From assembly GCA_963827295.1 (NCBI GenBank), contig CAWHAI010000017.1, positions 1 through 61,125 of the forward strand: a DNA stretch of 61,125 nucleotides, written 5' to 3'. Under the pieces are notes generated by a model, which was not told the DNA's origin, searched no databases, and worked only from the letters and a program-made list of their open reading frames with translations. The position numbers were made by a program, and so were the translations under genes. This stretch comes from an uncultured Chloroflexia bacterium. GTDB taxonomy: Bacteria > Chloroflexota > Dehalococcoidia > SZUA-161. Shown piece after piece: positions 1 to 61,125 of this stretch; the first letter of the stretch is position 1, and each line of letters begins with the position of its first letter.

Positions 1-130
1 AGTGCAACAATATTAGCCCAAGAACTGTGATGTGTCAATAGAACCGATAGGCCGAAAGGAAGTGGTTTTGGAGCACCTGCTTCAACCTACCCGTAAATGT
101 CATTTGTCCAGTGGTTGTCCAGGGCTTTTC

Positions 131-217
131 GGGGGCGACCCGCATCAGCGGGTCGCCCCTGCGGAGTGCCGTTCCGTTACGATGAGCTTTAGGACAGACA
201 GGGGGCGTCTGCCCCCT
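131..217. repeat. GC-rich palindromic hairpins (REP-like family B)
   Basis: Stems gggggcgacccgc/gcgggtcgcccc (131-160) and agggggc/gccccct (200-217). The same GGGGCGACCC...GGGTCGCCCC theme recurs many times in the window. Confidence 0.6.
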
Positions 218-389
218 CCTCTAGCTCTCCTCTGGGGGGAGACAGGATTTTCCCCACAGCCACCCGGATTCCTGTGAACAGGTCAGGGCAGATTCCGCAG
301 GAATGACAAAGAAGTTGGGTGAAATGAGATGGAGGTCGGCAGGATAGGGGTGGGATGGCGGGTTAGACCGAATTATCGAGTGGCCTTTA

Positions 390-1232
390 CTAATCCCTAT
401 CTCCTAAAACTGACACGGCCAGCACATGTGGCCCAACATGAGTACCAACTACGGGACTGACCTTTGTTCTGTATATACGCTCGCTGGGGAATCTGGAATT
501 GATGCGCTCGGCCAGCATATCCGCTTCGTCGGGGGTAGTAGCGTCCTCAACGGCCATCTCCTCGATGTTGGAAAAGCTCGCAGCGAATTTATATAGTAAT
601 TCGATAGCTTTGGCGCGAGACCTTGGCTTAGCGACAGGCCGGCCTTCACCGTCTTCCAAAGTCATGATGGGGTTCACCCTTAGCATTGATCCTAGAAAAG
701 CCTGTGCCGCGCTGACACGCCCGCTCCTTTTGAGAAATTCCAGCGTATCGAAGGCAAAATGTATCTTCGAGCGAGGGATATTTCGCCGGGTTAGCTTCAC
801 CACATCATCCATCTTGGCTCCGGCATTGGCTGCCTTGGCGGCAGCGATAGCGATTAACCCAAGCGCCATGCAGCCCGCCTTAGAATCGATTATCTCTATG
901 CGGCATTTCCCTCTCATCATCCCAACAGCTTGCGATTCCATCTCGTGAGCAGAGGATAACTTGCTGGACAAAGAGATGACTACGATTTCATCTGTCTCTT
1001 GGGCTAATTTGTCGTAGACTTGAGCGAATGCAGCAGGCCCAGGGACTGCGGTGGTAGGCAATGTCTTGCTCTTCGCAAGCTTCTGGTAGAATTCCTCAGT
1101 CGTTAAGTTAACACCGTCGAGGTAAGATTCCGTGCCAAAGTTAATATACAATGGCACTACTGTTATCCCCAGATCGCTAGCAATTTTGGGGGTCAGATCG
1201 GACGTGCTGTCGGTAACAATCTTTACTGGCAT
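390..1232 (-). CDS. DegV family fatty-acid-binding protein
   Basis: Intact 280-aa ORF. N-terminus MPVKIVTDSTSDL and overall layout are typical of the DegV family. TAG stop. Confidence 0.85.
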   Translation of the reverse strand: MPVKIVTDSTSDLTPKIASDLGITVVPLYINFGTESYLDGVNLTTEEFYQKLAKSKTLPTTAVPGPAAFAQVYDKLAQETDEIVVISLSSKLSSAHEMESQAVGMMRGKCRIEIIDSKAGCMALGLIAIAAAKAANAGAKMDDVVKLTRRNIPRSKIHFAFDTLEFLKRSGRVSAAQAFLGSMLRVNPIMTLEDGEGRPVAKPRSRAKAIELLYKFAASFSNIEEMAVEDATTPDEADMLAERINSRFPSERIYRTKVSPVVGTHVGPHVLAVSVLGDRD

Positions 1233-1345
1233 AATTCCTAAGTATAGTTTCGTTGGCTCAACGCGCCATTGTATTGTATCTCGCTCCTTCTAAACAAGCA
1301 ATAGGAATAGCCGTGCGGTACCTCTTTTCCCGAAGGCCATGGAAA

Positions 1346-1366
1346 GGGCGACCCAGCGGGTCGCCC
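1346..1366. repeat. REP-like hairpin (family B)
   Basis: gggcgaccc-agc-gggtcgccc, a perfect 9-bp stem. Confidence 0.55.
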
Positions 1367-1578
1367 ATACAGCAATAGTAGGCGGGTATGAAATGGAAGC
1401 CACCTTCTCTTACGGCGACGAAAATGGTGGGTTTCGCTACGCTGCACCCACCCTACAATTGCTAATTTTGCTAGATGACTTGCCGATATGTTTTATGCTA
1501 GTTTAAAGTCATGCAAGTATATGAAATCAAAGAAGCCCTGACATCAGGCAGGGCTTCCATTCTTAATAGCTATATTTC

Positions 1579-1779
1579 CTACTGAGTTGCCTGGGAGTGT
1601 GACTCTACAATATTTATCTCCGTATGCTCGCACATGTATCTTACTAATTGATTTGCCGCAACAGGCAAATATAATCCCAGCGTTATCAGGGAGAAAAAAG
1701 CTGTCTTGAGGAACCAAAACAGGATATCTCTCCCTCTGGCTTTATACACCATCCTCACTGTCCTCTCTTGTCTAATCAT
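1579..1779 (-). CDS. small membrane protein, hypothetical
   Basis: 66-aa ORF with one hydrophobic span (ILFWFLKTAFFSLITLGLYL). SD-like GAGGGGGAG lies 4 nt upstream of the ATG, and a promoter-leader module lies upstream. Confidence 0.4.
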   Translation of the reverse strand: MIRQERTVRMVYKARGRDILFWFLKTAFFSLITLGLYLPVAANQLVRYMCEHTEINIVESHSQATQ

Positions 1780-1852
1780 CTGCTCCCCCTCGCTTTAGAA
1801 TCAAGGTTGTGACATTTGCACAGCTTTACCCGCGATTTACAAGCCTGCTACC

Positions 1853-1949
1853 AAGGTCTGCCCCTCAGAGGGAGCAGAGCAAAATGCCACTTGCCAGTGA
1901 GGGAAGGTCGTGGCGGAGCGATTATGGCACTTACTATTAATTAAGTCAA
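1853..1949 (-). promoter_or_regulatory. sigma70-like promoter plus conserved leader (module C, copy 1)
   Basis: On the minus strand: TTGACT (1944-1949), 17-nt spacer, CATAAT (1921-1926). The leader contains the hairpin tctgc-ccc-tcaga-ggg-a-gcaga. About 90 nt is homologous to 37785-37890. Confidence 0.45.
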
Positions 1950-2136
1950 TATCACTTAAGCCACGTTTAATTAACTGAAATAGACTAGCAAGGCCCTGCC
2001 CTTAACAAGTCGATGGGTGTGTCGAATAACAGGCCATCATCCTGTAGTGCTTCATGCTATGTTCAAAGTTTGTTCTCAGCGGTCTTCTTGCGATGTTATG
2101 CAGGTAGCGCTAAAATGGACACGCTGAAGGAGGATA

Positions 2137-2769
2137 ATGGCTAGCAAGGGCTCAAGAAAGAGAAAGCCGGTTATCACGGTGCTAGAGAATGGCCCGTACA
2201 TAGTCAGAGGTCTCGAGCACTTCAAGGATTCAGAGGGTCGAGAGCTTCCGGTGCAACCTGCTATGTCGCTCTGCCGATGCGGCGCCTCACGAAATAAGCC
2301 GTATTGTGATGGGTCTCATACTAAGATTGGTTTTGCAGGTGAGAAGGACCCCAACAGGGTATCCGGCAAGGTAAATGAATGGAGGGGTAAGGGTATTACT
2401 ATAGTCGATAATACAGACGTTTGTTGCCGTGACATGTCCTGCATAAACAATCTCCCCCAAGTTTTTGCAGAAGAGAATCCTGACGCTGCAAGCGTCAAAA
2501 AGATTATCGAGACTATCAAGAAATGCCCATCAGGTGCGTTGACCTACAAGATGGGAGGTCGGCATTGTCAGTCTTTCAACCGAGAGCCTGCCATCACGGT
2601 GGCCAAGGATGGCCCACTTAAAGTGGTGGGAGGCATTCGATTGAAGGATGATATGGAATCTAAACCAGCATGTCCGGAACATTACACCTTGTGCCGTTGT
2701 GGTCACTCGAAAAACAAGCCATTCTGCGATGGCTCACACCTTGACATAGGCTTTAAAGATGATGGGTAA
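2137..2769 (+). CDS. CDGSH iron-sulfur domain-containing protein
   Basis: 210 aa with two CDGSH signatures (CRCGASRNKPYCDGSH and CRCGHSKNKPFCDGSH) flanking a Cys-containing middle region. GAAGGAGG SD. Confidence 0.85.
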   Translation: MASKGSRKRKPVITVLENGPYIVRGLEHFKDSEGRELPVQPAMSLCRCGASRNKPYCDGSHTKIGFAGEKDPNRVSGKVNEWRGKGITIVDNTDVCCRDMSCINNLPQVFAEENPDAASVKKIIETIKKCPSGALTYKMGGRHCQSFNREPAITVAKDGPLKVVGGIRLKDDMESKPACPEHYTLCRCGHSKNKPFCDGSHLDIGFKDDG

Positions 2770-2970
2770 AGTGCCTCATGGAGCGGCGCTCTGCTTGTCC
2801 AGGCAAAGGGACTTTCACCCCACCCAGCCCTGCAGTGATTCACAACGGGCTAGAAGGCGACTTGCCTCAGACTTCTTGCAGCCAGTGATATATCAGAGTA
2901 GAATATCTCGCAGTTACACCCTGGCTTTCTGTGGCTAGGTTATTGCCAAACAGTTAAACAGGAGGGGTAA

Positions 2971-3917
2971 ATGAAGAAGCTTACGATTCTGTTAACATCG
3001 CTCGTAATACTATCTCTGGCTATCGGTGTGATAGGCTGTGCCAGTGAAAGTGGGCAACCAACAACCACCCCTACACCACAGCAGCCCTTCACCGACGGCA
3101 ACGCCAATATATCCAGCCGTGGCACCGCAAATACCGCCGAGCGGTTCCTTCATCATCGATTTCGACGATTTCAATTCATCGGGGAATGTGTCACTCTTAC
3201 CAGGTAATAGCCAGTTTGACCTGGAGTTAGCCTCCTTTGATTCGTCGAATGGCGGACAGTTTGCAATTGAGAAGACTGCCTTAGGCGAGAGCAAGAACTG
3301 GGGCTTCGCAGCTTTCAATGTCGGTTTCTGGAATTCAGTTATTGTAGTAGGTCTGGCTGTTCCAGTGGCATCATTTGTAGCGTCTTTCAATCACACTCCC
3401 GTGCAACAGCCTGATTATACCTGGGTCTGGTCCTACGATGTCACTGTGGGAGGTGGGGTGTACCATGCGGAACTCCACGGGAAATATATCGATCAATGGA
3501 GTTCGCTGGGATATGTATATCTCCAAACAGAATGAATATACCAACTTCAACTGGTACTACGGTGAATCCAATCTGCCAGCAACTGAAGGCTTCTGGATTC
3601 TTAAGAACAAACCCACTGATCCCACCGACCTTTTACGAATCGACTGGCACCGCAATATTGCGGATAGCACCGGAGGTACCAAGTACACCAATATCGTCCC
3701 CGGTGGTGCGGAAAACGGTGGCTACATTTCTGCCGAGATAACGACCCAAACGCCCTATAACGCTTCCTACGATATATACAACAAGGGGCAGGATAACCAC
3801 ACCTATATAGAGTGGAGCCGCACAACTCAGGAAGGACGTGTTAAAGACAGTCGCCATTTCGGAGATAGCAATTGGCATTGCTGGGACGGAAATCATAAAG
3901 ATATTAATTGCCCATAG
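2971..3917 (+). CDS. secreted lipoprotein, hypothetical (frame broken twice in this assembly)
   Basis: Signal peptide plus lipobox (LAIGVIGC). The sequence continues sensibly through three overlapping frames (2971-3207, 3038-3535, 3438-3917). Confidence 0.6.
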
Positions 3918-4087
3918 GAGGGTGAACAGCTACTTGTCGGGCTAACAGAATTGTGTAATCCACCTAGCCCCATACCGGCGAGCTCAACCTATTTACCCGG
4001 TGGTTCCTTTAGGGAAAGAAATAGTTCCCTTCTGTTGGTGCTCCGTCTTTTTGAGTTAGGCTTATTCTGTGACATGTTGTACCTCTT

Positions 4088-4184
4088 TCAACCCCCTATG
4101 TCCCCCATCTTGGGGGAATTTAAGATTTGGGGGGACACCCCCAGCCCCCCGGGTCAAAAGGGGCTCTGCCCCTCTGCACACCCC
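4088..4184 (+). repeat. triple-hairpin intergenic repeat (family A, copy 1)
   Basis: tcaaccccct..tcccccatcttggggga..ggggggacaccccc..aaaggggctctgcccctctgcacacccc: three consecutive GC hairpins. Confidence 0.8.
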
Positions 4185-4230
4185 AGTTTTGGAATGACAT
4201 CATACTTAGAGAGGGTTTACTAATCGTTTT

Positions 4231-4322
4231 TCAATCCCCTATGTCCTCAGCTCGGGGAATTTAAGGTTTGGGGGATACCCCCAGACCTCGCAAAGGGGCT
4301 CTGCCGCTCCTCCGCACACGCC
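4231..4322 (+). repeat. triple-hairpin intergenic repeat (family A, copy 2, diverged)
   Basis: tcaatcccct..cctcagctcgggg..gggggataccccca..aaaggggctctgccgctcc, in tandem with copy 1. Confidence 0.7.
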
Positions 4323-4346
4323 AAAGGGGTCAGACCCAGCCCTCGG

Positions 4347-5135
4347 CTACAACTTATCGTGCAATTCGTCGGGATGGTGGCGGGAGTGGTATTCCAGGCG
4401 GCTCGACTCGGCATGGGCTTTGTTGTAAGGCCAGCCCTGGGACATGCGGTTTCGCTCGTGGAGCTCGTGCAGCAGCACATAGCCACGCTCGGCTTCCTCG
4501 ATATCGTTGTCTATCCACACCTCATTCTCAGGCACGAACTCATAAACGTAATCATGCCCCCCTTCAGTGAAGTCGATATCGAAAGCGCTGCGCACCAGCC
4601 TGCCGTTGACGATCCAGACACTGAGGCCGCTTTGCAGTTTGCGCCAGAGCCTCTCGTGAACGTCTTTACCTTCGGGCAGTTTCTCTCCGCGGTGAGTCAG
4701 GATTTTCAAGTCTCCGGCGAGGCGGCGCTCTTTACGTTCGGCACGGTCGGCAATTACGATGGCTTTTTCGTAGGGCATGCCTCCCGCCATGAGCTTACGC
4801 TCTACCAGCAGGTGGTCAAGGAAAAACTGCCGCTCGTCATTCTGGGCTTCGCGGTCGATCCAGAGCTCGTTCTGCGGGATGTAAGGGTAGCGGTAGTGCT
4901 GGCCGAAGTTGGTGAACTCTTCATCCATATTGCCGCGGATGTAGGCGCCATCGACAATCCAAACCTCCAGATTGCCCCGCTCCTCCACCTTCTCAATGTA
5001 AGGAGGTTTTCCGTGCTCTGGCGTTAATCCCTCGTCTTTGGCAGGGCCGCTGGTCTGCATATCGAGATTATAGGGTGCACTCAGGTGAGAATCAAGGGGG
5101 ATACGTTCAGCTTCGCCACATTGACTTGATTGCAT
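4347..5135 (-). CDS. hypothetical protein with internal tandem domain duplication
   Basis: 262 aa. Two ~85-aa repeats share VWIV.G..R...F..GH.Y.Y.P.NE.WID...ER..M..G.PY. SD GAAGG..GAGG precedes the ATG. Confidence 0.6.
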   Translation of the reverse strand: MQSSQCGEAERIPLDSHLSAPYNLDMQTSGPAKDEGLTPEHGKPPYIEKVEERGNLEVWIVDGAYIRGNMDEEFTNFGQHYRYPYIPQNELWIDREAQNDERQFFLDHLLVERKLMAGGMPYEKAIVIADRAERKERRLAGDLKILTHRGEKLPEGKDVHERLWRKLQSGLSVWIVNGRLVRSAFDIDFTEGGHDYVYEFVPENEVWIDNDIEEAERGYVLLHELHERNRMSQGWPYNKAHAESSRLEYHSRHHPDELHDKL

Positions 5136-5175
5136 CCTCAGCCTTCTTGGGATAACATGGAATTGGAGGGATACG

Positions 5176-6231
5176 ATGGATGCGATTAGTGGACCTTCGG
5201 GTTTCGAGCTTGAGTTTCTGGATTACTCGCCTTCGGTGGAGGCGGAGAAGCAAGCACCGTCCTCTTTCGAGGAGGGGGCTGACTTCCTGGACGCCTATTC
5301 CAAAGCGGTGACAAACGTGGTGACCAAGGTAGGCCCTGCTGTGGTCAGCATAAGGATGAAGAAGAAAGCCTCCGAGCATTCCCGTAGATGGAATAATGAG
5401 GGGGAAGGCAGCGCATCAGGGGTGATCATCGCTCCTGACGGCTATATCGTGACCAATAGCCATGTCGTCGAGGCTGCTGACGTTATAGAGGTGAACCTGG
5501 CGGACGGCAGCAGCTACGGGGCTCGACTTGTGGGCAAGGACTCGGCGACGGACCTGGCTCTGGTGAGTATTCCCGGAGCCGGGCTGCCTGCAGCGCGCCT
5601 GGGCGATTCGGATAAGCTGCGGGTGGGGCAGTTGGTTATCGCTATCGGCAACCCGCTGGGTTTCCAGAGCACGGTTACCGCCGGGGTGGTCAGCGCGCTG
5701 GGGCGCTCGCTGCGCAGCCGCAGCGGCAGGCTTATCGAGAACATCATTCAGACGGATGCTGCGCTCAACCCGGGCAGCAGCGGCGGCCCGCTGGTGGACT
5801 CGCGGGGCCTGGTAGTGGGCATCAATACGGCGATTATCCAGTTTGCGCAGGGTATCTGCTTCTCCATACCGGTGAATACATTGCGCTGGGTGGTGACTCT
5901 GCTGCTCAGGGAAGGCAAGGTGACCAGGGGCTATCTGGGCATCAGCGGCCAGATGGTGCCACTGCCTGTGCGGGTGGTGAGGTATTACCGTTTGAAGAAC
6001 GAGACCGGCGTGCAGGTGATGGGTGTCGCTCCCAACAGCCCCGCTAAGGCAGCGGGCTTGAGGGAGGGGGATGTCATTATCTCTCTGGGAGAGGAGCCTG
6101 TGGCCGGCGTAGACGATATACACCGCATGCTCACCAGGGACGTTATCGGAAAGAAGCTGGACATGGTGGTGCTGCGCGAGTTCACCAAAAGGCTGGAGAT
6201 GTCTATAGCTCCCGCAGAGAGCCCCGACTAA
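5176..6231 (+). CDS. HtrA/DegP-family trypsin-like serine protease with PDZ domain
   Basis: GSGVIIAPDGYIVTNSHVV (His), DLALV (Asp) and TDAALNPGSSGGPLVD (Ser) motifs. C-terminal PDZ-like GVQVMGVAPNSPAAKAGLREGDVI. Confidence 0.9.
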   Translation: MDAISGPSGFELEFLDYSPSVEAEKQAPSSFEEGADFLDAYSKAVTNVVTKVGPAVVSIRMKKKASEHSRRWNNEGEGSASGVIIAPDGYIVTNSHVVEAADVIEVNLADGSSYGARLVGKDSATDLALVSIPGAGLPAARLGDSDKLRVGQLVIAIGNPLGFQSTVTAGVVSALGRSLRSRSGRLIENIIQTDAALNPGSSGGPLVDSRGLVVGINTAIIQFAQGICFSIPVNTLRWVVTLLLREGKVTRGYLGISGQMVPLPVRVVRYYRLKNETGVQVMGVAPNSPAKAAGLREGDVIISLGEEPVAGVDDIHRMLTRDVIGKKLDMVVLREFTKRLEMSIAPAESPD

Positions 6232-6350
6232 GCCGTTGACTGTCTGCGATGTCTGGTATACAATGCCCGCTAATGGAGTGAATCCCGGCGTGGGAAATCA
6301 GCGCAGGGATAGCATACCCTAGAAGCAGAAGTGCGGCTACAGGAGGGATT

Positions 6351-6908
6351 ATGAAGTGTTCAATTCATCCCGACGATGATGCCGTAGGCATCTGCGTTCT
6401 ATGTGGCAAAGCTGTTTGCCCGACGTGCCGCACTACGATAGAGGAGAAGATTTATTGCCCTGCATGCACCGCTAAAGTATACGAGACAGGGGCGGTGAAA
6501 CGAACGGGGAAGCCGGTTGTGGGTGGGATTCTGGGTATAATCGCGGGTGTGATCAACTTTTCGCTCGGTATTATTTTGATTACCGACGGTGCCACAGTTG
6601 AGTCAGTTAACTGGTCGGAAATGGGGCTGGGACAAGCCCTGGTTATTCTGGGGATTCTAGCCATAGTAGGCTCAAGCGTAGCGATTGCCAGGAGGAATTT
6701 TATTCTGTCAATTATCGGCGGTGTCTGCGCCTTGCCCGCGTTGCCGCTGGGCATACCAGCGTTGATTTTGATAGTCCTGTCTCACGCTGAGTTCGACCTT
6801 CCACCGGAAAGCTCGGTTTGCCCCGTTTGCGGAAAAGCGAATCCGAAGAGTGCGGTATTCTGTATGGTCTGCGGACGCGAGCTAGCGGGGCGCAGACCCG
6901 GCACCTGA
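6351..6908 (+). CDS. membrane protein with N- and C-terminal zinc-ribbon motifs
   Basis: CxxC pairs at the N-terminus (CVLCGKAVCPTC...CPAC) and C-terminus (CPVCGK...CMVCG), with central hydrophobic helices. Confidence 0.6.
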   Translation: MKCSIHPDDDAVGICVLCGKAVCPTCRTTIEEKIYCPACTAKVYETGAVKRTGKPVVGGILGIIAGVINFSLGIILITDGATVESVNWSEMGLGQALVILGILAIVGSSVAIARRNFILSIIGGVCALPALPLGIPALILIVLSHAEFDLPPESSVCPVCGKANPKSAVFCMVCGRELAGRRPGT

Positions 6909-7373
6909 GAATTGGGGCAGAACCCAGTCTCCACAGGGAGCCCGGACTGAACCGTTTATTTCCACTTTAGATAAGCTGTGGACAAACCCCTAGACAGGAA
7001 CGGGGAGTTCAGGTTCCACGCATAATTGGGGTAGCGGGGATTCCTTTCTTCAATTCGCCTTCATGTCCCTCATAGGCGCCTTCATCTCCAAGGAGGATGC
7101 CATATGTGGCAAAGCCCCCATTCTTAAAGGGGTTAGACCGATGCTGCCGGGAAAAACAACTATCGGCTGGAATGGGGCAACGTTTTGCGACAAAAGTCAT
7201 ATATATGGAGATTGTTAATTGTTATCGTGAAGTTAAGTTGTGTTCTCGATACGGCGTCAATGGAAGCTTCAGCTTCTATTAACTGACGTGTATAGACAGA
7301 AGAGTGAGTCACACGGAACAATTAGCGGTAATAGCTTGTTCGTCTATCATGGTTGGGGAGGAGGAATTCGGAG

Positions 7374-8000
7374 ATGTCAAGCGGGGTCAAGACTACGGAA
7401 ATTGTTAGGAGGCGGTGGAATAGGACTGCCCATCACTATGACTACATGATGGCTATTGCGGAGCGGGTCGGTATGAAGAAATGGCGCAGACTCCTGTGGA
7501 GCAAGGTGGGCAACAGTCGCGTGCTGGAGATAGGCGTGGGCACGGGCAATAACTTCCCCTACTATCCTGCAGACGCTGAAATAACCGCTGTTGATTTCAG
7601 CGAGGAGATGCTAAAGCGCGCCAAAGATAGGGCCAAAAACCTGAAGGTGAAAGTGGACCTACGGCAGATGGATGTGCAGAACTTGGAGTTTGCAGACAAT
7701 ACCTTCGATACAGTGGCGGCAAGTGCGGTATTTTGCTCCATTCCTGACCCGGTTCGCGGCATCAGAGAGGTGGAGCGGGTGTTAAAACCGGGCGGCAAGG
7801 CGGTCTTGCTGGAGCAGGACTTCAGTTCCAACCGGTTTTCGCGCTTGTGGGTGAAGCTTGTCAATCCGTTGGTAATGCGGATGGGGTCAGACTTTCGGCG
7901 GCGAACGATAGAGGATGTGGCGAAAAGCGGCTTAAAGGTGGAACGTGTTACCAACCTGTGGGCGGGGATGTTCAAGCTGATTGAAGCAAGGAAGGTATAA
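7374..8000 (+). CDS. class I SAM-dependent methyltransferase
   Basis: Motif I VLEIGVGTGNN, then DFSEEML and LKPGGKAVLLE. GGAGGAGG SD before the ATG at 7374 (the ORF is open from 7353). Confidence 0.85.
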   Translation: MSSGVKTTEIVRRRWNRTAHHYDYMMAIAERVGMKKWRRLLWSKVGNSRVLEIGVGTGNNFPYYPADAEITAVDFSEEMLKRAKDRAKNLKVKVDLRQMDVQNLEFADNTFDTVAASAVFCSIPDPVRGIREVERVLKPGGKAVLLEQDFSSNRFSRLWVKLVNPLVMRMGSDFRRRTIEDVAKSGLKVERVTNLWAGMFKLIEARKV

Positions 8001-8016
8001 CCGGGAGGAGGAAGAA

Positions 8017-9207
8017 ATGGCATACAACTATGACAGGTTATTCGAGGAAATCCGCAAAGCGGGGCTCAATCCGTTGGGGAGCGTGTACACCTCGGCAAAT
8101 AGAGTGTTCAGGCTTCCTATTGAAGAACAAAGGGAGTTGAAGGCAAGCCTCATTGCAGAGAACTTCCGCTTTCACTACGAGAATAACGCGTATTATTGCG
8201 GACTCTGCGGGCAAGAGGGAGTGACTGCATCGGACATCCGCCATTACGACGACCTTGTAAAAATCCCTTTAATACCGGTGAGCCAATTCAAACGGACAGA
8301 TACACAAAAGCTGCTGACTCTGGGGCTGGATAAAATCGAGGTTGAGATGAGGAGCACCGGCACCAGCGGAATTCCCAGTGTAACGCGGCGGGACTCCGAA
8401 ACGGTCACTCAGGGGTCGCTCGCTTTATGGGCGATGTACAGGGAGTTCTTCATGTTCTCGAGCGGGGCGATACTGTTCCTGATGCCCTCGCCCGAAGAAG
8501 TGCCTGAAATGGGTATGATCAGGGTTTCGAACATGCTTGCCGGACTGGTAGATACGAGCAGATTCATAGTAAGAAAAGCCAGCTTCGACCCACAAGAGGC
8601 GATTGCGCTTCTGACGCAATGGGAGAATGAGCATATAAGACACATCGTGGGTCCTCCCTTCTTAGTACACAAATTAATACAGCACCTGAAGAAGCACGAC
8701 ATTAGTCTGAAACTGGATAGAGAAACCAGAATCATCACCATGGGTGGCTGGAAGCGGTTCACAGGGGAGGCAATTCCACGAGAAGAATTTAACAGCGAGT
8801 GCGCCGAGTATCTGGGAGTTCAGCCGGAGCAAATCCGGGATATGTACGGCCTGATCGAGGGAAACATGGTGGCTATAGAGTGCAGCCACCACTGGAAGCA
8901 CGTTCCTCCCTGGGTGCACTTCAGCGCCAGGGAACTCGATGATTACCGGAAGGAAATCCATGACGGAAGGCGCGGGGTGCTGGCAATAATAGACCCAACG
9001 TGCCTGGCTTACCCATCGTACATCCTGACTGAGGACATGGTGCATCTGGATGAGACAGCTTCGTGTCCCTGCGGAAGAAACGGGCAGAGGGTGGACTTCG
9101 TAGCACGGGTCAAGGGGTCTGAACTGGGGTGTTGCGCCATCAATCTGGATAAGGCAATGAACGCTACCGAGCAGGAGCGTGTTGTCCAGAGCTCTAAAAC
9201 TGGTTAG
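8017..9207 (+). CDS. adenylate-forming enzyme (LuxE / PaaK / F390-synthetase-like)
   Basis: About 396 aa. STGTSGIPS P-loop-like AMP-binding motif and a C-terminal GRNGQRVDFVARVKG. GGGAGGAGG SD. Confidence 0.6.
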   Translation: MAYNYDRLFEEIRKAGLNPLGSVYTSANRVFRLPIEEQRELKASLIAENFRFHYENNAYYCGLCGQEGVTASDIRHYDDLVKIPLIPVSQFKRTDTQKLLTLGLDKIEVEMRSTGTSGIPSVTRRDSETVTQGSLALWAMYREFFMFSSGAILFLMPSPEEVPEMGMIRVSNMLAGLVDTSRFIVRKASFDPQEAIALLTQWENEHIRHIVGPPFLVHKLIQHLKKHDISLKLDRETRIITMGGWKRFTGEAIPREEFNSECAEYLGVQPEQIRDMYGLIEGNMVAIECSHHWKHVPPWVHFSARELDDYRKEIHDGRRGVLAIIDPTCLAYPSYILTEDMVHLDETASCPCGRNGQRVDFVARVKGSELGCCAINLDKAMNATEQERVVQSSKTG

Positions 9208-9229
9208 GGGCACAAATTTTGTGTCCCCT
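9206..9229. repeat. REP-like hairpin at the 3' end of the gene (family B)
   Basis: aggggcacaaa-ttt-tgtgtcccct overlaps the TAG stop of the upstream gene. Confidence 0.5.
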
Positions 9230-9294
9230 ATGAAACCCATCCTTACCGTTGCCGATGTGGTATATTGCAGGCAATAAATTTCCGGAGATAAGAA

Positions 9295-9726
9295 ATGAAG
9301 AAGCCGCTTTCTGTTAAAGCGATGGTATTCCTGGTGCTATTCTCCCTGGTGGGCGTTATGCTGCTGGCTGCTTGCTCGCAACAGGAGCCGCAGCCCAGGA
9401 TTCACTTCGACCAGGTTGTTGTCGATGCGGGCAACATTACGTTCGGAGAACGTTTGACCTATACCTTCCACTTCAGCAATACGGGTAACGCGCCGTTAAT
9501 CATGGGGAACGTTTCCGCAAAAGCGCTGGAAGGTTGCTGACCGCCGGAGCCCGTTGTGGGTTCCACAACATTGCAGCCCGGTGAGGAGAGCACCCTGAGC
9601 ATAGAGACAGCCCCTGCCGGCGGGCACATGTCAGGCGCCCATCTGTTCGAGATCACCGTCAAGTCGAACGACCCTGTGGAGCCGGAAAAGAAGCTGGAGG
9701 TGAGGGCATACTTCGAGTCGCAATAG
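9295..9726 (+). CDS. DUF1573-like lipoprotein with in-frame TGA at 9538-9540 (Sec candidate or nonsense)
   Basis: Signal plus lipobox (LLAAC). FHFSNTGNAPL..GC[TGA]PPEP..LQPGEESTL..SNDPVEP continues in the same frame to the TAG at 9724 (429 nt, divisible by 3). Confidence 0.6.
9553..9569 (+). promoter_or_regulatory. candidate SECIS-like hairpin
   Basis: gttgtgg-gtt-ccacaac, a perfect 7-bp stem starting 13 nt after the in-frame TGA. The apical loop contains G and U. Confidence 0.35.
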
Positions 9727-9737
9727 CGATTCTTTTT

Positions 9738-10623
9738 CTAAACGAGCAGTAAGGATAGCTCTTCGTTGTTAACAAGGCGCTGTTCAAGTTTTCGCAATTC
9801 ATTTTCTTCAATTCCACTCAAAGCTTTTGCTGCTTGATCGATTACGAGCTTGACCACTTGTTGAGTTTTGGATTCATGCCTTTCAGTATATTGCTCCAGT
9901 AACTCGTGTACCTTTTTGTAGGGGTCCTGTAATTTTTGTCTCCTAATTGTTTCCTTCTCCGGTTCTGCTCCGCTTTTAGTTCTTCTAGCACATGATTGTC
10001 AACCCAGAAAGATATCTCGGCTAGCATCTTATCGATTAATTCGTCAAATTGTTGCTGCGTCTTTAGCTTAGGTACCCAGTCGGGAGTCGCGACCCTTGAA
10101 TAATAATCTCCTACCAACCAACCTAGTTTTGCTTGAAATATCTCTTGCAGTTGAGCAAAACGTGTGGCAAGACAGATATCATATTGGTCTGACTTTATCG
10201 CCACAGAGAGTGCTAGAAATGTCACATGAGGGGTAGCAATCTCTAGTTTGGGGTCTCAGCTAAATAGAAGTATTCAGGGAGATTGTTATTAAGTAGCTTA
10301 ATCAAAAAATCCCTGAGGTAATAACGCTTCTCGTTAGAGCAAAGTTTGCCGTCTTTTCTAAGGAATACTCTGGTGCTTCTCAAGTTCACGCTTTATTAGT
10401 GTATCTAACGGTCTAACAGCAGCGAGCGTTAAGTATCTGGCTTTGCATCTTCCGTCGCGGCGGAAAAGGTCACAGTTTTAGTGAGGACCATCAAATAGTG
10501 ATAGTCCGAATTATTGGCGTAGTGAGGGTGAAATTGTTGTAACACTTGACGTAGTTCATCAGAGACTTTGAGCAAATCGCCTTGCTGTAAATCGTCCTCA
10601 GGTCGCTTATAGGTAAAATGCAT
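9738..10623 (-). pseudogene. hypothetical protein, third gene of the island operon (at least 3 frame breaks)
   Basis: N-terminus MHFTYKRPEDDLQQGDLL..YLMVLT, then CDLFRRDG.., ..LPEYFYLAETP, ..HVTFLALSVAIK..YYSRVATPDW and a coiled-coil tail. These can be chained only by shifting frames near 10470, 10370, 10250 and 9960. Confidence 0.5.
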
Positions 10624-10643
10624 GTCGTAATCCTAATTTACCT

Positions 10644-10904
10644 TCATTTCAGCCTTCTAAGGCGTGTATTAAGCTTCACAAATATACGCCGCTCTAGCTC
10701 TCGCCGGATATCGATTTGGAATTTCAGAGCTTGCTGGGATTTTGCATTTACACTATCGGCATGTAGTCTTCCTTCGATTTCAGCGGAGTTGGCGGGGCAG
10801 TCGGTAGTGTCATTTTGTATAGGCTGTCTTAAATGACTCTTCTCACGGGTTTGATAATCTCCAGTTGGAATCGGCAAACTTGTGATATTCTCCTCTTTTT
10901 TCAT
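10644..10904 (-). CDS. hypothetical protein (86 aa), second gene of the island operon
   Basis: Its ATG overlaps the upstream stop (ATGA coupling at 10901-10904). AT-rich, with no recognisable motif. Confidence 0.4.
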   Translation of the reverse strand: MKKEENITSLPIPTGDYQTREKSHLRQPIQNDTTDCPANSAEIEGRLHADSVNAKSQQALKFQIDIRRELERRIFVKLNTRLRRLK

Positions 10905-11525
10905 TGGTCACCCTCCACAGGAATTTCAAATACCTGCTCGAGAACTGACTTAGTTTTCGTTCGGTGATTTAGGATTTTACCGTTAATATGGTTCTTTGCC
11001 GAAATAGTAGTTGGTGTATCTGAATGAAAATTAAACTTCATGAATAGTTCTCCATCTTTAATTTGAGCAGAGAGTCTGAGTTGTTGGCCCTTTATGCTTC
11101 AAAATCCACATGAATTCTCTAGATTGGATTATCAATTGCTGGCTAGCAAAAAGCTCCCCGTGAGCACTTGGGAACTGTCTAAGTAGCTCTGGAAGTGCGG
11201 GAGCGATCCGATACCCGAAATTGATACCCACGTTAGTTACTGGAGTATGAGTTAGGAGATCTAGGATAGTACATGCTATCTGCTCCATTCGTAGTAAGGT
11301 GGAGTCATCTAAATCAGCCGGCGCAAGAATTAAACTAGATTGAGTTGGAATCAAAGTGACCTTGTTGGCTGTTATTCTTCGTGGCATCCCGGGAACCATC
11401 CCGAACTCGAGGCCTATTTCTTGTGTTTGGAAAACGTTTTGCGCAAGCCATTCTGGACTGAATATAGCTGTATTCCATTTCCCAAGAATCACTATTGTCC
11501 AATGATCCCTGACTGCTTCCAGCAT
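10901..11525 (-). CDS. hypothetical protein, first gene of the island operon (one frame break near 11085)
   Basis: The 155-aa ORF (MLEAVRDHWTIVILGKWNTAIFSPEWL..) continues as GQQLRLSAQIKDGELFMKFNFHSD..PVEGDQ after a shift at the aaaggg/ccc run. Confidence 0.5.
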
Positions 11526-11916
11526 TCTGTTTTCTCCTGTGACGATATCAGCCTATGGGACGTATCTGAACACAGCTTAGTATAGAATTGAGCCCAAGCT
11601 AGCCAAACCAGAAGTAACCTTATACAACCATGTCAGTAGTGAAAATTTGCCTTGCGACATTCTATTTGGTATGTACAAGAATTTCAAGCTATAGGATGAT
11701 TCACATAAAAATGTTTATGGCAGTTCCTATAGCTGAAATCTTTGTGACTTATGAAGATTATATTATATACTCCCATAGGAATCAAGGGCGGGAGATTGCT
11801 TCGTCCGCCAGAGGCGGGCTCACAATGACATGGGGGCTATTTCAGGAGGCGGCGGCGCATCATGAACAGGGCGAGGGGGAAGAAGACGGCGATAAGGCCG
11901 ATGATGATGGCAAGGC

Positions 11917-11934
11917 CAGAATGACCCACTACCC
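11917..11934 (+). repeat. island-border motif CCAGAWTGACCCACTACC
   Basis: ccagaatgacccactacc. 17/18 identical to the reverse complement of 32404-32421, and its core is shared with 30419-30432. Confidence 0.6.
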
Positions 11935-11948
11935 CCGGCAAGTTCAAC

Positions 11949-11977
11949 TTGACAAAATGCACAAAAGGTGCTATATT
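11949..11977 (+). promoter_or_regulatory. sigma70-like promoter of structured RNA copy 1
   Basis: TTGACA (11949-11954), 17-nt spacer, TATATT (11972-11977). Conserved in copy 2. Confidence 0.55.
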
Positions 11978-11983
11978 ATTAGA

Positions 11984-12105
11984 TAGCCTCGGGTGGGCAA
12001 ACCAGTAAGAATGGCCAATCCGCAGGAGGACCTGAGTAGGAGACCAAAGGGGCCGGAGATGGCGGATAGGTTAGAGAGACTGGGGAGATCACCTGAGGTT
12101 TTTTT
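11984..12105 (+). ncRNA. unassigned structured small RNA / leader, copy 1
   Basis: A 9-bp closing stem (cctcgggtg / cacctgagg, one G-U) is followed by T7. Nested helices CCAGU/ACUGG and AUCCGC/GCGGAU. About 4 differences from the reverse complement of 32516-32639. Confidence 0.55.
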
Positions 12106-12405
12106 ATGTCCAGCGTTCCTTTAATAACCCCTCTATTTTGGTAGATTCAGTGTGTCCACAATTTGACAAACTCGTGTGCGTGAAGTAATATCCCAGCAGA
12201 TGCAGGGTACCCAGTTGTTCTCCTCTCCTACTGTGTCAGAAGCTAGAGACTCGTAACCATAGTAGACATACAGCACCCCTAGCGTGCGCCTGATGGGTGG
12301 GCTGTCCTAGTCCCTGCACCAGTTTTAGTTCCAACATTACATGAGTAGGTTGCCCCTACTCAGCCAGTGAAGTCTAATTTCGTATAACATGGAGGTGGGG
12401 ATAAG

Positions 12406-12633
12406 ATGAAAGTGCTCAGCTACGATTGCATTGACCGGCATCATCTTATAGTCAGATGTCCCGAATGTGGCAAGGGGATGGCAATGGTAACTTGCAAAGA
12501 AGATTTCAATGGCATCGCGGAGGCTAATTGCAGTGAATGCAATGCACTTCTGGCTTTCTATCTCATAATGAAAGAGCGCAAAGCCTGGATGTTAGGCATG
12601 CCGATTGAGATGGTAACCAAGCAATTAACATAG
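12406..12633 (+). CDS. small zinc-ribbon protein, hypothetical
   Basis: 75 aa with CPECGK...CSECN. GGAGGTGGGG SD. Lies downstream of RNA copy 1. Confidence 0.5.
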   Translation: MKVLSYDCIDRHHLIVRCPECGKGMAMVTCKEDFNGIAEANCSECNALLAFYLIMKERKAWMLGMPIEMVTKQLT

Positions 12634-12767
12634 TCGCCCCTTATAAATGAGTAGCCACGATAGTCAACCTAAAACCTGCTGCTGGTTCAGCAAAAGATAA
12701 CCTCGATAGAGCCAAATCGGAAATGGAGCGTGTCATTCTTCCTGAAGAAGGACTGCAATGACATGGT

Positions 12768-13020
12768 GTAGGGGCACGGTGCACCGTGCCCCTACGGGTT
12801 GGAGCGGATGCTCCAACCTACCCAGGAGAGTGATAGGCCCTTTAAGAGGCTCAGGACAGGCTCTCCCGTCAAGGGAGAGGGAAAAGGGCGATCCGATGGG
12901 TCGCCCCTACGGGTTCACCCTTCGACAGGCCCTTCGGCAAGCTCAGGACAGGCTCAGGGCGGACGGATGCTAATCCCCCTTATCCCCCTTAAAGGGGAGC
13001 CGCTACAGCCCCCGCAGCTA
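12768..13020. repeat. cluster of REP-like hairpins (family B)
   Basis: gtaggggcacggtgcaccgtgcccctac, gggttggagcggatgctccaacc, gggcgatccgatgggtcgcccc and other GC palindromes back to back. Confidence 0.7.
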
Positions 13021-13099
13021 TATCCGTTGACAATAAGCTACTGCTAGTTTATTGTACGAGTGGAGCGGCGGAGGTAATAATGTTTCGTCGGAGGTTGAA

Positions 13100-14414
13100 A
13101 TGGTAAGCCGAACCCCAAAGCGTATTCATCGCGTAGTGATGACCCTGGCTGTAGTTACTTTGCTGGTGATAGCCGTGGCTTCGCTTTCAGCCTGTCAAGA
13201 GGAGCCGGTTAAAACAGCAGCCGAATTTCATCTATATAACCTTCAAATAACTCCCCACGATGTTCAAGTTGGTCAGCAAGTAACCATCAGCTATAGGGTT
13301 GAGAATTCTGGAGGCACCGGAGGCACCTATCTGGTAAGCCTCAACTTGAATGGTACGGTTTATAGCCAGGATGATCTCTCCCATGTTATTGGGTTGACGG
13401 CTGCTGAGGGGTTTTCTATTGAGGCGTATCAGTCCTACAATGTAAGCTTCAACCTCGCCGCACGCTATGTCGGCAACAACACCATAAGTCTGGCTGATAT
13501 CGTGGATCCACCACAGATGTCTCCGGAGAACCTACGTTGGAGGAGGCCTATGGCGTAAGTGGGGAGTTTGTTGTTTCACCTGCAACAACACCTACGCCTA
13601 CACCGACTCCTACTCCTACGCCCACACCTACACCTTCACCATCGCCTTCAACGAGCGCAACTCCGACTGAGAGTCCACCTCCAGCTTCAACCACTCCAAG
13701 CCCGACTCCAACCCAGACCCCAACTCCAACACCTGCAACCCTGGAGACATGGGGCGCGGAAGCTTACGCCCAATTGTCTGATGAGTATTATTCTCCGCCC
13801 TCGTGGTCTGTCTTAACTGACAAGAGCAGTGTACGTGAAGATCAAAATTGCCAGCCGGCGCTATTTTACAGTAGCTTTCTCGCTATGAATGCCAAAGTTC
13901 ATTTGAAAATTAAGGTCTTGAAAGAATATGAGCTTGACGATGACTACATAGGTTTTGCCTTGGGCTTTCACCCGGAAGACACGAATAATCACAGTGCTGA
14001 TTACCTTCTTATCGATTGGAAGAGCAATTTCCCCGGTGAGAGCCTCGATCATAATTTCGGGGGCCCTTCTTGCGGCCCAGGGGGACTGGCGAAAGAGGGT
14101 TTAGCGGTATCCCGCGTCACAGGTATACCCACAGCCGACGAGTTCTGGCAGCATACTGACCAGGACGTTACTTGTTCCCGAAAGGGGAGGGGGTAACCGA
14201 GATTGATCGTGCAGCGACCTTAAAAAGTACTGGCTGGGTACTTGATCATGAGTATGATTTCAGTTTTGAGTTCAATGAAACTTCGTTGAAGGTCTATGTG
14301 GATGGGGTTCTCGAGATAAATATTTCGGGTAGTTTCAGTGATGGAAGGTTGGCGTTCTACAATTTCTCGCAGGCAGGGGTCACCTATAGTATCTCTGCAA
14401 CGAGCACTCTATAG
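13100..14414 (+). CDS. membrane-anchored surface protein: CARDB-like domain, Pro/Thr linker, LamG/jelly-roll-like domain (2 frame breaks)
   Basis: N-terminal TM segment. VGQQVTISYRVENSGGTGG. (TP)n/SP linker at 13575-13745. DDDYIGFALGF..DYLLIDWK. Frames switch near 13500 and 14180 (ggggaggggg run). Confidence 0.6.
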
Positions 14415-14441
14415 TACTCAGGCTCACCGCATGTACATTTA

Positions 14442-14495
14442 AGGGGCGGTTCACGAACCGCCCCTGGTGGTAGCATCCGCTCCAACCTCCCCCGT
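14442..14495. repeat. REP-like hairpin plus inverted sub-unit (family B), possible terminator
   Basis: aggggcggttc-ac-gaaccgcccct lies 28 nt after the stop. tagcatccgctccaacc is the reverse complement of ggttggagcggatgcta at 12797. Confidence 0.5.
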
Positions 14496-14510
14496 TAGGA
14501 ACTTCGGGTC

Positions 14511-15120
14511 TCAGAAGCCCAGCTTCTCTTTTACCAGGATAGTGGATATACGTTGCGGTGCGGCTTCCCGTTCATAGATTACTATCTTGCCGATGAAGGT
14601 GCCCGTCGCGCCTATCTTTTTCATCCTGGCGTCTTCCAAAGGGACGCAGTGTTCGTGAAGCCGTTTCAGCGCCATATCCAGGTCGGAGACTACCTTGTTG
14701 AGCCCACCACCCAGATCACATTCTTAGCACTGAATACGTAGCCTCCCTGGCGGCTGCCCCAGGCGTCTGTGCCCAGCACCTGCCCTGTCTCGGTTATCGC
14801 CTGGACGCTGCCGAGGAAGTATTCGGAGAGAGTTGCGGCACGCCGCAGGTCTACTGCTTTTGAGGGTCTTTTTCAGCGAAAACCTTATCTTTTAAGTTTC
14901 GCCAGGGGTGTTTGTTGCTGGCGAGAAGGTCGATGAAGCCTATCTCTTCGAGGGTTGTGGAGCCGCCGGTCATTACCTCGGAACCGGCGGGAATCATCTG
15001 CTTCAATTTTTCCAGAGCACTCTGTCTGTCCGGCACGACCACGGGGTTGAAGTTGCGTTCTCGCATGCCGGCGAGGAGCTTCTCGATTGTGGGCTGGTCT
15101 GGTATTTTGTCCCAATTCAT
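14511..15120 (-). CDS. LUD (lactate-utilisation, DUF162) domain protein (2 frame breaks)
   Basis: N-terminus MNWDKIPDQPTIEKLLAGMRERNF..GGSTTLEEIGF. Then YFLGSVQAITETGQVL..AKNVIWVVG..FIGKIVIYE in shifted frames (near 14850 and 14700). Confidence 0.6.
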
Positions 15121-15138
15121 AGCTTCACCCCCCCTTGC

Positions 15139-15160
15139 GAGAGCGTTTGCAAACGCTCTC
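15139..15160. promoter_or_regulatory. perfect 22-bp palindrome upstream of the LUD gene
   Basis: gagagcgtttgcaaacgctctc equals its own reverse complement. It ends 18 nt upstream of the ATG and abuts the G-rich SD. Confidence 0.35.
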
Positions 15161-15161
15161 A

Positions 15162-15258
15162 TCAACCCCCTGAATCCCCAAATCTTGGGGGATTATGAAA
15201 AAGTTGGGGGACACCCCCAATGCCCCTGGCAAAGGGGCTACGCCCCTCTGCACACCCC
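15162..15258 (+). repeat. triple-hairpin repeat (family A, copy 3)
   Basis: tcaaccccctgaatccccaaatcttggggga..ttgggggacacccccaa..aaaggggctacgcccctctgcacacccc. Confidence 0.8.
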
Positions 15259-15298
15259 GTTTGGCGGGATACTGTTTTTTGGAGTAGAGGGCTATTTC

Positions 15299-15357
15299 TT
15301 GAACCCTCTGAGTCGCCCCAGTCTTGAGGGAGTTAAAAACCGGGGGCTACCCCCATC
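15299..15357 (+). repeat. family A partial/degenerate copy
   Basis: ttgaaccctctgagtcgccccagtcttgaggga..cgggggctaccccca. The first two hairpins are recognisable. Confidence 0.5.
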
Positions 15358-15414
15358 CTTCACTTGTGCAGGACAGGCAAAGTGTCCTGCCCTTACGCAC
15401 TAGATTATGTTAAG

Positions 15415-15866
15415 TTAGGATTTGCCCCGGTGCGGTTGCAGGAGGGCGAAGCCGCTTGCCTTGTCTTTGATGCGCGCCACTTTAGCGCCGAGGATTTCGT
15501 AGAGGATGGCCTCTCCCACGACCCAAGTGGTGACGCCGGGTCGCGGCAGCCGGTCATGGTTGCCCAGCCCTTCCCAGCGCAGCGTGGATGTGCAGGACAG
15601 GCTTGCCGTCCTCGCCGGGGGCGAGCACTCCTACCCCCGCTACTTCGTGAGCGCCGTCTATGGGCAGTAGCATCGGCTCAGGCGGCATTTTATGGGAATA
15701 CCGGGGGCCGACCACAATCTGGCCCTCTCCGAGCCCGCCCACCAGGATAACGTGGCCCACATATACCTTTCTCCTGCGCGAATTTTTCTATACATTTGGG
15801 GAGCACATCGCCGTCCTCAAGTCTGATCACGAAAACCCGTCCCAGCCGGCCTTCACACGCCTTCAT
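15415..15866 (-). CDS. PPC (DUF296) domain protein (2 frame breaks)
   Basis: MKACEGRLGRVFVIRLEDGD.., then ..GHVILVGGLGEGQIV..GKPVLHIHAALG.., then ..TTWVVGEAILYEI, chained across frames near 15765 and 15555. Confidence 0.5.
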
Positions 15867-15887
15867 GAGTGGCCTCCTTAAGCTTAA

Positions 15888-15978
15888 TCAACCCCCTAAG
15901 TCCCCCAGTCTTGGGGGATTGAAAAAATTTGGGGGACACCCCCAAGTCCCCCAGCAGGAGGTGTCCTGCACCTCTGGG
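15888..15978 (+). repeat. triple-hairpin repeat (family A, copy 4)
   Basis: tcaaccccctaagtcccccagtcttggggga..tttgggggacacccccaag..gcaggaggtgtcctgc (variant third hairpin). Confidence 0.8.
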
Positions 15979-15994
15979 AGCGCTTTTGGCTTAG

Positions 15995-16085
15995 TCAACC
16001 CCCTGAATCACCCCGTCTTGGGGGATTATAAGAAGTGGGGGATGCCCCCAAGTCCCCCGGCAGGAGGTGTCCTGCCCCTCGGCAC
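15995..16085 (+). repeat. triple-hairpin repeat (family A, copy 5)
   Basis: tcaaccccctgaatcaccccgtcttggggga..gtgggggatgcccccaag..ggcaggaggtgtcctgcc, in tandem with copy 4. Confidence 0.8.
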
Positions 16086-16213
16086 TCTATGCGTAGGGGC
16101 TTGCCCAGATTGTATCAGCGAGCTAGAAGATGGGCAAGGGTGGGAAAGACCACGTGCTTGACGAACCAGGGGCAATCTGCTATTTTGCGCTAGGAGATAG
16201 CAGGGAGGCAAAG

Positions 16214-16618
16214 ATGAGCGAAGAGAAAAAGCCTGAAGAGATAAAGGGAGATAGGACAAAGGGAGATAAGACAAAGAGCAGCACGGGGCTTGAGTCGAAC
16301 ATAGCCGGGCTGCTTTCGTATGTGCTGGGCTGGATAACCGGGCTGATATTCTTTTTGCTGGAGGAGAAGGACGAATATGTCCGCTATCATGCCATGCAGT
16401 CCATCATCGTTTTCGGTGCGGTAACGGTGGTTGAGATTGTCCTCGAGCTCTTCGGGTTGATTCCCTACGTCGATGTTGTGTTTCTGGCGCTTCAGGGGCT
16501 GGTGGGACTCTTCGCCTTCGTGCTCTGGGTTGTGCTCATGGTGAAAGCCTACCAGGGGGTGCGCTACAAGATACGCTGGGCCGGCGAGCTTGCTGAGAAG
16601 TATTCGGCAAAAAAGTGA
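16214..16618 (+). CDS. DUF4870-like small membrane protein
   Basis: Lys/Glu-rich N-terminus, then LLSYVLGWITGLIFFLLE..YVRYHAMQS and further TM helices. AGGGAGG SD before the ATG at 16214. Confidence 0.5.
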   Translation: MSEEKKPEEIKGDRTKGDKTKSSTGLESNIAGLLSYVLGWITGLIFFLLEEKDEYVRYHAMQSIIVFGAVTVVEIVLELFGLIPYVDVVFLALQGLVGLFAFVLWVVLMVKAYQGVRYKIRWAGELAEKYSAKK

Positions 16619-16630
16619 AATCATGGCGCT

Positions 16631-16855
16631 GTGAGAAACGCTATGGCAGTTACTAGAATAAAACCCCGGAGGAAGCTGCTTGAGCCAGGATGGGCGGGGC
16701 AGCTCTCGGATAGCGAGATAGAATTCATCCAGCGAGAGCTTAAACGGTCCCCGACGCTTGTGGCAGAAGATGGGGTTATAAGACGGTCTATGGTGAGGGG
16801 GGTGCCCATACCTGCTTCTACCATACGCCGTATCGCCATACACGGACTATCATAG
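16631..16855 (+). CDS. hypothetical protein (weak call)
   Basis: 74-aa ORF with no motif and a weak SD. Confidence 0.25.
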   Translation: MRNAMAVTRIKPRRKLLEPGWAGQLSDSEIEFIQRELKRSPTLVAEDGVIRRSMVRGVPIPASTIRRIAIHGLS

Positions 16856-16898
16856 GTGCGCAGGAAGCTACTTAGACCTCTGAATCAATCCCCAGGTG

Positions 16899-17176
16899 CT
16901 ACGGCTGGTCCTTTTTGAAGAAGCGGAAATAGAGTAGCAGAGCTGCGATCAGGATGGCTAGCGATACCAGGTTGGCGGCGATTACTATAGGGTCCCTCAG
17001 GTGTGCTCCATAGACAGCCCAAAGTACGACACCGGCGATGAACTGGATTATCATCAAAGGGCTGACGTCCTTCACTCAGACTTCGTCTGCCACATTTTTA
17101 CAGCCTGAGGCACGAAGCCGAAGCTGGTGAGAGTCGCTGCCACTGCGCCTAAAGCGTACCAAGCTGCGTCATTCAT
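16899..17176 (-). CDS. SemiSWEET / PQ-loop family transporter (1 frame break near 17085)
   Basis: MNDAAWYALGAVAATLTSFGFVPQAVKMWQTKS, then KDVSPLMIIQFIAGVVLWAVYG..DPIVIAANLVSL in the adjacent frame. Confidence 0.6.
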
Positions 17177-17396
17177 GACATTGAATAACATGCTAGACTG
17201 CTACCTGCTGACTGTCAAGGGCTTTTAATGGATGAGGCTGATGACTCGGAGAGGTAAAAGATGTAGAATATGGGGCAATGAAAAAAATTGGACGATTTTT
17301 AAGGCTGCTCTGGAAAGGTTCAGGGCACCTTCCAAGGAAGAGATGCGGCTGGAGCTGCCGCCCATCCCACCGATCTTTAGACGAAGGCCAGGGGAC

Positions 17397-18782
17397 ATGA
17401 TATTCCGCGTAACCAGGGTCAGACCGTGGCGATTTACTTTGCCGATAATCCGGAGGCCGAAAGCACCTGGCATGTCGTCCGGGTACTGGTATATGGCTTT
17501 GCTGGCATAATAGCGCTTGGCACCATTTGCTCATGTTACCCATATCGAGCAGAACAGGGCAGTTCATCTCTCCTGTTAATGCGCTGTTTACCTCCGCTTC
17601 GGCGGTATGTGTTACGGGGCTGGCCGTGGTGGATACGGGAACCTACTGGAGCTCCTTCGGCCAGGGGGTTATCCTGGTCTTGATTCAAATCGGAGGCCTA
17701 GGTTTATGACCAGCGCTACTCTCTTTTTATTGCTGTTGGGCCGCAGGATCGGGCTTCGGGAAAGGTGGCTCATCGGGCAGTCGCTGGGGTTGGAGGAGGC
17801 TGGGGGGCATGGTCAAGCTGGTTAGAAGAATTGTGGTTTTCACGTTGATAGTTGAGGCATCGGCGCTGTAATCTTCTATATTCGATTCTCTGTGGAAAAC
17901 CCAGCGGGAACAGCCGGATGGAGGGCGATATTTCACGCCGTTTCGGCCTTCAACAATTGCGGGTTAGACATCTTTGGCAACTTTCGGAGCTTGCTGGACT
18001 ACCAAGCGGATACAGCGGTGATACTAACGACCGCAGCACTTATTATTCTCGGTGGCATCAGCTTCGTAGTGGTGGCGGATATAATCAAGGTGCGCAGCTT
18101 CGGCAGGCTATCGCTCGATAGCAAGATAGTGCTGGTCACCACACTGGCGCTGCTGGTGGTGGGGACTATAGTTATTCTGCTCACGGAGTACTCAAACCCG
18201 GCTACGCTTGGCCCTCTTGCTACGCCTTATAAAGTACTCAATGCCTTTTTCCATGCTGTGACACCCCGAACTGCGGGCTTCTCCAGTATTAATATAGGCA
18301 GTATGGCAGCCTATTCGCAATTCTTCACCATACTTCTTATGTTCATCGGCGGGGCCGCAGGCTCGACCGCAGGAGGCATAAAAGTAAATACCTTCGGCAT
18401 GCTCATAGCCACAATCTGGAGCTCGATCAGGGGCAAGGAACATGCCGGAGCGTTCGGCAGGGAATTCTTAAGCCAGCAGATAAACCGGGCGCTGGCCCTG
18501 GTGATGTTGTCTCTGGCACTTATCGCTGTCGTAGTATTCGTGCTGACGATCACCGATAAGGGATTCACATTTCTACAGCTTCTGTTTGAGACAGTTTCCG
18601 CTTTCGGCACGGTGGGCCTGTCCACCGGTATAACCCCTGAGTTGTCGGTAGCAGGCCGGTTTATAATTACTGCTATGATGTTTATCGGGCGGCTGGGGCC
18701 TCTCATCCTGGCGTTGTCCCTGGCCCAGCGCCAGCAACCAAGTACATATCGGTATCCTCATGATGAGGTGAGGATAGGATAG
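17397..18782 (+). CDS. trkH: TrkH/KtrB-family potassium uptake membrane subunit (at least 4 frame breaks in the 5' third)
   Basis: FTSASAVCVTGL, IQIGGLG, HAVSAFNNCGL, TPRTAGFSS, GGAAGSTAGGIKV and VSAFGTVGLSTG pore-loop motifs. The 3' 296 codons are intact. The start is uncertain. Confidence 0.8.
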
Positions 18783-18791
18783 GAGAGGGAC

Positions 18792-19489
18792 ATGAAGAAA
18801 CAGGTGTTGATCGTAGGACTGGGGCGGTTCGGGGCCAGTCTGGCTACCACCTTCTCCAGCATGGGGCATGATGTGCTGGCTATAGATGATGATGAGAAAA
18901 AGGTCCAGGCGATATCAGCTCAGGTAACCCATGCTGTCCAGGCAGATGCCACCGATGAGGCGGTTCTCAAGGAACTGGGCGTGAGCAACTTCGATGTGGC
19001 TATAGTGACCATGGGTGAGGCGATACAGAACAGCGTGTTGTCTACCATCCTGCTGAAGAAGCTGGGGGTTCCCTATGTAATAGCGAGGGCTGAGAATGAT
19101 TTACACGGAAGCATCCTGGACAAAATCGGGGCTGACAAGGTGGTCTTCCCCGAGCGTGAGATGGGGATTAGGGTGGCTCATGGGTTGACCTTGCGCGATG
19201 TCCAGGACTATATACCGGTAGCCCCTAGCTATGGGGTCGCCAAATTGGAGGCGCTGCCATGCTTCGTGGGGAAGACGCTGTCTGAGCTTGAATTCGGTCG
19301 CGGAGCCAAATGGGGTTTAGCGGTGCTTCTGATTCGCCGGGGAAGGGAGTTATAGTCACTCCAGATCGGACGGAGGTTGTCAGGGAGGGCGATATCCTGA
19401 TAGTATCAGGAAGCGATGACAAGCTAGAGCAGTTCTTACATGAAGCCAAGAAGAATGAGAAGGAGAGGAAGGACGAAAAAGAGCAATAA
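18792..19489 (+). CDS. trkA: TrkA/KtrA-family RCK (NAD-binding) regulatory subunit (1 frame break near 19345)
   Basis: VLIVGLGRFGASLA Rossmann motif. The C-terminal RCK_C part (VIVTPDRTEVVREGDILIVSG) is in the next frame. Confidence 0.8.
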
Positions 19490-19589
19490 AGAGGTTTAAG
19501 CTCAGGGCATTTTATTGGTGTTGAAAATTGTTGAGGCGGTTCGCGAATCGTCTCAACAATTTATTTCAGGGTTCTCGTTGAGGGTTAAC

Positions 19590-20394
19590 TTAGCGGGTTT
19601 TCTCGCGCATTATCCTGAGGAAATCGGCGTGAACGGCCTTGTTGGAGGCTATGACGGAGCCTTCCCAGCTACGCAGGGCTTGCCCTCTAATGTCGGTCAC
19701 TACCCCACCGGCTTCGGCCACCAGCAGGGAGCCGCAGGCAAGCTCCCAGGGATATAGCAGTAGATGAAAGTAAAGGTCGAGCCGGCCGCAGGCGGTGTAG
19801 GCCATGCCCAGGGCTGCGGAGCCCATAATCCTGTAGGCGTACATTTTGGGCCAGAGGGAGGTTATGAACTCCAGCGACTTTTTGCCTTTCTCGTCCACGT
19901 AACCCAGGTCGAGGCCGATGAGCGACTCCTTGACGGTCTTTTTCTTTGTGACATGGATGGGTGAGCCATTGAGGGTGGCCCCCTTGCCCTTCCGGGCTGA
20001 GAACATCTCGTCGCGCAGCGGGTCGTAGACAATGCCCAGCAGAACGTCCTCGCCTCTGGTCAAGGCGATTACGATGGAGAAAAAGGGTATGCCGAAGGAG
20101 TAATTGTTGGTGCCGTCCAGCGGGTCGAGGATCCATTTATAGCTTGAGTCGCCAGTTACAGGCTTGCGATTCCTCGGAGAGTATGCTGTGGTCGGGGTAT
20201 TCGGCTCGCAGGAACGATTTGAGGCAATTTTCCGATTGCAGGTCTATGTCGGTGACGATGTTGGCTCGACCCTTGTACTTGACCTGCGTCTCCTCGCGGA
20301 AATGGGCCTTGAGGATTTCCCCCGCCTGTCTCGCCGCCTCAGTTGCTACCTCCAGAGCACTCTTTCCACTTTTCGATACAGGCAGGGTGGTCAT
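19590..20394 (-). CDS. inositol monophosphatase family protein (1 frame break near 20165)
   Basis: ILSEES.., then WILDPLDGTNNYSFGIPFFS and ..GSAALGMAYTACGRLD. Its ATG overlaps the trpS stop (ATGA). Confidence 0.8.
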
Positions 20395-21368
20395 GGCAGG
20401 CCCATCTTACCCCTGACCTCTTTGATGGTCTCCCTGGCTATGGCATGGGCGCGGCGAGCCCCGTCGGCGAGAACCTCATCTACATATCCGGGCTTCTGGG
20501 CGATCTGGGCCCTCCTCTCGCGGAAGGGGGCCAGGGCTTTGTTTATATTCTCGGCGAGCATTCGCTTGCACTCGACGCAGCCGATTTCCGCTGCTCTGCA
20601 CTTCTTCGCTATTTCATCCAGTTTCAGGGAGGTGTAGAAGTTGTGCAGGCTGTAGATATTGCAGACCTCGGGATGCCCGGGGTCGTTGCGGAACTTGCGG
20701 GCAGGGTCGGTGAAGGCGGCCATTATCCTCCTGGTGGTCTCTTCTGGAGAGGCTGCAAGCTCGATATGGTTATCGAGGCTCTTGCTCATCTTCTTCTCCC
20801 CGTCCAGCCCGAGCACCATGGGGAAGTTGGTGAGCTTGGCCTGGGGTTCGGGGAAGGTGGGGCCGAAGATGTTGTTGAAGCGGCGCACGATCTCCCGCGC
20901 TATCTCCAGGTGGGGCAACTGGTCCTCGCCCACGGGCACGGTATCCGCCTTGTAGAGCACGATGTCTGCGGTCATCAGCACCGGGTAGCCCACCAGCCCG
21001 TAGTTCACATTGTGAGGCTGCATCTTGACCTTTTCCTTGAAGGTGGTGACGCGGAGCAGCCAGCCCAGAGGGGTCACCATGCTGAGCAGGGTATGAAGCT
21101 CCATCACCTCGGGCACGTGGGACTGGACAAAGAGGATGCTTTTCTCGGGGTCGAGCCCCGCCGCCAGCCAGTCGAGCATCATATCGCGGGTATTTGCCTT
21201 GAGCATGTGGGTATCCTCGAGGGTGGTCAGGGCATGGATATCGACGATGCAGTAGATGCAATCGTAGTCCTCCTGAAGCTTCACATAATTCTGGATAGCC
21301 CCCAGGTAGTTGCCGATGTGCTGCTTGCCTGTGGGCCTGGCGCCGGAGAAGACGCGACCCTTTTTCAA
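20391..21368 (-). CDS. trpS: tryptophan--tRNA ligase
   Basis: SGARPTGKQHIGNYLG (HIGH-like) and KMSKS motifs. Likely TTG start at 21368 with an AGGAGG SD. The longer ORF to 21536 runs through a repeat. Confidence 0.9.
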   Translation of the reverse strand: MKKGRVFSGARPTGKQHIGNYLGAIQNYVKLQEDYDCIYCIVDIHALTTLEDTHMLKANTRDMMLDWLAAGLDPEKSILFVQSHVPEVMELHTLLSMVTPLGWLLRVTTFKEKVKMQPHNVNYGLVGYPVLMTADIVLYKADTVPVGEDQLPHLEIAREIVRRFNNIFGPTFPEPQAKLTNFPMVLGLDGEKKMSKSLDNHIELAASPEETTRRIMAAFTDPARKFRNDPGHPEVCNIYSLHNFYTSLKLDEIAKKCRAAEIGCVECKRMLAENINKALAPFRERRAQIAQKPGYVDEVLADGARRAHAIARETIKEVRGKMGLP

Positions 21369-21446
21369 CTCGTTCCTCCTGAAAATATCCAATTGAGTGT
21401 AACACAGAATGAGAGTGAGGGCAAGGTAAGGAGGCCGGATTATGGG

Positions 21447-21575
21447 AGGGGCGACCCGCTGGTCGCCCCTTACGGATATTATTTGGGCATGGCATGGTAA
21501 GGATGGGTAAGAGCGTGAATTGTGTAGGGGCAGCATGCCTGTGCCCTACGGGTTGGAGCGGATAACTTCAGCCTA
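21447..21575 (+). repeat. composite ~100-nt REP unit (family B)
   Basis: aggggcgacccgctggtcgcccc..tacggatattat..gtaggggcagcatgcctgtgccctac-gggttggagcgga. Colinear with 24803-24908. Confidence 0.7.
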
Positions 21576-21621
21576 CCCAATCAGTTCGTCAATATCTAAC
21601 TCCCCGGGTCTCTTTTAGGAA

Positions 21622-21697
21622 AGGGCGGGTTTCAAACCAGCCCCTAAGGTAGAAATGTACAGGGGTGGGCAGGGGTCGTTCCATCGAACACCCCTAC
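21622..21697. repeat. REP-like hairpins (family B)
   Basis: agggcgggtttcaaaccagcccct and gtgggcaggggtcgttccatcgaacacccctac. The latter resembles 32781-32813. Confidence 0.55.
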
Positions 21698-21800
21698 AAG
21701 TGTATACAGTCAACGAAAGTGGGAGAGTTGGGGCTTAGTAATTAACTGCCGCTTGCGAAGCGAGTGCCTGTATGTTGTAAGGCTAAGCGCATTATGATCG

Positions 21801-22358
21801 CTAAGTGCTCTTATACTGTTTACCTATATGCCATGCCTGGGCAAATCGGTTGCCAATCGTCCAATAACCCCTATCATTCATGACGAAAAGAATGGGTCGC
21901 ACTTTGGCGATATCCAGAGTACCGTTTGTAATGACATTCATCCTCACAATAGGTTTCTATAACCTCACCAATAAATATGTCGTGCTTTGGCAAATTAACT
22001 GTCTGAACCAGTTTACATTCCATATTGATGGGGCATTTCCTGATCATTGGTGCCGTCTTCAATATCCGTAAAAAGTCTCAAAGATTTTTGCCTTGTTGAC
22101 GTTTTTGCCAGATACTAATCCGCAATAATCGGTCTCCTGGACCATATCAACAGAGGGAATATTGATGCTGAAAGTGCCCGTTTCTTTGATGCCAATGTTG
22201 GTGTAATGCACTTTATTCATGCCGAGGGATACCGAACCAGGATCCATAATTCCAACGTGTGCTATAGTGATGTAGTTGGGCTTGCCGCCAACATTAGCTC
22301 CAACCAATACGGTGGGCAGCGGGTAGAGACAATTCTTGGCTCCGAGCTTGGATTTCAT
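21801..22358 (-). CDS. flavin reductase-like (FMN-binding split-barrel) protein (2 frame breaks)
   Basis: LYPLPTVLVGANVGGKPNYITIAH... is typical of flavin reductase domains. The C-terminal parts lie in shifted frames near 22060 and 21900. Confidence 0.6.
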
Positions 22359-22446
22359 CGGTTCTCCTTTAAAGGATGAAGGGTGTCATTGTGCAGCAGA
22401 TTATATTGATTTAGCGCTAACACTGCAAGGCTTGTGAAAGAGATTG

Positions 22447-22474
22447 TGTAGGGGCGACCCATTGGGGCACCCCT
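22447..22474. repeat. REP-like hairpin (family B, imperfect)
   Basis: gtaggggcgacccattggggcacccctc. Confidence 0.45.
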
Positions 22475-22522
22475 CATTGTTCATCCTAGTACTTAGATTC
22501 TTCAGAAGCAAAGCGCAAATCT

Positions 22523-24032
22523 TATTCTTGAGTCACGGGTTCGTGATGTGACGGCATGAACCTAAAGACGACAATAGCCCCTACGACGAAGATAGCGCAC
22601 GGAAATGATTGCCATCGTTTGCCAGCCATCCATGAAGCTCTGTTTGGCCGTTTGAGCCAAGGAATTCGCCACTGCCTGAGGCAGTTGCCCCGAGTTTGCA
22701 ATACCGATGGCTACACCTACTGAGTCGCTGGCTTTCTTGGCTAACGCCGCCGGTAGATCAGGGAATAGCCGCTGCCGATTTGACAAAATTAGAGGCATAG
22801 ATGCTGGTGAGAACGGCACCCAGAGCCGCTACGCCGATGGTGCCGGACACCATCCTGAAGACGGTGTTCATAGCGGAGCCGATGCCGGCTTTAGCTTTCG
22901 GTAGGGCCCCCATAATTGCATTCGTGACCGGAGCTATAATGTTGCCCAAGAAGAAAGCAGAAAAGAATAGTTCAGTACCTAATTGCCAGAACGGTGAATC
23001 TATGGTAAATCTCGATATTAAGATAAATAAAATTGCAGTGCCAACGAAACCGATCGCCATGACCCACTTTGTCCCCAGACGTTTTACTGCATTATCGGCC
23101 ATAACAGCTCCCAACAAAATCCCCAGGGCTAGCGGCAAATAGCGCAATCCGGTTCCCAGTGCGTTATAACCTTTGACAAACTGCATGTAGTAGGTCAAGA
23201 CATACTGGAACCCATTCAAGCCCAAGCCCAGAATGACGAGAACTGCGATACCAGCAGAAAAACGGGCTTTCCGGAAAAAACCGATCTCCAACAACGGCTG
23301 AGATGACATTCTCTCCCACAACACAAACAGGGCGATAAGCAGCACAGAGCCAAGCAGTGTTGCGAGCACCTGAGCGTCTGTCCATCCCCGGGAACCGCCG
23401 TTAATCAGTCCATATATCAGCGCTGACAGGCCTGCCAGTGATAATATATTGCCGACAATATCCAGCTTACGCGGGTTGCTATCCCGGCTATCCGGTATCA
23501 GAAACCATCCTAATATCAAGGCTATTACAGCTACGGGGATATTAATCAGAAAAATCGAGTTCCAGTTGAAGTTCTGTACCAGCGCGCCGCCGATAATGGG
23601 CCCCAGAGTATGCGTGATGGCATAAGGCCCGCCCACACCCCGATTGCCCTGCCCCTTTCTTCTCGGGGAATATGTTGGTAAATAGGAGGGGGCGGCAGGC
23701 AGTATCATGGCCGCGCCGGCGCCCATGAAAAACCGCCAGATTATCAGGTGAGTTGCGGTGCCGGAGAGATATGCTCCTATACTTGATAGACCAAAAACAG
23801 CGATACCGGCCTGTAAAAGTCAGACCCGGCCCAGACGGTTGCCGCGCAGAGCGCCTGTAGTCAGCATCAGAGCGCCAAATATCATCGTATAACCATTCAC
23901 CATCCACAGGAGTTCAGAGTTGGTGGCATTCAACTCTCTCTGGATGGTGGGTAAAGCTACGTTCATAACCGTGGCATCCAGTACTATGACCAGTACACTC
24001 AATGATAACAACAAGCGTCCACATCTCTGCAT
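22523..24032 (-). CDS. MFS efflux transporter, DHA2 (EmrB/QacA)-like (at least 3 frame breaks)
   Basis: LDATVMNVALPTIQ..LLWMVNGY (the DHA2 N-terminal hallmark), then many TM helices across fragments 23820-24032, 22758-23726 and 22523-22819. Confidence 0.75.
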
Positions 24033-24099
24033 AGATGCGCTTTCTTTCGTTTCGGTGGTGTCGATCGTCCTTCGGTCATGTCAATTGTCCTCTTGCAAT

Positions 24100-24233
24100 T
24101 AATGCTATAGATTTGGTAATATTGCGCTGGAATTACTCTAATAATTAGATAGTAGCATAATTATTGTAATTGTCAATATGATTTTGTATAATAATTATAA
24201 TTATTTGAGTGGGAAGACAAAAGATGGACGGGT
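24100..24233. promoter_or_regulatory. AT-rich divergent promoter/operator region between the MFS and TetR genes
   Basis: Very AT-rich, with ATAATTAT-type palindromes (ataattattgtaatt...ataataattataattat). Typical layout for a TetR-controlled efflux pair. Confidence 0.3.
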
Positions 24234-24803
24234 TTGAACGAGGAAAGAGCAGAGTAAAGAGAATATTCGAAAGGCAGCAGGGGAGCTCTTTCCAAGTTCG
24301 GTGTAGGTAAAGTCAGTATCAATGAATGCCCGCAAAGCCGGCGTTTCTCAAGCTACAATCTATAACAACTTCGGCAGCAAAGATGGGCTGATTCAAGATT
24401 ATATCCAAACCGTCGCTAACAGGTTTTTTTGAACGCTTCCGCGAAATATCAAAAGCCAACAAACCTTATGGCGAGAAGGTGGAAGACATTGTTCAGTACA
24501 TGATAGAGATGAGCGAGCCTGGTTCCGGATATAGTGATGTTGAAATAATGAATAATCGTCAATTCAAGCAATTTGTGGACTCACTTTTGGAGCAAGTGCA
24601 GAGAGCAATTCTTAGGATTCATTAAGGAAGGCAAGAAAGCAAGGTTATGTTAATCCGGACATTTCGATAGGCGATAGCGGCCTACGTTGAAATCTTCACA
24701 CAAGGAATAAACGCCAATCCGAAACTTCATGCCAGGACGCATCACGATCCCAAACTGTTCCATGACTTGCTTATTGATAATGCTGTATGGCCTCAAGGCA
24801 TAA
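24234..24803 (+). CDS. TetR/AcrR family transcriptional regulator (at least 4 frame breaks)
   Basis: The HTH segment ..AAGELFSKFGVGKVSINE.ARKAGVSQATIYNNFGSKDGLI is readable only by frame hopping. Divergent from the MFS gene. Confidence 0.6.
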
Positions 24804-24991
24804 GGCGACCCGACGGGTCGCCCCCTACGGATATTATCGGGGCATGAGCTGGTAATAAGGGGCAAGAGCTTTGAATGTAGGAAGGGGCACGGCATGCCGT
24901 GCCCCTACTTTGTTTCCAAGAATATTGGTCTGGTGATGACAGGACTACGAGACCTGTTCGTATGGGTAGGGGCGTTCAATTGAGCGGCCTA
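24803..24991 (+). repeat. composite REP unit (family B) plus an extra hairpin
   Basis: ggcgacccgacgggtcgcc..tacggatattat..aggggcacggcatgccgtgcccctac, then gtaggggcgttcaattgagcggcctac. Confidence 0.7.
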
Positions 24992-25096
24992 CGTTTCACC
25001 TCATCCTTCGACAAGTCAGGACAGGCTCTAGCCACTCCCTTCGAGGGAGAGAGATTCTTATTCCAATAGGGTTGCTGGGCTTTGAGCGGAATGTGG

Positions 25097-25348
25097 TTAA
25101 CCGCCACCGATAGAGGGCAGAAATGAGACGGTGTCATTGGGCTTCAGCATGGTGTCAGGAGATGCCTGTTCATGGTTGACGGTGATGAGTAACGTCTCCT
25201 GGTCCAAAGGGAGTTCGGGGTATCGTTGTCTCACGTATTCAAGGGCATCGGTCACTCTCGTCTTTTCAGTTATAGGCATATCTATGCTGTCGGTTTTCGT
25301 TACAGCGCGCTGCATTCCGAGGAACTTGATTGTAACTACTATCTTCAA
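25097..25348 (-). CDS. MoaD/ThiS-family ubiquitin-like sulfur-carrier protein
   Basis: C-terminal ...DTVSFLPSIGGG (di-glycine end), with KIVVTIKFLG at the N-terminus. The start is uncertain (TTG at 25348; the ORF is open to 25414). Confidence 0.6.
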   Translation of the reverse strand: MKIVVTIKFLGMQRAVTKTDSIDMPITEKTRVTDALEYVRQRYPELPLDQETLLITVNHEQASPDTMLKPNDTVSFLPSIGGG

Positions 25349-25394
25349 CGGTAAACTCGTTACGTTCGTAATCGGTGTCTGTTCCCTGTTTACC

Positions 25395-27556
25395 TCAGAC
25401 GCCGAACTCCTCAAGTAGCTGACTTGCCTGTTCGTCCATGAGTCCGAATTTACTCACGGTTTCACGCTTTGGTATAGCTTGGGATGTGAAACCTTTCTCT
25501 TCATAGACAATGTCGCAGAGCTTCTGATAGGCTTGCATTCTTTTTTCGAGGAGAAGTTTATGGCGCTCTTCAAGACTTGCAGGGATACTGCCATCGCCGA
25601 GCTGTTTCTGTAGCCATTCATCATAATATTCGGCTCGAGATTCGTATTCATTGATGTAGGCGGGCCCCATTGCTCTGAGGGGGATCTGGTCGCTGGCCCG
25701 AGTCCCTTTTCCCTGACGCAGATTGATCAGTTTCTGCAGGATGTACAGCCTTTCTGAATCATCCAGAATGTCCTGCAAATTTTTGCTGCTGCCTGTGGTC
25801 GCATTGAGGTACTTGACATAGTAGGCCAGTGTGGGGAGATTCTTCGCGGGCTCACTAGTGTTGGCGGCCTCCGGATTGCGCACGTCGATCCAGGGGAGCT
25901 TGCAGAGACCGGTAGCGTTGAACCAGGTGCGGATCAAGGGGAACCACTTAAGCGCGTTCGCCTTTTGTTCAAAGGTGGGCAGTTCCTTGTGAACCTGGTC
26001 TATGAAGATGAGCCATGCCTCGTCATGCTGCGGCCCCTTGAGAGCGAAGCCGTACCCGCCCTGCTGGGCGAGCGACTCTTTGCTGATGTACATGGAGAAC
26101 TCGAGCCCTTTCACTTCCATGCCGAATTTGTTCAGCTCAGCCATGGCAGCGTGTTCAGAGGTGCCGTGCCGGGCAGCATACTTCTGGGCAACCCATTTCT
26201 TGCCCCTGGCCACACCCTGGCCTGCAACCTTGCCGAAACCTTCTCCGCTGGCTATTTCGTGCAACAGCCTGTCTGCAGCCTCTATGTTGCCGAATGTCAA
26301 CTCATAGCCTATGTCATCAGCAGTCAGAAATCCGCGCTGGAAGCACTCCATGAAGAACGCGATGGTCACGCCTGTGGAAATGGTATCGAGGCCGTATTCA
26401 TCGCAGTACCAGTTGTATTCCATGACGAAATGGGGGTCGAAGATGCCCATGCAGCCGACTGCGCCAACGGTTTCGTACTCAGGCCCGTCAATGCTGACCT
26501 TCTGCCCTGCCCTGGGGCCCCGCGTCAGTTCGACATTTTCGGCACCCTTGGCGCAGGCGAGATTGCATCCGTAGTAGCAGCCATCGGGCATCTTCTTGCT
26601 GAAGTACCTGTCAAGAAAGACGCTGCGCAAAGAGCTTCGGAGACTCAGGGCTCTGCCCGTACTGGTAGTTGTTGATGGGGAAGAGGTGGAATTTGTCCAT
26701 ATACTCGGACAGAACCGTGGTTCCCCAGGCGGACAGGTGAAGCTGTTGAGGGTCGGCTTTTAAGACGACCTCTTTGAGCTGGGAGCCTGCCTGGCGCACG
26801 CCTTCCCGGTCTACGGCATTGTTCCCATTTGCCTTGGGCAGGCTGGAGCGTGCCACAATGGCGCGGAGTCCCTTGAATCGCATGACAGTTCCCGTACCGC
26901 CCCTGCCAGCCTGCTTGGAGCGGATGCGGTCGCGCTTTCTGTCATAAAAGAGGCTGTTGACAATCCCGAACCTGGCGTGGCGCGCGCCTTCCCCCACGGT
27001 TACGGCGGCAACGGAGTCGCTATACTCTCCGCCGTTGACATCTCTTCAGCAGTCTTTCGCCAAAGGAGAGGGAGCCATCATCTATTTCCTTGCCGTAAGA
27101 AGGCGCAGCGGCGATGCTGATGGTTCCGGCATCGCCATCAACCAGAATGACCACATCTTTTGTGGATATCCCGGAAACAGCCAGTGCATCAAAGCCTGCG
27201 AGCTTCAGCAGCGGCGCGAAATGGCCGCCGACATTGGAATCGATAAACGTGTCGGTCAGGGGCGAAATAGTGCCGACGATGAATTTGCCGGTTCCCGGGA
27301 ATCCCGGCTCATTGCCCAGCGGCCCGCTGGCCATTACCAGGATATTATCAGGGCTGTCATAGCGGGTCTCCCGTGTGGTGCCGTCCCAGATCAGTTTCAG
27401 GGCATATCCCCGGCCGCCGATGTATTTGTTCTTGAAATCGGGCGGAAGTTCTTGAATCGCGATTTCCTGCTTGCCCAGATCAACCCTGAGTATCCGGTCT
27501 GTGTATCCACCCACAACTTTGGCGGGTTCATATTTGATTTGCCGTAATATTTGCAT
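25395..27556 (-). CDS. tungsten-type aldehyde:ferredoxin oxidoreductase (AOR family) (2 frame breaks)
   Basis: N-terminus GGYTDRILRVDL..IGGRGYALKL..SGPL. Middle RSKQAGRGGTG. The C-terminal 411 aa carry GCNLAC, the AOR domain 2/3 hallmark. Breaks near 27010 and 26625. Confidence 0.85.
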
Positions 27557-27702
27557 ACCGACTTCCGTTACTTTCTATTTGATCAGCGTTGTGAACGACA
27601 ATGGTTATTATAACCTTTTAGGCGGCTCGTAATCAAAGCTCATTCAAATTCTCTGAGGTTGAATAGAAAGTGGCACAAAGCGGAGAATTGTCCAGAGGTG
27701 GG

Positions 27703-27727
27703 GAGGGGTTCAATTGAACGTCCCCTA
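27703..27727. repeat. REP-like hairpin (family B)
   Basis: ggggaggggttcaattgaacgtcccct. Confidence 0.5.
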
Positions 27728-27730
27728 AGA

Positions 27731-27795
27731 CTACATTTCCCCATAGAGTTGCAGGGTTTTGTAGATAGCGTTAGCCCCGAAGTCCAAGCCTCCGC
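27731..27795 (-). pseudogene. remnant of the 3' end of an M20-peptidase paralog
   Basis: The minus strand reads ..LDFGANAIYKTLQLYGEM*. This nucleotide stretch is clearly homologous to the true M20 3' end at 32814-32875 (..LAFGANAIYKALQRYHA*). Confidence 0.5.
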
Positions 27796-27841
27796 AAGGC
27801 TCTTGAGGGGTAGCGCAGCGCCGCCGACCTAGATGCGTGCT

Positions 27842-30250
27842 TCAGTGTCCAGTTCGGGCAATGATTTCATCCTGAATCTCTTTCATCAGGTCATTGAAGT
27901 AGGCGGAATAGCCAGCCACTCTCACCATGAGCCCCGGGTGTTTCTCCGGATTCCGCTGGGCGTCAAGGAGCGTTTCCTTATCAACAACATTGACCTGGAG
28001 ATGCATGCCGCCCAGTTCAAAGTATGTTCTGACCAGTGAACTCAGTATATGCGCTCCTTTAGCGCCTGTAAGGTTCTGCGGGTTGAACTTGATATTTACC
28101 GATACGCCGTTGGTTGCCAGTGAATGGTTTATCTTGGCCACAGACTTGAGATAGGCGGTCGGCCCTTTCTTGTCCCATCCATCGCATGGCGAGAGCCCAT
28201 TGGCAAAGGTCTCGAGCGCTCTTCTGCCGCTGGGAAGCGCTCCCACGAAATTGCCGAAGCCTTTATGGGTGGTCATGGTCAGAAAGCCCGGCAGGTATGC
28301 GCCTCCGCGCGAGTTACGATGCCTGGCTACCTCATTACAGAAGATTTCAGCGACTGTTTTCGCGTACTTATCGGGGAGTTCATCGTCATTACCATATTTG
28401 GGTAGCTTCATAATCAGGCCATGCAGGCTTTCATTGCCGGCGAAGTTATCCTTCAGTGCCTGCACAAACTCCAGCAGGGTAACCTTTTTCTCCCCGAAGA
28501 CGAGCTGGTCTATGGCAGCCAGTGAATCGGCGACATCGGCTACCCCCACCCCCTGCACGCCAGTGAAGTTGTATACAGCCCCACCTGCAGTGACGTCCTT
28601 TCCCGAATTCAGACAACCTTCGATAACGGAAGATAGCAACGGGCTGGGATACAACTGCTCGTGGGCAATGGTCAGTGCGTTGAGCCCGATTACCATTTGC
28701 TCGACAAGGTAAGCCACCTGCTTTCGGAAGGCATTGATGATATCTTTCATTCCCTTGAAGCTTTTAGGGTCTCCGGTGTGGATTCCAACCTGGTCCTGGA
28801 AGACCGTGCAGTATCCATCGTTGAGAGCCATCTCCAGGCAAATGGGCAGGTTCATCAGAGCGGCGTCAGTAGAACCGAAGGTCTTGCGGGGAATCGATAT
28901 CTCGACGCAGCCGATTACCGTGTAGTCGCGAGCGTCCTTCTCTTTAATCCCTTTCTCGATGAGGGCCGGGATGATTACTTCATCGTTCACCACTGCCGGC
29001 ATCCCGCCGCCACCTCTGATGAGTTCGGCAACCCTATTCACATACTCAGGAGGCGAGTTCTGGTGAATTCTGGCGTGGAGGTTAGGATGTCTGGTCTTTA
29101 TCAGTTCTCTGGTGTCCAGGATGCGAAGGCTTAACGGGTTAGTAGCATCCAGACCATCGCCTGTCAATCCGCCGATGGTAATCGATGGGTTGGCGGGGAA
29201 ACCGGCGAAGAAGAGGGCGATACTGTCACAGAAGAGGGGGACAAACTCGGAGGTCTTGATGAAAAAGCAGCCCAGCAGCTCTATGGCTCGCTGCTCTGTA
29301 AGAACTCCTCTCTCCGTATCATGCTGGTAGTAGGGATAGAGATACTGGTCCAGTCTGCCGAAGCACAGGGCTTGCTCATAGTTCTCCTGATGGAGAGCAA
29401 TCTCCATGAACCACAGGCTCTGAAGCGCTTCGCGAAAGGATTGGGCTGGCCCGGCCGGGACCTTTTCACAGATTCGCGCGATCTCTTCTAATTCAGATTT
29501 TCTCACGGGGTCTTTTTCGGTGCCAGCCAGTCTAAGTGCTTCCTGGCTGTATCTCTGGGCAAATTCAATTACAGCCTCACAGACTATTTCCACAGCTTTG
29601 TAGAAGGCACGTTTTTTCAGCGCTTCGGGGTGTTTCGCCGGAGCGCTGTCGATAGTCGTGATTTTCTCTCTTGCCTCCTCAATCAATCCTCTCAAGCCTA
29701 CCTTCAACAACTTCTCGTAGTCCGGCGCTGTATGGGAGATGCCGCCGGCTTCAGTCAAAAGGAAAACACCGAACCTCCCCAGGAGGGATATCGGCGTAGG
29801 CGGAGAGGTGAAGTCCTCCGCGTAGTCGGTCACGACCTTGTCCTGCCAGTAGGGAAAAATCACCTTGTCCAGTTCGTTTTTCTCCGCATCGCTGATCTTG
29901 AGAGAATTCTCTCCCTTTTCCGTAAGCGTGTTGAGCTCGGGCCAGATCAGCAGGCTGATGAATTCAGGATAGACTATGGCCCCTACCCGTTTACTGGTGA
30001 TGCCTCCGACTATCAATTCATCCGGGTATATCTTCACATCCAAATTCTTCAGGACATGAGCTACAGCCTTCGCTCGCCTGATGACCGGCGGCTCAAACCA
30101 GGCCCCTTCGCTTTTCATGTACTCGGTGATATAGTGTGCCCGCTGGACACAAATCTCTTTCTGGGCACTCATGAGGTTGTTGTAGAGCCGTGAAATCCTG
30201 GGGAAAGAGTCTAGCTTTAGCTCAAGAGTTGGTGCGTCCTGCCTGACCAT
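27842..30250 (-). CDS. glycyl radical enzyme (PFL2 / 1,2-eliminase type)
   Basis: C-terminal glycyl-radical motif MVRVAGYSAYF and active-site VIGCVEIS (Cys-x-Glu). About 802 aa. GGAGGAGG SD before the ATG at 30250. Confidence 0.9.
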   Translation of the reverse strand: MVRQDAPTLELKLDSFPRISRLYNNLMSAQKEICVQRAHYITEYMKSEGAWFEPPVIRRAKAVAHVLKNLDVKIYPDELIVGGITSKRVGAIVYPEFISLLIWPELNTLTEKGENSLKISDAEKNELDKVIFPYWQDKVVTDYAEDFTSPPTPISLLGRFGVFLLTEAGGISHTAPDYEKLLKVGLRGLIEEAREKITTIDSAPAKHPEALKKRAFYKAVEIVCEAVIEFAQRYSQEALRLAGTEKDPVRKSELEEIARICEKVPAGPAQSFREALQSLWFMEIALHQENYEQALCFGRLDQYLYPYYQHDTERGVLTEQRAIELLGCFFIKTSEFVPLFCDSIALFFAGFPANPSITIGGLTGDGLDATNPLSLRILDTRELIKTRHPNLHARIHQNSPPEYVNRVAELIRGGGGMPAVVNDEVIIPALIEKGIKEKDARDYTVIGCVEISIPRKTFGSTDAALMNLPICLEMALNDGYCTVFQDQVGIHTGDPKSFKGMKDIINAFRKQVAYLVEQMVIGLNALTIAHEQLYPSPLLSSVIEGCLNSGKDVTAGGAVYNFTGVQGVGVADVADSLAAIDQLVFGEKKVTLLEFVQALKDNFAGNESLHGLIMKLPKYGNDDELPDKYAKTVAEIFCNEVARHRNSRGGAYLPGFLTMTTHKGFGNFVGALPSGRRALETFANGLSPCDGWDKKGPTAYLKSVAKINHSLATNGVSVNIKFNPQNLTGAKGAHILSSLVRTYFELGGMHLQVNVVDKETLLDAQRNPEKHPGLMVRVAGYSAYFNDLMKEIQDEIIARTGH

Positions 30251-30418
30251 GTCAACCTCCTCCACCTTTGCCTTGTTAAAAGGTTATTGCGGTTATTAGT
30301 GCAGATTTGAACGTGTTACTTCGGTTATCATCCAGGACTTCGGATCCACTGCTGGCAGCAATCCTAATAAAGCTAATTTATCATTATTGACTGATATTGT
30401 CCAGTGAGCTCGCGAAAG

Positions 30419-30438
30419 GGTAGTGGGTCAATTTGAAA
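30419..30438 (+). repeat. left direct repeat bounding the SIR2 cassette
   Basis: ggtagtgggtcaatttgaaa versus 32404-32423 ggtagtgggtcaatctggaa (18/20 identical). Confidence 0.65.
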
Positions 30439-30504
30439 AGGAGAAAAAATGAGTAGATGGCTGCGTTTCTGAACAGAACCGAGTTGCGTTTAAGGGATAA
30501 TTAT

Positions 30505-30545
30505 CGGACAAAACAAGAGAGGCCTGCCGAATGCTAGGCCTCTCT
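30505..30545 (-). terminator. intrinsic terminator of the SIR2-like gene
   Basis: 9-bp stem gagaggcct/aggcctctc with a 10-nt loop, followed on the minus strand by TTGTTTTGT. Confidence 0.6.
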
Positions 30546-30688
30546 CCACTTCTGGATATCTAGAGTATGTACCTACCGATGCGGCCCCCCCATAATTTTC
30601 ACCTCCTACATCCACTTAATTCTCTTTTTACCATATTCATATCCATTTGTCAATGGTCACATGACTAAGGTACTGCGGGATGTAATCG

Positions 30689-32326
30689 TTAATCGTTATC
30701 ATCTTCAGCAGGCGGTCTCCACTTGTCAAGTAGTGTCTGTAAATCAGGGTCATCCCAATAATCCTCAAACACTACAAACATCTCAACCTGACCGGGTGTC
30801 AGAAGCTTGCTCTCCAGCGCATCGCGTAGTGCTGTTAACATGACTTTCTTCTGCTTGCGCAGAGCCGCGATTCCAGCGCGAATATCATCTTCACATTTCC
30901 CAGCTTCTATATTACGAAGTTCCTTGCCCAGTTCTTTCTTTTTCCCGAGGCGTTTCAAGGCGATTGCCCGATTTATTCTGACCAATTGATCCGTCGGGTT
31001 TATGACGAGCGCCTCATCTGCCTTTCTTACAACGCCATCATTATCATCGGCATGGAGAAGATAGTAAGTAATATTCGCAGCATCGTCAGCATCGAACCAA
31101 TTCTGATCGACCAAAGACTTGAGTTCAGTCTTTCGGCCTAGCTTGGCAAGTACTTCAACTATTTCGTACTTAACTGAGCTGTCATTCGGATCGTCTTGAT
31201 GTGCCTTCGTTAGATAGGCTAAGGCACCTTCCAAGTCACGCTTATGCCTAGCCACAACCGCTCTAATTGATGGCGGGAAATCATCTTCCGCTATCCTAAA
31301 CACCACATGGTCACCGGGTTCTTCAGGTTCTAATATGCTGCCACTAATACCTTCAAGTACCCGATTAATGTCTCGGGCAATAATGGGGTTGTTCTTAATT
31401 TCAGGGGGTATATCCAAAAAAAGACGAGTTCTGTCACGTGCTGCGCTAATAGGATGTGCAATTACCTTTGGGAGATCTAGCCCTGTCTTGTCATGAATGT
31501 ATGCCATAAATTCATCAAAGCCGTCAATCTCTGCACAATAAACTCTGCTCTTTCGTAAGAAAGCACCTAGTCGTTTGCAGGGCAGTTCTCCCTTGCGTAC
31601 GCACCAATATACGCCGTGGCCGAAAAACTCATCGCTCCTTATTAACACATCGAGGATATCCATCACTGACCGATCCCTGCCACCATATCCTACAATGATT
31701 AGGCCATATTCTTGAGCGAACTGCATGAACTTCTTCCTCATATTGTCTTCTAGTCTTGCCAGTTCGCTAACGGTATTCTTGATGTTGTCGAAAAGAAAAT
31801 CTCCATGAAGTTTGATTATCTTAGGCCTAGCTGGCGCGACGCGAATCCCGGTTACAGCGGAATCATGAGCGCAAACAATTGGTCGGAGACCGTCTGAGTA
31901 TAGGAAGCACGCTTCGTTAAGGAGATCATCAAAGTTCGTTGTAAATACAACATTGAAAATGTTCTCTTTAAGAAGATTAGCTAAGTAGACATATCCCCAA
32001 CTCGGATGAGCGTTCTTCAGACGTTCTTCGATATAGGCGCGTCGCTGGGCTGGCTGGTCGTACAGACTCTCAAATAAGATTGCATATTCATCATCTGAGC
32101 CATACGACTCCTGTTTCTTTATCCAATTTGCGAATGTTTGGCCTGACCCACTACGCCTGTATAGTTCGCTTCGCCACACTTCGATCATCTCGGTCGCCGT
32201 CTTTACCCCAGAAGTGGCCGAGGCTCCTGACCCTAGGAGAAGGGCAAAGTTTGAAATTCCTGCATTCCTTGTCAAGACTAAGTTTGTTAGATGCTCCGTA
32301 GACCTAGATTCGCCACTCGAAGCCAT
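30689..32326 (-). CDS. SIR2-like (SIR2_2) NADase domain protein with C-terminal TPR-like helical repeats
   Basis: 545 aa. LLLGSGASATSG, FTTNFDDLLNEA, KIIKLHGDF and IIVGYGGRDRSVMD motifs. The C-terminal ~200 aa are helical repeats (ALAYLTKAHQDDPND.., AIALKRLGKKKE). AT-rich. Confidence 0.8.
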   Translation of the reverse strand: MASSGESRSTEHLTNLVLTRNAGISNFALLLGSGASATSGVKTATEMIEVWRSELYRRSGSGQTFANWIKKQESYGSDDEYAILFESLYDQPAQRRAYIEERLKNAHPSWGYVYLANLLKENIFNVVFTTNFDDLLNEACFLYSDGLRPIVCAHDSAVTGIRVAPARPKIIKLHGDFLFDNIKNTVSELARLEDNMRKKFMQFAQEYGLIIVGYGGRDRSVMDILDVLIRSDEFFGHGVYWCVRKGELPCKRLGAFLRKSRVYCAEIDGFDEFMAYIHDKTGLDLPKVIAHPISAARDRTRLFLDIPPEIKNNPIIARDINRVLEGISGSILEPEEPGDHVVFRIAEDDFPPSIRAVVARHKRDLEGALAYLTKAHQDDPNDSSVKYEIVEVLAKLGRKTELKSLVDQNWFDADDAANITYYLLHADDNDGVVRKADEALVINPTDQLVRINRAIALKRLGKKKELGKELRNIEAGKCEDDIRAGIAALRKQKKVMLTALRDALESKLLTPGQVEMFVVFEDYWDDPDLQTLLDKWRPPAEDDND

Positions 32327-32403
32327 TGATTCCTCCCCTTGGCAACGTATAGCGGTGCGATATTATCACACGACCATGATTTTGTCTACATCTAAGAATG
32401 GAC

Positions 32404-32423
32404 GGTAGTGGGTCAATCTGGAA
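32404..32423 (+). repeat. right direct repeat bounding the SIR2 cassette
   Basis: ggtagtgggtcaatctggaa. Its reverse complement ttccagattgacccactacc matches 11917-11934. Confidence 0.65.
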
Positions 32424-32515
32424 TGAGCACACGATTTAAGAAAAATGTAACATAAGGGAAGATAAGGTAGCATCGTGCATAATAATGTTATGTGAAGCAA
32501 AGGGACGCCGGACAT

Positions 32516-32639
32516 AAAAAAACCTCAGGTGACCTCCCCAGTCTCTCTAACCTATCCGCCATCTCCGGACCCTTTGGTCTCCTACTCAGGGTCCTCCTGC
32601 GGATTGACCATTCTTACTGGTTTGCCCACCCGAGGCTGT
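32516..32639 (-). ncRNA. unassigned structured small RNA / leader, copy 2
   Basis: The reverse complement is colinear with 11984-12105. It has the closing stem cctcgggtg/cacctgagg plus U7 and a perfect inner stem GGACCC/GGGUCC. About 190 nt upstream of the SIR2 start. Confidence 0.55.
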
Positions 32640-32644
32640 TTATA

Positions 32645-32673
32645 AATATAGCACCTTTTCTGCATTTTGTCAA
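32645..32673 (-). promoter_or_regulatory. sigma70-like promoter of structured RNA copy 2
   Basis: Minus strand: TTGACA (32668-32673), 17-nt spacer, TATATT (32645-32650). Confidence 0.55.
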
Positions 32674-32719
32674 GTTGAACTTGCCATTTTGTTAATTGAA
32701 GTTTCTATTCTTTCCCAAA

Positions 32720-32740
32720 ATGATACACTACCCGCGAAAG
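32720..32740 (-). repeat. degenerate inverted copy of the border motif
   Basis: The reverse complement gctttcgcgggtagtgtatca resembles 30409-30430 gctcgcgaaagggtagtgggtca. Confidence 0.4.
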
Positions 32741-32780
32741 CACAATGGGAGTTAACAAGAAAGTCCTGTGAAGTGTCAAG

Positions 32781-32813
32781 GGGTGGGCAGGGGTGTCGAA
32801 TCGAAGCCCCTAC
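32781..32813. repeat. REP-like hairpin (family B) abutting the M20 stop
   Basis: ggtgggcaggggtgtcgaatcgaagcccctacc. Confidence 0.5.
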
Positions 32814-34099
32814 CTATGCGTGATAGCGTTGCAGGGCTTTGTAAATGGCGTTAGCCCCGAAGGCCAGTGCCTCTATGGGGATGCGTTCGTCGGCGGCGTG
32901 CGTATGCTTCAGCAGGTCTAAATCGGGCGGCAGATTCATGGGCGTGAAGCCATAGGTCTGAATGCCCAGCATGGAGAAGAAGCGCCCATCTGTAACTCCG
33001 GGCATGAACATAGGAACGGGCATAGCGCCCGGGTCTGCCTCACGTAGAATGCCTGCCAGGGTGTCGAAAAATCCCATGTCCGGCTCAGCGGGGCCAGGGT
33101 CATGCCGTGCTAATTCGAACTTTACCTCATTACCAACTATACGACGCAGCTCAGCTATCATGTTGTCTGGGCTGTAGCCGGGGAGGAGGCGCCCGTCCAA
33201 TTCCAGCGCGATTTCGCTGGGGATAACGTTGATTTTGTCCCCGCCGCGGACGATGGTTGCGTTTACCGTGTTATGAAACAACGGCCCCAGGCCTTGCCCT
33301 CTGGTACCAAGGAGTCTCAGTATCAAGTCAGTCAGCCTGGGATTGAGAAGTTGACGCAGGATCAGGTTCTGGGGAAATGAGAGTGCAGAGGCCATGCCCT
33401 CAATCATCTGGCGTGCTGCCGGGGTGATATGCACGGGCAAATGCCGCCGGTCCAATTGCTGTAGCACTCGGGCCAGTTTCGCCATAGCGCCGCCGCGCAG
33501 GGGGAACGCCCCATGGCCGCCGGGCCCGCGCACATGCGCTTGCATCCAGCAAATCTGCTTTTCAGCGACCATGATGAGGTAGAGCTTTTTGCGGCCGAAG
33601 TAGAACCTGGAGCCACCGAACTCTCCGAGGGCATAGCGAATGCCTTTGAACAGCTCGGGGTGGTTCTCTACCAGGTACCTGGCACCGTAATCGCCGGCTC
33701 CCTCCTCGTCCGACAAGATGGCCAGACACAACGTCGCCGGCATGGAGTCAAGCCTTCGGCCTTTGCCCTGAGGAAAGCAGCCAGCATCATGGCGACGCCG
33801 CCCTTCATATCCAGAGCGCCCCGGCCCCAGATGTAGCCATCCACGATTACCCCTTCGAATGGCGGATGTGTCCAGGCCTGTCCAAGGGTTGTGACCACAT
33901 CAACATGTCCATAGAGCAAGAGAGGCGGTGCAATGCCCTGCCCTTTCAGTCGTGCGATAAGGTTGGGGCGGTTGGGGACTTTCGCCAGGAGGGTGGTCTC
34001 AAAGCCCGCCTCAGTCAGCAGGCTGTTGACATAAGCTACACACTCAGCTTCGTTGCCGGGCGGATTGGTGGTGTCGAAGCGGATGAGGTTTTGCAGCAA
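32814..34099 (-). CDS. M20-family metallopeptidase (ArgE/DapE/CPG2-like) (1 frame break near 33745)
   Basis: LIRFDTTNPPGNE, LLLYGHVDVV, WGRGALDMKGG and ..SDEEGAG... The true start may lie upstream (up to about 34155). Confidence 0.8.
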
Positions 34100-34270
34100 T
34101 TCGATGGGACGTTCGTAGATGGGTTGGTGTCCGCAGGTGTAGGCATAGTGCTCTCCTGATTATGTTGTCAGGGAAGCTTATACTACCTGAGTGGTTGTAT
34201 GTCAAGAAAGGAGACGGAGCGGGTAAGGGTGAAGGAACAAGGTGCAAGATGTGAAACAAGAATGGGGGTG

Positions 34271-34447
34271 CTAATCCCTCTTGTCACCCTTTAGCATGAA
34301 ATTGGCCGGGAAGGTAACGCCGCCTTGGGCACGGCTGATGGTTACTACCTTATCCTCAAGGGGCTGACGCAAGACCTCAAGGTCGGTTTGCCTGAACTCG
34401 GGAAGCTCATCCAGAAAAAGAACGCCTCTATGGCTGAGACTTAGACA
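34271..34447 (-). pseudogene. ComM/YifB (Mg-chelatase-like AAA+) gene fragment
   Basis: The minus strand reads [50 protein letters not shown], a Walker B/sensor segment only, with no N- or C-terminal parts. Confidence 0.6.
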
Positions 34448-34477
34448 ATATATGGCTGGAAGAGATTCTCTAATTGG

Positions 34478-35284
34478 TCAGTATTTGTAGATTACTTTAC
34501 CCCCAGTTATGGTCACACCCATGCCGTGAAAGAATCCACCCAGCATCTCTATAGGCGACAAGGCGGCTATCTCATCTAAGGCTGAATCGAAGAATTTCAG
34601 ATCTGCATCCCCAGCCCAAACGTCGTCCACTCTGATGTCTGAGATCTGGCTAATTGCGAGCTCGTGCACTGCTGGCTTGGAGGGGTCTTCGATATTGGGG
34701 AAATGACGCATCAAGTAAGAGCGAACCGGTGGCAAGTCAGAGGCAACAGCCTGATGAGTGAAAACCAGGGAGCCTTCTACTATTCTTTCGCCGTGCGCCT
34801 CACAGATGCCCTTCATCTTAGCCCCGACACGTTTGCCACCTGTCTTGGGGTTCAAATCGCTAAGTTTCGTCAGATAGATGCGACCCAGCTTCTTGGGGAA
34901 TCCTTGCACAAAGCCGCGCATCAGAGCGAAATCGTTATCCACCCAAATGTGAGGTACTATGTAGCCTGGTTCTCCTCGGAAACTGCACTGAATCATTACC
35001 ACGCACTCCCGGTAAACTGCCCGCTCCGGATTGATAAAGGCCAGATCGGGATTTGATTCGCTTACCGAAACCCATTCTACAAACCACACGATTCCCTTTC
35101 CGGGCTCTGGGCCTATTTCTAGCGGCGGTGGGATTAACTTCTTGACACGCTTCTCATCGGTGCGAAAGACTAACTGCATAAGCTCACCACCGTAGTGCCA
35201 GGGAGGTGGTTCAACTATAGATGATTGACCTTTGGGTGTTAAAGGGAGGGTGTATCCTTTTAATTGAAAGCGCTGCAATGCCAT
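34478..35284 (-). CDS. acetoacetate decarboxylase (ADC) family protein
   Basis: ..PPPWHYGGELMQLVFRTDEKRVKKLIPPPLE.. is typical of the ADC family. GAAGGAG SD before the ATG at 35284. Confidence 0.65.
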   Translation of the reverse strand: MALQRFQLKGYTLPLTPKGQSSIVEPPPWHYGGELMQLVFRTDEKRVKKLIPPPLEIGPEPGKGIVWFVEWVSVSESNPDLAFINPERAVYRECVVMIQCSFRGEPGYIVPHIWVDNDFALMRGFVQGFPKKLGRIYLTKLSDLNPKTGGKRVGAKMKGICEAHGERIVEGSLVFTHQAVASDLPPVRSYLMRHFPNIEDPSKPAVHELAISQISDIRVDDVWAGDADLKFFDSALDEIAALSPIEMLGGFFHGMGVTITGGKVIYKY

Positions 35285-35417
35285 GGAATTCTCCTTCAGA
35301 AATTGTTTCGCATTCCGTATTGAACGGCACACTCTATTTACACAGTGTGGGCTGTGAAACGTACTATGTCTGACCGATTATGTTGCTGCTGACAACTTGG
35401 TGGCACGGGGGGCTTTA

Positions 35418-35681
35418 TCAACTGATTGCCTTTAAAAGGTCTTCCCCAGTCATTGCTGGTGCCCAATCGCATTCAACAATGTCCATGAACGGAAGATGTA
35501 TCTGAAGTATCGCCTTTTCATTCGGGGCCTCTATTATACTCACTGTTTGACATCTTCCGAGTAGCTGGTAGTTCGTCGATTTCACCCCCTTGGGCAGGGG
35601 TTTAGCGGCTTGTTCAGCAGCTCGCTTTGCAACCTCCGGTGTTTTGTCCACCGCCCATTTCATCGTCACTACGAAAAGCAT
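35418..35681 (-). CDS. small alpha/beta protein, hypothetical (DUF3303-like?)
   Basis: 87 aa starting MLFVVTMKW.. with an AAGGGGGAAGG SD. First of five small minus-strand genes. Confidence 0.45.
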   Translation of the reverse strand: MLFVVTMKWAVDKTPEVAKRAAEQAAKPLPKGVKSTNYQLLGRCQTVSIIEAPNEKAILQIHLPFMDIVECDWAPAMTGEDLLKAIS

Positions 35682-35814
35682 ACCTTCCCCCTTTTCTTCT
35701 GATTAGGCGTCCAACCGGGGCGCCTAAAGGAAACCACTCGGGCATTCTGTACCGACGGTGTAAATACGCCAACCCCGTGCCACCGCTGTTAGTATAGGAA
35801 GTAGTTGCGTGGGG

Positions 35815-36107
35815 TTATCCTTTAACACTGACCTCATAGTGTTCCATGGTAGGTGCCCCAGCAAGGAGTGGCGCCACCTTGGCAACCTGCTCTCGGTAGA
35901 ATCCGCTGCTCTCACCCGCCGTCATGTCAGCTTCCGTATTCCACAGGCCAATAACAATGCCCTTTTTGTGTTGCGGTTCGTTAGGAAGGACAGACCTTTG
36001 AAGCCCTTCTGCTTCTTGAGGGCCGGCAGGACAGAATCCCGCATGACCTTGGTTACCTCGTCGACCTTGCCTGGCTGAGCTGTGGCAAATGTCACTCTCG
36101 CGTACAT
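35815..36107 (-). CDS. ABM (antibiotic-biosynthesis-monooxygenase / Dabb-like) small protein (1 frame break near 35990)
   Basis: MYARVTFATAQPGKVDEVTKVMRDSVLPALKKQKGFKGLSFL, then ..GIVIGLWNTEADM..MEHYEVSVKG in the adjacent frame. Confidence 0.55.
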
Positions 36108-36239
36108 CTTTCCCCTCCTTCATGTTTGATTCATAATCTAGGCGGCAATTTCACGCATTAACTACTGTGCCGACTGCAAAAACACTGGTCGTCGGTATCA
36201 AGGCGTATTCCAGGTCTTAAGAATAAGGAACGTTGCGCC

Positions 36240-36557
36240 CTATTTTCTGACCCCCTGTTGGCGGTATTTCGTGATTATCTTCAACGCAGGGCCCCATTCA
36301 ATGAGAGGACGAATTTTATAATCTGTGTAGGGCCACATAGGATTCTCAATGAGATCCCGAGTCACCTCTTCATCAGAACTAACTTCCCAGATCACTACAC
36401 TTCCCTTCAGGTCACCCAGAAAGTAGACTTCCTTGCATTTGCCTGCCTTCCGATTCTTCTCAATTAAGGCAACAGCTCCCTGCATCAACTCCATTCGTTT
36501 CTCCAGGGGAAGTGCATAATAAGCATCCTTGTTTCGTGCCGTTACTAGGAATTTCAT
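36240..36557 (-). CDS. small hypothetical protein (105 aa)
   Basis: MKFLVTARNKDAYYALP... with a CAGGAGG SD. Confidence 0.5.
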   Translation of the reverse strand: MKFLVTARNKDAYYALPLEKRMELMQGAVALIEKNRKAGKCKEVYFLGDLKGSVVIWEVSSDEEVTRDLIENPMWPYTDYKIRPLIEWGPALKIITKYRQQGVRK

Positions 36558-36656
36558 AGTTTACCTCCTGCTTATTGCCAGATCTGTCGGGCCGTTCAAG
36601 TGCGGCCACCCAGCCTCCACACCGCCCGTCGTAGTAGAAGTTCGGTCCGAGCTACC

Positions 36657-36724
36657 ATAGGCACCACCTCCTCTCCAAATAAAAGAGCACAGCCACCGCG
36701 ATATCATTCAATGGCTCTTGTGCC
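36657..36724 (-). terminator. terminator-like hairpin with conserved flanks (module D, copy 1)
   Basis: Minus strand: a bulged stem (GCACA+GCC / GGC+TGTGC), a conserved loop ..GAATGATATCGC.., then TTTTATTTGG. Homologous to 37163-37229. Confidence 0.45.
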
Positions 36725-36761
36725 TTTCTTTTGGCACCCCCTCCCACTGACACCACAGCAC

Positions 36762-37064
36762 CTAGATGCTAAGTAATGGTATGGCCTCCGTTGTTGACAT
36801 CATAACCTCAAAGTTATACCTGAATCCCTCAACGTCATAGAACGGCACGTAGCGCTTCGCAATCTCTTTGACACCTTCCTTAAACTTGGCATCGTCTATG
36901 TCGTAAATCACAAGGACCTTGATGCCAAGCTCTCCTGCTGGCGCTGTGAGTATGTGCCCAGGCTTGATAAAGGATGGTAGTGGCTTTTCCGCACCCTTAA
37001 GGAATTTCTTCGTGATCTGAGCCGCCTTGTCAGGCGGATATGTCGCTGTTGCTACAATAAACAT
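36762..37064 (-). CDS. small hypothetical protein (100 aa)
   Basis: MFIVATATYPPDKAAQITKKF.. with a GAGAGGAGAAAAAG SD (the ORF is open to 37100). Confidence 0.5.
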   Translation of the reverse strand: MFIVATATYPPDKAAQITKKFLKGAEKPLPSFIKPGHILTAPAGELGIKVLVIYDIDDAKFKEGVKEIAKRYVPFYDVEGFRYNFEVMMSTTEAIPLLSI

Positions 37065-37162
37065 CTCTTTTTCTCCTCTCGCACTAATTGGGAACTCCAT
37101 GGTGACTCATTAATCACCATCTGTCAGTACTCGCTGCAATGCACAGCTAAGCTAAATCGTGT

Positions 37163-37229
37163 ATAGGCACCTCCTCTCCAAACAAAAGGCCACCAGCCAC
37201 GGCGATATGATTCACCGATCCTGGTGGCC
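37163..37229 (-). terminator. terminator-like hairpin with conserved flanks (module D, copy 2)
   Basis: Perfect 9-bp stem ggccaccag/ctggtggcc with compensatory changes relative to copy 1. Minus strand followed by TTTTGTTTGG. Confidence 0.45.
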
Positions 37230-37375
37230 ATCTTTCATCACACTCACCCCCCGACCCCGGTAGCACAACAGTATTTTTCTCAGGTCTCTTTCATATCTTG
37301 CGGGTGTAATACAGCATGGTGTAATTCAATCCTGGATGCCTTGCCCCATATAGAGAAAGACATTAGCCTAACTAG

Positions 37376-37690
37376 TTAGCCCTTGTACTTCTTTTCCGCC
37401 TTTACTGAACCAACAACAGGCACCTCTAGAAGAGGAATTGTATTGACTGCAGTGGCACCTGCGACCATGAAAGGATACGACCTTGCAGCTATCGCGTCAG
37501 CACTTTCATCTTCGAAAATAGTGAAAGCGATGACTGAATTGGGGGGAATGTCGAACTGGGGGACACACAGCATCACATAGTGGGTTTCTGGTCTGCGCTC
37601 TTTTGGCACATTGGCCCATACTTTGTCGGCTGCCGCACTGACCTCCGCTACCTTCTCAACAGGCTCTACGACCAAGCTCATGAACTTCAT
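37376..37690 (-). CDS. small hypothetical protein (104 aa)
   Basis: MKFMSLVVEPVEKVAEV.. with an AAGGGAGGAGGAAAG SD (the ORF is open to 37744). Confidence 0.5.
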   Translation of the reverse strand: MKFMSLVVEPVEKVAEVSAAADKVWANVPKERRPETHYVMLCVPQFDIPPNSVIAFTIFEDESADAIAARSYPFMVAGATAVNTIPLLEVPVVGSVKAEKKYKG

Positions 37691-37784
37691 CTTTCCTCCT
37701 CCCTTCATCTTTGATATTGTTAAAGGGGCAAAGCACCCAGGCATGCAGAACTTGAAAGCATCTGAGCGATCTCCCTATCGCACT

Positions 37785-37890
37785 AAGGTCTGCCCCTCAC
37801 TGGGAGCAGAGCAAAAGGGCAGGGAAAATTGAGGTAATCTGGGAATGTCGTGCTGGACTGATTTATACCACTAAGTGTTGTGGCTGTCAA
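37785..37890 (-). promoter_or_regulatory. sigma70-like promoter plus conserved leader (module C, copy 2)
   Basis: Minus strand: TTGACA (37885-37890), 17-nt spacer, TGgTATAAA (37862-37870). The leader hairpin tctgc-ccc-tcact-ggg-a-gcaga matches copy 1. Confidence 0.5.
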
Positions 37891-38112
37891 CTTGGTATTG
37901 ATACTTCTACCAAGTATCTGAAACTTTCCCACTACCAAGTGATTTTGAGCCCTCTTCACACATTGACCTTTCTTGTTTTGAGCTCTATGTCGGGCAACCT
38001 GAACGAGAAATGCAGGGGTGTATTGTATCCACTCCAATAGAAAAGGGGGGATTGTGAATGGTGTTGGGCATGGTGGTTGGTAATGACGGGGCCAGGACTC
38101 GAACGAAACGTG

Positions 38113-38220
38113 AGGGCGCAAGGCTTTGCGCCCCTACATTTGATTTAACTCAAGCTTGGTCAGGTAATGACGGTGGGATGCTTATGTACAAGGTAGGGCG
38201 CAAAATTTTGCGCCCCTACA
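38113..38220. repeat. two REP-like hairpins (family B)
   Basis: gagggcgcaaggctttgcgcccctac (38113-38137) and gtagggcgcaaaattttgcgcccctac (38193-38220). The second overlaps the gene stop. Confidence 0.6.
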
Positions 38221-38704
38221 TTTTCTTGCGTTCTTCTACGCGCAGTTCCAGGACTATGTGCCCCCAACCGCCACACTGTACTCCCACATCAAAGCAGCCA
38301 GCCCGCTTGAATCTCATTTCGTTTGGGTCTACTCCAGCATAAAAGAGCTCATTTGATGTAAAAACCAATGGCGCAACTGCGGCTAGGGCGTAGATGCAAA
38401 TCCTCTTCGGACAGAGACTGGTTATAAGATTGCCTGCCCCATCGAAATAGAACTTGTCACCAATTTTATGGTGACTATTGCACCCGTTCGATTCGACTAC
38501 TTCTGCGATGATAGTCTTATTCATTAAAGCAGCAGACTTCGATAAGACATCTGCATTCCTGGGATTCTTCTTGAAAATCTTCATTTCCTTATCGGTGTAC
38601 CCCAGATGTTTTTGCATGAACTTCCATTGGTTCTCGCTGGCTTTCACCTTCTCACCTCCCAGAAATTCTTTAAATGCTGCCAGATAAATGGCGAATCGAC
38701 GCAC
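38216..38704 (-). CDS. TIGR04076-like Cys-rich small protein
   Basis: ..NGCNSHHKIGDKFYFDG..LCPKRICIYALAAVAP..RAGCFD... The more likely start is the GTG at 38647 with a GGGAGGTGAG SD. Confidence 0.45.
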   Translation of the reverse strand: MRRFAIYLAAFKEFLGGEKVKASENQWKFMQKHLGYTDKEMKIFKKNPRNADVLSKSAALMNKTIIAEVVESNGCNSHHKIGDKFYFDGAGNLITSLCPKRICIYALAAVAPLVFTSNELFYAGVDPNEMRFKRAGCFDVGVQCGGWGHIVLELRVEERKKM

Positions 38705-38806
38705 TTATCTATACTAGAAGCAATGCGTTTTGTCAACGAATTGCGAAAACTGGTTCTCCGTTGTTGTTATTGAGAGCATTTTTCCCAAGTCTATGGGAGG
38801 CTATCA

Positions 38807-39118
38807 ATGACTAACCTCCAACTTCACAAGCAAGTTCCAGCTAGGGTAAGTGCTTATGTAGATGAAGGAATAAAGAATTTGGCTGAATTGTTGAACACAT
38901 TTAGTCGTATTTCAACGTTTGAAAGTTGTGAGGGTAGAAAAGGGAAATTGGCACACGTATACATGAATTATGGCGAGTGTGATAAGCAATACGATGATGG
39001 TAAGGAATTTGAGGGAATGGCATACTTCGTCAACAAGTTAGCAATATCCTTTGCTAAACATACAAAGGAACAAATATTTTCAGGAGGCTATCTAGTTAAC
39101 ATATCTATAGAATGGTGA
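38807..39118 (+). CDS. hypothetical protein (AT-rich patch)
   Basis: 103-aa ORF with a GGGAGG SD and no recognisable motif. Confidence 0.4.
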   Translation: MTNLQLHKQVPARVSAYVDEGIKNLAELLNTFSRISTFESCEGRKGKLAHVYMNYGECDKQYDDGKEFEGMAYFVNKLAISFAKHTKEQIFSGGYLVNISIEW

Positions 39119-39188
39119 GGAGACAAAAGGTTTCCATTCGTATCTATTGAGATGCCCTATAACCATATAGATGAAGTAACTGACATAC

Positions 39189-39464
39189 TTACACGGTTCC
39201 GCTCTGAATTTGATAATAACAGGAAGGACACACAGTTATCACATGTTCTGGGGTAGCGATACGAGGATGCCCTTGCTTACGAACGAATTTGCACCTACAG
39301 CCTATAGGTCGAGAACATTGCTCAATGCCATGGTCATGGGTCAAACGGTCACATTGGCAATGCCCATTAGCACGTCGTCTTATTTCATCGGCAACGGATT
39401 TGCTAAGTCTTTTTGTAGGCATACCAGAATTATAAATAGGTACAAGAATCACGTCAATAACCAT
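39189..39464 (-). CDS. small Cys/His-rich protein, possibly HNH-like
   Basis: HCQCD..THDHGIEQC..CRC..TVCPSCY. AT-rich. Confidence 0.35.
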   Translation of the reverse strand: MVIDVILVPIYNSGMPTKRLSKSVADEIRRRANGHCQCDRLTHDHGIEQCSRPIGCRCKFVRKQGHPRIATPEHVITVCPSCYYQIQSGTV

Positions 39465-39607
39465 TGATTTCAGAATGGTGCACTACCTATGGATTGGATT
39501 GTTTGCAACATAGTGATATATAGTTATGCGCACCTACTATTTTGCGCCGATTGAGAAAAGCAGATATAATACCCGCACATTCTTTCGTAGAGACCAGGAG
39601 GTTAAAG

Positions 39608-40114
39608 GTGATACGGAGCTTCGATGGAAAGGGCCCCCAAATATCCGAGTCTTCTTTTATCAGCGAGGCAGCCTATATTATCGGCGATGTCGAGATCGGC
39701 GATTACTCCAATGTCTGGCCCGGTGCGGTGATACGTGGGGATTTCGCCAAGATTAAGATAGGGCGCTATGTGGATATCGAGGATAACTGCACGTTGCATG
39801 CGGGGGACGATATGGAGATAGGCGACAACGTAATCATAGGGCACGGCGCGGTGGTGCACAGCAGGAAGGTGGGCAATAACGTGCTTATAGGCATGAATTC
39901 AACCACATTGCATAACTCTGAGATAGGCGATTACTGCGTTATAGCTGCGGGCACGGTAATCACCGAGGGCATGAAAATCACTGCGGGCTCCTTTGTTGCT
40001 GGAGTGCCAGCCAAGATAAGAGGCGAGGCTACTGACAAACAAAAGGGCTGGATGGATGGGCATTTCGCCTTCTATCCCCCTCTGGCGAAGAAATACAAAG
40101 ACCAGAAGCTTTAG
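39608..40114 (+). CDS. gamma-carbonic-anhydrase-like left-handed beta-helix (hexapeptide) protein
   Basis: ..AYIIGDVEIGDYSNVWPGAVIRGD..IKIGRYVDIEDNCTLH..IGHGAVVH.. GTG start with a GGAGG SD. Confidence 0.8.
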   Translation: MIRSFDGKGPQISESSFISEAAYIIGDVEIGDYSNVWPGAVIRGDFAKIKIGRYVDIEDNCTLHAGDDMEIGDNVIIGHGAVVHSRKVGNNVLIGMNSTTLHNSEIGDYCVIAAGTVITEGMKITAGSFVAGVPAKIRGEATDKQKGWMDGHFAFYPPLAKKYKDQKL

Positions 40115-40118
40115 CGGC

Positions 40119-41778
40119 TCACATATGCTCCGGCGCGGTCATGCCCATGAGGAGCAGGGTCTTGGCCAGGACTATTTGCGCTGCCTTGACTAGCTTGAGC
40201 CGGGCGCAGGTCAACTCACTATCCTCCGAGACAACTCGGCACTGCTTGTAGAAGGTGTGGAAAGAGGTCGCCAGGTCTTGGGCGAAGTAGGGCAGGTGGT
40301 GGGGCTCGAGTTTTTGGGCAGCAAGCTCGATTATCTCGGGGAGCAACACCATCTTGCGTATCAGGTCGAGCTCAGCCTCATGGGTAAGTAATCTCACATC
40401 GCCTCTAGAGTAGTCTATGTTCTTCTCCTGGGCCAGGCGCATGATGCTGGCGATGCGGGCGTGGGCATACTGGACGTAATAAACCGGGTTGTCTGCTGAC
40501 TCTTTCTTGGCTAGCTCCAGGTCGAAATCCATCTGGCTGTCCGCGGAGCGTGAGAGGAAGAAGAAACGGCAGGCATCTGCACCCACCTCCTCTACAAGCT
40601 CGCGAAGTGTGATGAGTTCCCCAGTGCGCTTGGAAACCCTGATCAAATTCTCTCCGCGACGCAAGGTGACCATCTGGGAGATTATTATCTTCAGTCTCTC
40701 GGGCTCAATCCCCAGCGCCCCGACCACTGCCTTCATCCGCGAGACATGCCCCTGGTGGTCGGCTCCCCAGATGTCGATCACTTTGTCGAACTTACGCTCG
40801 AGGAACTTGTTATAGTGGTAAGCAACGTCCGAGGCGAAGTAGGTAGGGGAGCCGTTGGTGCGCACCAGTACGTTGTCTTTGTCCTCGCCGAGGGCGGTGG
40901 AGACGAACCATTGGGCCCCTTCCCTCTCTTGGATATGGCCGCCCTTTTTCAGCATAGCCATTGCCTTTTCATACTGGCCCTTCTCGAAGAGGGTGCGCTC
41001 GCTGAACCAGACATCGAAGTCAACGCCCAGGAGCTTGAGGTCAGCCTTGATGTCCGCTATAACCTTGGGCAACGCGAACTTGCCTATCTCCTGAACTGCT
41101 TTCTCGGCAGGCATGGAGAGGAAGGAGTCCCTCTTCTCGGCGACTATCTTCTGGGCGAGCTCTACCGGGATAGAAGCCCTGATAGCCATCGGTGGGCATC
41201 TCGCACTCCTTGCCCAGTGCTTGAAGGTAGCGGCAATAGAGGGAGCGATAGAAGGCGTCCATCTGGTTACCGGCGTCATTTACATAATATTCTCTCTCCA
41301 CTGCGTAGCCGGCGGCTTTGAGCACACTGGCCAGGGTGCTGCCCAGGACAGCGCCTCGCCCGTGCCCGACATGGATGGGCCCTGTGGGGTTGACGCTGAC
41401 GAATTCAATCTGGGCCTTAGCGCCTTTACCCAGAGCGAGGTTGCCGTAATTCTCGCCCTTGCTCAGTATCTCCTTGACCTGCTCGGTGAGCCAGGTATCT
41501 GTGAGGGTGAAGTTGATGAAGCCAGGCGCTGCCACCGAGACCTTCTTTATCTCTTTAGTCTCAGTCAGGAGTTTTGCCAGGGTATTTGCTATAGTCATTG
41601 GATTCATCCGCGCTGCCTTGGCCATTTTTAAAGGGAGGCTTGAGGCGTAGTCCCCGTGCTCGGGATTCTGGGGGTGCTCTACGATGACCTCAGGTAAGGC
41701 GATGGCAGGAAGCTGGCCCTCAACCTGGGCTTTCTGGGCTGCTTGTTCCAAAAGTCGGGCGATTTCATATTTAAGCAT
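40119..41778 (-). CDS. argS: arginine--tRNA ligase (1 frame break near 41180)
   Basis: N-terminus ..[20 protein letters not shown]-terminal fragment ..[30 protein letters not shown]. Confidence 0.9.
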
Positions 41779-41780
41779 AT

Positions 41781-44222
41781 CTAGCTCAACTCCCCTTCAC
41801 TCTCCCAAAGTCGGCTGACCTCTCTGGCAAGGGGCCCGTGCTCCTTCTGTTTGAGATAGGGGTCAGCATTGAAGAGACGAATCGCCTCCCTGCGGGCAAG
41901 CTCAAGAAGCTCAATATCGGATAGTTTTGCCATTTTAAGGTCAGGGAGCCCACTTTGTCTAGTGCCGAAGAACTCTCCAGGGCCTCTGAGTTTCAAGTCC
42001 TCCTCGGCCAGTTTGAAACCATCCCGTAAACGTTCCAGGAGGGAGAGGCGCTCTCTGGCCTCTGCCGAGGGGGTCTCGGCGAGGAGCAGGCAGTAGCTCT
42101 GGTGCTGTCCTCTGCCCACGCGGCCGCGAAACTGGTGTAACTGAGCCAGGCCGAAGCGGTCAGCGCCCTCTATCAGCATTACAGTGGCGTTGGGGACATC
42201 TACGCCCACCTCCACCACCGGCGTGGATACCAGTATGTCGATCTCGCCGCCGTGGAAGCGCCTCATAACATCTTCTTTTTCGGCGCCGCTGAGTCGGCCG
42301 TGAAGCAGTCCCAGTTGCAGGTCGGGGAAGACGCTCTGGGAGAGGCGCTCATATTCGGTGATAGCTGCCTTGGTCTCGACGGCCTCCGATTCCTCGATTA
42401 AGGGGCAGATAATGAAGGCCTGGCGCCCCTCGGCAATCTGTTTGCGCACGAAATCGTAAGCCTTTTGTCTCTGCTCGGGGGTGAGAAACTTGGTTTTAAT
42501 CTCAATCCTGCCTGGAGGCAACTCGTCCAATACTGAGAGGTCTAGGTCACCGTAGAGGGTGAGCGCAAGGGTACGCGGGATGGGGGTGGCGCTCATCACC
42601 AGGACATGAGGGCATGGGCCTTTGCCGCGCAGCGCCGAGCGCTGCATCACCCCGAAGCGATGTTGCTCGTCAACCACGCAAAGCCCCATATTGTGAAAAT
42701 CGACCCCTTTCTGAATTAGGGCGTGGGTTCCGATGATTATGTCAACTTCACCAGCAGAGATGCATTGTTGAATTTCCTGCTTGGCGCTTTCCTTGAGGCC
42801 TCCGATAAGCAAACCAACGCCGATAGGATGGGGAAGCATCGAGGAAAACTTGCTAACGGGCTTGCCTCCATCTGTGTCGCTGGATGCTTTGCCCAGTAAG
42901 CTACATATAGTATTGAAGTGTTGCTCTGCCAGAATCTCCGTAGGCGCCATGAGGGCGGTCTGATAGCCATTGGCGACACCGAGCAGCATCGCTGCTGTGG
43001 CCACCACTGTCTTGCCGCTGCCGACCTCACCTTGCAGGAGGCGGCTCATCGGCTTGGGCTTGCTCAGGTCGCTCTGAATCTCGGCGAAGGTACGCCTCTG
43101 GGCGGAGGTCAATTTGTACGGTAGGGAGTTGAAGAACGGCTCAAGGCACCTGCTATCTACATTGAAGGCTCTGCCTGTTTGCTCCTCTTGCCAGTCTCGC
43201 CTCTTGGCCAACACGCCTAGCTGAATCAGGAAGAGTTCATCGAAAGCGAGCCGCCTTCTGGCCTGGTCTTTGCTAGGCTCACTATCCGGATAGTGAGCCT
43301 GCCTGATTGCCTCGGGAAGCGGAAGCAACCCTGCGTTTTTCCTAACGTTTTCGGGGAGGAAATCCTCAAACTCCGGCAGCCAGCGGTCGAGGGTTCCCTT
43401 AACCAGCCTCCGCACCGTCCTGGGATAAAGCCCGGCAGTTAGCGGATAGACGGGAACCAGCCTGCCGGTGTGGGTGAGGTCGTCAGATTCAACGAGCTCC
43501 CATTCAGGGGATTGGAACACTTTTCTGCCATGGAAGAGCCCTACTTTGCCGCTGATGACCACCTGGCTGTTGGTAGTGAGCTTCTTGGCAAGGTAGGGCT
43601 GGTTGAACCAGATTACCCTTATGTTGCCCGATTCGTCGCCCACAACGGCCTCGGTGTTGCGCATCCTGTATGCGGGGCCTTTCTGGGCGGCTTCCCAGAC
43701 GTTAGCAATGATGGTCTGTTCTTCTCCGACCTCAAGCTCAGAGATGAGCTTTTTTCGGCTGTAGTCTATGTGACGCCTGGGGAAGAGGTAAATAAGCTGG
43801 CGGATAGTCTTTACACCCAGCTTATCGAATTTGCTAGCGAGGCCTGAGCTTATGCCTCTAATTGATGTGATCGGGGCGCTCAGGGATAGCCCGTTTCCAG
43901 GTTTGACACGGGGTGTTAGAGGTTTCTTCTTGGGTAGGGTAGGCCTGGGTAAGGGGACCGCTTTTTGTTCACCTGCGTCGAGCTGAGTGAGTATATTCTT
44001 AACCCATCTCTCTCGTTCACTTGTGTCCAGAGTGGAGTAGCTCAATGAAAGCAATCGGGAGAGTCTCTCATCGGGAGGAGTAAGGTTGCGCAGAAATCTG
44101 TCCAGGCCGCCCATCACAGCCTTATCGCTGTACCCTTTGGCCTGCTCCAGCCTCAGGACTTTTCGCAAATTCTCAATAGTCTGGCTCAAAACGCTTCTTT
44201 CTCTGGTGGTGGTGGGGGACAC
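41781..44222 (-). CDS. recG: ATP-dependent DNA helicase RecG
   Basis: Intact 813 aa. Wedge/OB region, GEVGSGKT (Walker A), VVDEQHRFG (DEQH) and HQFRGRVGRG. Confidence 0.92.
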   Translation of the reverse strand: MSPTTTRERSVLSQTIENLRKVLRLEQAKGYSDKAVMGGLDRFLRNLTPPDERLSRLLSLSYSTLDTSERERWVKNILTQLDAGEQKAVPLPRPTLPKKKPLTPRVKPGNGLSLSAPITSIRGISSGLASKFDKLGVKTIRQLIYLFPRRHIDYSRKKLISELEVGEEQTIIANVWEAAQKGPAYRMRNTEAVVGDESGNIRVIWFNQPYLAKKLTTNSQVVISGKVGLFHGRKVFQSPEWELVESDDLTHTGRLVPVYPLTAGLYPRTVRRLVKGTLDRWLPEFEDFLPENVRKNAGLLPLPEAIRQAHYPDSEPSKDQARRRLAFDELFLIQLGVLAKRRDWQEEQTGRAFNVDSRCLEPFFNSLPYKLTSAQRRTFAEIQSDLSKPKPMSRLLQGEVGSGKTVVATAAMLLGVANGYQTALMAPTEILAEQHFNTICSLLGKASSDTDGGKPVSKFSSMLPHPIGVGLLIGGLKESAKQEIQQCISAGEVDIIIGTHALIQKGVDFHNMGLCVVDEQHRFGVMQRSALRGKGPCPHVLVMSATPIPRTLALTLYGDLDLSVLDELPPGRIEIKTKFLTPEQRQKAYDFVRKQIAEGRQAFIICPLIEESEAVETKAAITEYERLSQSVFPDLQLGLLHGRLSGAEKEDVMRRFHGGEIDILVSTPVVEVGVDVPNATVMLIEGADRFGLAQLHQFRGRVGRGQHQSYCLLLAETPSAEARERLSLLERLRDGFKLAEEDLKLRGPGEFFGTRQSGLPDLKMAKLSDIELLELARREAIRLFNADPYLKQKEHGPLAREVSRLWESEGELS

Positions 44223-44238
44223 TGGCGCGAGGTCGATA

Positions 44239-45852
44239 TTATTCTACCGAGATGATGTAATTATAGTGTGGTTGCCCACCGGCAACCACTTCTACTTCCT
44301 GAGCGGGGTATTTCTTCCTGACAGACTGCCCTATTTGCTCAGCCTCCGCGCCCTCGGTGTCCGCCCCGTAGTAGATAGTAACCAACCCGCTCTGTTCAAC
44401 GTTCATTTTATCCAGCAGCTTGTGGACAACCTGTGGTATGCTATCTTCGGCGATCACCAGTTCGCCGTCGAGGAAGGCGATGGTCTGCCCCTCTGTCACG
44501 GTCAAGCCGTTGTGACTCATTGACCTCACCGCTTTGGTGACCTCTCCACTGCGAACTGCTTCTACCGCTGCCTTCATGGCGGTAACGTTTGTCTCTAAAT
44601 CAGCCTCATAATTGAAGGAAAGGAGCGCTGCAATCCCCTGAGGTATGGTCTCTGTGGGCACGATCTCCACTTTTTTCTTGGTCAATTCCTGTACCTGACG
44701 CGCTGCCATCGCAATGTTGGCATTGTTGGGTAGGATGATAACCTGGTCTGAGGGAGTTGCTTCCACCGCCTGAAGAAGCTCCTGGACGCTGGGGTTCATG
44801 GTCTCCCCACCGGCAACGACGATCGTTGCCCCGACGCTGTAGAATACTTGCATGAGTCCATCGCCGGAGGCCACAGCGATGGTGGAGATATTGCCAATGG
44901 GGGGCTGTGGCTTGGCGACGAGGAAATCCTGGTGTTGGTCATCCATATTCTCCACTTTAACCTGCTGCAAAGTGCCTAAGGAAGTGACGTAGCTCAAGGC
45001 TACGCCGGGGTCGAAGGTGTGGAGATGGACTCTTATCATAGCTTCATCGCCAACCACTAGAACGGATTCACCGACAGTGGTCAGCTTTTCCCTGATCTCT
45101 TCCAGGTTGAGATTTTGCCCACGGAGCAGGAATTCGGTGCAGTATCCGTAAGCCTTTTCCGCTGGCTTTTGGGCATCTTGGGTAGCGGCTGCAACAGGTG
45201 CTGCCTCTGCCAGCTCGACATCAGCCGATTCGCCGCGAAGATAGCGAAGTGCGCCTTCGAGCACTACATAGAGCCCCTGGCCACCGGCATCCACCACGCC
45301 GGCCTGCTGCAACACCGGGAGCAGGGTTGGCGTCTTCGCCACCGAAGCTCTGGCCTCTTCCACCACTGTTTCCATAAGTGCCAATATATTTGTGGTATTC
45401 GAGGAACTTTTGGCCTCAGCAGCGGTCGCAGCATCACGTATGACGGTAAGGATGGTCCCTTCCACAGGCTTGGTCACGCCTTTGTAAGCGAAGGTAGATG
45501 ACTCCAGTAGAGCCCTGGCGAAATCTTTGCCAGTGAAGGTGCGCTTGCCTTCCAGCCCCTTGGCCAATCCACGAAATATCTGGGAGAGAATCACGCCACT
45601 GTTACCGCGCGCGCCCATGAGGGAGCCCCTGGCCATAGCCTGAGCCACAGCGGCTGCGCTCCCATCGGCACAGCGGCCGGCTTCCTCCATCGCTGCGCGC
45701 ATGGTCAGAAGCATATTGGTGCCGGTGTCGCCATCGGGAACGGGGAAGACATTGAGTGCGTTAATCGATGGGGCGCTGCGCTCCAGCCAGTGGGTGGCGA
45801 AGCTGAACATGCCGCATAGGTCATGTCCATCGCAACGAGTCTTACTATTCAC
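44239..45852 (-). CDS. DAK2 domain fusion protein (YloV-like)
   Basis: INALNVFPVPDGDTGTNM at the N-terminus and a DegV-like C-terminal half. recG is downstream and rpmB divergent, the classic arrangement. Confidence 0.85.
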   Translation of the reverse strand: MNSKTRCDGHDLCGMFSFATHWLERSAPSINALNVFPVPDGDTGTNMLLTMRAAMEEAGRCADGSAAAVAQAMARGSLMGARGNSGVILSQIFRGLAKGLEGKRTFTGKDFARALLESSTFAYKGVTKPVEGTILTVIRDAATAAEAKSSSNTTNILALMETVVEEARASVAKTPTLLPVLQQAGVVDAGGQGLYVVLEGALRYLRGESADVELAEAAPVAAATQDAQKPAEKAYGYCTEFLLRGQNLNLEEIREKLTTVGESVLVVGDEAMIRVHLHTFDPGVALSYVTSLGTLQQVKVENMDDQHQDFLVAKPQPPIGNISTIAVASGDGLMQVFYSVGATIVVAGGETMNPSVQELLQAVEATPSDQVIILPNNANIAMAARQVQELTKKKVEIVPTETIPQGIAALLSFNYEADLETNVTAMKAAVEAVRSGEVTKAVRSMSHNGLTVTEGQTIAFLDGELVIAEDSIPQVVHKLLDKMNVEQSGLVTIYYGADTEGAEAEQIGQSVRKKYPAQEVEVVAGGQPHYNYIISVE

Positions 45853-45976
45853 AACCGGACACCTCCTGGTTCGCCGGCCTCTTAGATTCTACTTGATACT
45901 GTAGCTCGATATGTGTTATATTATTAAATTGAATTCTACCTGAAAATAAGGCTATAGTCAAAAGAAGGAGAAGGCG

Positions 45977-46159
45977 TTGAAGTGTGAGTTGTGTGGGAAG
46001 GAACCACAGGTTGGGGATAGTGTATCCCACTCTAAGCGCCATACCCAGCGGCGCTGGTTGCCTAATATGAGCAAGACAACCATTGTCATAGACGGTAAAA
46101 AGAAGCGAATCAATGTCTGCACCAGGTGTTTACGTACTCAGCAGAAGATTAGCCGCTAG
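45977..46159 (+). CDS. rpmB: 50S ribosomal protein L28
   Basis: 60 aa: KCELCGKEPQVGDSVSHSKRHTQRRWLPN.. TTG start after AAGGAGAAGG. Confidence 0.85.
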   Translation: MKCELCGKEPQVGDSVSHSKRHTQRRWLPNMSKTTIVIDGKKKRINVCTRCLRTQQKISR

Positions 46160-46160
46160 C

Positions 46161-46852
46161 CTACCTTCCTCCTTTTTCGAGTTTGCCTAAACTCTCCTTG
46201 ATTCTACCGAGTGCCTGAGCCACGCTTTCCTTTTTGTTGAAAACAGCAGCGCCTGCCACTAATACCCTTGCCCCCGCCTGAGCTACCCGCGGCGCTATAT
46301 CCGCAGTGATACCGCCATCCACCTCAAGCTCAGCGGCTGACACCCAGCTCATCCAGCCTGCGCCTGAGGCGGGCGATTTTGCCAACTGTGCTCTCGATGA
46401 ACTGCTGTCCCCCAAAGCCGGGGTTGACCGACATCAGCAGTACCAGGTCGAGGCTGGGCAGCACCTCGTCGACTGCCGTCAACGGAGTGCTCGGATTCAG
46501 GGATACTCCTGCCTTTACCCCCAGTTCCTTAATAGATTCTACCACTCTATGCAAGTGGGGACATACCTCAACGTGGACAGTGATGATATTAGCACCGGCC
46601 TGTGCGAACTGCTGGATATACTTCTCCGGCGATTCTATCATCAGGTGCGCATCGAGGGGGAGATCGGTGTGAGGGCGGATGGCTGACTACCACCATCGGC
46701 CCAACGGTGATGTTGGGCACGAAGTGCCCATCCATGACATCAACGTGTATATAATCGGCACCTGCCCTGGTTGCCTCGATGACCTGCTCACCCAGCCGAC
46801 CGAAGTCGGCTGACAGTATAGAGGGGGCGAGCTTGATTTTATTTGCCATCAA
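46161..46852 (-). CDS. rpe: ribulose-phosphate 3-epimerase (2 frame breaks)
   Basis: [27 protein letters not shown], then ..[17 protein letters not shown], then ..LEVDGGI.. in three frames (breaks near 46680 and 46340). Confidence 0.88.
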
Positions 46853-48216
46853 GTGCCCTTCTCGCCTCTGCTAACGCTCTCTTTACTTGCTCGGGGGCAG
46901 TTCCTCCAGGGATATCGCGCGCTGCCAGCGAGGATTCCACAGTGATTGACTTCACGTCGCCTTCGAACTTGGGGGAGAACTTTTTGTATTCACTTATGTC
47001 GAGTTCAGACAGGGTCTTCTTGTTCTCCATAGCGTGGCGCACCAGCTTGCTTACTATGGCATGGGCCTGGCGGAATGGGATGCCTTTTTTCACCAGGTAA
47101 TCGGCGATGTCTGTGGCGAGTGAATGGTTCTCCCTCTGCGGCGCTGCGCATGCGCTCTCCCTTTACATGCAAACTGGATATCATGTGGACGAAGACATCA
47201 AGCGTGGCGAGCACGGTGTCCACGGTATCGAACAGGCCTTCTTTGTCCTCCTGCAAATCGCGGTTGTAGGACAAGGACAAGCCTTTCATGGTGGTCAGGA
47301 TTGCCACGAGGTGTCCGTAGACCCTACCTGCCTTGCCCCGCGCCAGCTCTGCCACATCAGGGTTCTTCTTCTGGGGCATGATGCTGGAGCCTGTGGCGAA
47401 GGCATCGTCGATCTCGATGAAGCCGAACTCCGCTGTGGACCAGAGGACAATCTCCTCGGCCAGGCGCGAGAGGTGCATCATTGTTATACTTGCTGCTGCA
47501 TGGTACTCAATGACGAAGTCGCGGTCCGACACGGCGTCTATGCTGTTGGCGCTTACCTTGCTGAAGCCAAGCTCCTTCGCCACCACGGAGCGGTCTACAG
47601 GATATGGCACGCCGGCCAGAGCCCCGCTGCCTAGCGGCATGACATCGGTGCGCTCAAGACACTGCTGGAAGCGCTCGATGTCGCGCTGACACATCTCGAA
47701 ATAGGCCAGGAGATGGTGCGCCAGCAGCACCGGCTGCGCCCTCTGGAGATGGGTATACCCGGGCATGGCCACACCTTTATTAGCTTCGGCAAGGTCCAGA
47801 AGCGCTTTCTGAAGCGCCTTGAGCCCAGCTATCGTTTCATTAATGGCCTCTTTGGTAAACAGCCTCGTGTCCAGAGCCACCTGGTCGTTCCGGGAGCGAG
47901 CGGTGTGAAGCATGGCACCGGCATCGCCAATCTTCTCGATGAGGCGGGCCTCGATGTTCATGTGGATATCCTCGAGTTCCTCCTTGAACTTGAACTCGCC
48001 TCTCTCGATCTCCTCCCTGATGGAGATAAGCCCCATGATGATTAGCTCGGCGTCCTTTTCAGGAATGATACCCTGTTTCCACAGCATCCGAGCGTGAGCT
48101 ATGGAGCCAGCGATGTCGTGGCGATAGAGGCGCTTGTCGAAGGGCACTGAGACGGTGTAAGCCTTCGCCAGCTTATTGAGCTCTTTATCGAAGCGACCGC
48201 GTAATTGCTCACTCAT
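46839..48216 (-). CDS. argH: argininosuccinate lyase (1 frame break near 47110)
   Basis: ..[10 protein letters not shown].., [12 protein letters not shown]. The C-terminal 84 aa ([17 protein letters not shown]..) are in the adjacent frame. Confidence 0.9.
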
Positions 48217-48251
48217 TTATGTGCAGTCTTTCAAGATATGATACAGAGATC

Positions 48252-49487
48252 TCAAACGAATTCGCTCTCCCCGATTTTCCTCAGGCTTTTTTCTAGCCTC
48301 CTCTGCACCTGGGCCTGCGTCTTCACCGGCAGGCCGAATATCTGGATGAAGCCCAACGAGGCGCTCTGGTCGAACTTGTCCTCTTTGTCGTAGGTGGCAA
48401 GGTGGTAGCTGTAGAGCGACTTGGGCGACTTGCGCCCGACGACGGTCGCCTTCCCTTTGAATAGCTTCACCCTGACGGCGCCATCTACATGTTTCTGCGT
48501 GCTCTTGACATAAGCTGTGAGGTCATCGTGCATCGCCGAGAACCAGAGGCCGTTGTACACGAGATCGGCATACTCTTGAGCTACCCGCGCCTTAAAGCGA
48601 AGCTGGTCCTTGGACAGCGTCATCTGCTCGAGGGCGAGATGGGCCGCAAGCAGCACCGTTGCAGCCGGAGCCTCGTAAACCTCTCTCGACTTTATACCCA
48701 CCAGGCGGTTCTCCAGGTGGTCTACCCTGCCCACGCCGTTCTCCCCGGCGATGGTGTTCAACTTCTCCACCAACTCCACGCCCCCCATGCTCTTTCCATC
48801 GAGGCTTATGGGTATGCCCTGCTGGAAGCCTATCTCAACGTACTGTGGCTTATTTGGCGCCTTCTGCGGCGATTTTGTCCAGGTGAACACCTCCTCGGGA
48901 GGCTCGGCCCAGGGGTCCTCCAGTATGCCGCATTCGATGCTTTTACCCCAGAGGTTCTCGTCTATAGAATAAGGGCTCTTCACAGTGACCGGTACCGGAA
49001 TGCCAGAGCGGTGCGCGTACTGGATGGTTTCCTCTCTGGTGAAGCCCCACTCGCGCGCTGGCGCTATTACGTCAAGTTGGGGGGCCAGGGCGAGAACTGT
49101 TACATCGAACCTGACCTGGTCGTTGCCCTTGCCAGTGCAGCCGTGGGCTACCGCTGTCGCCTTCTCTTTGAGAGCGACCTCTACCATGAGCTTGGCTATG
49201 AGAGGGCGCGCCAGGGCGGTGGCCAGGGTGTATTGCCCCTCATATATGGCATCAGCCTGGAGGGAGGGGAAAACGTAGTCGTTGATGAACTTATCCTTGG
49301 CATCCACCACCAACGCTTTATGAGCTCCTACCTTGAGCGCCTTCTTGCGAATCCCCTCGTAATCCTTCTCTGCGCCCAAGTCTATGCTCATGGCAATTAC
49401 ATTCATCTTGTACTTCTCAGCAATCCACTTGATGGCGACTGAGGTGTCGAGTCCACCGCTATATGCCAGTACTACCTTGTCCTTCAA
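48252..49487 (-). CDS. argG: argininosuccinate synthase
   Basis: Intact 411 aa. VVLAYSGGLDTS, AHGCTGKGNDQVRF. Confidence 0.93.
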   Translation of the reverse strand: MKDKVVLAYSGGLDTSVAIKWIAEKYKMNVIAMSIDLGAEKDYEGIRKKALKVGAHKALVVDAKDKFINDYVFPSLQADAIYEGQYTLATALARPLIAKLMVEVALKEKATAVAHGCTGKGNDQVRFDVTVLALAPQLDVIAPAREWGFTREETIQYAHRSGIPVPVTVKSPYSIDENLWGKSIECGILEDPWAEPPEEVFTWTKSPQKAPNKPQYVEIGFQQGIPISLDGKSMGGVELVEKLNTIAGENGVGRVDHLENRLVGIKSREVYEAPAATVLLAAHLALEQMTLSKDQLRFKARVAQEYADLVYNGLWFSAMHDDLTAYVKSTQKHVDGAVRVKLFKGKATVVGRKSPKSLYSYHLATYDKEDKFDQSASLGFIQIFGLPVKTQAQVQRRLEKSLRKIGESEFV

Positions 49488-49570
49488 TGTTTTTCCTCTC
49501 TTTCCCTTTTTGCCTGAATGATAGGCGAGGTTGCCTCACTCCTGCATTTTGCGATTACTTCTGGGGTATG

Positions 49571-50752
49571 CTACACCTTCGCCAGGACTTTTTCCAATAT
49601 GCCTATCACTGCATCTATGTCTTTTTTAGCTATGGTCAACGGCGGCATGAAGCGAATAGCGTTTGGCTTCACCGGATTGAGCAGGAGCCCGCGCTCCATG
49701 CAGGACTTCAGCACTTTGTCAGTGAGGTCGCTATCGAACTGAATGGCTGCCAGGAGCCCGCGACCCCGTACATCTACGATGAAATCGTACTTAGATTTCA
49801 ATTTATTGAGCTTGGCTATCAGGTAAGCCCCGTTCTTTTTTACTTTACTTGGTATATCATTTTCTATGATAAAGTTCAAGGTGGCATAGCCCGCAGCGCA
49901 GGCCAAGGGATTGCCACCGAATGTGGAGCCGTGATCACCTGGCGTGAAGACTGACACCTCCTCTTTAGCCAGGAACGCCCCTATGGGAACGCCGCCGCCC
50001 AGCCCCTTGGCCAAGGTGATGATATCGGGCTCGATGTTGAACTGCTCGTAGCCAAATAGGGTGCCGATACGCCCTATCCCTGTCTGTACTTCGTCGAGTA
50101 TGAGGAGAATCCCCTTCTCGTCGCACCAAGCACGCACCGCTTTGAGGTAACCGTCGTTGGGAATGTTCACCCCGCCTTCGCCCTGTATCGGCTCCAGCAT
50201 CACGGCACAGGTCTGGGAAGTTGCCGCCTTTTTGATAGCGCTGATATTGTTGTATTCCACATTGACGAAGCCATCTGGAATCGGTGTGTAAGGCTCCTGG
50301 AATTTGCGCTGCCCGGTAGCGGCGGTCATTGCCAGCGTGCGCCCGTGAAAGGAGTTGATAGCGGTAATCACCTTGTAGGCGCCGTCCAGATGAAGCTTGC
50401 CGTAGCGGCGCGCCAGCTTCACCGCGCCCTCGTTAGCCTCGGCGCCGCTGTTGCAGAAGAAGGCCCTGTCAAAGCAGCTATTCTCCACAAGCAGCTCAGC
50501 GAGTTGTAACTGGGGCACGGTGTAGAACTGGTTCGATGTCTGGAGCAGGGCCTTCGCTTGCTCGGCGATGGCGCTAACCACCTCGGGATGGCAGTGCCCC
50601 AGGCTGTTCACACCCCAGCCTGCGGTGAAGTCCAGGTACTCCTTCCCATTATCATCCCATACCCGTACCCCCTTGCCCTTGACCAGGGTTACGGGCATGC
50701 GTTTGATTGTGGACATTAAGTACTTTTTTTCCAGTTTCTGCCAATCAGTCAT
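49571..50752 (-). CDS. argD: acetylornithine aminotransferase (class III PLP)
   Basis: ..FCNSGAEANEGA.., LILDEVQTGIGRIG, TLAKGLGGG. The ATG at 50752 avoids the upstream repeat. Confidence 0.9.
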   Translation of the reverse strand: MTDWQKLEKKYLMSTIKRMPVTLVKGKGVRVWDDNGKEYLDFTAGWGVNSLGHCHPEVVSAIAEQAKALLQTSNQFYTVPQLQLAELLVENSCFDRAFFCNSGAEANEGAVKLARRYGKLHLDGAYKVITAINSFHGRTLAMTAATGQRKFQEPYTPIPDGFVNVEYNNISAIKKAATSQTCAVMLEPIQGEGGVNIPNDGYLKAVRAWCDEKGILLILDEVQTGIGRIGTLFGYEQFNIEPDIITLAKGLGGGVPIGAFLAKEEVSVFTPGDHGSTFGGNPLACAAGYATLNFIIENDIPSKVKKNGAYLIAKLNKLKSKYDFIVDVRGRGLLAAIQFDSDLTDKVLKSCMERGLLLNPVKPNAIRFMPPLTIAKKDIDAVIGILEKVLAKV

Positions 50753-50760
50753 TGTTTCTA

Positions 50761-50855
50761 TCAACCCCCTAAATCCCCCAGTCTTGGGGGATTTGGAAAA
50801 CTTGGGGGACACCCCCAGTCCCCCGACAGAGGGGCTTAGCCCCTCTGCACTCCCC
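50761..50855 (+). repeat. triple-hairpin repeat (family A, copy 6)
   Basis: tcaaccccctaaatcccccagtcttggggga..cttgggggacacccccag..cagaggggcttagcccctctgcactcccc. Lies between the argB stop and the argD start. Confidence 0.85.
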
Positions 50856-50876
50856 AGTTATTTGGAAACTGAATGC

Positions 50877-51701
50877 TTAAGTTGCTTCTATTCTTGTGCC
50901 TATCGCGTCTCCCTTTATGGCGGAGAGCAATGCTCCGGCGGAGCGTCCGTCAATTATTTGAGTTGAGGGAACCTTCGAGAGGGCGTTGAGACACGCCTCC
51001 ACCTTGGGTATCATCCCTCCTGAGATAACCCCGGAAGCTATCATCTCTTTTGCTTCAGCGGCGGCCAGCCTCGGCATAAACCTCCCTACGCTGTCCTGGA
51101 CTCCCGGGACATCGGTGAGGAAGATGAGCCTCTCCGCCTTGAGTGCCCCTGCGATCTCGCTGGCAACTGCATCTCCATTTATGTTAAGAAGTTTCACGGG
51201 GTCGCTATCTCCGCCTGCTACCCTGAATCCGCCAGGAGCGATCACAGGGATATATCCTGCGCTGAGAACGGCTTTAATCGGCTCGGTATTGACTTTTACC
51301 ACCTCGCCCACATAGCCAAGCTCGGGGTTTTCTACCTTTGCTTGGATCAGCCCGCCGTCTATGCCGCTGAGTCCGATAGCCTTGCCACCCCTGGACAAGA
51401 TTGCGGCTACAAGCTCCTTGTTGACCAGCCCGGCGAGCGCAGCGACGACTACCTCAAGAGTTGCAGCATCGGTCACCCTCATGCCGCGCACGAAGGTGGT
51501 GGAAATTCCCATTTTCTTGAGCCACTCGGTTATCTTGTTGCCGCCGCCGTGAACCACCACGGGAATTAAGCCCTTTTTCTGGAGGGACACCAGGTCATCG
51601 AGCGTGGTGTCGTGGTTGCCCAGCGTCGAGCCGCCTATTTTAATTACAATGGGTTTGACTGAACTGCGCTTGCGTTGCATATACATATACCTTTTTGACA
51701 C
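50877..51701 (-). CDS. argB: acetylglutamate kinase
   Basis: IVIKIGGS..VVHGGG..NINGD... The true start may be an internal Met (MQRKRSS..). Confidence 0.9.
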   Translation of the reverse strand: MSKRYMYMQRKRSSVKPIVIKIGGSTLGNHDTTLDDLVSLQKKGLIPVVVHGGGNKITEWLKKMGISTTFVRGMRVTDAATLEVVVAALAGLVNKELVAAILSRGGKAIGLSGIDGGLIQAKVENPELGYVGEVVKVNTEPIKAVLSAGYIPVIAPGGFRVAGGDSDPVKLLNINGDAVASEIAGALKAERLIFLTDVPGVQDSVGRFMPRLAAAEAKEMIASGVISGGMIPKVEACLNALSKVPSTQIIDGRSAGALLSAIKGDAIGTRIEAT

Positions 51702-51767
51702 CTAATCATAACACAAAATTGAATACCAATGTTATCACAGATACTCAAGTGCGTCTAGTCTCCATTA

Positions 51768-51852
51768 TCAACCCTTTTGCCACCCCAAGCTGGGGGGAAT
51801 TTAATATTTGGGGGACACACCCAAGCCCCCGGCAGGAGGAATTCTGCATCTC
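51768..51852 (+). repeat. triple-hairpin repeat (family A, copy 7, diverged)
   Basis: tcaacccttttgccaccccaagctgggggg..tttgggggacacacccaag..ggcaggaggaattctgc. Upstream of argB. Confidence 0.65.
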
Positions 51853-51908
51853 TTTGTTGCAGTTTTGTCTTAAAAGTGCCATCATGTTTTAGGAGGCGTT
51901 AATCGTAA

Positions 51909-52703
51909 ATGGAGATTCCGTTTTCCCGATGGCATGCTGCTATCCCACTGAGGAGGGCACGGCGCAGATACAATTCCACTGCGCTGGAGCCGGGCTTATT
52001 AGCGCAGCTACAGACGATTTGCGGGGAATTCAGACCTTTCTCCGGAGCTCGCGCTGAGCTGATAACCCGTTCGCCTGATGAAATACTAAGGGGTATTGTC
52101 GGCTCTTACGGCAAGGTCAAAGGTGCTCCGGCACTTATCGCTTTCATCGGCGATACGAACGATATTTATGTCAACGAGAAGGTTGGCTATGTGGGGGAAG
52201 GCATCATACTCGAGGCCACAGCTATGGGGCTGGGCACCTGCTGGGTAGGCGGGTCTCTGTTTTTCCGCCGGGGGGTTGCTGAATCCATCGTCGGCGCTGG
52301 CAAAAACGAGAGGGTATTTGCCGTAACGCCGGTTGGCTATGCCGAGAAGGACTTCTCTCTGGGGGAGAGGACGCAGACGGGCTTCGGGATGTTCCACCAG
52401 CGCAAACCCTTGTTGGAGCTGGTCTCTGGCTTGGATGAGAAAGAGTGGCCGGATTGGATGAAATCGGCGCTGGAGGCGGCGAGGCTGGCACCTTCGGCTA
52501 TCAACAGGCAACCCTGGCGCTTCTACGCGGAGCCGAATAGTATAACTGTCTCTGTGGACAGTTCTTTGGTGGAATGGGGCATATCCAAGCGTCTGGATTG
52601 TGGGATCGCCATGCTGCATATTGAGGTGGCTGCACTGGATAGCGGCGTGAAAGGCAAATGGGAGTTTATGGAAGCCCCGAAGGTAGCGAGATTCACAGTT
52701 TAA
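51909..52703 (+). CDS. nitroreductase family protein
   Basis: 264 aa. ..LAPSAINRQPWRF.. and ..GLGTCWVGG.. Confidence 0.75.
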   Translation: MEIPFSRWHAAIPLRRARRRYNSTALEPGLLAQLQTICGEFRPFSGARAELITRSPDEILRGIVGSYGKVKGAPALIAFIGDTNDIYVNEKVGYVGEGIILEATAMGLGTCWVGGSLFFRRGVAESIVGAGKNERVFAVTPVGYAEKDFSLGERTQTGFGMFHQRKPLLELVSGLDEKEWPDWMKSALEAARLAPSAINRQPWRFYAEPNSITVSVDSSLVEWGISKRLDCGIAMLHIEVAALDSGVKGKWEFMEAPKVARFTV

Positions 52704-52806
52704 CATAATGTAGATGCAGTTCGTGCTAACTGCCCAAGAGAGTTTGATACCCTTGCCATTAGATGCTAGAATTTGACGGGAAATACAACCTGCTCAAGGA
52801 GGAAAA

Positions 52807-53076
52807 ATGCCGATACCAAGAGAACAATTCAATGAAGGGCTTGACGACACCAGTTACAGAGTAATCGAATTCCTCAAGGCACACTCCAAGGAGGCATTTG
52901 AGGTCGGTGAGGTGGCTGAGGCGGTATTCGGCTCGGCATCGGCTGCAAAGCAATCTCCCGAGGTGCTCGCTAAATCGAAGAGGATGGAGTTCTATCTGGC
53001 AGACCTGGTACAAAAGGGGCAGGTGGAAAGAAAGGACATAGGTGGCAAGTCATATTATGCCTACCATCAGGGATAA
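52807..53076 (+). CDS. small winged-helix-like protein, hypothetical
   Basis: 89 aa with an AAGGAGG SD. ..YRVIEFLK..FEVGEVAEAV...LADLVQKGQVERK. Confidence 0.45.
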   Translation: MPIPREQFNEGLDDTSYRVIEFLKAHSKEAFEVGEVAEAVFGSASAAKQSPEVLAKSKRMEFYLADLVQKGQVERKDIGGKSYYAYHQG

Positions 53077-53081
53077 AGCTG

Positions 53082-53552
53082 TTGAGAACTGCATTGGGAA
53101 GTCCAGCATTCTTGCTCTATGAGGATACCCCCAAAATGGACATGTGGCTCAAGCTGATGCTGGGGGTCATCCCGCTTGCATTTGCAGTGGGCGGTATCGT
53201 ACTCCTTTTTGAAGATACAGGGGATGCTTTGGTTATGTTCGGGATGGCAATCTTCTATCCTTTATTGTTCAAGCTGATTATGCCACAGCGGTATCAGGTA
53301 TATAGCGACAGGATGAGAATAGTTCTGGGTGGGCCTTTTGCCTGGAATATACCTTTCTCCACGATAAGAGAGGCGCGGGCATCTTCGGGTTCGAAGGCCT
53401 TTGCGTACAACGGTGTTCGTTTCGCTACCTCCTCCAAGGGCGTGGTGGAGATAACCCGCAGCAGGGGTTGTAGCGTAGTTATATCCCCATCTAACAAGGA
53501 CATTTTCCTGGAGCAGCTTCATCGGGCGATGCAAAGGCAAACTGCAGGATGA
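53082..53552 (+). CDS. membrane protein, hypothetical
   Basis: Two N-terminal TM helices and a PH-like soluble part. Start uncertain (internal ATG at about 53136). Confidence 0.45.
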   Translation: MRTALGSPAFLLYEDTPKMDMWLKLMLGVIPLAFAVGGIVLLFEDTGDALVMFGMAIFYPLLFKLIMPQRYQVYSDRMRIVLGGPFAWNIPFSTIREARASSGSKAFAYNGVRFATSSKGVVEITRSRGCSVVISPSNKDIFLEQLHRAMQRQTAG

Positions 53553-53645
53553 AAAGTGCAAAATAGGGGGGCACGACTACCGTGTCCATGGTTTCCAGGG
53601 GTGATGTACAGGGGTTGAAAAATAACTAATTTGAGGAGATTCACT

Positions 53646-53936
53646 ATGGAAGAGAATGAATTCAAGAAGAAATGGGAAGATTGGTACGCAGACCTTTTAA
53701 GCGGGCATCAATGGCTTGAACTCGATTACAAAGGCAGGAGAATCCTCTATGTGTGTGGCAGATTTTCAATGAGCGATGATGGCAGCAGGTTGGCATCGAC
53801 CTTCACCCAGGTAATAGGATACTTAGATTCAGACCAGCCGCTAAACGAAGAGGAACAGAAGGAGATAAAGGCGCTTTTCTGTCGCCAGCAGGGTGTGGAG
53901 AACGTAAGCTTCTGGTCACATAACATTGGCCCCTAA
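53646..53936 (+). CDS. hypothetical protein
   Basis: MEENEFKKKWEDWY.. with a GAGGAG SD. Confidence 0.45.
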   Translation: MEENEFKKKWEDWYADLLSGHQWLELDYKGRRILYVCGRFSMSDDGSRLASTFTQVIGYLDSDQPLNEEEQKEIKALFCRQQGVENVSFWSHNIGP

Positions 53937-53941
53937 CCTGT

Positions 53942-54190
53942 TCAGTTGATTTGTAGCCGTCTCTCTTTATGTTGAGTTGTTTTGATTAAGAGGGCAGCAA
54001 CATCCTCTCGTCTGAACCTTCTATCGCCGCGGGGGCCAATGCGGTATGCAGTTATTATCCCTTGCTGACTCCATCGTCTCAGTGTGTTGCTATGTATGCA
54101 GAGAATCCGGCAAGCCTCCGCGGTCTTGAGCATGGGGCTTGGGGTGGCCTCGTTCTCATGGCCGTATTTCTTCCCTCTAGCTGTGGCCAT
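53942..54190 (-). CDS. excisionase-family / MerR-like helix-turn-helix DNA-binding protein
   Basis: ..LKTAEACRILCIHSNTLRRWSQQGIITAYRIGPRGDRRFRREDV.. GGAGGAACGAGG SD before the ATG at 54190. Confidence 0.6.
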   Translation of the reverse strand: MATARGKKYGHENEATPSPMLKTAEACRILCIHSNTLRRWSQQGIITAYRIGPRGDRRFRREDVAALLIKTTQHKERRLQIN

Positions 54191-54400
54191 TATTCCTCGT
54201 TCCTCCGATTGCTCCTGAGCCTGGAGACTACTAATCGATGATTCCTCGAGACATGGAGACATGCCGTTTGATATCAAACTCATTATAGAATGAGTGAATC
54301 TGCTTGTATGCGACGTTTGTCTCATTCTGAAGCTACAGCGGCTAAGCAAAACATTAGAGGTGATCCGCAACCTGCCGCCCCACTGGTATAAGACCCAAGG

Positions 54401-55003
54401 TTAATTGGGTGATTGTTTCAAAGGCGTGTAACGAAATATTATCGCATAATGGTAGGGGCCAACTTCAACACTTGTCTTCTTCTTGAAGCCATAGCCAGCG
54501 ATTAGGGCCTCGACTTCATCCGGGGTCATTCTTATTGACACGGGAGGCCCTGGTGTGCCCTCGACTTTCTTGAAATCCACCACAGCGAGCGTACCGCCAG
54601 ATTTCATAACTCTTGCTACCTCGGTCATAGTGCTCCCGACTTCTTTGTTAGCGAGGAAACCGTGCAGTACGTTTGCCATAAGACATACATCTACGATGGC
54701 ATGGGTAAGCGGTATCTCCTTTGTTACGTCGGCTATGATTGCTTCGATGTTATCGATGTTATCCCGATGGATTTGCTCTCTCAACGCTAGTATAGATTGC
54801 TCATAAGTATCAATGGCATAAACCTTGCCTTTGCTACCAACGATCTTTGAAGCGGCAATGGAGAAATACCCCTCCCCACATCCAATATCCAGGAAATTAT
54901 CGCCGATTTTCAGGCCAGTCTCTTTGAGGACCTGTTCGGCATTGAGAAACGCTTTGCTGGACTTGCCAGCGTGCTGATGCCCTTGATGGGAATTATCTGC
55001 CAT
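54401..55003 (-). CDS. class I SAM-dependent methyltransferase
   Basis: FLDIGCGEGYFS (motif I), ..KVYAIDT.., ..MKSGGTLAVVDF. Its ATG overlaps the end of the upstream nitroreductase. Confidence 0.8.
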   Translation of the reverse strand: MADNSHQGHQHAGKSSKAFLNAEQVLKETGLKIGDNFLDIGCGEGYFSIAASKIVGSKGKVYAIDTYEQSILALREQIHRDNIDNIEAIIADVTKEIPLTHAIVDVCLMANVLHGFLANKEVGSTMTEVARVMKSGGTLAVVDFKKVEGTPGPPVSIRMTPDEVEALIAGYGFKKKTSVEVGPYHYAIIFRYTPLKQSPN

Positions 55004-55516
55004 TTTTCTGCTCGAATCGGTTATAGCTGAATATCTGCTCCAGGCTCTTCCTGCCTCTGGCGGACGGCTCCTCGGCAGGATAGCCCAGAGGAGTGAGGGC
55101 GACAACGCGTATGTTCTCAGGGGCACCCAGCGCTTCCTTTACCTTGGCCTCGTTAAACCCCACTACCCAGCATGTGCCCAGGCCGCGGTCCACCGCGGCC
55201 AGCACCACGTGTTCCAGGGCTATGCCTATATCCACGAGATAGTAATACTGGTCTTCTCTAAAACCTGACTGTGCAGGGTCAGCGCAGGCCACTATCATCG
55301 CCGGACCTCTGGCAGACCATCTAAATCCAGCTTCGCCTATCTTCCCCTTGACTTCGGGGTCGGTAACTACGACGAAGTGCCAGCACTGGGTATTAGCCCA
55401 TGAAGGAGCGCTAGCCTGGCAGCTTCGAGAATGTATTTAATCTCATCCTCCGGTACAGGGTCGGGCTTGTATTTCCTGATGCTTCTCCTGTTTCTGATGA
55501 CGTCCATGAGCTCCAT
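54993..55516 (-). CDS. nitroreductase family protein (1 frame break near 55410)
   Basis: MELMDVIRNRRSIRKYKPDPVPEDEIKYILEAARLA, then PSWANTQCWHFVVV..GLGTCWVVGF. Confidence 0.75.
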
Positions 55517-55675
55517 GTCAGCACCTCTCCTTTCAGGGTCCCCGACTCCGCGTCGAGTTACCGCTTAGGGAAAGTATAACACCTTGCTTATTAAGGCTCT
55601 AGTGGGCTGAGTTTTCGCAGGGGTTGGTGACAGGCGAGGATTATATGGATTGGAGAGTTCAAGCGATGAACAAAA

Positions 55676-55744
55676 TTACGTAGTATACTCGCTATTTATG
55701 GTAACATATTCCGCGGAGAGGTCGCAGCCCCAGGCGGTGGCTGT
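55676..55744 (-). pseudogene. displaced duplicate of the argJ 3' end
   Basis: The minus strand reads TATAWGCDLSAEYVTINSEYTT*. 58/62 nt are identical to 56238-56299. Confidence 0.75.
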
Positions 55745-55755
55745 TTTTAGGCCCC

Positions 55756-55983
55756 TCAAAGCAATTCCAGAAATTCTTCGACTGTGAGGCCTGCGTCTTC
55801 GATTATGCCATGGAGGGTTCCTTTGGGCAGGTCTTTGGTGTGCATTGGTATCGTTACTAGGTTAGGGGTGCCTTCTTTGTGCATGGAGACGTGACTGCCT
55901 TTTTGACGGTGAACACGCCAGCCGACTTTCTCTAAGGCTCTGATAGCGTCTTTAGGTTTAACGGCTGGCAGTTTTCTGCTCAT
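55756..55983 (-). CDS. hicA: type II toxin HicA (mRNA interferase)
   Basis: 75 aa. ..IRALEKVGWRVHRQKGSHVSM.. is typical of the HicA/YcfA fold. Overlaps the hicB stop. Confidence 0.85.
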   Translation of the reverse strand: MSRKLPAVKPKDAIRALEKVGWRVHRQKGSHVSMHKEGTPNLVTIPMHTKDLPKGTLHGIIEDAGLTVEEFLELL

Positions 55984-56207
55984 TTGGTTTGTATGCTGAT
56001 AAGTTCTCTTTCAGGTATCTTAATGCCTAGCTCTTTAGCGCTCTCCAGCCACAGTTCTATGGCCTCTTTGATTTTCTCCAGGGCTTCCTCTTTGGTCTCG
56101 CCATAGGAATGGCAACCCTTCAATACAGGGCAAAACACATGGTATCCGCCCTCTTTTTCAGGCTCCAGAATGACTTCGAAGTTCTGCACGGTTTTTCTCT
56201 GTTTCAT
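55980..56207 (-). CDS. hicB: type II antitoxin HicB (UPF0150)
   Basis: 75 aa. ..EGGYHVFCPVLKGCHSYGETKEEALEKIKEAIELWLE.. Confidence 0.85.
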   Translation of the reverse strand: MKQRKTVQNFEVILEPEKEGGYHVFCPVLKGCHSYGETKEEALEKIKEAIELWLESAKELGIKIPERELISIQTK

Positions 56208-56230
56208 ACCTTTCGTCTCACGCCTCCCCC

Positions 56231-57454
56231 TTAAGTCGTGTACTCGCTATTAATTTTAACATATTCCGCGGAGAGGTCGCAGCCCCAGGCGGTGGCTGTG
56301 GAGTCGCCGAGGTTGAGGCATATGCGGATAGGCACCCCTGCCCTGTCTAATATTGACTTGGCTTTGGCTCTGGCGAAAGGCAGCGGGCGCCCCGCTTTCA
56401 TCAGGCAGAGGCTATCCAGGTAGAGGTCTACTTTAGACTCCTCCATCTCCACCCCGCTCCTCCCCAACGCGGCAATAATGCGCCCCCAGTTGGGGTCGGA
56501 ACCATGAACCGCTGACTTCACCAGCGATGAGCCTGCTACAGTTCGGGCGCCAGCGCGCGCCTGAGCAACGGTGAGCGCCCCTTCGATAGTGATCTGGATA
56601 AGCTTGGTCGCCCCCTCGCCGTCTCGGGCGACGGACTTTGCCAGGAAGAGGCATACCTCCTTCAGCGCTTTCTCAAACTCCTCTGCCGCAGGGCTGCTGC
56701 TCTTGATAACCCTGTTCCCGGCCAGGCCATTTGCCAGTATGAGAACCGAGTCGTTGGGGCTGGTGTCTCCATCAACGGTGATCATGTTGAAAGAGGCGGC
56801 TACCGCTTCTTTGAGCGCTTTCCTGAGAAAGATCGGTGAGACTGCCGCATCGGTAGCCAAAAAGCAGAGCAGAGTGGCCATGTCGGGGTGAATCATGCCT
56901 GCTCCCTTGGCGATGCCGCCGATGGTTATCTCACTCCCCTTTGGCCCCAGCTTGACCTGCACCGCTATCTCCTTGGGGAAGGTGTCGGTGGTGGTTATCG
57001 CTTTAGCTAGGGTGTGGCCGCCTTCTGATGATAGTGCGATGCTTTCGATGCCATCGCGCACCTGTTTCATAGGCAGATGCTTGCCGATGACGCCGGTGCT
57101 GGCAACAAGCACCTCCTGGGGCATCAGCCCCAGGCTTCTGGCGGCCAGGGCTGCCATCTCCTCGGCCGCTGCCATCCCCTGCCTGCCGGTGCAGGCATTG
57201 GCACAGCCGCTATTGACCACGATGGCTTGGGCCCTGTTCCTGCCCAGCATGAGGTGACGCTGACACAGGAGGATCGGGGCGGCCTTGACCTTGTTGGCGG
57301 TGAAGACGCCTGCAGCGATGCAGGGCACCTCGGAGCAAAGGATGCCCAGATCCAGGGGGTCGTCGCCGCGGGTCTTAATGCCAGCGTAAACGGAGCCGGC
57401 GAGGAACCCCTGGGGAGATGTAATTGTACCGCCAGGGATAACCTTTACTTTCAT
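56231..57454 (-). CDS. argJ: bifunctional glutamate N-acetyltransferase / amino-acid acetyltransferase ArgJ
   Basis: Intact 407 aa. Self-cleavage region GMIHPDMATLLCFLATDA. Confidence 0.92.
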   Translation of the reverse strand: MKVKVIPGGTITSPQGFLAGSVYAGIKTRGDDPLDLGILCSEVPCIAAGVFTANKVKAAPILLCQRHLMLGRNRAQAIVVNSGCANACTGRQGMAAAEEMAALAARSLGLMPQEVLVASTGVIGKHLPMKQVRDGIESIALSSEGGHTLAKAITTTDTFPKEIAVQVKLGPKGSEITIGGIAKGAGMIHPDMATLLCFLATDAAVSPIFLRKALKEAVAASFNMITVDGDTSPNDSVLILANGLAGNRVIKSSSPAAEEFEKALKEVCLFLAKSVARDGEGATKLIQITIEGALTVAQARAGARTVAGSSLVKSAVHGSDPNWGRIIAALGRSGVEMEESKVDLYLDSLCLMKAGRPLPFARAKAKSILDRAGVPIRICLNLGDSTATAWGCDLSAEYVKINSEYTT

Positions 57455-57498
57455 AGATGAAACTATAGCATAAGGAGCGCAGGCGAGGCAAGAAAAAG

Positions 57499-57521
57499 GG
57501 GGGCAGTTCGCGAACCGCCCC
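57499..57521. repeat. REP-like hairpin (family B, imperfect)
   Basis: gggggcagttcgcgaaccgcccc. Compare 14442-14465. Confidence 0.45.
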
Positions 57522-57771
57522 TAAGAATGGGCAAAAACCAAAGCCCCCGCCCGCTCTAGGGCGGGAAGGAGAGGACCTCCCCGAGCGAGCGGGGTTGGGC
57601 CGGGAGGTGGCCCGAACCCAATAATATTGTATTTGCTCCCTTTGGCGAAGTATGTGACAAAGGTCTCGCAGCTTCGAGATTATACTAAAGTACAACGAAA
57701 AAAAGTACATATGTAGGATTGAAGTCCACCTTCATTTGGAGGCAAAATGATTGTTGAGGAGGTATCCTCAT

Positions 57772-57948
57772 ATGGATGTTATGGATGTTATCTGTGCCTT
57801 TTGTGAGTTAGGACGCGAGGAAGAGAGGGAACGTCTCGAGCCCTCGGGTGAACGGCCGGTGAGGAAGTACACCTACACGCTCCCCTCCGGGCGAAAGGTC
57901 ATCGTTGTGGTGGACGATGAAAGCGAACTGGTAGGGGTGCCATCCTAA
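57772..57948 (+). CDS. small hypothetical protein
   Basis: MDVMDVICAFCELGREEE.. with a GAGGAGG SD. Confidence 0.4.
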   Translation: MDVMDVICAFCELGREEERERLEPSGERPVRKYTYTLPSGRKVIVVVDDESELVGVPS

Positions 57949-58068
57949 ACTCGCTATTAGATTTAATTCGGGCATTTTCTTTCCTCCCAGGGAAGAGAGA
58001 CCGTGACCGCTTTGAGGTGCGATGTCACGGTCTTTTGTTTTCCTTGGGCTTAGGATAAACTTAGGGGG

Positions 58069-58348
58069 AATGGCCTACAAAATCGTTACTGAGAAATGCG
58101 CCACCGTTCCCTGGTTATGTGGAGACTGCAGACCAGAGTGTCCCAACCGGGCCATCGGCACCGCACATACCATTGACCCCAACAGGTGCACCGAGTGCGT
58201 CGGTGCTTACGAAACCCCTCATTGCGCTCAGATATGTTCTGCGGGAGCCTGCGTACCCGACCCGGCACATCGTGAGACGAAGAAGCAACTGCTGAAGAAA
58301 TGGCGCAAGCTGCACCCAGGAGCGAAGCCTGCCCCGGGTACTTATTAA
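58069..58348 (+). CDS. YfhL-like 4Fe-4S ferredoxin
   Basis: MAYKIVTEKC..CGDCRPECPN..IDPNRCTECVGAYETPHCAQIC..VPDP. Matches the YfhL pattern. Confidence 0.8.
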
Positions 58349-58508
58349 GGGGTGCTATTGTGCGACGTGATGCATACTAACGCTCCAAAAAACACTGCGT
58401 TTTGACAATCAGGGTGTCTACACGAATCAGGTCGTCGAAATGGATGCGAAAGAGTTCCACCTAACTTCTGATTAGGGTACCCCCTACCCGAATACGCTCG
58501 CAGGAGCC

Positions 58509-58643
58509 TTTCCCCCGAAGGGGCGGACAGCGTATCACACGGCTGCGGCTATGCTGCCAAGCCGACCCCTGCGGGGCGAACTTCGTACGGGCTTGACAGC
58601 GCCTTGCCGTGTGAGCCAGAGGCACGCTGTCCTTCGGGGGAAA
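58509..58643. other. 135-nt GC-rich nested hairpin (unassigned)
   Basis: Nested helices tttcccccgaa/ttcgggggaaa (11 bp), ggacagcgt/acgctgtcc (9 bp) and tcacacggc/gccgtgtga (9 bp) enclose further small stems. Confidence 0.5.
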
Positions 58644-58750
58644 ATAAAATAAGAGAGAACGATGACCCCTCACACTAACTTGTCTCAACTCAACTGTTGC
58701 AGTACAATATCATACGTGATTCGCCTACACTAGACGTTTGCGAGCGACCG

Positions 58751-60019
58751 ATGGAAGTCATAAGATATACACTAGTTGCCCTAGCCGCACTAGGCCTTTG
58801 CGCATTCAGCATCAGTCTGACGTACCTCCACAACCAAACAGCTGCAATTTGGACTCTTTTCCTCAGCATCTTCGTCATAGCTCTACATGTTGCCCTGTAT
58901 TGGCACCAGAAGTCGCCCAATAGAAAGTATGCGCCCTGGCTATCCCTATTCCTAGTACTGCTGTTAGCGCTTGTCCCCATTTCTCTTTGGCAGTCAGGTA
59001 TCATAGGTGAATCACCATCCCTTCTCCCCGACACTAGAGTCCACGTGGTTGGCCAGAAGTTCTCATATCCCTATGAACTTACAGGCCGAGGCTTTGCCAA
59101 AATTGTACTGTCTTGTATACGTGGAAACCCCGAAGGCACGTGTCTCGGTCCCTCACAGCTCATGTTCGAGCAATTCACCTGGGACTACCCAAAGAACACA
59201 ATGCTCTACAACGTGACTGTTCAGAACGAGGGCGACGCTACAGACTTCGACGTTCAGGTTACCCTCGATTTCACACCGTACTTCATCATAGGCTTCCAGA
59301 ATCGCAACGAAGATAAGGTCGTGGTCCAGGGTGGCCTCAACAGTACCCGCGTTACATTCACCATTGACAGGCTCGACCCTCATTCATATTTAACACCAGT
59401 AAGGCTAGTTGTCGATGCCACAGACCCTCCTGACGTGTCAGCCCAGTCAGGTGGCTACGAGGTTAACTACACAACAATAGACAAGGTCTACATATGGGAA
59501 GCTAAGCTGCAGCCAATGCCAGGCTGGGAGTCCTACGAAGACCGAGCCAATGGTTTCGCGCTAGTTCTTCCCGAATCTTGGTCACAAAAGGAACATCCCG
59601 ATTTCCTACTGCGCGCCGGCCAAATGACTGAAGGAGAAACATTCTTCGCAGTCGTGGAAATCTGGAAATCCGAGCTTCCACAGTCAATGACTGCAGTATC
59701 CGCTTTGAGCACAAGATTAGACCGAGCAACGCTTCGGCTCCGAACAGCATCCTACGACCACCTCTCCGAAGAACATCTCGAACTTAATGGCCTTACTGGC
59801 TACAAGGATACATTCTCAGTCGCTTGGCCCGATGGACAAGTCCGAGCAGTGGTGCTTTATCTTTTACAGGACAAAACAGAGTGGTTCGTTCAAATGCTGA
59901 CAGCCCAGACCAACTGGAGCACGTATGAACAGACTTTCGACAACATCGCCTCCAGCTTCGATACAAGGTTCATTGATGTTTGGCTACAACTAGTGCCCCT
60001 TAGTTCCACCCAGCCCTAG
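58751..60019 (+). CDS. membrane-anchored hypothetical protein (AT-richer patch)
   Basis: Three N-terminal TM helices, then a ~300-aa soluble region with no recognisable motif. The ORF is open from 58697. Confidence 0.55.
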   Translation: MEVIRYTLVALAALGLCAFSISLTYLHNQTAAIWTLFLSIFVIALHVALYWHQKSPNRKYAPWLSLFLVLLLALVPISLWQSGIIGESPSLLPDTRVHVVGQKFSYPYELTGRGFAKIVLSCIRGNPEGTCLGPSQLMFEQFTWDYPKNTMLYNVTVQNEGDATDFDVQVTLDFTPYFIIGFQNRNEDKVVVQGGLNSTRVTFTIDRLDPHSYLTPVRLVVDATDPPDVSAQSGGYEVNYTTIDKVYIWEAKLQPMPGWESYEDRANGFALVLPESWSQKEHPDFLLRAGQMTEGETFFAVVEIWKSELPQSMTAVSALSTRLDRATLRLRTASYDHLSEEHLELNGLTGYKDTFSVAWPDGQVRAVVLYLLQDKTEWFVQMLTAQTNWSTYEQTFDNIASSFDTRFIDVWLQLVPLSSTQP

Positions 60020-60378
60020 TAACATGCCCCACTCTGCACTCATATAAACCAATGACCTTGCGTCTTGCACCCTTCCTCTTGCTAACATTTTTGCTAACGA
60101 ACTTTTCCCCACCACAATAAACAAGGTGGTACTGACAGGTACCACCCGAAGCTAATTCCAGAACAACAAGGTATCAACTATTACTGGCTTTTACTCTCAG
60201 GGACAAACCTCCTGTATCTTCTGATTAGGATGTCGCCGCAGATTCGAGAGAATGAGTACCTGACTCTTGATGAGGGTTGCTAGTCTAAAGACGAAAGCAG
60301 CTATGGAGCTATGGCAAGCCCTAAAGTATCCGTTACGCTATATCTTCAATGCGTCCCACTTTAGCTGACTACATACAG

Positions 60379-60642
60379 CTAGAAAAAGACGAATCCAAGG
60401 GGAGCGAGGATTACTGTAGCTAAGCACAAGAAACCCAGCAGGGCTAGAGCTCCTACTACGACAAATTCAGGTGGCGCACTTGCTACAGCGGTAGGCGGAG
60501 CAACAATTTGTGGTAAGAGGTTAGCAAAAAATACCAAAGCTGCTATACCAAAGAAATTCCCTTGCGTACCATAAAGTCCACTGATATGCTTTCTTAACAG
60601 GGCTTGCCTTTTAAACTCAAGCTGGGCCAGTAATTCTAGCAT
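60379..60642 (-). CDS. small membrane protein, hypothetical
   Basis: 87 aa with two hydrophobic helices. Confidence 0.4.
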   Translation of the reverse strand: MLELLAQLEFKRQALLRKHISGLYGTQGNFFGIAALVFFANLLPQIVAPPTAVASAPPEFVVVGALALLGFLCLATVILAPLGFVFF

Positions 60643-60728
60643 ATTAGACTCACTTGCTTTGTACTATATAGACGTTCCTTTGAACTAACATTACCACCTC
60701 GCTTTAGCGAAGTCAACCTTACTTTGGT

Positions 60729-60755
60729 AGTAGGGCACGGTATGCCGTGCCCTAC
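60729..60755. repeat. REP-like hairpin (family B)
   Basis: gtagggcacggtatgccgtgccctac. Confidence 0.6.
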
Positions 60756-60822
60756 TTCCATGCCCTTTCGTTGACACCCTTACATGTGTCTGCTATTCTC
60801 CTCTGGGAAGGGATTTCCTTAG

Positions 60823-61125
60823 ATGAAAGCTGAGAGTGATCAGGAGCGGAGTAAACCCGAAAAGGAAGAGCCAGCCAAGAAGGTTGCCTTCGTGCTCAGC
60901 GGCGGGGCTAACCGCGGTGCCCTCGAGGTCGGGGTGCTTCTGGTGCTCCTGGAGCACGATATACGACCTCAAATACTGGTGGGCACCTCGGTGGGGGCCC
61001 TAAACGCTGCATTCCTAGCTACTAATCCTACACTCGAAGGAGCGCGCTGGCTGGAGCAGATATGGCGTCAAGCCTCAAAGAAAGTTATCGAGCGAAAAGA
61101 TTACATAGCGGCTTTGTTGCGATTT
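60823..61125 (+). CDS. patatin-like phospholipase (5' partial, runs off the window)
   Basis: VAFVLSGGANRGALEVGVL (GGxRG oxyanion) and LVGTSVGALNA (GxSxG). Confidence 0.8.
   Translation, partial: MKAESDQERSKPEKEEPAKKVAFVLSGGANRGALEVGVLLVLLEHDIRPQILVGTSVGALNAAFLATNPTLEGARWLEQIWRQASKKVIERKDYIAALLRF

Follow-up and report, generated by a model that had tools for sequence, protein, structure and literature searches.

Between a glycyl-radical enzyme gene and an M20 peptidase gene, in a 61,125-nt stretch of Chloroflexota DNA (the window), lies an AT-rich segment with a gene for a SIR2-like protein. How did the gene come to lie there, and what might its product do? The initial annotation had described the segment as a horizontally inserted abortive-infection module bracketed by direct repeats. 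Its base composition is as described, with a GC content of 0.43-0.47 over positions 30250-32750 vs 0.52-0.60 in both flanks.

The element and its relatives

The segment is very probably a transposon cassette (Table 1). Its termini, GGTAGTG... at 30419 and ...CACTACC at 32732, were found on sequence inspection to lie in inverted orientation, and an identical 8-mer, CGCGAAAG, abuts both of them. The terminal motif (TIR) belongs to a family with a ~20-nt consensus, GGTAGTGKRTCAWTYTGR, which occurs five times in the window against 0.77 copies expected; five copies were reached in none of 100 shuffles. The proposed direct repeat, matching at 18/20 positions, does exist, although not as the two boundaries of the insert, since its left copy is the left end of the element and its right copy is internal. 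The inverted copy noted nearby is also real, and is not a stray copy but the true right end. As the repeats are transposon ends, one of them internal, the prediction of a single GGTAGTGGGTCAAT copy at an empty site was wrong; such a site would hold one CGCGAAAG and no motif. The internal copy and the right end delimit a 329-bp MITE-like sub-unit, and a target-site duplication was looked for at this inner pair and not found.

Table 1 Coordinates of the cassette, its signals and related sites in the window
Feature	Position	Strand	Remarks
Whole element	30419-32732		2,314 bp; ends are TIR-L and TIR-R
Target-site duplication, left copy	30411-30418	none	CGCGAAAG; abuts the element end
Target-site duplication, right copy	32733-32740	none	CGCGAAAG; perfect 8-bp match to left copy
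TIR-L	30419-30438	+	GGTAGTGGGTCAATTTGAAA; left copy of the proposed direct repeat
TIR-R	32713-32732	-	GGTAGTGTATCATTTTGGGA on the minus strand; the proposed 'degenerate inverted copy'
Internal extra TIR copy	32404-32423	+	Right copy of the proposed direct repeat
Solo TIR end, same family	11914-11933	+	-35 of RNA-like unit copy A lies 15 nt downstream
Further TIR motif copy	39468-39487		Listed among the window copies
SIR2-TPR gene	30689-32326	-	545 aa; SIR2 (SIRim-type) NADase-like domain ~25-300, variable linker 301-349, TPR-like 350-540
Promoter-like site of SIR2-TPR gene	32360-32388	-	-35 TAGACA 32388-32383, 17-nt spacer with TG, -10 TAATAT 32365-32360
Intrinsic terminator of SIR2-TPR gene	30507-30545	-	Stem AGAGAGGCCT/AGGCCTCTCT 30516-30545, 10-nt loop, then UUGUUUUGU
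RNA-like unit, copy B	32499-32685	-	187 nt; promoter TTGACA-17-TGcTATATT 32673-32645, ~125-nt transcript, U7 tract
Native RNA-like unit, copy A	11937-12122		Source of the captured duplicate, copy B
Promoter-like site of glycyl-radical enzyme gene	30375-30403	-	TGGACA-17-TAAATT; outside the element; docking site

The claim of horizontal insertion is upheld by the TIRs together with the perfect 8-bp duplication, and by a SIR2 cassette of 92.7% identity, bounded by the motif, that other metagenomes carry next to a gene for an MFS transporter. Homology of the ~90% relatives to the window stops at 30415 and 32428. Scanning JGI metagenomes for the exact junction gave no match, leaving the search without an empty site, and the closest homolog of the flanking enzyme lies at a non-syntenic locus. 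The cargo is the SIR2-TPR gene and a captured copy of the RNA-like unit. Examination of the window ORFs revealed no transposase within the element, which is thus a probable mobile insertion cassette (MIC), and the IS1-like transposase of its family is not encoded in the 61-kb window. Both the absent empty site and the unseen cognate transposase count against reading the segment as an element.

Inverted pairs of the same terminal motif were found 24 more times, on other contigs, and perfect 8-bp duplications, differing in sequence, accompany 12 inverted pairs other than that of the window, on MAG and metagenome contigs. The motif pairs enclose 89 nt to 3 kb, and family members of ~3 kb encode a putative IS1-type DDE transposase of 275-342 aa along with passengers. 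Of five such proteins, three match Pfam DDE_Tnp_IS1 above cutoff, while all five have the NCBIfam IS1 model as their top match (1e-12 to 2e-16, 48-60 bits vs a cutoff of 100); on these profile matches the transposase is a distant IS1-like lineage. GGnnnTG-type ends and an 8-bp target duplication are hallmarks of IS1 elements. Hosts of the family are MAGs of Dehalococcoidia/Chloroflexota and of Terriglobia. One sister element, L030, has RosmerTA as a passenger, and other sister-element cargo includes a type II methyltransferase and a HicB-family protein.

We propose that a transposase supplied in trans would have inserted the element by an 8-bp staggered cut, producing the duplication of CGCGAAAG. 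The cassette is probably compound, and would comprise the MITE-like unit (32404-32732) with its captured copy of the small RNA-like transcription unit, the SIR2-TPR unit next to it and, at 30419, a second right end. In a first step, an insertion may have come to lie 15 nt ahead of the promoter of SIR2-TPR, after which use of the distal end would have mobilised the whole promoter-gene-terminator unit. L001-type relatives have two ends in the same orientation and no left end within 2.6 kb, which makes this capture history less secure.

The SIR2-TPR protein

All four motifs noted earlier (LLLGSGAS, TTNFDD, KLHGDF and VGYGGRD) are present in the 545-aa reading frame, and the SIR2_2 assignment proved significant, Pfam PF13289 matching at 1e-13 and 52 bits vs a cutoff of 24.5. 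G32/G34/S36, T129-T130-N131-F132-D133 and H174-G175-D176 are invariant across 45 homologs and include the NAD-binding glycine loop and the predicted catalytic Asn/Asp and His. The PADLOC short-pAgo SIR2 profile matches residues 25-314 at 1.6e-65, and a profile built from the family finds the SPARSA Sir2 chain 8JKZ at 5.7e-36, the TTNFDD and K(L/I)HGDF motifs of the two being aligned. A Foldseek search with the predicted structure placed SPARSA first, then DSR2, then ThsA. The nearest SIR2 to this half of the protein is that of short Argonautes (SPARSA).

The C-terminal ~200 aa, read previously as helical repeats, are modelled by AlphaFold as hairpins of helices (pLDDT about 88-97 for the majority of residues 360-530), with paired helices of 10-14 residues over 352-505 and five or six hairpins in the TPR-like array. 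The Pfam TPR_19 match (8.9e-5, 23.2 bits) fell short of the model's cutoff of 25, and other TPR models were weaker. Designed consensus TPR proteins match the family profile at 7e-6 to 1e-4, and close homologs have precomputed TPR_14, TPR_16 or TPR_19 matches.

The gene carries a promoter-like site and an intrinsic terminator of its own, as had been recognised at the outset. The former is kept in two other lineages, L001 and L007, and the terminator stem is conserved in both. This stem is 10-11 bp long and G+C-rich, the region folds at -25 kcal/mol (ViennaRNA), and the terminator was missed by a consensus scanner because of its 10-nt loop. At least 1,450 homologs were found in a first search, making up a large, widespread and unnamed family of about 530 aa. 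The view of SIR2-TPR as a single gene agrees with the lack of a conserved partner in seven unrelated contexts. Its architecture, which the initial annotation could not match to a named system, has no full-length match among the named systems of PADLOC, NCBIfam, Pfam or the searchable literature.

SIR2-TPR probably acts as a hitherto uncharacterised suicide switch against phages, and an abortive-infection NADase role is likely. The protein would be a single-chain sensor-effector with an N-terminal SIR2 NAD+ hydrolase and a C-terminal TPR-like array. Binding of a phage-derived or stress-derived protein to the array would relieve autoinhibition or drive oligomerisation, upon which the SIR2 domain would deplete NAD+ and the infection would be aborted. 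We consider the cassette explanation and the NAD-depleting defence role, taken together, reasonably probable; a defence NADase function, considered by itself, is somewhat better supported than not. A 12-fold enrichment of the SIRim clade in the vicinity of defence systems has been reported (10.1101/2024.09.18.613514). McrBC on one side and a type I R-M/KAP/HicB cluster on the other flank one homolog, which has an integrase module beside it. Relatives are carried by a Haloferax provirus and a Vibrio prophage, the SIR2 half matches two PHROG families, and the sister-element cargo given above adds to this defence context. Counting against a defence role, the window neighbourhood is metabolic or housekeeping with no defence island, and two other homologs sit amid housekeeping genes. 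At 42% mean identity, the C-terminal domain is also fairly well conserved, whereas some phage sensors are hypervariable, which is a further point against.

That SIR2-TPR is instead a regulatory NAD-dependent deacylase or ADP-ribosyltransferase, its target being a host protein that the TPR array brings in, is unlikely. The placement of several homologs amid housekeeping genes and the moderate conservation of the C-terminal domain would suit such a role, and some sources do call homologs 'NAD-dependent SIR2 family protein deacetylase'. However, classical SIR2 (PF02146) is absent among the Pfam matches at E <= 1, and the canonical sirtuin deacylase models of NCBIfam reach 17 bits vs a cutoff of 243. 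By sequence and fold the domain groups with the NADases of SPARSA, DSR2 and ThsA, and the gene is patchy and mobile, being found in a transposon, in proviruses and in a defence island.

It is distinctly improbable that SIR2-TPR is a toxin stabilising the cassette as an addiction module, with the RNA-like unit as antitoxin or repressor. The unit does lie directly upstream, on the same strand and in the same element, with a strong promoter, and sister elements carry cargo of the toxin-antitoxin type. Yet the two closest relatives of the cassette are missing the unit, which also occurs at a native locus of its own, ahead of a 75-aa ORF, and whose predicted fold has no covariation support. The unit has homologs in metagenomes and no match in Rfam.

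If SIR2-TPR is an NADase of the kind we favour, its compact family would represent an Argonaute-type SIR2 effector detached from Argonaute, and would offer a simple system for studying the gating of a SIR2 NADase by TPRs and for seeking a new phage trigger.

Apparent insertion beside promoters

A TTGACA-like -35 hexamer lies exactly 15 nt from the TIR end, with the TIR end upstream of the hexamer, at 29 of 158 ends, compared with a mean of 0.9 at other offsets. In complete elements the hexamer at offset 15 is always on one side only. Three motif copies in the window share a common register of motif, 15 nt, -35, 17 nt and -10: in addition to the solo end, the -35 of the glycyl-radical enzyme gene is exactly 15 nt from TIR-L, and that of SIR2-TPR is 15 nt beyond the internal TIR end. 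Members of the transposon family appear to insert at a set distance from bacterial promoters, and the insertion point of the window element, 15 nt upstream of the glycyl-radical enzyme -35, would be the family's preferred docking site. No description of such a fixed 15-nt preference upstream of -35 hexamers was found in the literature.

Alternatively, the motif could be a transcription-factor site near -61, the repeats marking co-regulated promoters of SIR2-TPR, the glycyl-radical enzyme and the small RNA. The identical register of the three window copies and the recurrence of this spacing at 29/158 ends are what such a site would produce, and the proposal is compatible with the motif being a TIR, since a TIR could be co-opted. 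Against it, the motif occurs as inverted pairs enclosing up to 3 kb, with duplications and a transposase; the 15 nt between motif and -35 are not conserved and contain the duplicated target; and neither the motif at 32713 nor the 3'-terminal motif of the L001 cassette has an adjacent promoter. We regard a regulatory site as very improbable, and the register of motif and promoter is better explained by the landing choice of the transposon.

A broader reading, which we advance tentatively and lean somewhat against, is that this IS1-like family picks targets 15 nt upstream of sigma70-type -35 elements and acts as a dedicated shuttle for one- and two-gene immune modules (SIR2-TPR, RosmerTA, R-M and HicAB-like pairs), and that in SIR2-TPR an Argonaute-type SIR2 has given rise to a new defence protein that depletes NAD+ and works on its own. 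The transposase may recognise TTGACA or promoter-bound RNA polymerase. Docking 15 nt upstream of the -35 would place insertions in a safe harbour that leaves promoters intact, and paired insertions would package whole promoter-gene-terminator units as mobile cassettes. Should the association with -35 elements stem from target choice, bacteria would have a counterpart to the promoter-proximal or Pol III-directed integration of eukaryotic elements, and with it a mechanism for the capture of complete transcription units. Independently of this broader reading, the cassette has an immune-type gene as cargo of an IS derivative that lacks a transposase, a route of defence-gene spread that tends to escape both defence-island surveys and IS annotation.

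Comparison with known systems

Among characterised systems, SPARSA has the SIR2 domain closest to that of SIR2-TPR by profile and fold (Geobacter sulfurreducens Sir2, PDB 8JKZ and 8IN8; Foldseek rank 1-3, 27-28% identity), and the presumed chemistry, NAD+ depletion, is that predicted for SIR2-TPR. SIR2-TPR differs in having no Argonaute partner and a TPR-like C-terminal half instead of APAZ, so its sensor cannot work by guide-directed nucleic-acid recognition. SPARSA itself was ruled out: the PADLOC profile Aga_SIR2-PNTD1-PNTD2 is covered over positions 6-313 of 558 and there is no APAZ. An orphaned or trans-acting SPARSA component needing an Argonaute encoded elsewhere is a still poorer candidate than the regulatory site considered above, even though SIR2-APAZ proteins give the best profile and structure matches and depositors tagged a prophage relative pAgo__SIR2APAZ; as the match ends at profile position 313 the APAZ region is not covered, the TPR-like half is conserved across the family, and a Piwi-domain gene is found neither next to any of the seven homologs nor in the flanks examined within the window.

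Like SIR2-TPR as predicted here, DSR1 and DSR2 are single chains that begin with a SIR2 NADase and end in a helical-repeat sensor, and they are the best analogy for its probable mode of action, in which a phage protein binds the repeats and turns on the NADase. These proteins are roughly 1,000-1,200 aa long compared with 545 aa, and DSR2 has a MID and an alpha-solenoid C-terminus where SIR2-TPR has a short TPR array. An assignment to DSR2 was rejected (NCBIfam NF041819, 14.2 bits vs a cutoff of 1400), and PADLOC Dsr2 matched at 0.0022 over 50 residues. Thoeris ThsA, ranked 12th by Foldseek through its SIR2 domain, was excluded, there being no SLOG or TIR match and no partner gene. Avs5 (AVAST type 5) likewise combines a SIR2 effector with a helical-repeat, TPR-like sensor, but with a STAND/NOD NTPase module in between that SIR2-TPR lacks; membership of Avs5/STAND was ruled out, with no P-loop or NTPase family at E <= 1 and a linker of ~50 residues. 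The PADLOC candidate PDC-S65 and PHROG 23427 and 14359 have the same N-terminal SIR2 sub-type (4e-32, 2e-111 and 6e-89). Their matches cover residues 7-323 of SIR2-TPR only, and their profiles, of 592-864 positions, have different C-terminal regions and are functionally uncharacterised.

As for the mobile unit, the repeats are scarcely credible as sites of a site-specific recombinase (integron attC-like or dif/pdif-like) from which the gene excises as a circle: while the cassette recurs elsewhere bounded by the same motif and solo copies lie in the window, 8-bp duplications of unrelated sequence at inverted pairs in 13 elements indicate DDE transposition rather than conservative recombination, the autonomous relatives have a putative IS1-type DDE transposase but neither a tyrosine nor a serine recombinase, and there is no recombinase gene near the cassette. 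An integron gene cassette was also rejected, the boundaries being TIRs with duplications and the flanks holding no integrase. Transporter ISs, MITEs and MICs have been defined previously (PMC3129680). The window element resembles IS1-family transporter ISs, MITEs and MICs in its GGnnnTG-form ends, its 8-bp duplication and the putative IS1-type DDE transposase of its autonomous relatives. It also shares with them passenger genes within the ends, as a transposase-less derivative presumably mobilised in trans. It departs from them in that its transposase is distant, below the NCBIfam cutoff, and in the apparent preference of its family for sites fixed 15 nt upstream of -35 hexamers.

Ends of the cassette and its transposon family

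The initial annotation had placed the cassette between the two copies of an 18/20-nt direct repeat, at 30419 and 32404, with a degenerate inverted copy at 32720-32740. The direct repeat is real, but it does not bracket the insert: the real ends, at 30419 (GGTAGTG...) and 32732 (...CACTACC), are inverted, and the copy at 32404 is internal. The inverted copy also exists, but its true span is 32732-32713, and it forms the right-hand terminal inverted repeat (TIR-R) and thus the right end of the element. An 8-bp duplication, CGCGAAAG, lies directly outside both ends; no target-site duplication was found around the inner pair 32404/32732. The TIR motif is over-represented in the window, with five copies against 0.77 expected, a number reached in none of 100 shuffles. 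The gene for P0002, a 90%-identical homolog, was found on 13 short metagenome contigs, where its surroundings differ from those in the window: an MFS transporter is encoded upstream and, on a single contig, an IS256-type transposase downstream. DNA homology between window and P0002 contigs runs from 32428 to 30415 (92.7% over 2,014 nt), and the P0002 cassette is bounded by the TIR motif too; the motif thus accompanies the cassette as it moves. That the unit was inserted horizontally, as had been proposed, is thus upheld by the TIRs with their perfect 8-bp duplication and by the 92.7%-identical cassette in a different context.

A scan for the motif GGGTAGTGKRTCAWTYTGR, with one genome per species, found it at no fewer than 119 loci, concentrated in Dehalococcoidia/Chloroflexota and Terriglobia/Acidobacteriota MAGs. 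Among the loci listed it typically occurs in inverted pairs, which enclose 89-118 nt in Terriglobia, the pattern of a MITE, and 0.3-3 kb in Chloroflexota. Thirteen of the 26 inverted pairs listed, the window's included, carry a perfect 8-bp direct duplication, and its sequence differs each time. A scan of viral contigs for the TIR gave nine single matches, near chance; one of these, at L025, turned out to belong to an entire element of 846 bp that has a duplication. Readings of the repeats as an integron-like or dif-like cassette, as a REP/RAYT element or as a simple operator were rejected.

Elements of ~3 kb have in common a protein of 275-342 aa, which scores above the cutoff of Pfam DDE_Tnp_IS1 in three of five cases; the NCBIfam IS1-family model is the top match in all five (1e-12 to 2e-16), under its equivalog cutoff. 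Ends of the form GGnnnTG and duplications of 8-9 bp are hallmarks of the IS1 family. The 61-kb window encodes no IS1-type transposase. The element at 30419-32732, with its TIRs and duplication, is therefore a non-autonomous derivative of 2,314 bp carrying passenger genes. Such a transposase-less derivative is known as a mobile insertion cassette (terminology summarised in PMC3129680). Searches on 'ISMhu11' found no relevant literature.

The passengers of sister elements with the same TIR are of defence or toxin-antitoxin type. Every autonomous element also encodes, beside one TIR, a basic protein of 73-88 aa with an (R/K)GG(K/R)ARA...L(T/S)PE(E/Q)R...EIA-like motif. The L030 copy of this protein gave no Pfam match, and the gene may be an accessory or regulatory component of the transposon.

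Coordinates of features in the window and in retrieved external loci (L numbers); the element is listed in gene direction
Sequence	Coordinates	Feature	Details
Window	32732-32713	TIR-R	Element, first
Window	32685-32499	187-nt RNA-like unit, copy B (-)	Element, second
Window	32423-32404	Internal TIR copy	Element, third
Window		15-nt spacer, then SIR2-TPR promoter, gene and terminator	Element, fourth to seventh
Window	32388-32360	SIR2-TPR promoter	TAGACA-17-TAATAT
Window	30689-32326 (-)	SIR2-TPR gene	545 aa
Window	30516-30545	Terminator hairpin	G+C-rich
Window	30438-30419	TIR-L	Element, eighth
Window	30411-30418; 32733-32740	Target-site duplication	8 bp
Window	11937-12122 (+)	RNA-like unit, copy A
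Window	27685-27786; 32770-32866	Direct repeat	~100 nt
Window	4086-4150; 15161-15225; 15887-16058; 50760-50824; 51766-51830	Dispersed repeat family	65 nt
Window	12768-12795; 24883-24908; others	REP-like palindromes
Window	25395-27556; 32814-34099; 40119-41778; 22758-23907	Split genes	2-3 overlapping or adjacent ORFs each
L030	4512-7552	Sister element	Full-length RosmerTA pair (RmrA 7e-133, RmrT 9e-56)
L030	4577-4798	Small basic protein
L133	658-3688	Sister element	ORF pair resembling RosmerTA by size and layout alone
L133	724-948	Small basic protein
L048	1140-3500	Sister element	Type II DNA methyltransferase and 376-aa protein
L105	2027-2903	Sister element	HicB-family protein beside small ORF
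L055	725-3779	Sister element	GNAT acetyltransferase
L055	3484-3714	Small basic protein
L111	4034-4276	Small basic protein
L066	2411-2677	Small basic protein

Insertion upstream of promoters and likely history of the element

Three of the window's TIR copies stand in an identical register, in which 15 nt separate the repeat from a -35-like hexamer and a further 17 nt separate this from a -10-like hexamer; the promoters concerned are those of the SIR2-TPR gene, the glycyl-radical enzyme (GRE) gene and copy A of the RNA-like unit. We analysed this offset at 158-159 non-redundant TIR ends listed, gathered by TIR sequence alone (window 30419, 32404, 11933 and 39487; loci L007-L156). At 29 of 158 ends, a hexamer that agrees with TTGACA in at least 5/6 positions is found exactly 15 nt beyond the tip of the TIR; for the remaining 59 offsets, the mean over the same ends is 0.9 such matches and the maximum 3. 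A 9/12 promoter rule is also satisfied at 24 of the 29, and a -10-like hexamer usually lies 16-18 nt beyond the offset-15 hexamer. Column counts at offsets 15-20 spell T-T-G-A-C-A (39-48% each), and offsets 8-14 carry no information. Of the 13 complete elements whose duplication is perfect, seven have the hexamer (4/6 or better) on exactly one side, none has it on both and six have it on neither. Because the 15 nt between TIR and -35 include the duplicated target, the promoter belongs to the target and not to the element. In metagenomic homologs of the RNA-unit locus that have no TIR, similarity to the window and among themselves breaks off 11-15 nt upstream of the -35 of the unit's promoter, which fits a recurrent insertion hotspot. 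Docking upstream of promoters explains why the cassette holds a complete promoter-gene-terminator unit, and the same preference explains the present insertion 15 nt upstream of the -35 of the neighbouring gene. No description of fixed-distance promoter targeting by an IS was found in the searchable literature, which does not in itself establish novelty.

In L007, an 85% relative, two inverted TIR copies 16 nt apart form an empty 56-nt unit upstream of the gene, after which the TIR, 15 nt, -35, 17 nt, -10 arrangement follows as in the window. In an ancestor, a MITE-like unit would have inserted ahead of the SIR2-TPR promoter; in the window lineage this unit would have gained a copy of the RNA-like unit, and use of a distal right end would then have mobilised the whole transcription unit. 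We infer this order of capture events. Relatives of the L001 type have two right ends; no left end was found within 2.6 kb, nor a cryptic one upstream of the L001 cassette at up to 6 mismatches. An empty intergenic site between GRE and M20 peptidase genes would be expected to read ...GAGCT CGCGAAAG CACAATGGG..., and a 22-nt reconstructed junction had no match in JGI metagenomes. Synteny via the flanking GRE gene led to a 90% homolog in an unrelated locus (L154), and a tRNA search for signs of tRNA-targeted integration found none.

The ~100-nt direct repeat brackets the GRE gene together with the cassette; it is made up of a REP-like GGGGTGGGCAGGGGT motif plus a duplicate of the M20 gene's 3' end (89% identity over 44 nt). 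With the cassette removed, the two copies would flank the GRE gene alone, and this gene, too, may be a segment that has moved.

RNA-like unit and other window features

The two copies of the RNA-like unit are 95% identical. The unit's promoter is of the extended -10 type and close to consensus, a U7 tract is present, and the predicted transcript is a rod of ~125 nt. Promoter and outer helix are kept in four metagenomic homologs (L147, L149, L150 and L151; 84-86% identity); the other three of the seven metagenome matches had only a 20-mer in common and were discarded. In L149 and L151, homology to copy A runs on into a conserved 75-aa cysteine-rich ORF (window 12406-12633); copy A is therefore the native one, and copy B a duplicate that was captured. 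No Rfam match to the unit was obtained, either across the whole window at gathering thresholds or over 32350-32800 at E <= 10. RNAalifold on six homologs gave 36 predicted pairs with no compensatory changes and several broken, and the predicted fold was rejected as unsupported. The closest SIR2 cassettes lack the unit, so the SIR2-TPR gene probably does not require it.

Elsewhere in the window, a 65-nt dispersed repeat (ATCAACCCCCT...CTTGGGGGA...GGGGGACACCCCCA) occurs in six copies, and REP-like palindromes have the form GTAGGGGCnnnGCCCCTAC. Among the split genes, Pfam confirmed an aldehyde:ferredoxin oxidoreductase in three ORFs and the M20 peptidase in two; a similar ORF overlap, judged by layout alone, is seen in the regions of the arginyl-tRNA synthetase and the MFS transporter. 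These are either frameshift pseudogenes or assembly indel errors.

The SIR2-TPR gene, its relatives and its likely role

The 545-aa ORF is present with the motifs first read from it (LLLGSGAS, TTNFDD, KLHGDF and VGYGGRD), and the other properties ascribed to the cassette were borne out. It is AT-rich (GC 0.43-0.47 over 30250-32750 against 0.52-0.60 either side), the promoter-like sequence lies 5' of the gene, and the intrinsic terminator consists of a hairpin followed by UUGUUUUGU (region fold -25 kcal/mol), which a consensus scanner overlooked because the loop is 10 nt. The assemblies index holds no exact match to the protein. Between its stop codon and the terminator (30560-30640, minus strand) lie a stretch with TTGACA, a strong Shine-Dalgarno sequence (GGAGGTGA) and the six-codon ORF MGGPHR. 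The three cassette lineages (window, L001 and L007) share all of these; their overall divergence is too low for this to be a sign of selection. A 47-aa ORF called 3' of the gene in relatives is frameshifted or interrupted in other lineages and is therefore no gene.

The N-terminal half matches Pfam SIR2_2 at 1e-13. The best PADLOC match is the SIR2 domain of short-Argonaute partner proteins (1.6e-65), confined to residues 25-314 and profile positions 6-313 of 558; PDC-S65 comes second (4e-32) and is likewise confined to the SIR2 part. A family profile aligned with the SPARSA Sir2 chains 8JKZ and 8IN8 (5.7e-36, residues 27-289), including TTNFDD and K(L/I)HGDF. Catalytic residues are conserved: G32, G34, S36, T129-T130-N131-F132-D133 and H174-G175-D176 are invariant in an alignment of 45 homologs (45-90% identity). 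The AlphaFold model (mean pLDDT 84.8, pTM 0.64) resembles SPARSA, DSR2 and ThsA, in that order, and predicts paired helices in the C-terminal half. This half was matched by the family profile to designed consensus TPR proteins (7e-6 to 1e-4), and single-sequence Pfam TPR matches fell just under their cutoffs. Mean pairwise identity within the family is 65% for the SIR2 domain, 35% for the linker and 42% for the C-terminal domain.

The first homolog search returned at least 1,450 matches, of which the best 120 are all full-length (510-590 aa, 44-90% identity) and nearly all unnamed. The gene is solitary in all seven unrelated contexts, none of which has a Piwi-domain gene next to it. Homologs are surrounded by transposases (L010, L155), lie near a DUF87/HerA-like gene and MazE (L011) or sit amid housekeeping genes (L012, L014). 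In L156 (ENA ERZ25069412, a 2.3-Mb contig) the homolog has McrBC on one side and a type I R-M/KAP NTPase/HicB cluster on the other, and adjoins an integrase-AlpA-VapE module; this locus is a compact defence island, with the KAP NTPase and HicB-like gene embedded in the type I R-M system. The immune-type SIR2 clade, pAgo SIR2 included, is reported to be 12-fold enriched near defence systems (preprint 10.1101/2024.09.18.613514). The SIR2 half was also matched by two PHROG families of unassigned function (2e-111 and 6e-89). A pleolipovirus provirus, Haloferax virus Halfgib1 (L146), encodes a 555-aa SIR2 and TPR protein (30% identity over residues 26-375), and a PM2-like prophage, Vibrio phage 10N.286.55.B4_PE002 (L145), a 624-aa protein with a 50%-identical SIR2 domain and a different C-terminus. 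The latter was tagged pAgo__SIR2APAZ by its depositors, and the stretch examined has no annotated Argonaute gene. Both proteins of this SIR2 sub-type stand alone, encoded beside the integrase of their element.

From homology and context, the best-supported reading is that SIR2-TPR would act as a single-chain sensor-effector that aborts infection: the TPR array would bind a trigger, and the SIR2 domain would then hydrolyse NAD+, aborting infection. Searches on 'SIR2-TPR' and 'PDC-S65' found no relevant literature. Among immune-type SIR2 effectors, the protein is best regarded as a new variant in architecture. It differs from SPARSA in missing both the defining APAZ and the pAgo, from DSR2 in length and model score, from Thoeris in missing SLOG and ThsB, and from Avs5 in missing the STAND NTPase. 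In DSR2 the C-terminal repeat domain is bound by a phage tail-tube protein (PMC11850899, PMC11290490), which provides an analogy for binding of a trigger to the repeat domain, and SPARSA and ThsA provide one for oligomerisation.

Follow-up and report, generated by a model that had tools for sequence, protein, structure and literature searches.

The Dehalococcoidia are key organohalide-respiring and subsurface bacteria, and to our knowledge almost nothing is known of their RNA biology. The described RNA to which the one reported here comes closest is 6S RNA (ssrS; RF00013), the known members of which measure about 150-200 nt. In Dehalococcoides mccartyi CBDB1, three abundant small RNAs without an Rfam match have been described (PMC12961961, 2026). 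One of them, sRNA1, is 188 nt long, has a sigma-70 promoter and forms a hairpin with a central asymmetric loop; it ranks third in abundance in D. mccartyi, behind the two rRNAs, is accompanied by small antisense transcripts and was tentatively proposed by its authors to be a 6S RNA (PMC12961961).

The gene analysed here lies in an uncultured member of the Dehalococcoidia, in a stretch of 61,125 nt which is referred to as a whole as the window. Its identity is, with high probability, as follows: the RNA is present here in at least two distinct copies, it belongs to a family that is Dehalococcoidia-wide and probably reaches other Chloroflexota, the ancestral copy stands tail-to-tail with a gene designated GAF-X-HGPRTase (hpt), and the D. 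mccartyi orthologue is the RNA of about 188 nt that was proposed as 6S. Compared with sRNA1, described in one species only (PMC12961961), the family reported here is class-wide; only the D. mccartyi member had been described before, tentatively, and what appears to be new is the family as such, together with its structure, the compact form that is common in it and the conserved gene with which it is partnered.

A promoter-to-terminator unit on the minus strand

Positions 32516-32673 of the minus strand constitute a gene in its own right, which encodes a small structured RNA and has its own sigma-70 promoter. Its parts, in the order of transcription, are the following:

32668..32673, minus strand: -35 hexamer TTGACA of the sRNA promoter (promoter scan); the homology with other copies begins here
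32645..32653, minus strand: extended -10 element TGcTATATT (promoter scan), which recurs in homologues
32516..32637, minus strand: sRNA transcript as predicted, about 120 nt long, starting near A32637 and ending with the last U of U7 (fold and covariance-model matches)
32626..32635, minus strand: 5' strand of P1, CCUCGGGUGG, the 10-bp closing stem, pairing with 32523-32532
32621..32625, minus strand: 5' side, GCAAA, of a symmetric 5x5 internal loop, purine-rich and conserved, in which C32624 pairs with G32534
32616..32620, minus strand: 5' strand of P2, CCAGU, pairing with ACUGG at 32538-32542
32606..32610, minus strand: 5' strand of P3, UGGUC, pairing with GGUUA at 32548-32552
32599..32604, minus strand: 5' strand of P4, AUCCGC, pairing with GCGGAU at 32554-32559
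32567..32594, minus strand: apical domain, P5 (GGACCC/GGGUCC) around the 16-nt loop UGAGUAGGAGACCAAA, with the family signature inside
32533..32537, minus strand: 3' side, GGAGG, of the 5x5 internal loop, conserved across the family
32523..32532, minus strand: 3' strand of P1, UCACCUGAGG, which together with U7 forms an intrinsic terminator
32516..32522, minus strand: U7 terminator tract (sequence), directly after P1

The promoter that an earlier note had read from the DNA (TTGACA, 17-nt spacer, TATATT) was found in this very layout and with a TG extension besides, the -10 hexamer TATATT (32650-32645) being preceded by TG at 32653-32652 on the minus strand, and the promoter scan scored it 11/12, near the consensus. 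The RNA body of 113 nt begins at C32635, about 9 nt past the -10 element; the ends of the window transcript were inferred from a homologue in metatranscriptomes, and its length is put at 113-122 nt. The 113-nt body folds into a single rod with a minimum free energy of -53.5 kcal/mol (z = -5.5, with 0/200 shuffles as good), in full agreement with the claim of an RNA whose 5' end pairs with its 3' end and which is followed by U7. Five stacked helices, interrupted by purine-rich internal loops, make up the rod; the nested helices listed in the note are all among them, one further helix (P3, UGGUC/GGUUA) having escaped it. Because U7 directly follows P1, the rod doubles as an intrinsic terminator, which a simple terminator scan missed because the "loop" is in this case the entire RNA.

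A purine-rich word had also been said to recur four to five times. GGAG does occur four times in the window RNA (p ~0.05) and RGAGRNC three times (p ~0.002, against mononucleotide shuffles), and these words are markers of the G/A-rich internal loops; as words, their conservation is only partial. No tandem repeats were found inside the window RNA.

The adjacent SIR2 gene and cis-acting readings of the RNA

Downstream of the RNA, the following features were recorded:

30419..32423, no strand assigned: SIR2 cassette, bounded by direct repeats and excluding the RNA
30689-32326, minus strand: SIR2_2+TPR open reading frame (Pfam)
32388-32360, minus strand: SIR2's own promoter-like site, inside the cassette (promoter scan)

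The SIR2 start codon (ATG 32326) lies on the strand of the RNA, 189 nt past the U-tract, as measured against the 190 nt or so previously estimated, and this proximity had suggested a leader or attenuator gating the SIR2-like effector, or an RNA antitoxin of the type III kind (ToxI-like), which the order of promoter, RNA, terminator and effector gene resembles at the window locus only. Control of SIR2 in either manner is nevertheless highly improbable. The SIR2 segment of 2 kb has a GC content of 44-46% against 53-60% in the flanks, and the cassette is bounded by 20-nt direct repeats (30419-30438 and 32404-32423, identical at 18/20 positions) that leave the RNA outside and the promoter-like site of SIR2 inside, while a 10-bp GC-rich stem and U7 stand between the RNA and SIR2. 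Adjacency to a SIR2 gene, or the surroundings of the window, recurred in 0 of about 110 other unique copies with catalogued neighbours, and the locus of the nearest relative has the RNA alone in common with the window. Unlike type III toxin-antitoxin systems, the locus has no tandem repeats, its effector is not a ToxN-type endoRNase and the adjacency is not conserved. Judged by this layout of the DNA, the SIR2 gene is a later cassette insertion beside the RNA, and the RNA is not a regulator of SIR2, which removes the false but tempting reading of an RNA-gated SIR2 defence gene. A ligand-sensing RNA, for example a c-di-GMP aptamer of the GEMM-I kind with P1 doubling as terminator, can scarcely be credited either: GGGCAAACC resembles a GEMM-I segment and P1 is a terminator stem, but no Rfam riboswitch, RF01051 included, matched at E<=10, the genes downstream are unrelated or convergent, and the RNA accumulates, in homologues, as a stable and abundant species.

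In Rfam 15, no family matched the window, the related loci, the D. mccartyi-type loci or the long variants, either at the gathering threshold or at E<=10. The earlier note was therefore right to make no GEMM-I assignment, and no housekeeping RNA was matched in the window. A cis-regulatory leader or riboswitch was rejected as well, since there is no conserved same-strand gene downstream and most copies precede a convergent gene. The other possibility that had been offered, an independent sRNA, has strong support: it is backed by conservation from promoter to terminator, by the discrete and abundant transcripts of the homologues and by helices that covary.

Copies of the gene and extent of the family

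The source MAG (1.38 Mb, 63% complete) holds three copies of the RNA; the second copy in the window is the following:

11937..12116 (RNA 11987-12108), plus strand: copy B, promoter, RNA and terminator, 94% identical

Copy A, which is the window RNA, and copy B share 187 nt only, a block which starts 12 nt ahead of the -35 box and stops 14 nt past the U-tract. Copy B is itself part, together with the contig 39 copy, of a duplicated stretch of at least 4.5 kb with 95-96% identity. In all but a few of the copies read, the similarity extends from the -35 box to the U-tract. A covariance model, R1, was built from 29 unique sequences and matches the window RNA with 113.6 bits; together with BLAST, it found one to three copies in 20/25 genomes of the family to which the window belongs. 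In another Dehalococcoidia family, up to seven copies per genome were found, in forms of 115 nt and of 147-160 nt. The carriers of the gene are recorded as Chloroflexota or Dehalococcoidia MAGs. Among 61 further unique copies from metagenomes, the strict promoter pattern was present in 46 and the U-tract in 57.

R1 matched in 30 of 401 Dehalococcoidia genomes. Its weak matches in other families all lay opposite the 3' end of a GAF-X-HGPRTase gene, and therefore a second model, R2, was built from 14 distant members with the exclusion of the window's family, the multi-copy family and Dehalococcoides. R2 nonetheless matches the window RNA (39.9 bits, E 4e-8) and copy B (36.9 bits). It also matches, with 33-37 bits (E 1e-7 to 1e-6), the rod-shaped RNA of D. 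mccartyi type in three genomes that each consist of a single contig (1.36-1.52 Mb); one of them we take to be D. mccartyi 195, in which the locus opposite GAF-X-HGPRTase lies at about 689,381-689,570. Class-wide, R2 matches were obtained in 81/401 Dehalococcoidia genomes, in 56/223 genera and at least 25 families. Seven genomes from other Chloroflexota classes gave weak R2 matches (30-39 bits); six of these seven loci were inspected, and they measure 126-152 nt, carry the GAGUAGG/GAAAG signature and mostly have the promoter, one of them being located near an X-HGPRTase gene. The family probably spans the phylum Chloroflexota.

Covariation and conserved parts of the structure

Covariation among homologues, which the earlier note had named as a check on the structure, is present. 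In a model-guided alignment of 64 sequences, which is fitted to the covariance model and is accordingly biased in its favour, 92.9% of helix cells were paired, double compensatory changes were counted in 22/25 pairs and four helices covaried. None of 500 shuffles reached any of the five measures applied, and the covariation score of 0.368 compares with at most 0.11 when the partners were slid by 1-3 columns; MAFFT alignments, with examples read by hand, agree with these counts. P1 shows double compensatory changes in 9/11 pairs and has 99.3% of its cells paired, and such changes were seen in 4/5 pairs of P2, in 4/4 pairs of P3 (75.7% of cells paired) and in 5/5 pairs of P4, so that the two helices previously proposed as CCAGU/ACUGG and AUCCGC/GCGGAU are real. 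The central pair of the 5x5 loop covaries too (CG 39, UG 17, UA 7). In the family alignment, 156 G-U pairs stand against 21 A-C pairs, an excess which identifies the promoter-bearing strand as the functional, selected one.

P5, by contrast, which had been described as a perfect GGACCC/GGGUCC helix, is Watson-Crick in the lineage of the window only and mismatched in most homologues, where it reads G-C, G-C, three purine-purine mismatches and C-G. The apical signature itself consists of GAGUAGG, a hairpin of 2-5 bp and (G)AAAGG, and it is retained in the most distant members, Dehalococcoides included; its mini-hairpin covaries (GG/CC, GGC/GCC, GGC/GUC, AGU/GCU). By inspection, the signature looks like a loop-E (bulged-G) motif of the AGUA/GAA kind, although this is no more than a likeness. 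Within the family, sequence conservation is highest at the base, formed by P1, the 5x5 loop and P2 (YCYYRGGUGRKYRAACCRG ... CYGGRRAGGUYACCYRRGR). A K-turn in the basal loop was considered and rejected by inspection, the registers being unfit.

Family members range from 66 to 190 nt in total length, with most at about 113-125 nt; members of 66-76 nt exist, as do relatives of 146-190 nt. Paralogues of the same genome have a common base and differ in their apical domains.

The convergent GAF-X-HGPRTase gene

The neighbour that recurs beside the RNA is the GAF-X-HGPRTase gene. It adjoins the RNA at 29/51 unique genome loci and at 39/61 unique metagenome loci, usually tail-to-tail and separated from it by a few to about 35 nt, and 64/113 R2 matches, in 62/80 genomes, lie just past its 3' end on the opposite strand. 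The protein has about 480 aa, with 65-95% identity among loci, and is composed of an N-terminal GAF domain, a middle domain (TPDFYLP..DLYIEMT) with a predicted alpha-beta3/4-alpha-beta pattern, and a C-terminal domain that is a bona fide HGPRTase (TIGR01203, 195 bits for a cut-off of 150; HGPRTs of the PDB, 1e-57). The AlphaFold model of the protein is poor (pLDDT 55), and Foldseek returned GAF matches only. RNA binding by the PRTase domain in the manner of PyrR was rejected, this domain scoring as a true HGPRTase.

At first, the RNA and the middle domain did not strictly co-occur, the protein (160/401 genomes) being far more widespread than the 30 R1 matches; the broader R2 model closed much of this gap. 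At one locus (L029), the hpt stop codon TAA lies within the U-tract of the RNA, and the complementary strand has a hairpin and then ACAUUUUUU, so that this junction is plausibly a bidirectional terminator. In one genus, a second copy of the RNA was found about 490 nt upstream of the GAF-X-HGPRTase gene, with a 74-codon ORF between, and one group of paralogues is convergent with relA/spoT. As a matter of speculation, placement against hpt and relA/spoT hints at a tie to guanine-nucleotide metabolism.

Abundance of homologues and the link to sRNA1

In the public sequencing runs searched, the window's own copy was not found. Many metatranscriptomes contain a homologue that belongs to the window's family and has about 78% identity with the window copy. 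In a freshwater run, 82 contigs lie on the RNA only, the summed word depth being 5000-8000 over the RNA and 0 in the flanks; library adapters adjoin the position 2 nt ahead of CCUCGGG and the initial U of the tract. In another metatranscriptome, a depth of 52 over the RNA compares with 3-6 over the hpt gene. For the RNA of D. mccartyi type, two transcriptomes of pure cultures and two metatranscriptomes from bioreactors or groundwater gave summed depths of 160,000-890,000 against 86-460 for the flanking genes (about 1000x), contig depth being a crude and strand-blind measure of expression with which a difference of three orders of magnitude is nonetheless robust. Adapters were located at about positions 592 and 755-762, compared with predicted ends of this RNA at 582 and 771. 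In two runs, a roughly tenfold elevated depth extended past the 3' end of the RNA into hpt, over 100-350 nt. The homologues are, by contig depth only, discrete and very abundant transcripts.

The RNA opposite GAF-X-HGPRTase in the D. mccartyi-type genomes is rod-shaped and measures 186-190 nt. From its size, abundance and shape, this hpt-convergent RNA is almost certainly sRNA1, with which it has in common a length of 186-190 vs 188 nt, the high abundance, a sigma-70 promoter, the hairpin shape and the lack of an Rfam match. It is tied to the window RNA by R2 and by the common position opposite GAF-X-HGPRTase, and, unlike the window RNA, has about 75 nt inserted on its 5' side. The MAG locus is in this way connected to a transcript that is almost certainly the third-ranked in D. 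mccartyi after the two rRNAs.

Possible functions of the RNA

That the window RNA is a compact 6S-like RNA, which would bind RNA polymerase by an inferred mechanism, is a serious possibility although short of probable, and it is the reading preferred here because of the abundance, the rod shape, the conservation throughout the lineage, the failure to detect a canonical 6S and the antisense transcripts that have been published. Like 6S, the RNA of the family is a stand-alone gene with a housekeeping-type promoter; it forms a rod whose irregular closing stem has about 38 nt on each strand and which contains an open region rich in purines; its D. mccartyi orthologue is among the most abundant cellular RNAs by contig depth, with short antisense transcripts (PMC12961961); and it is conserved across a lineage without a detectable canonical 6S. 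No RF00013 match was obtained in six genomes that have the RNA, an absence which counts for little because the same model detects 6S in only 5/14 control genomes. Unlike 6S, most members have about 113-125 nt instead of about 150-200 nt, there is no long internal stem past the bubble but only a hairpin of 2-5 bp, up to seven copies per genome are unusual for a 6S RNA, and the window, D. mccartyi-type and larger variants do not score with RF00013 even at E<=10. In a 6S-like mechanism, the composite stem P1-P4 (about 38 nt per strand) would stand in for the closing stem of 6S and the open, purine-rich region around GAGUAGG/AAAGG for its bubble, the RNA would keep the housekeeping holoenzyme of RNA polymerase sequestered, and its position against the purine-salvage gene hpt, and for some paralogues against rel, may tie this to nucleotide status.

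The main rival, rather doubtful on the evidence at hand, is an RNA that serves as subunit or scaffold of a different abundant RNA-protein particle. The invariant basal module (P1, 5x5 loop and P2) and the loop-E-like AGUA/GAAA apical module would then be protein-binding sites, and paralogues would be told apart by their variable middle, as is the case for Y RNAs and vault RNAs. Conservation of base and apical signature while the length varies from 66 to 190 nt is consistent with such a particle, as are paralogues within a genome that keep the base and vary the apical domain, the very high abundance of the homologues and a size that fits 6S poorly; against it stand the lack of a candidate protein partner, a sole recurrent neighbour that is convergent, not co-transcribed, and ends in a bona fide HGPRTase domain, and the absence of CsrA and Hfq. 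The pairing of the 5' and 3' ends in a conserved basal module ending in a U-tract recalls Y RNAs and scaffold RNAs, and the divergence of paralogues in the upper part recalls Y RNAs; unlike these, the RNA has no Rfam Y_RNA or Yrl match, and no rsr (Ro) gene was found among the neighbouring genes examined. An action local to GAF-X-HGPRTase, compatible with a 6S-like RNA as well as with a particle, is unlikely: the rod would be a shared bidirectional terminator, purine salvage would be tuned either by pairing of the abundant RNA with the 3' end of the hpt mRNA, which has to cross the RNA gene in antisense, or by antisense hpt RNA arising from read-through of the RNA gene, and copies elsewhere, including that of the window, would be dispersed duplicates. 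The tail-to-tail layout is indeed kept over at least 25 families while the other flank changes, the L029 junction (hpt TAA in the U-tract of the RNA, hairpin and ACAUUUUUU on the opposite strand) fits, and so does the roughly tenfold rise in depth past the RNA into hpt, contigs being strand-blind. However, the approximately 7:1 excess of G-U over A-C indicates that the structure of one strand is selected and not a mere palindrome, the conserved loop sequences are unneeded by a terminator, a convergent gene is lacking beside the window copies and many paralogues, and the RNA is about 1000x more abundant than the hpt mRNA. More unlikely still are trans-acting, base-pairing "sibling sRNAs" whose purine-rich apical loop would be the seed for pyrimidine-rich targets. 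Their own promoter and terminator, the multiple copies known from sibling sRNAs and a conserved unpaired loop of 16 nt would suit them, but Hfq (PF17209) is absent in 12/12 genomes, a conserved loop rich in purines is unable to mask Shine-Dalgarno sites, the residues that are conserved point to a structured AGUA/GAAA motif under a covarying hairpin and not to a free seed, and the extreme abundance is atypical.

The 6S-like RNA, if true, would redefine the minimal 6S architecture, and if it is not 6S-like, the RNA would belong to a new abundant RNA-protein particle. It is conceivable, although on the unlikely side, that this half-size 6S relative or new abundant particle is a core component of the Chloroflexota, genetically tied to a ligand-sensing GAF-X-HGPRTase and, for some paralogues, to Rel through convergent transcription across a terminator used in common; the availability of RNA polymerase would then be coupled to guanine-nucleotide/(p)ppGpp status by a mechanism undescribed so far. 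A conserved, highly expressed and covariation-supported RNA family outside Rfam 15 is now defined, for which the analysis provides a model of the structure, a model for searches and a conserved genomic partner.

Other RNA classes were considered. SRP (4.5S) RNA was rejected, a separate RF00169 locus (66-74 bits) being present in 4/6 genomes that have the RNA. The RNA resembles CsrB, RsmY and RsmZ in its size of about 110-130 nt, in several unpaired GGA segments, in its multiple copies and in having its own promoter and terminator; unlike theirs, the GGA motifs of the family are in the internal loops of one rod and not in hairpin loops, and a CsrA sponge was rejected, PF02599 being absent in 12/12 genomes, as was an Hfq-dependent sRNA on the same count for PF17209. 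Convergent pairs of the RNA about 2 kb apart in several genomes were what first suggested a mobile element; an RNA of this kind (ωRNA, bridge RNA, terminal inverted repeats) was rejected, as the pairs merely flank the GAF-X-HGPRTase gene.

The SIR2 cassette and the repeated 17-mer

The 2-kb segment carrying the SIR2_2+TPR gene (window 30419-32423) has a GC content of 44-46% compared with 53-60% in its flanks, is bounded at both ends by 20-nt direct repeats, GGTAGTGGGTCAAT(T/C)TG(A/G)AA, and looks like an inserted defence cassette. Within the window, the 17-mer GGTAGTGGGTCAATYTG turns up 4 times against a chance expectation of 0.14, at the ends of the cassette and near the RNA genes, at the following positions:

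30419-30435 and 32404-32420, both plus strand: ends of the SIR2 cassette
11917-11933, minus strand: abutting the promoter of RNA copy B
32716-32732, minus strand: degenerate copy, 45 nt upstream of the copy A promoter

This 17-mer may be a recombination site which puts cassettes beside RNA genes. RNA copy B falls within a stretch of at least 4.5 kb (window ~9800-14300) that is duplicated with 95-96% identity on another contig of this MAG, contig 39 (L033). The cause is a segmental duplication or else the co-binning of two strains.

The GAF-X-HGPRTase fusion and its middle domain

The convergent neighbour of the RNA, encoded with 65-95% identity across genera, was examined at a relative locus, L029, and in homologues:

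L029:5024-6463, minus strand: fusion of GAF, middle domain and HGPRTase, ~480 aa
L029:6685-6909, minus strand: 74-codon ORF (MSCYFRHLKDILAEAG...), flanked by the upstream RNA copy and the start of the fusion gene

The middle domain (TPDFYLP..DLYIEMT) resembles PD-(D/E)xK and has no sequence match in Pfam, NCBIfam or PDB. Of 401 Dehalococcoidia genomes, 160 encode this domain, in some cases with no GAF domain, in open frames of ~310-340 aa. The sole HGPRTase match detected in the MAG of the window (contig 28, 540-1056, minus strand; L129, L130) is devoid of GAF and middle domains, is split into two frames, with an in-frame TGA separating the two parts, and has no RNA copy beside it.

Neighbours of RNA paralogues and variant forms

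One group of 147-nt paralogues (L111, L117, L121) lies tail-to-tail with a RelA/SpoT gene, 21 nt apart, with a CCA-adding/poly(A) polymerase gene nearby; another paralogue group (L109, L114, L120) faces a flavodoxin gene tail-to-tail. Shorter forms of the RNA, consisting of P1, the basal loop, P2 and one hairpin, were observed at L128 beside a 167-nt version and a GAF-X-HGPRTase gene; they are listed here with a tRNA gene of a D. mccartyi-type genome (L218):

L128 (G254:C186) 2957-3032 and 3664-3739, minus strand: two identical 76-nt mini-versions, 700 nt apart
L218:292-365, plus strand: tRNA gene upstream of the gene for the abundant RNA, ~200 nt away
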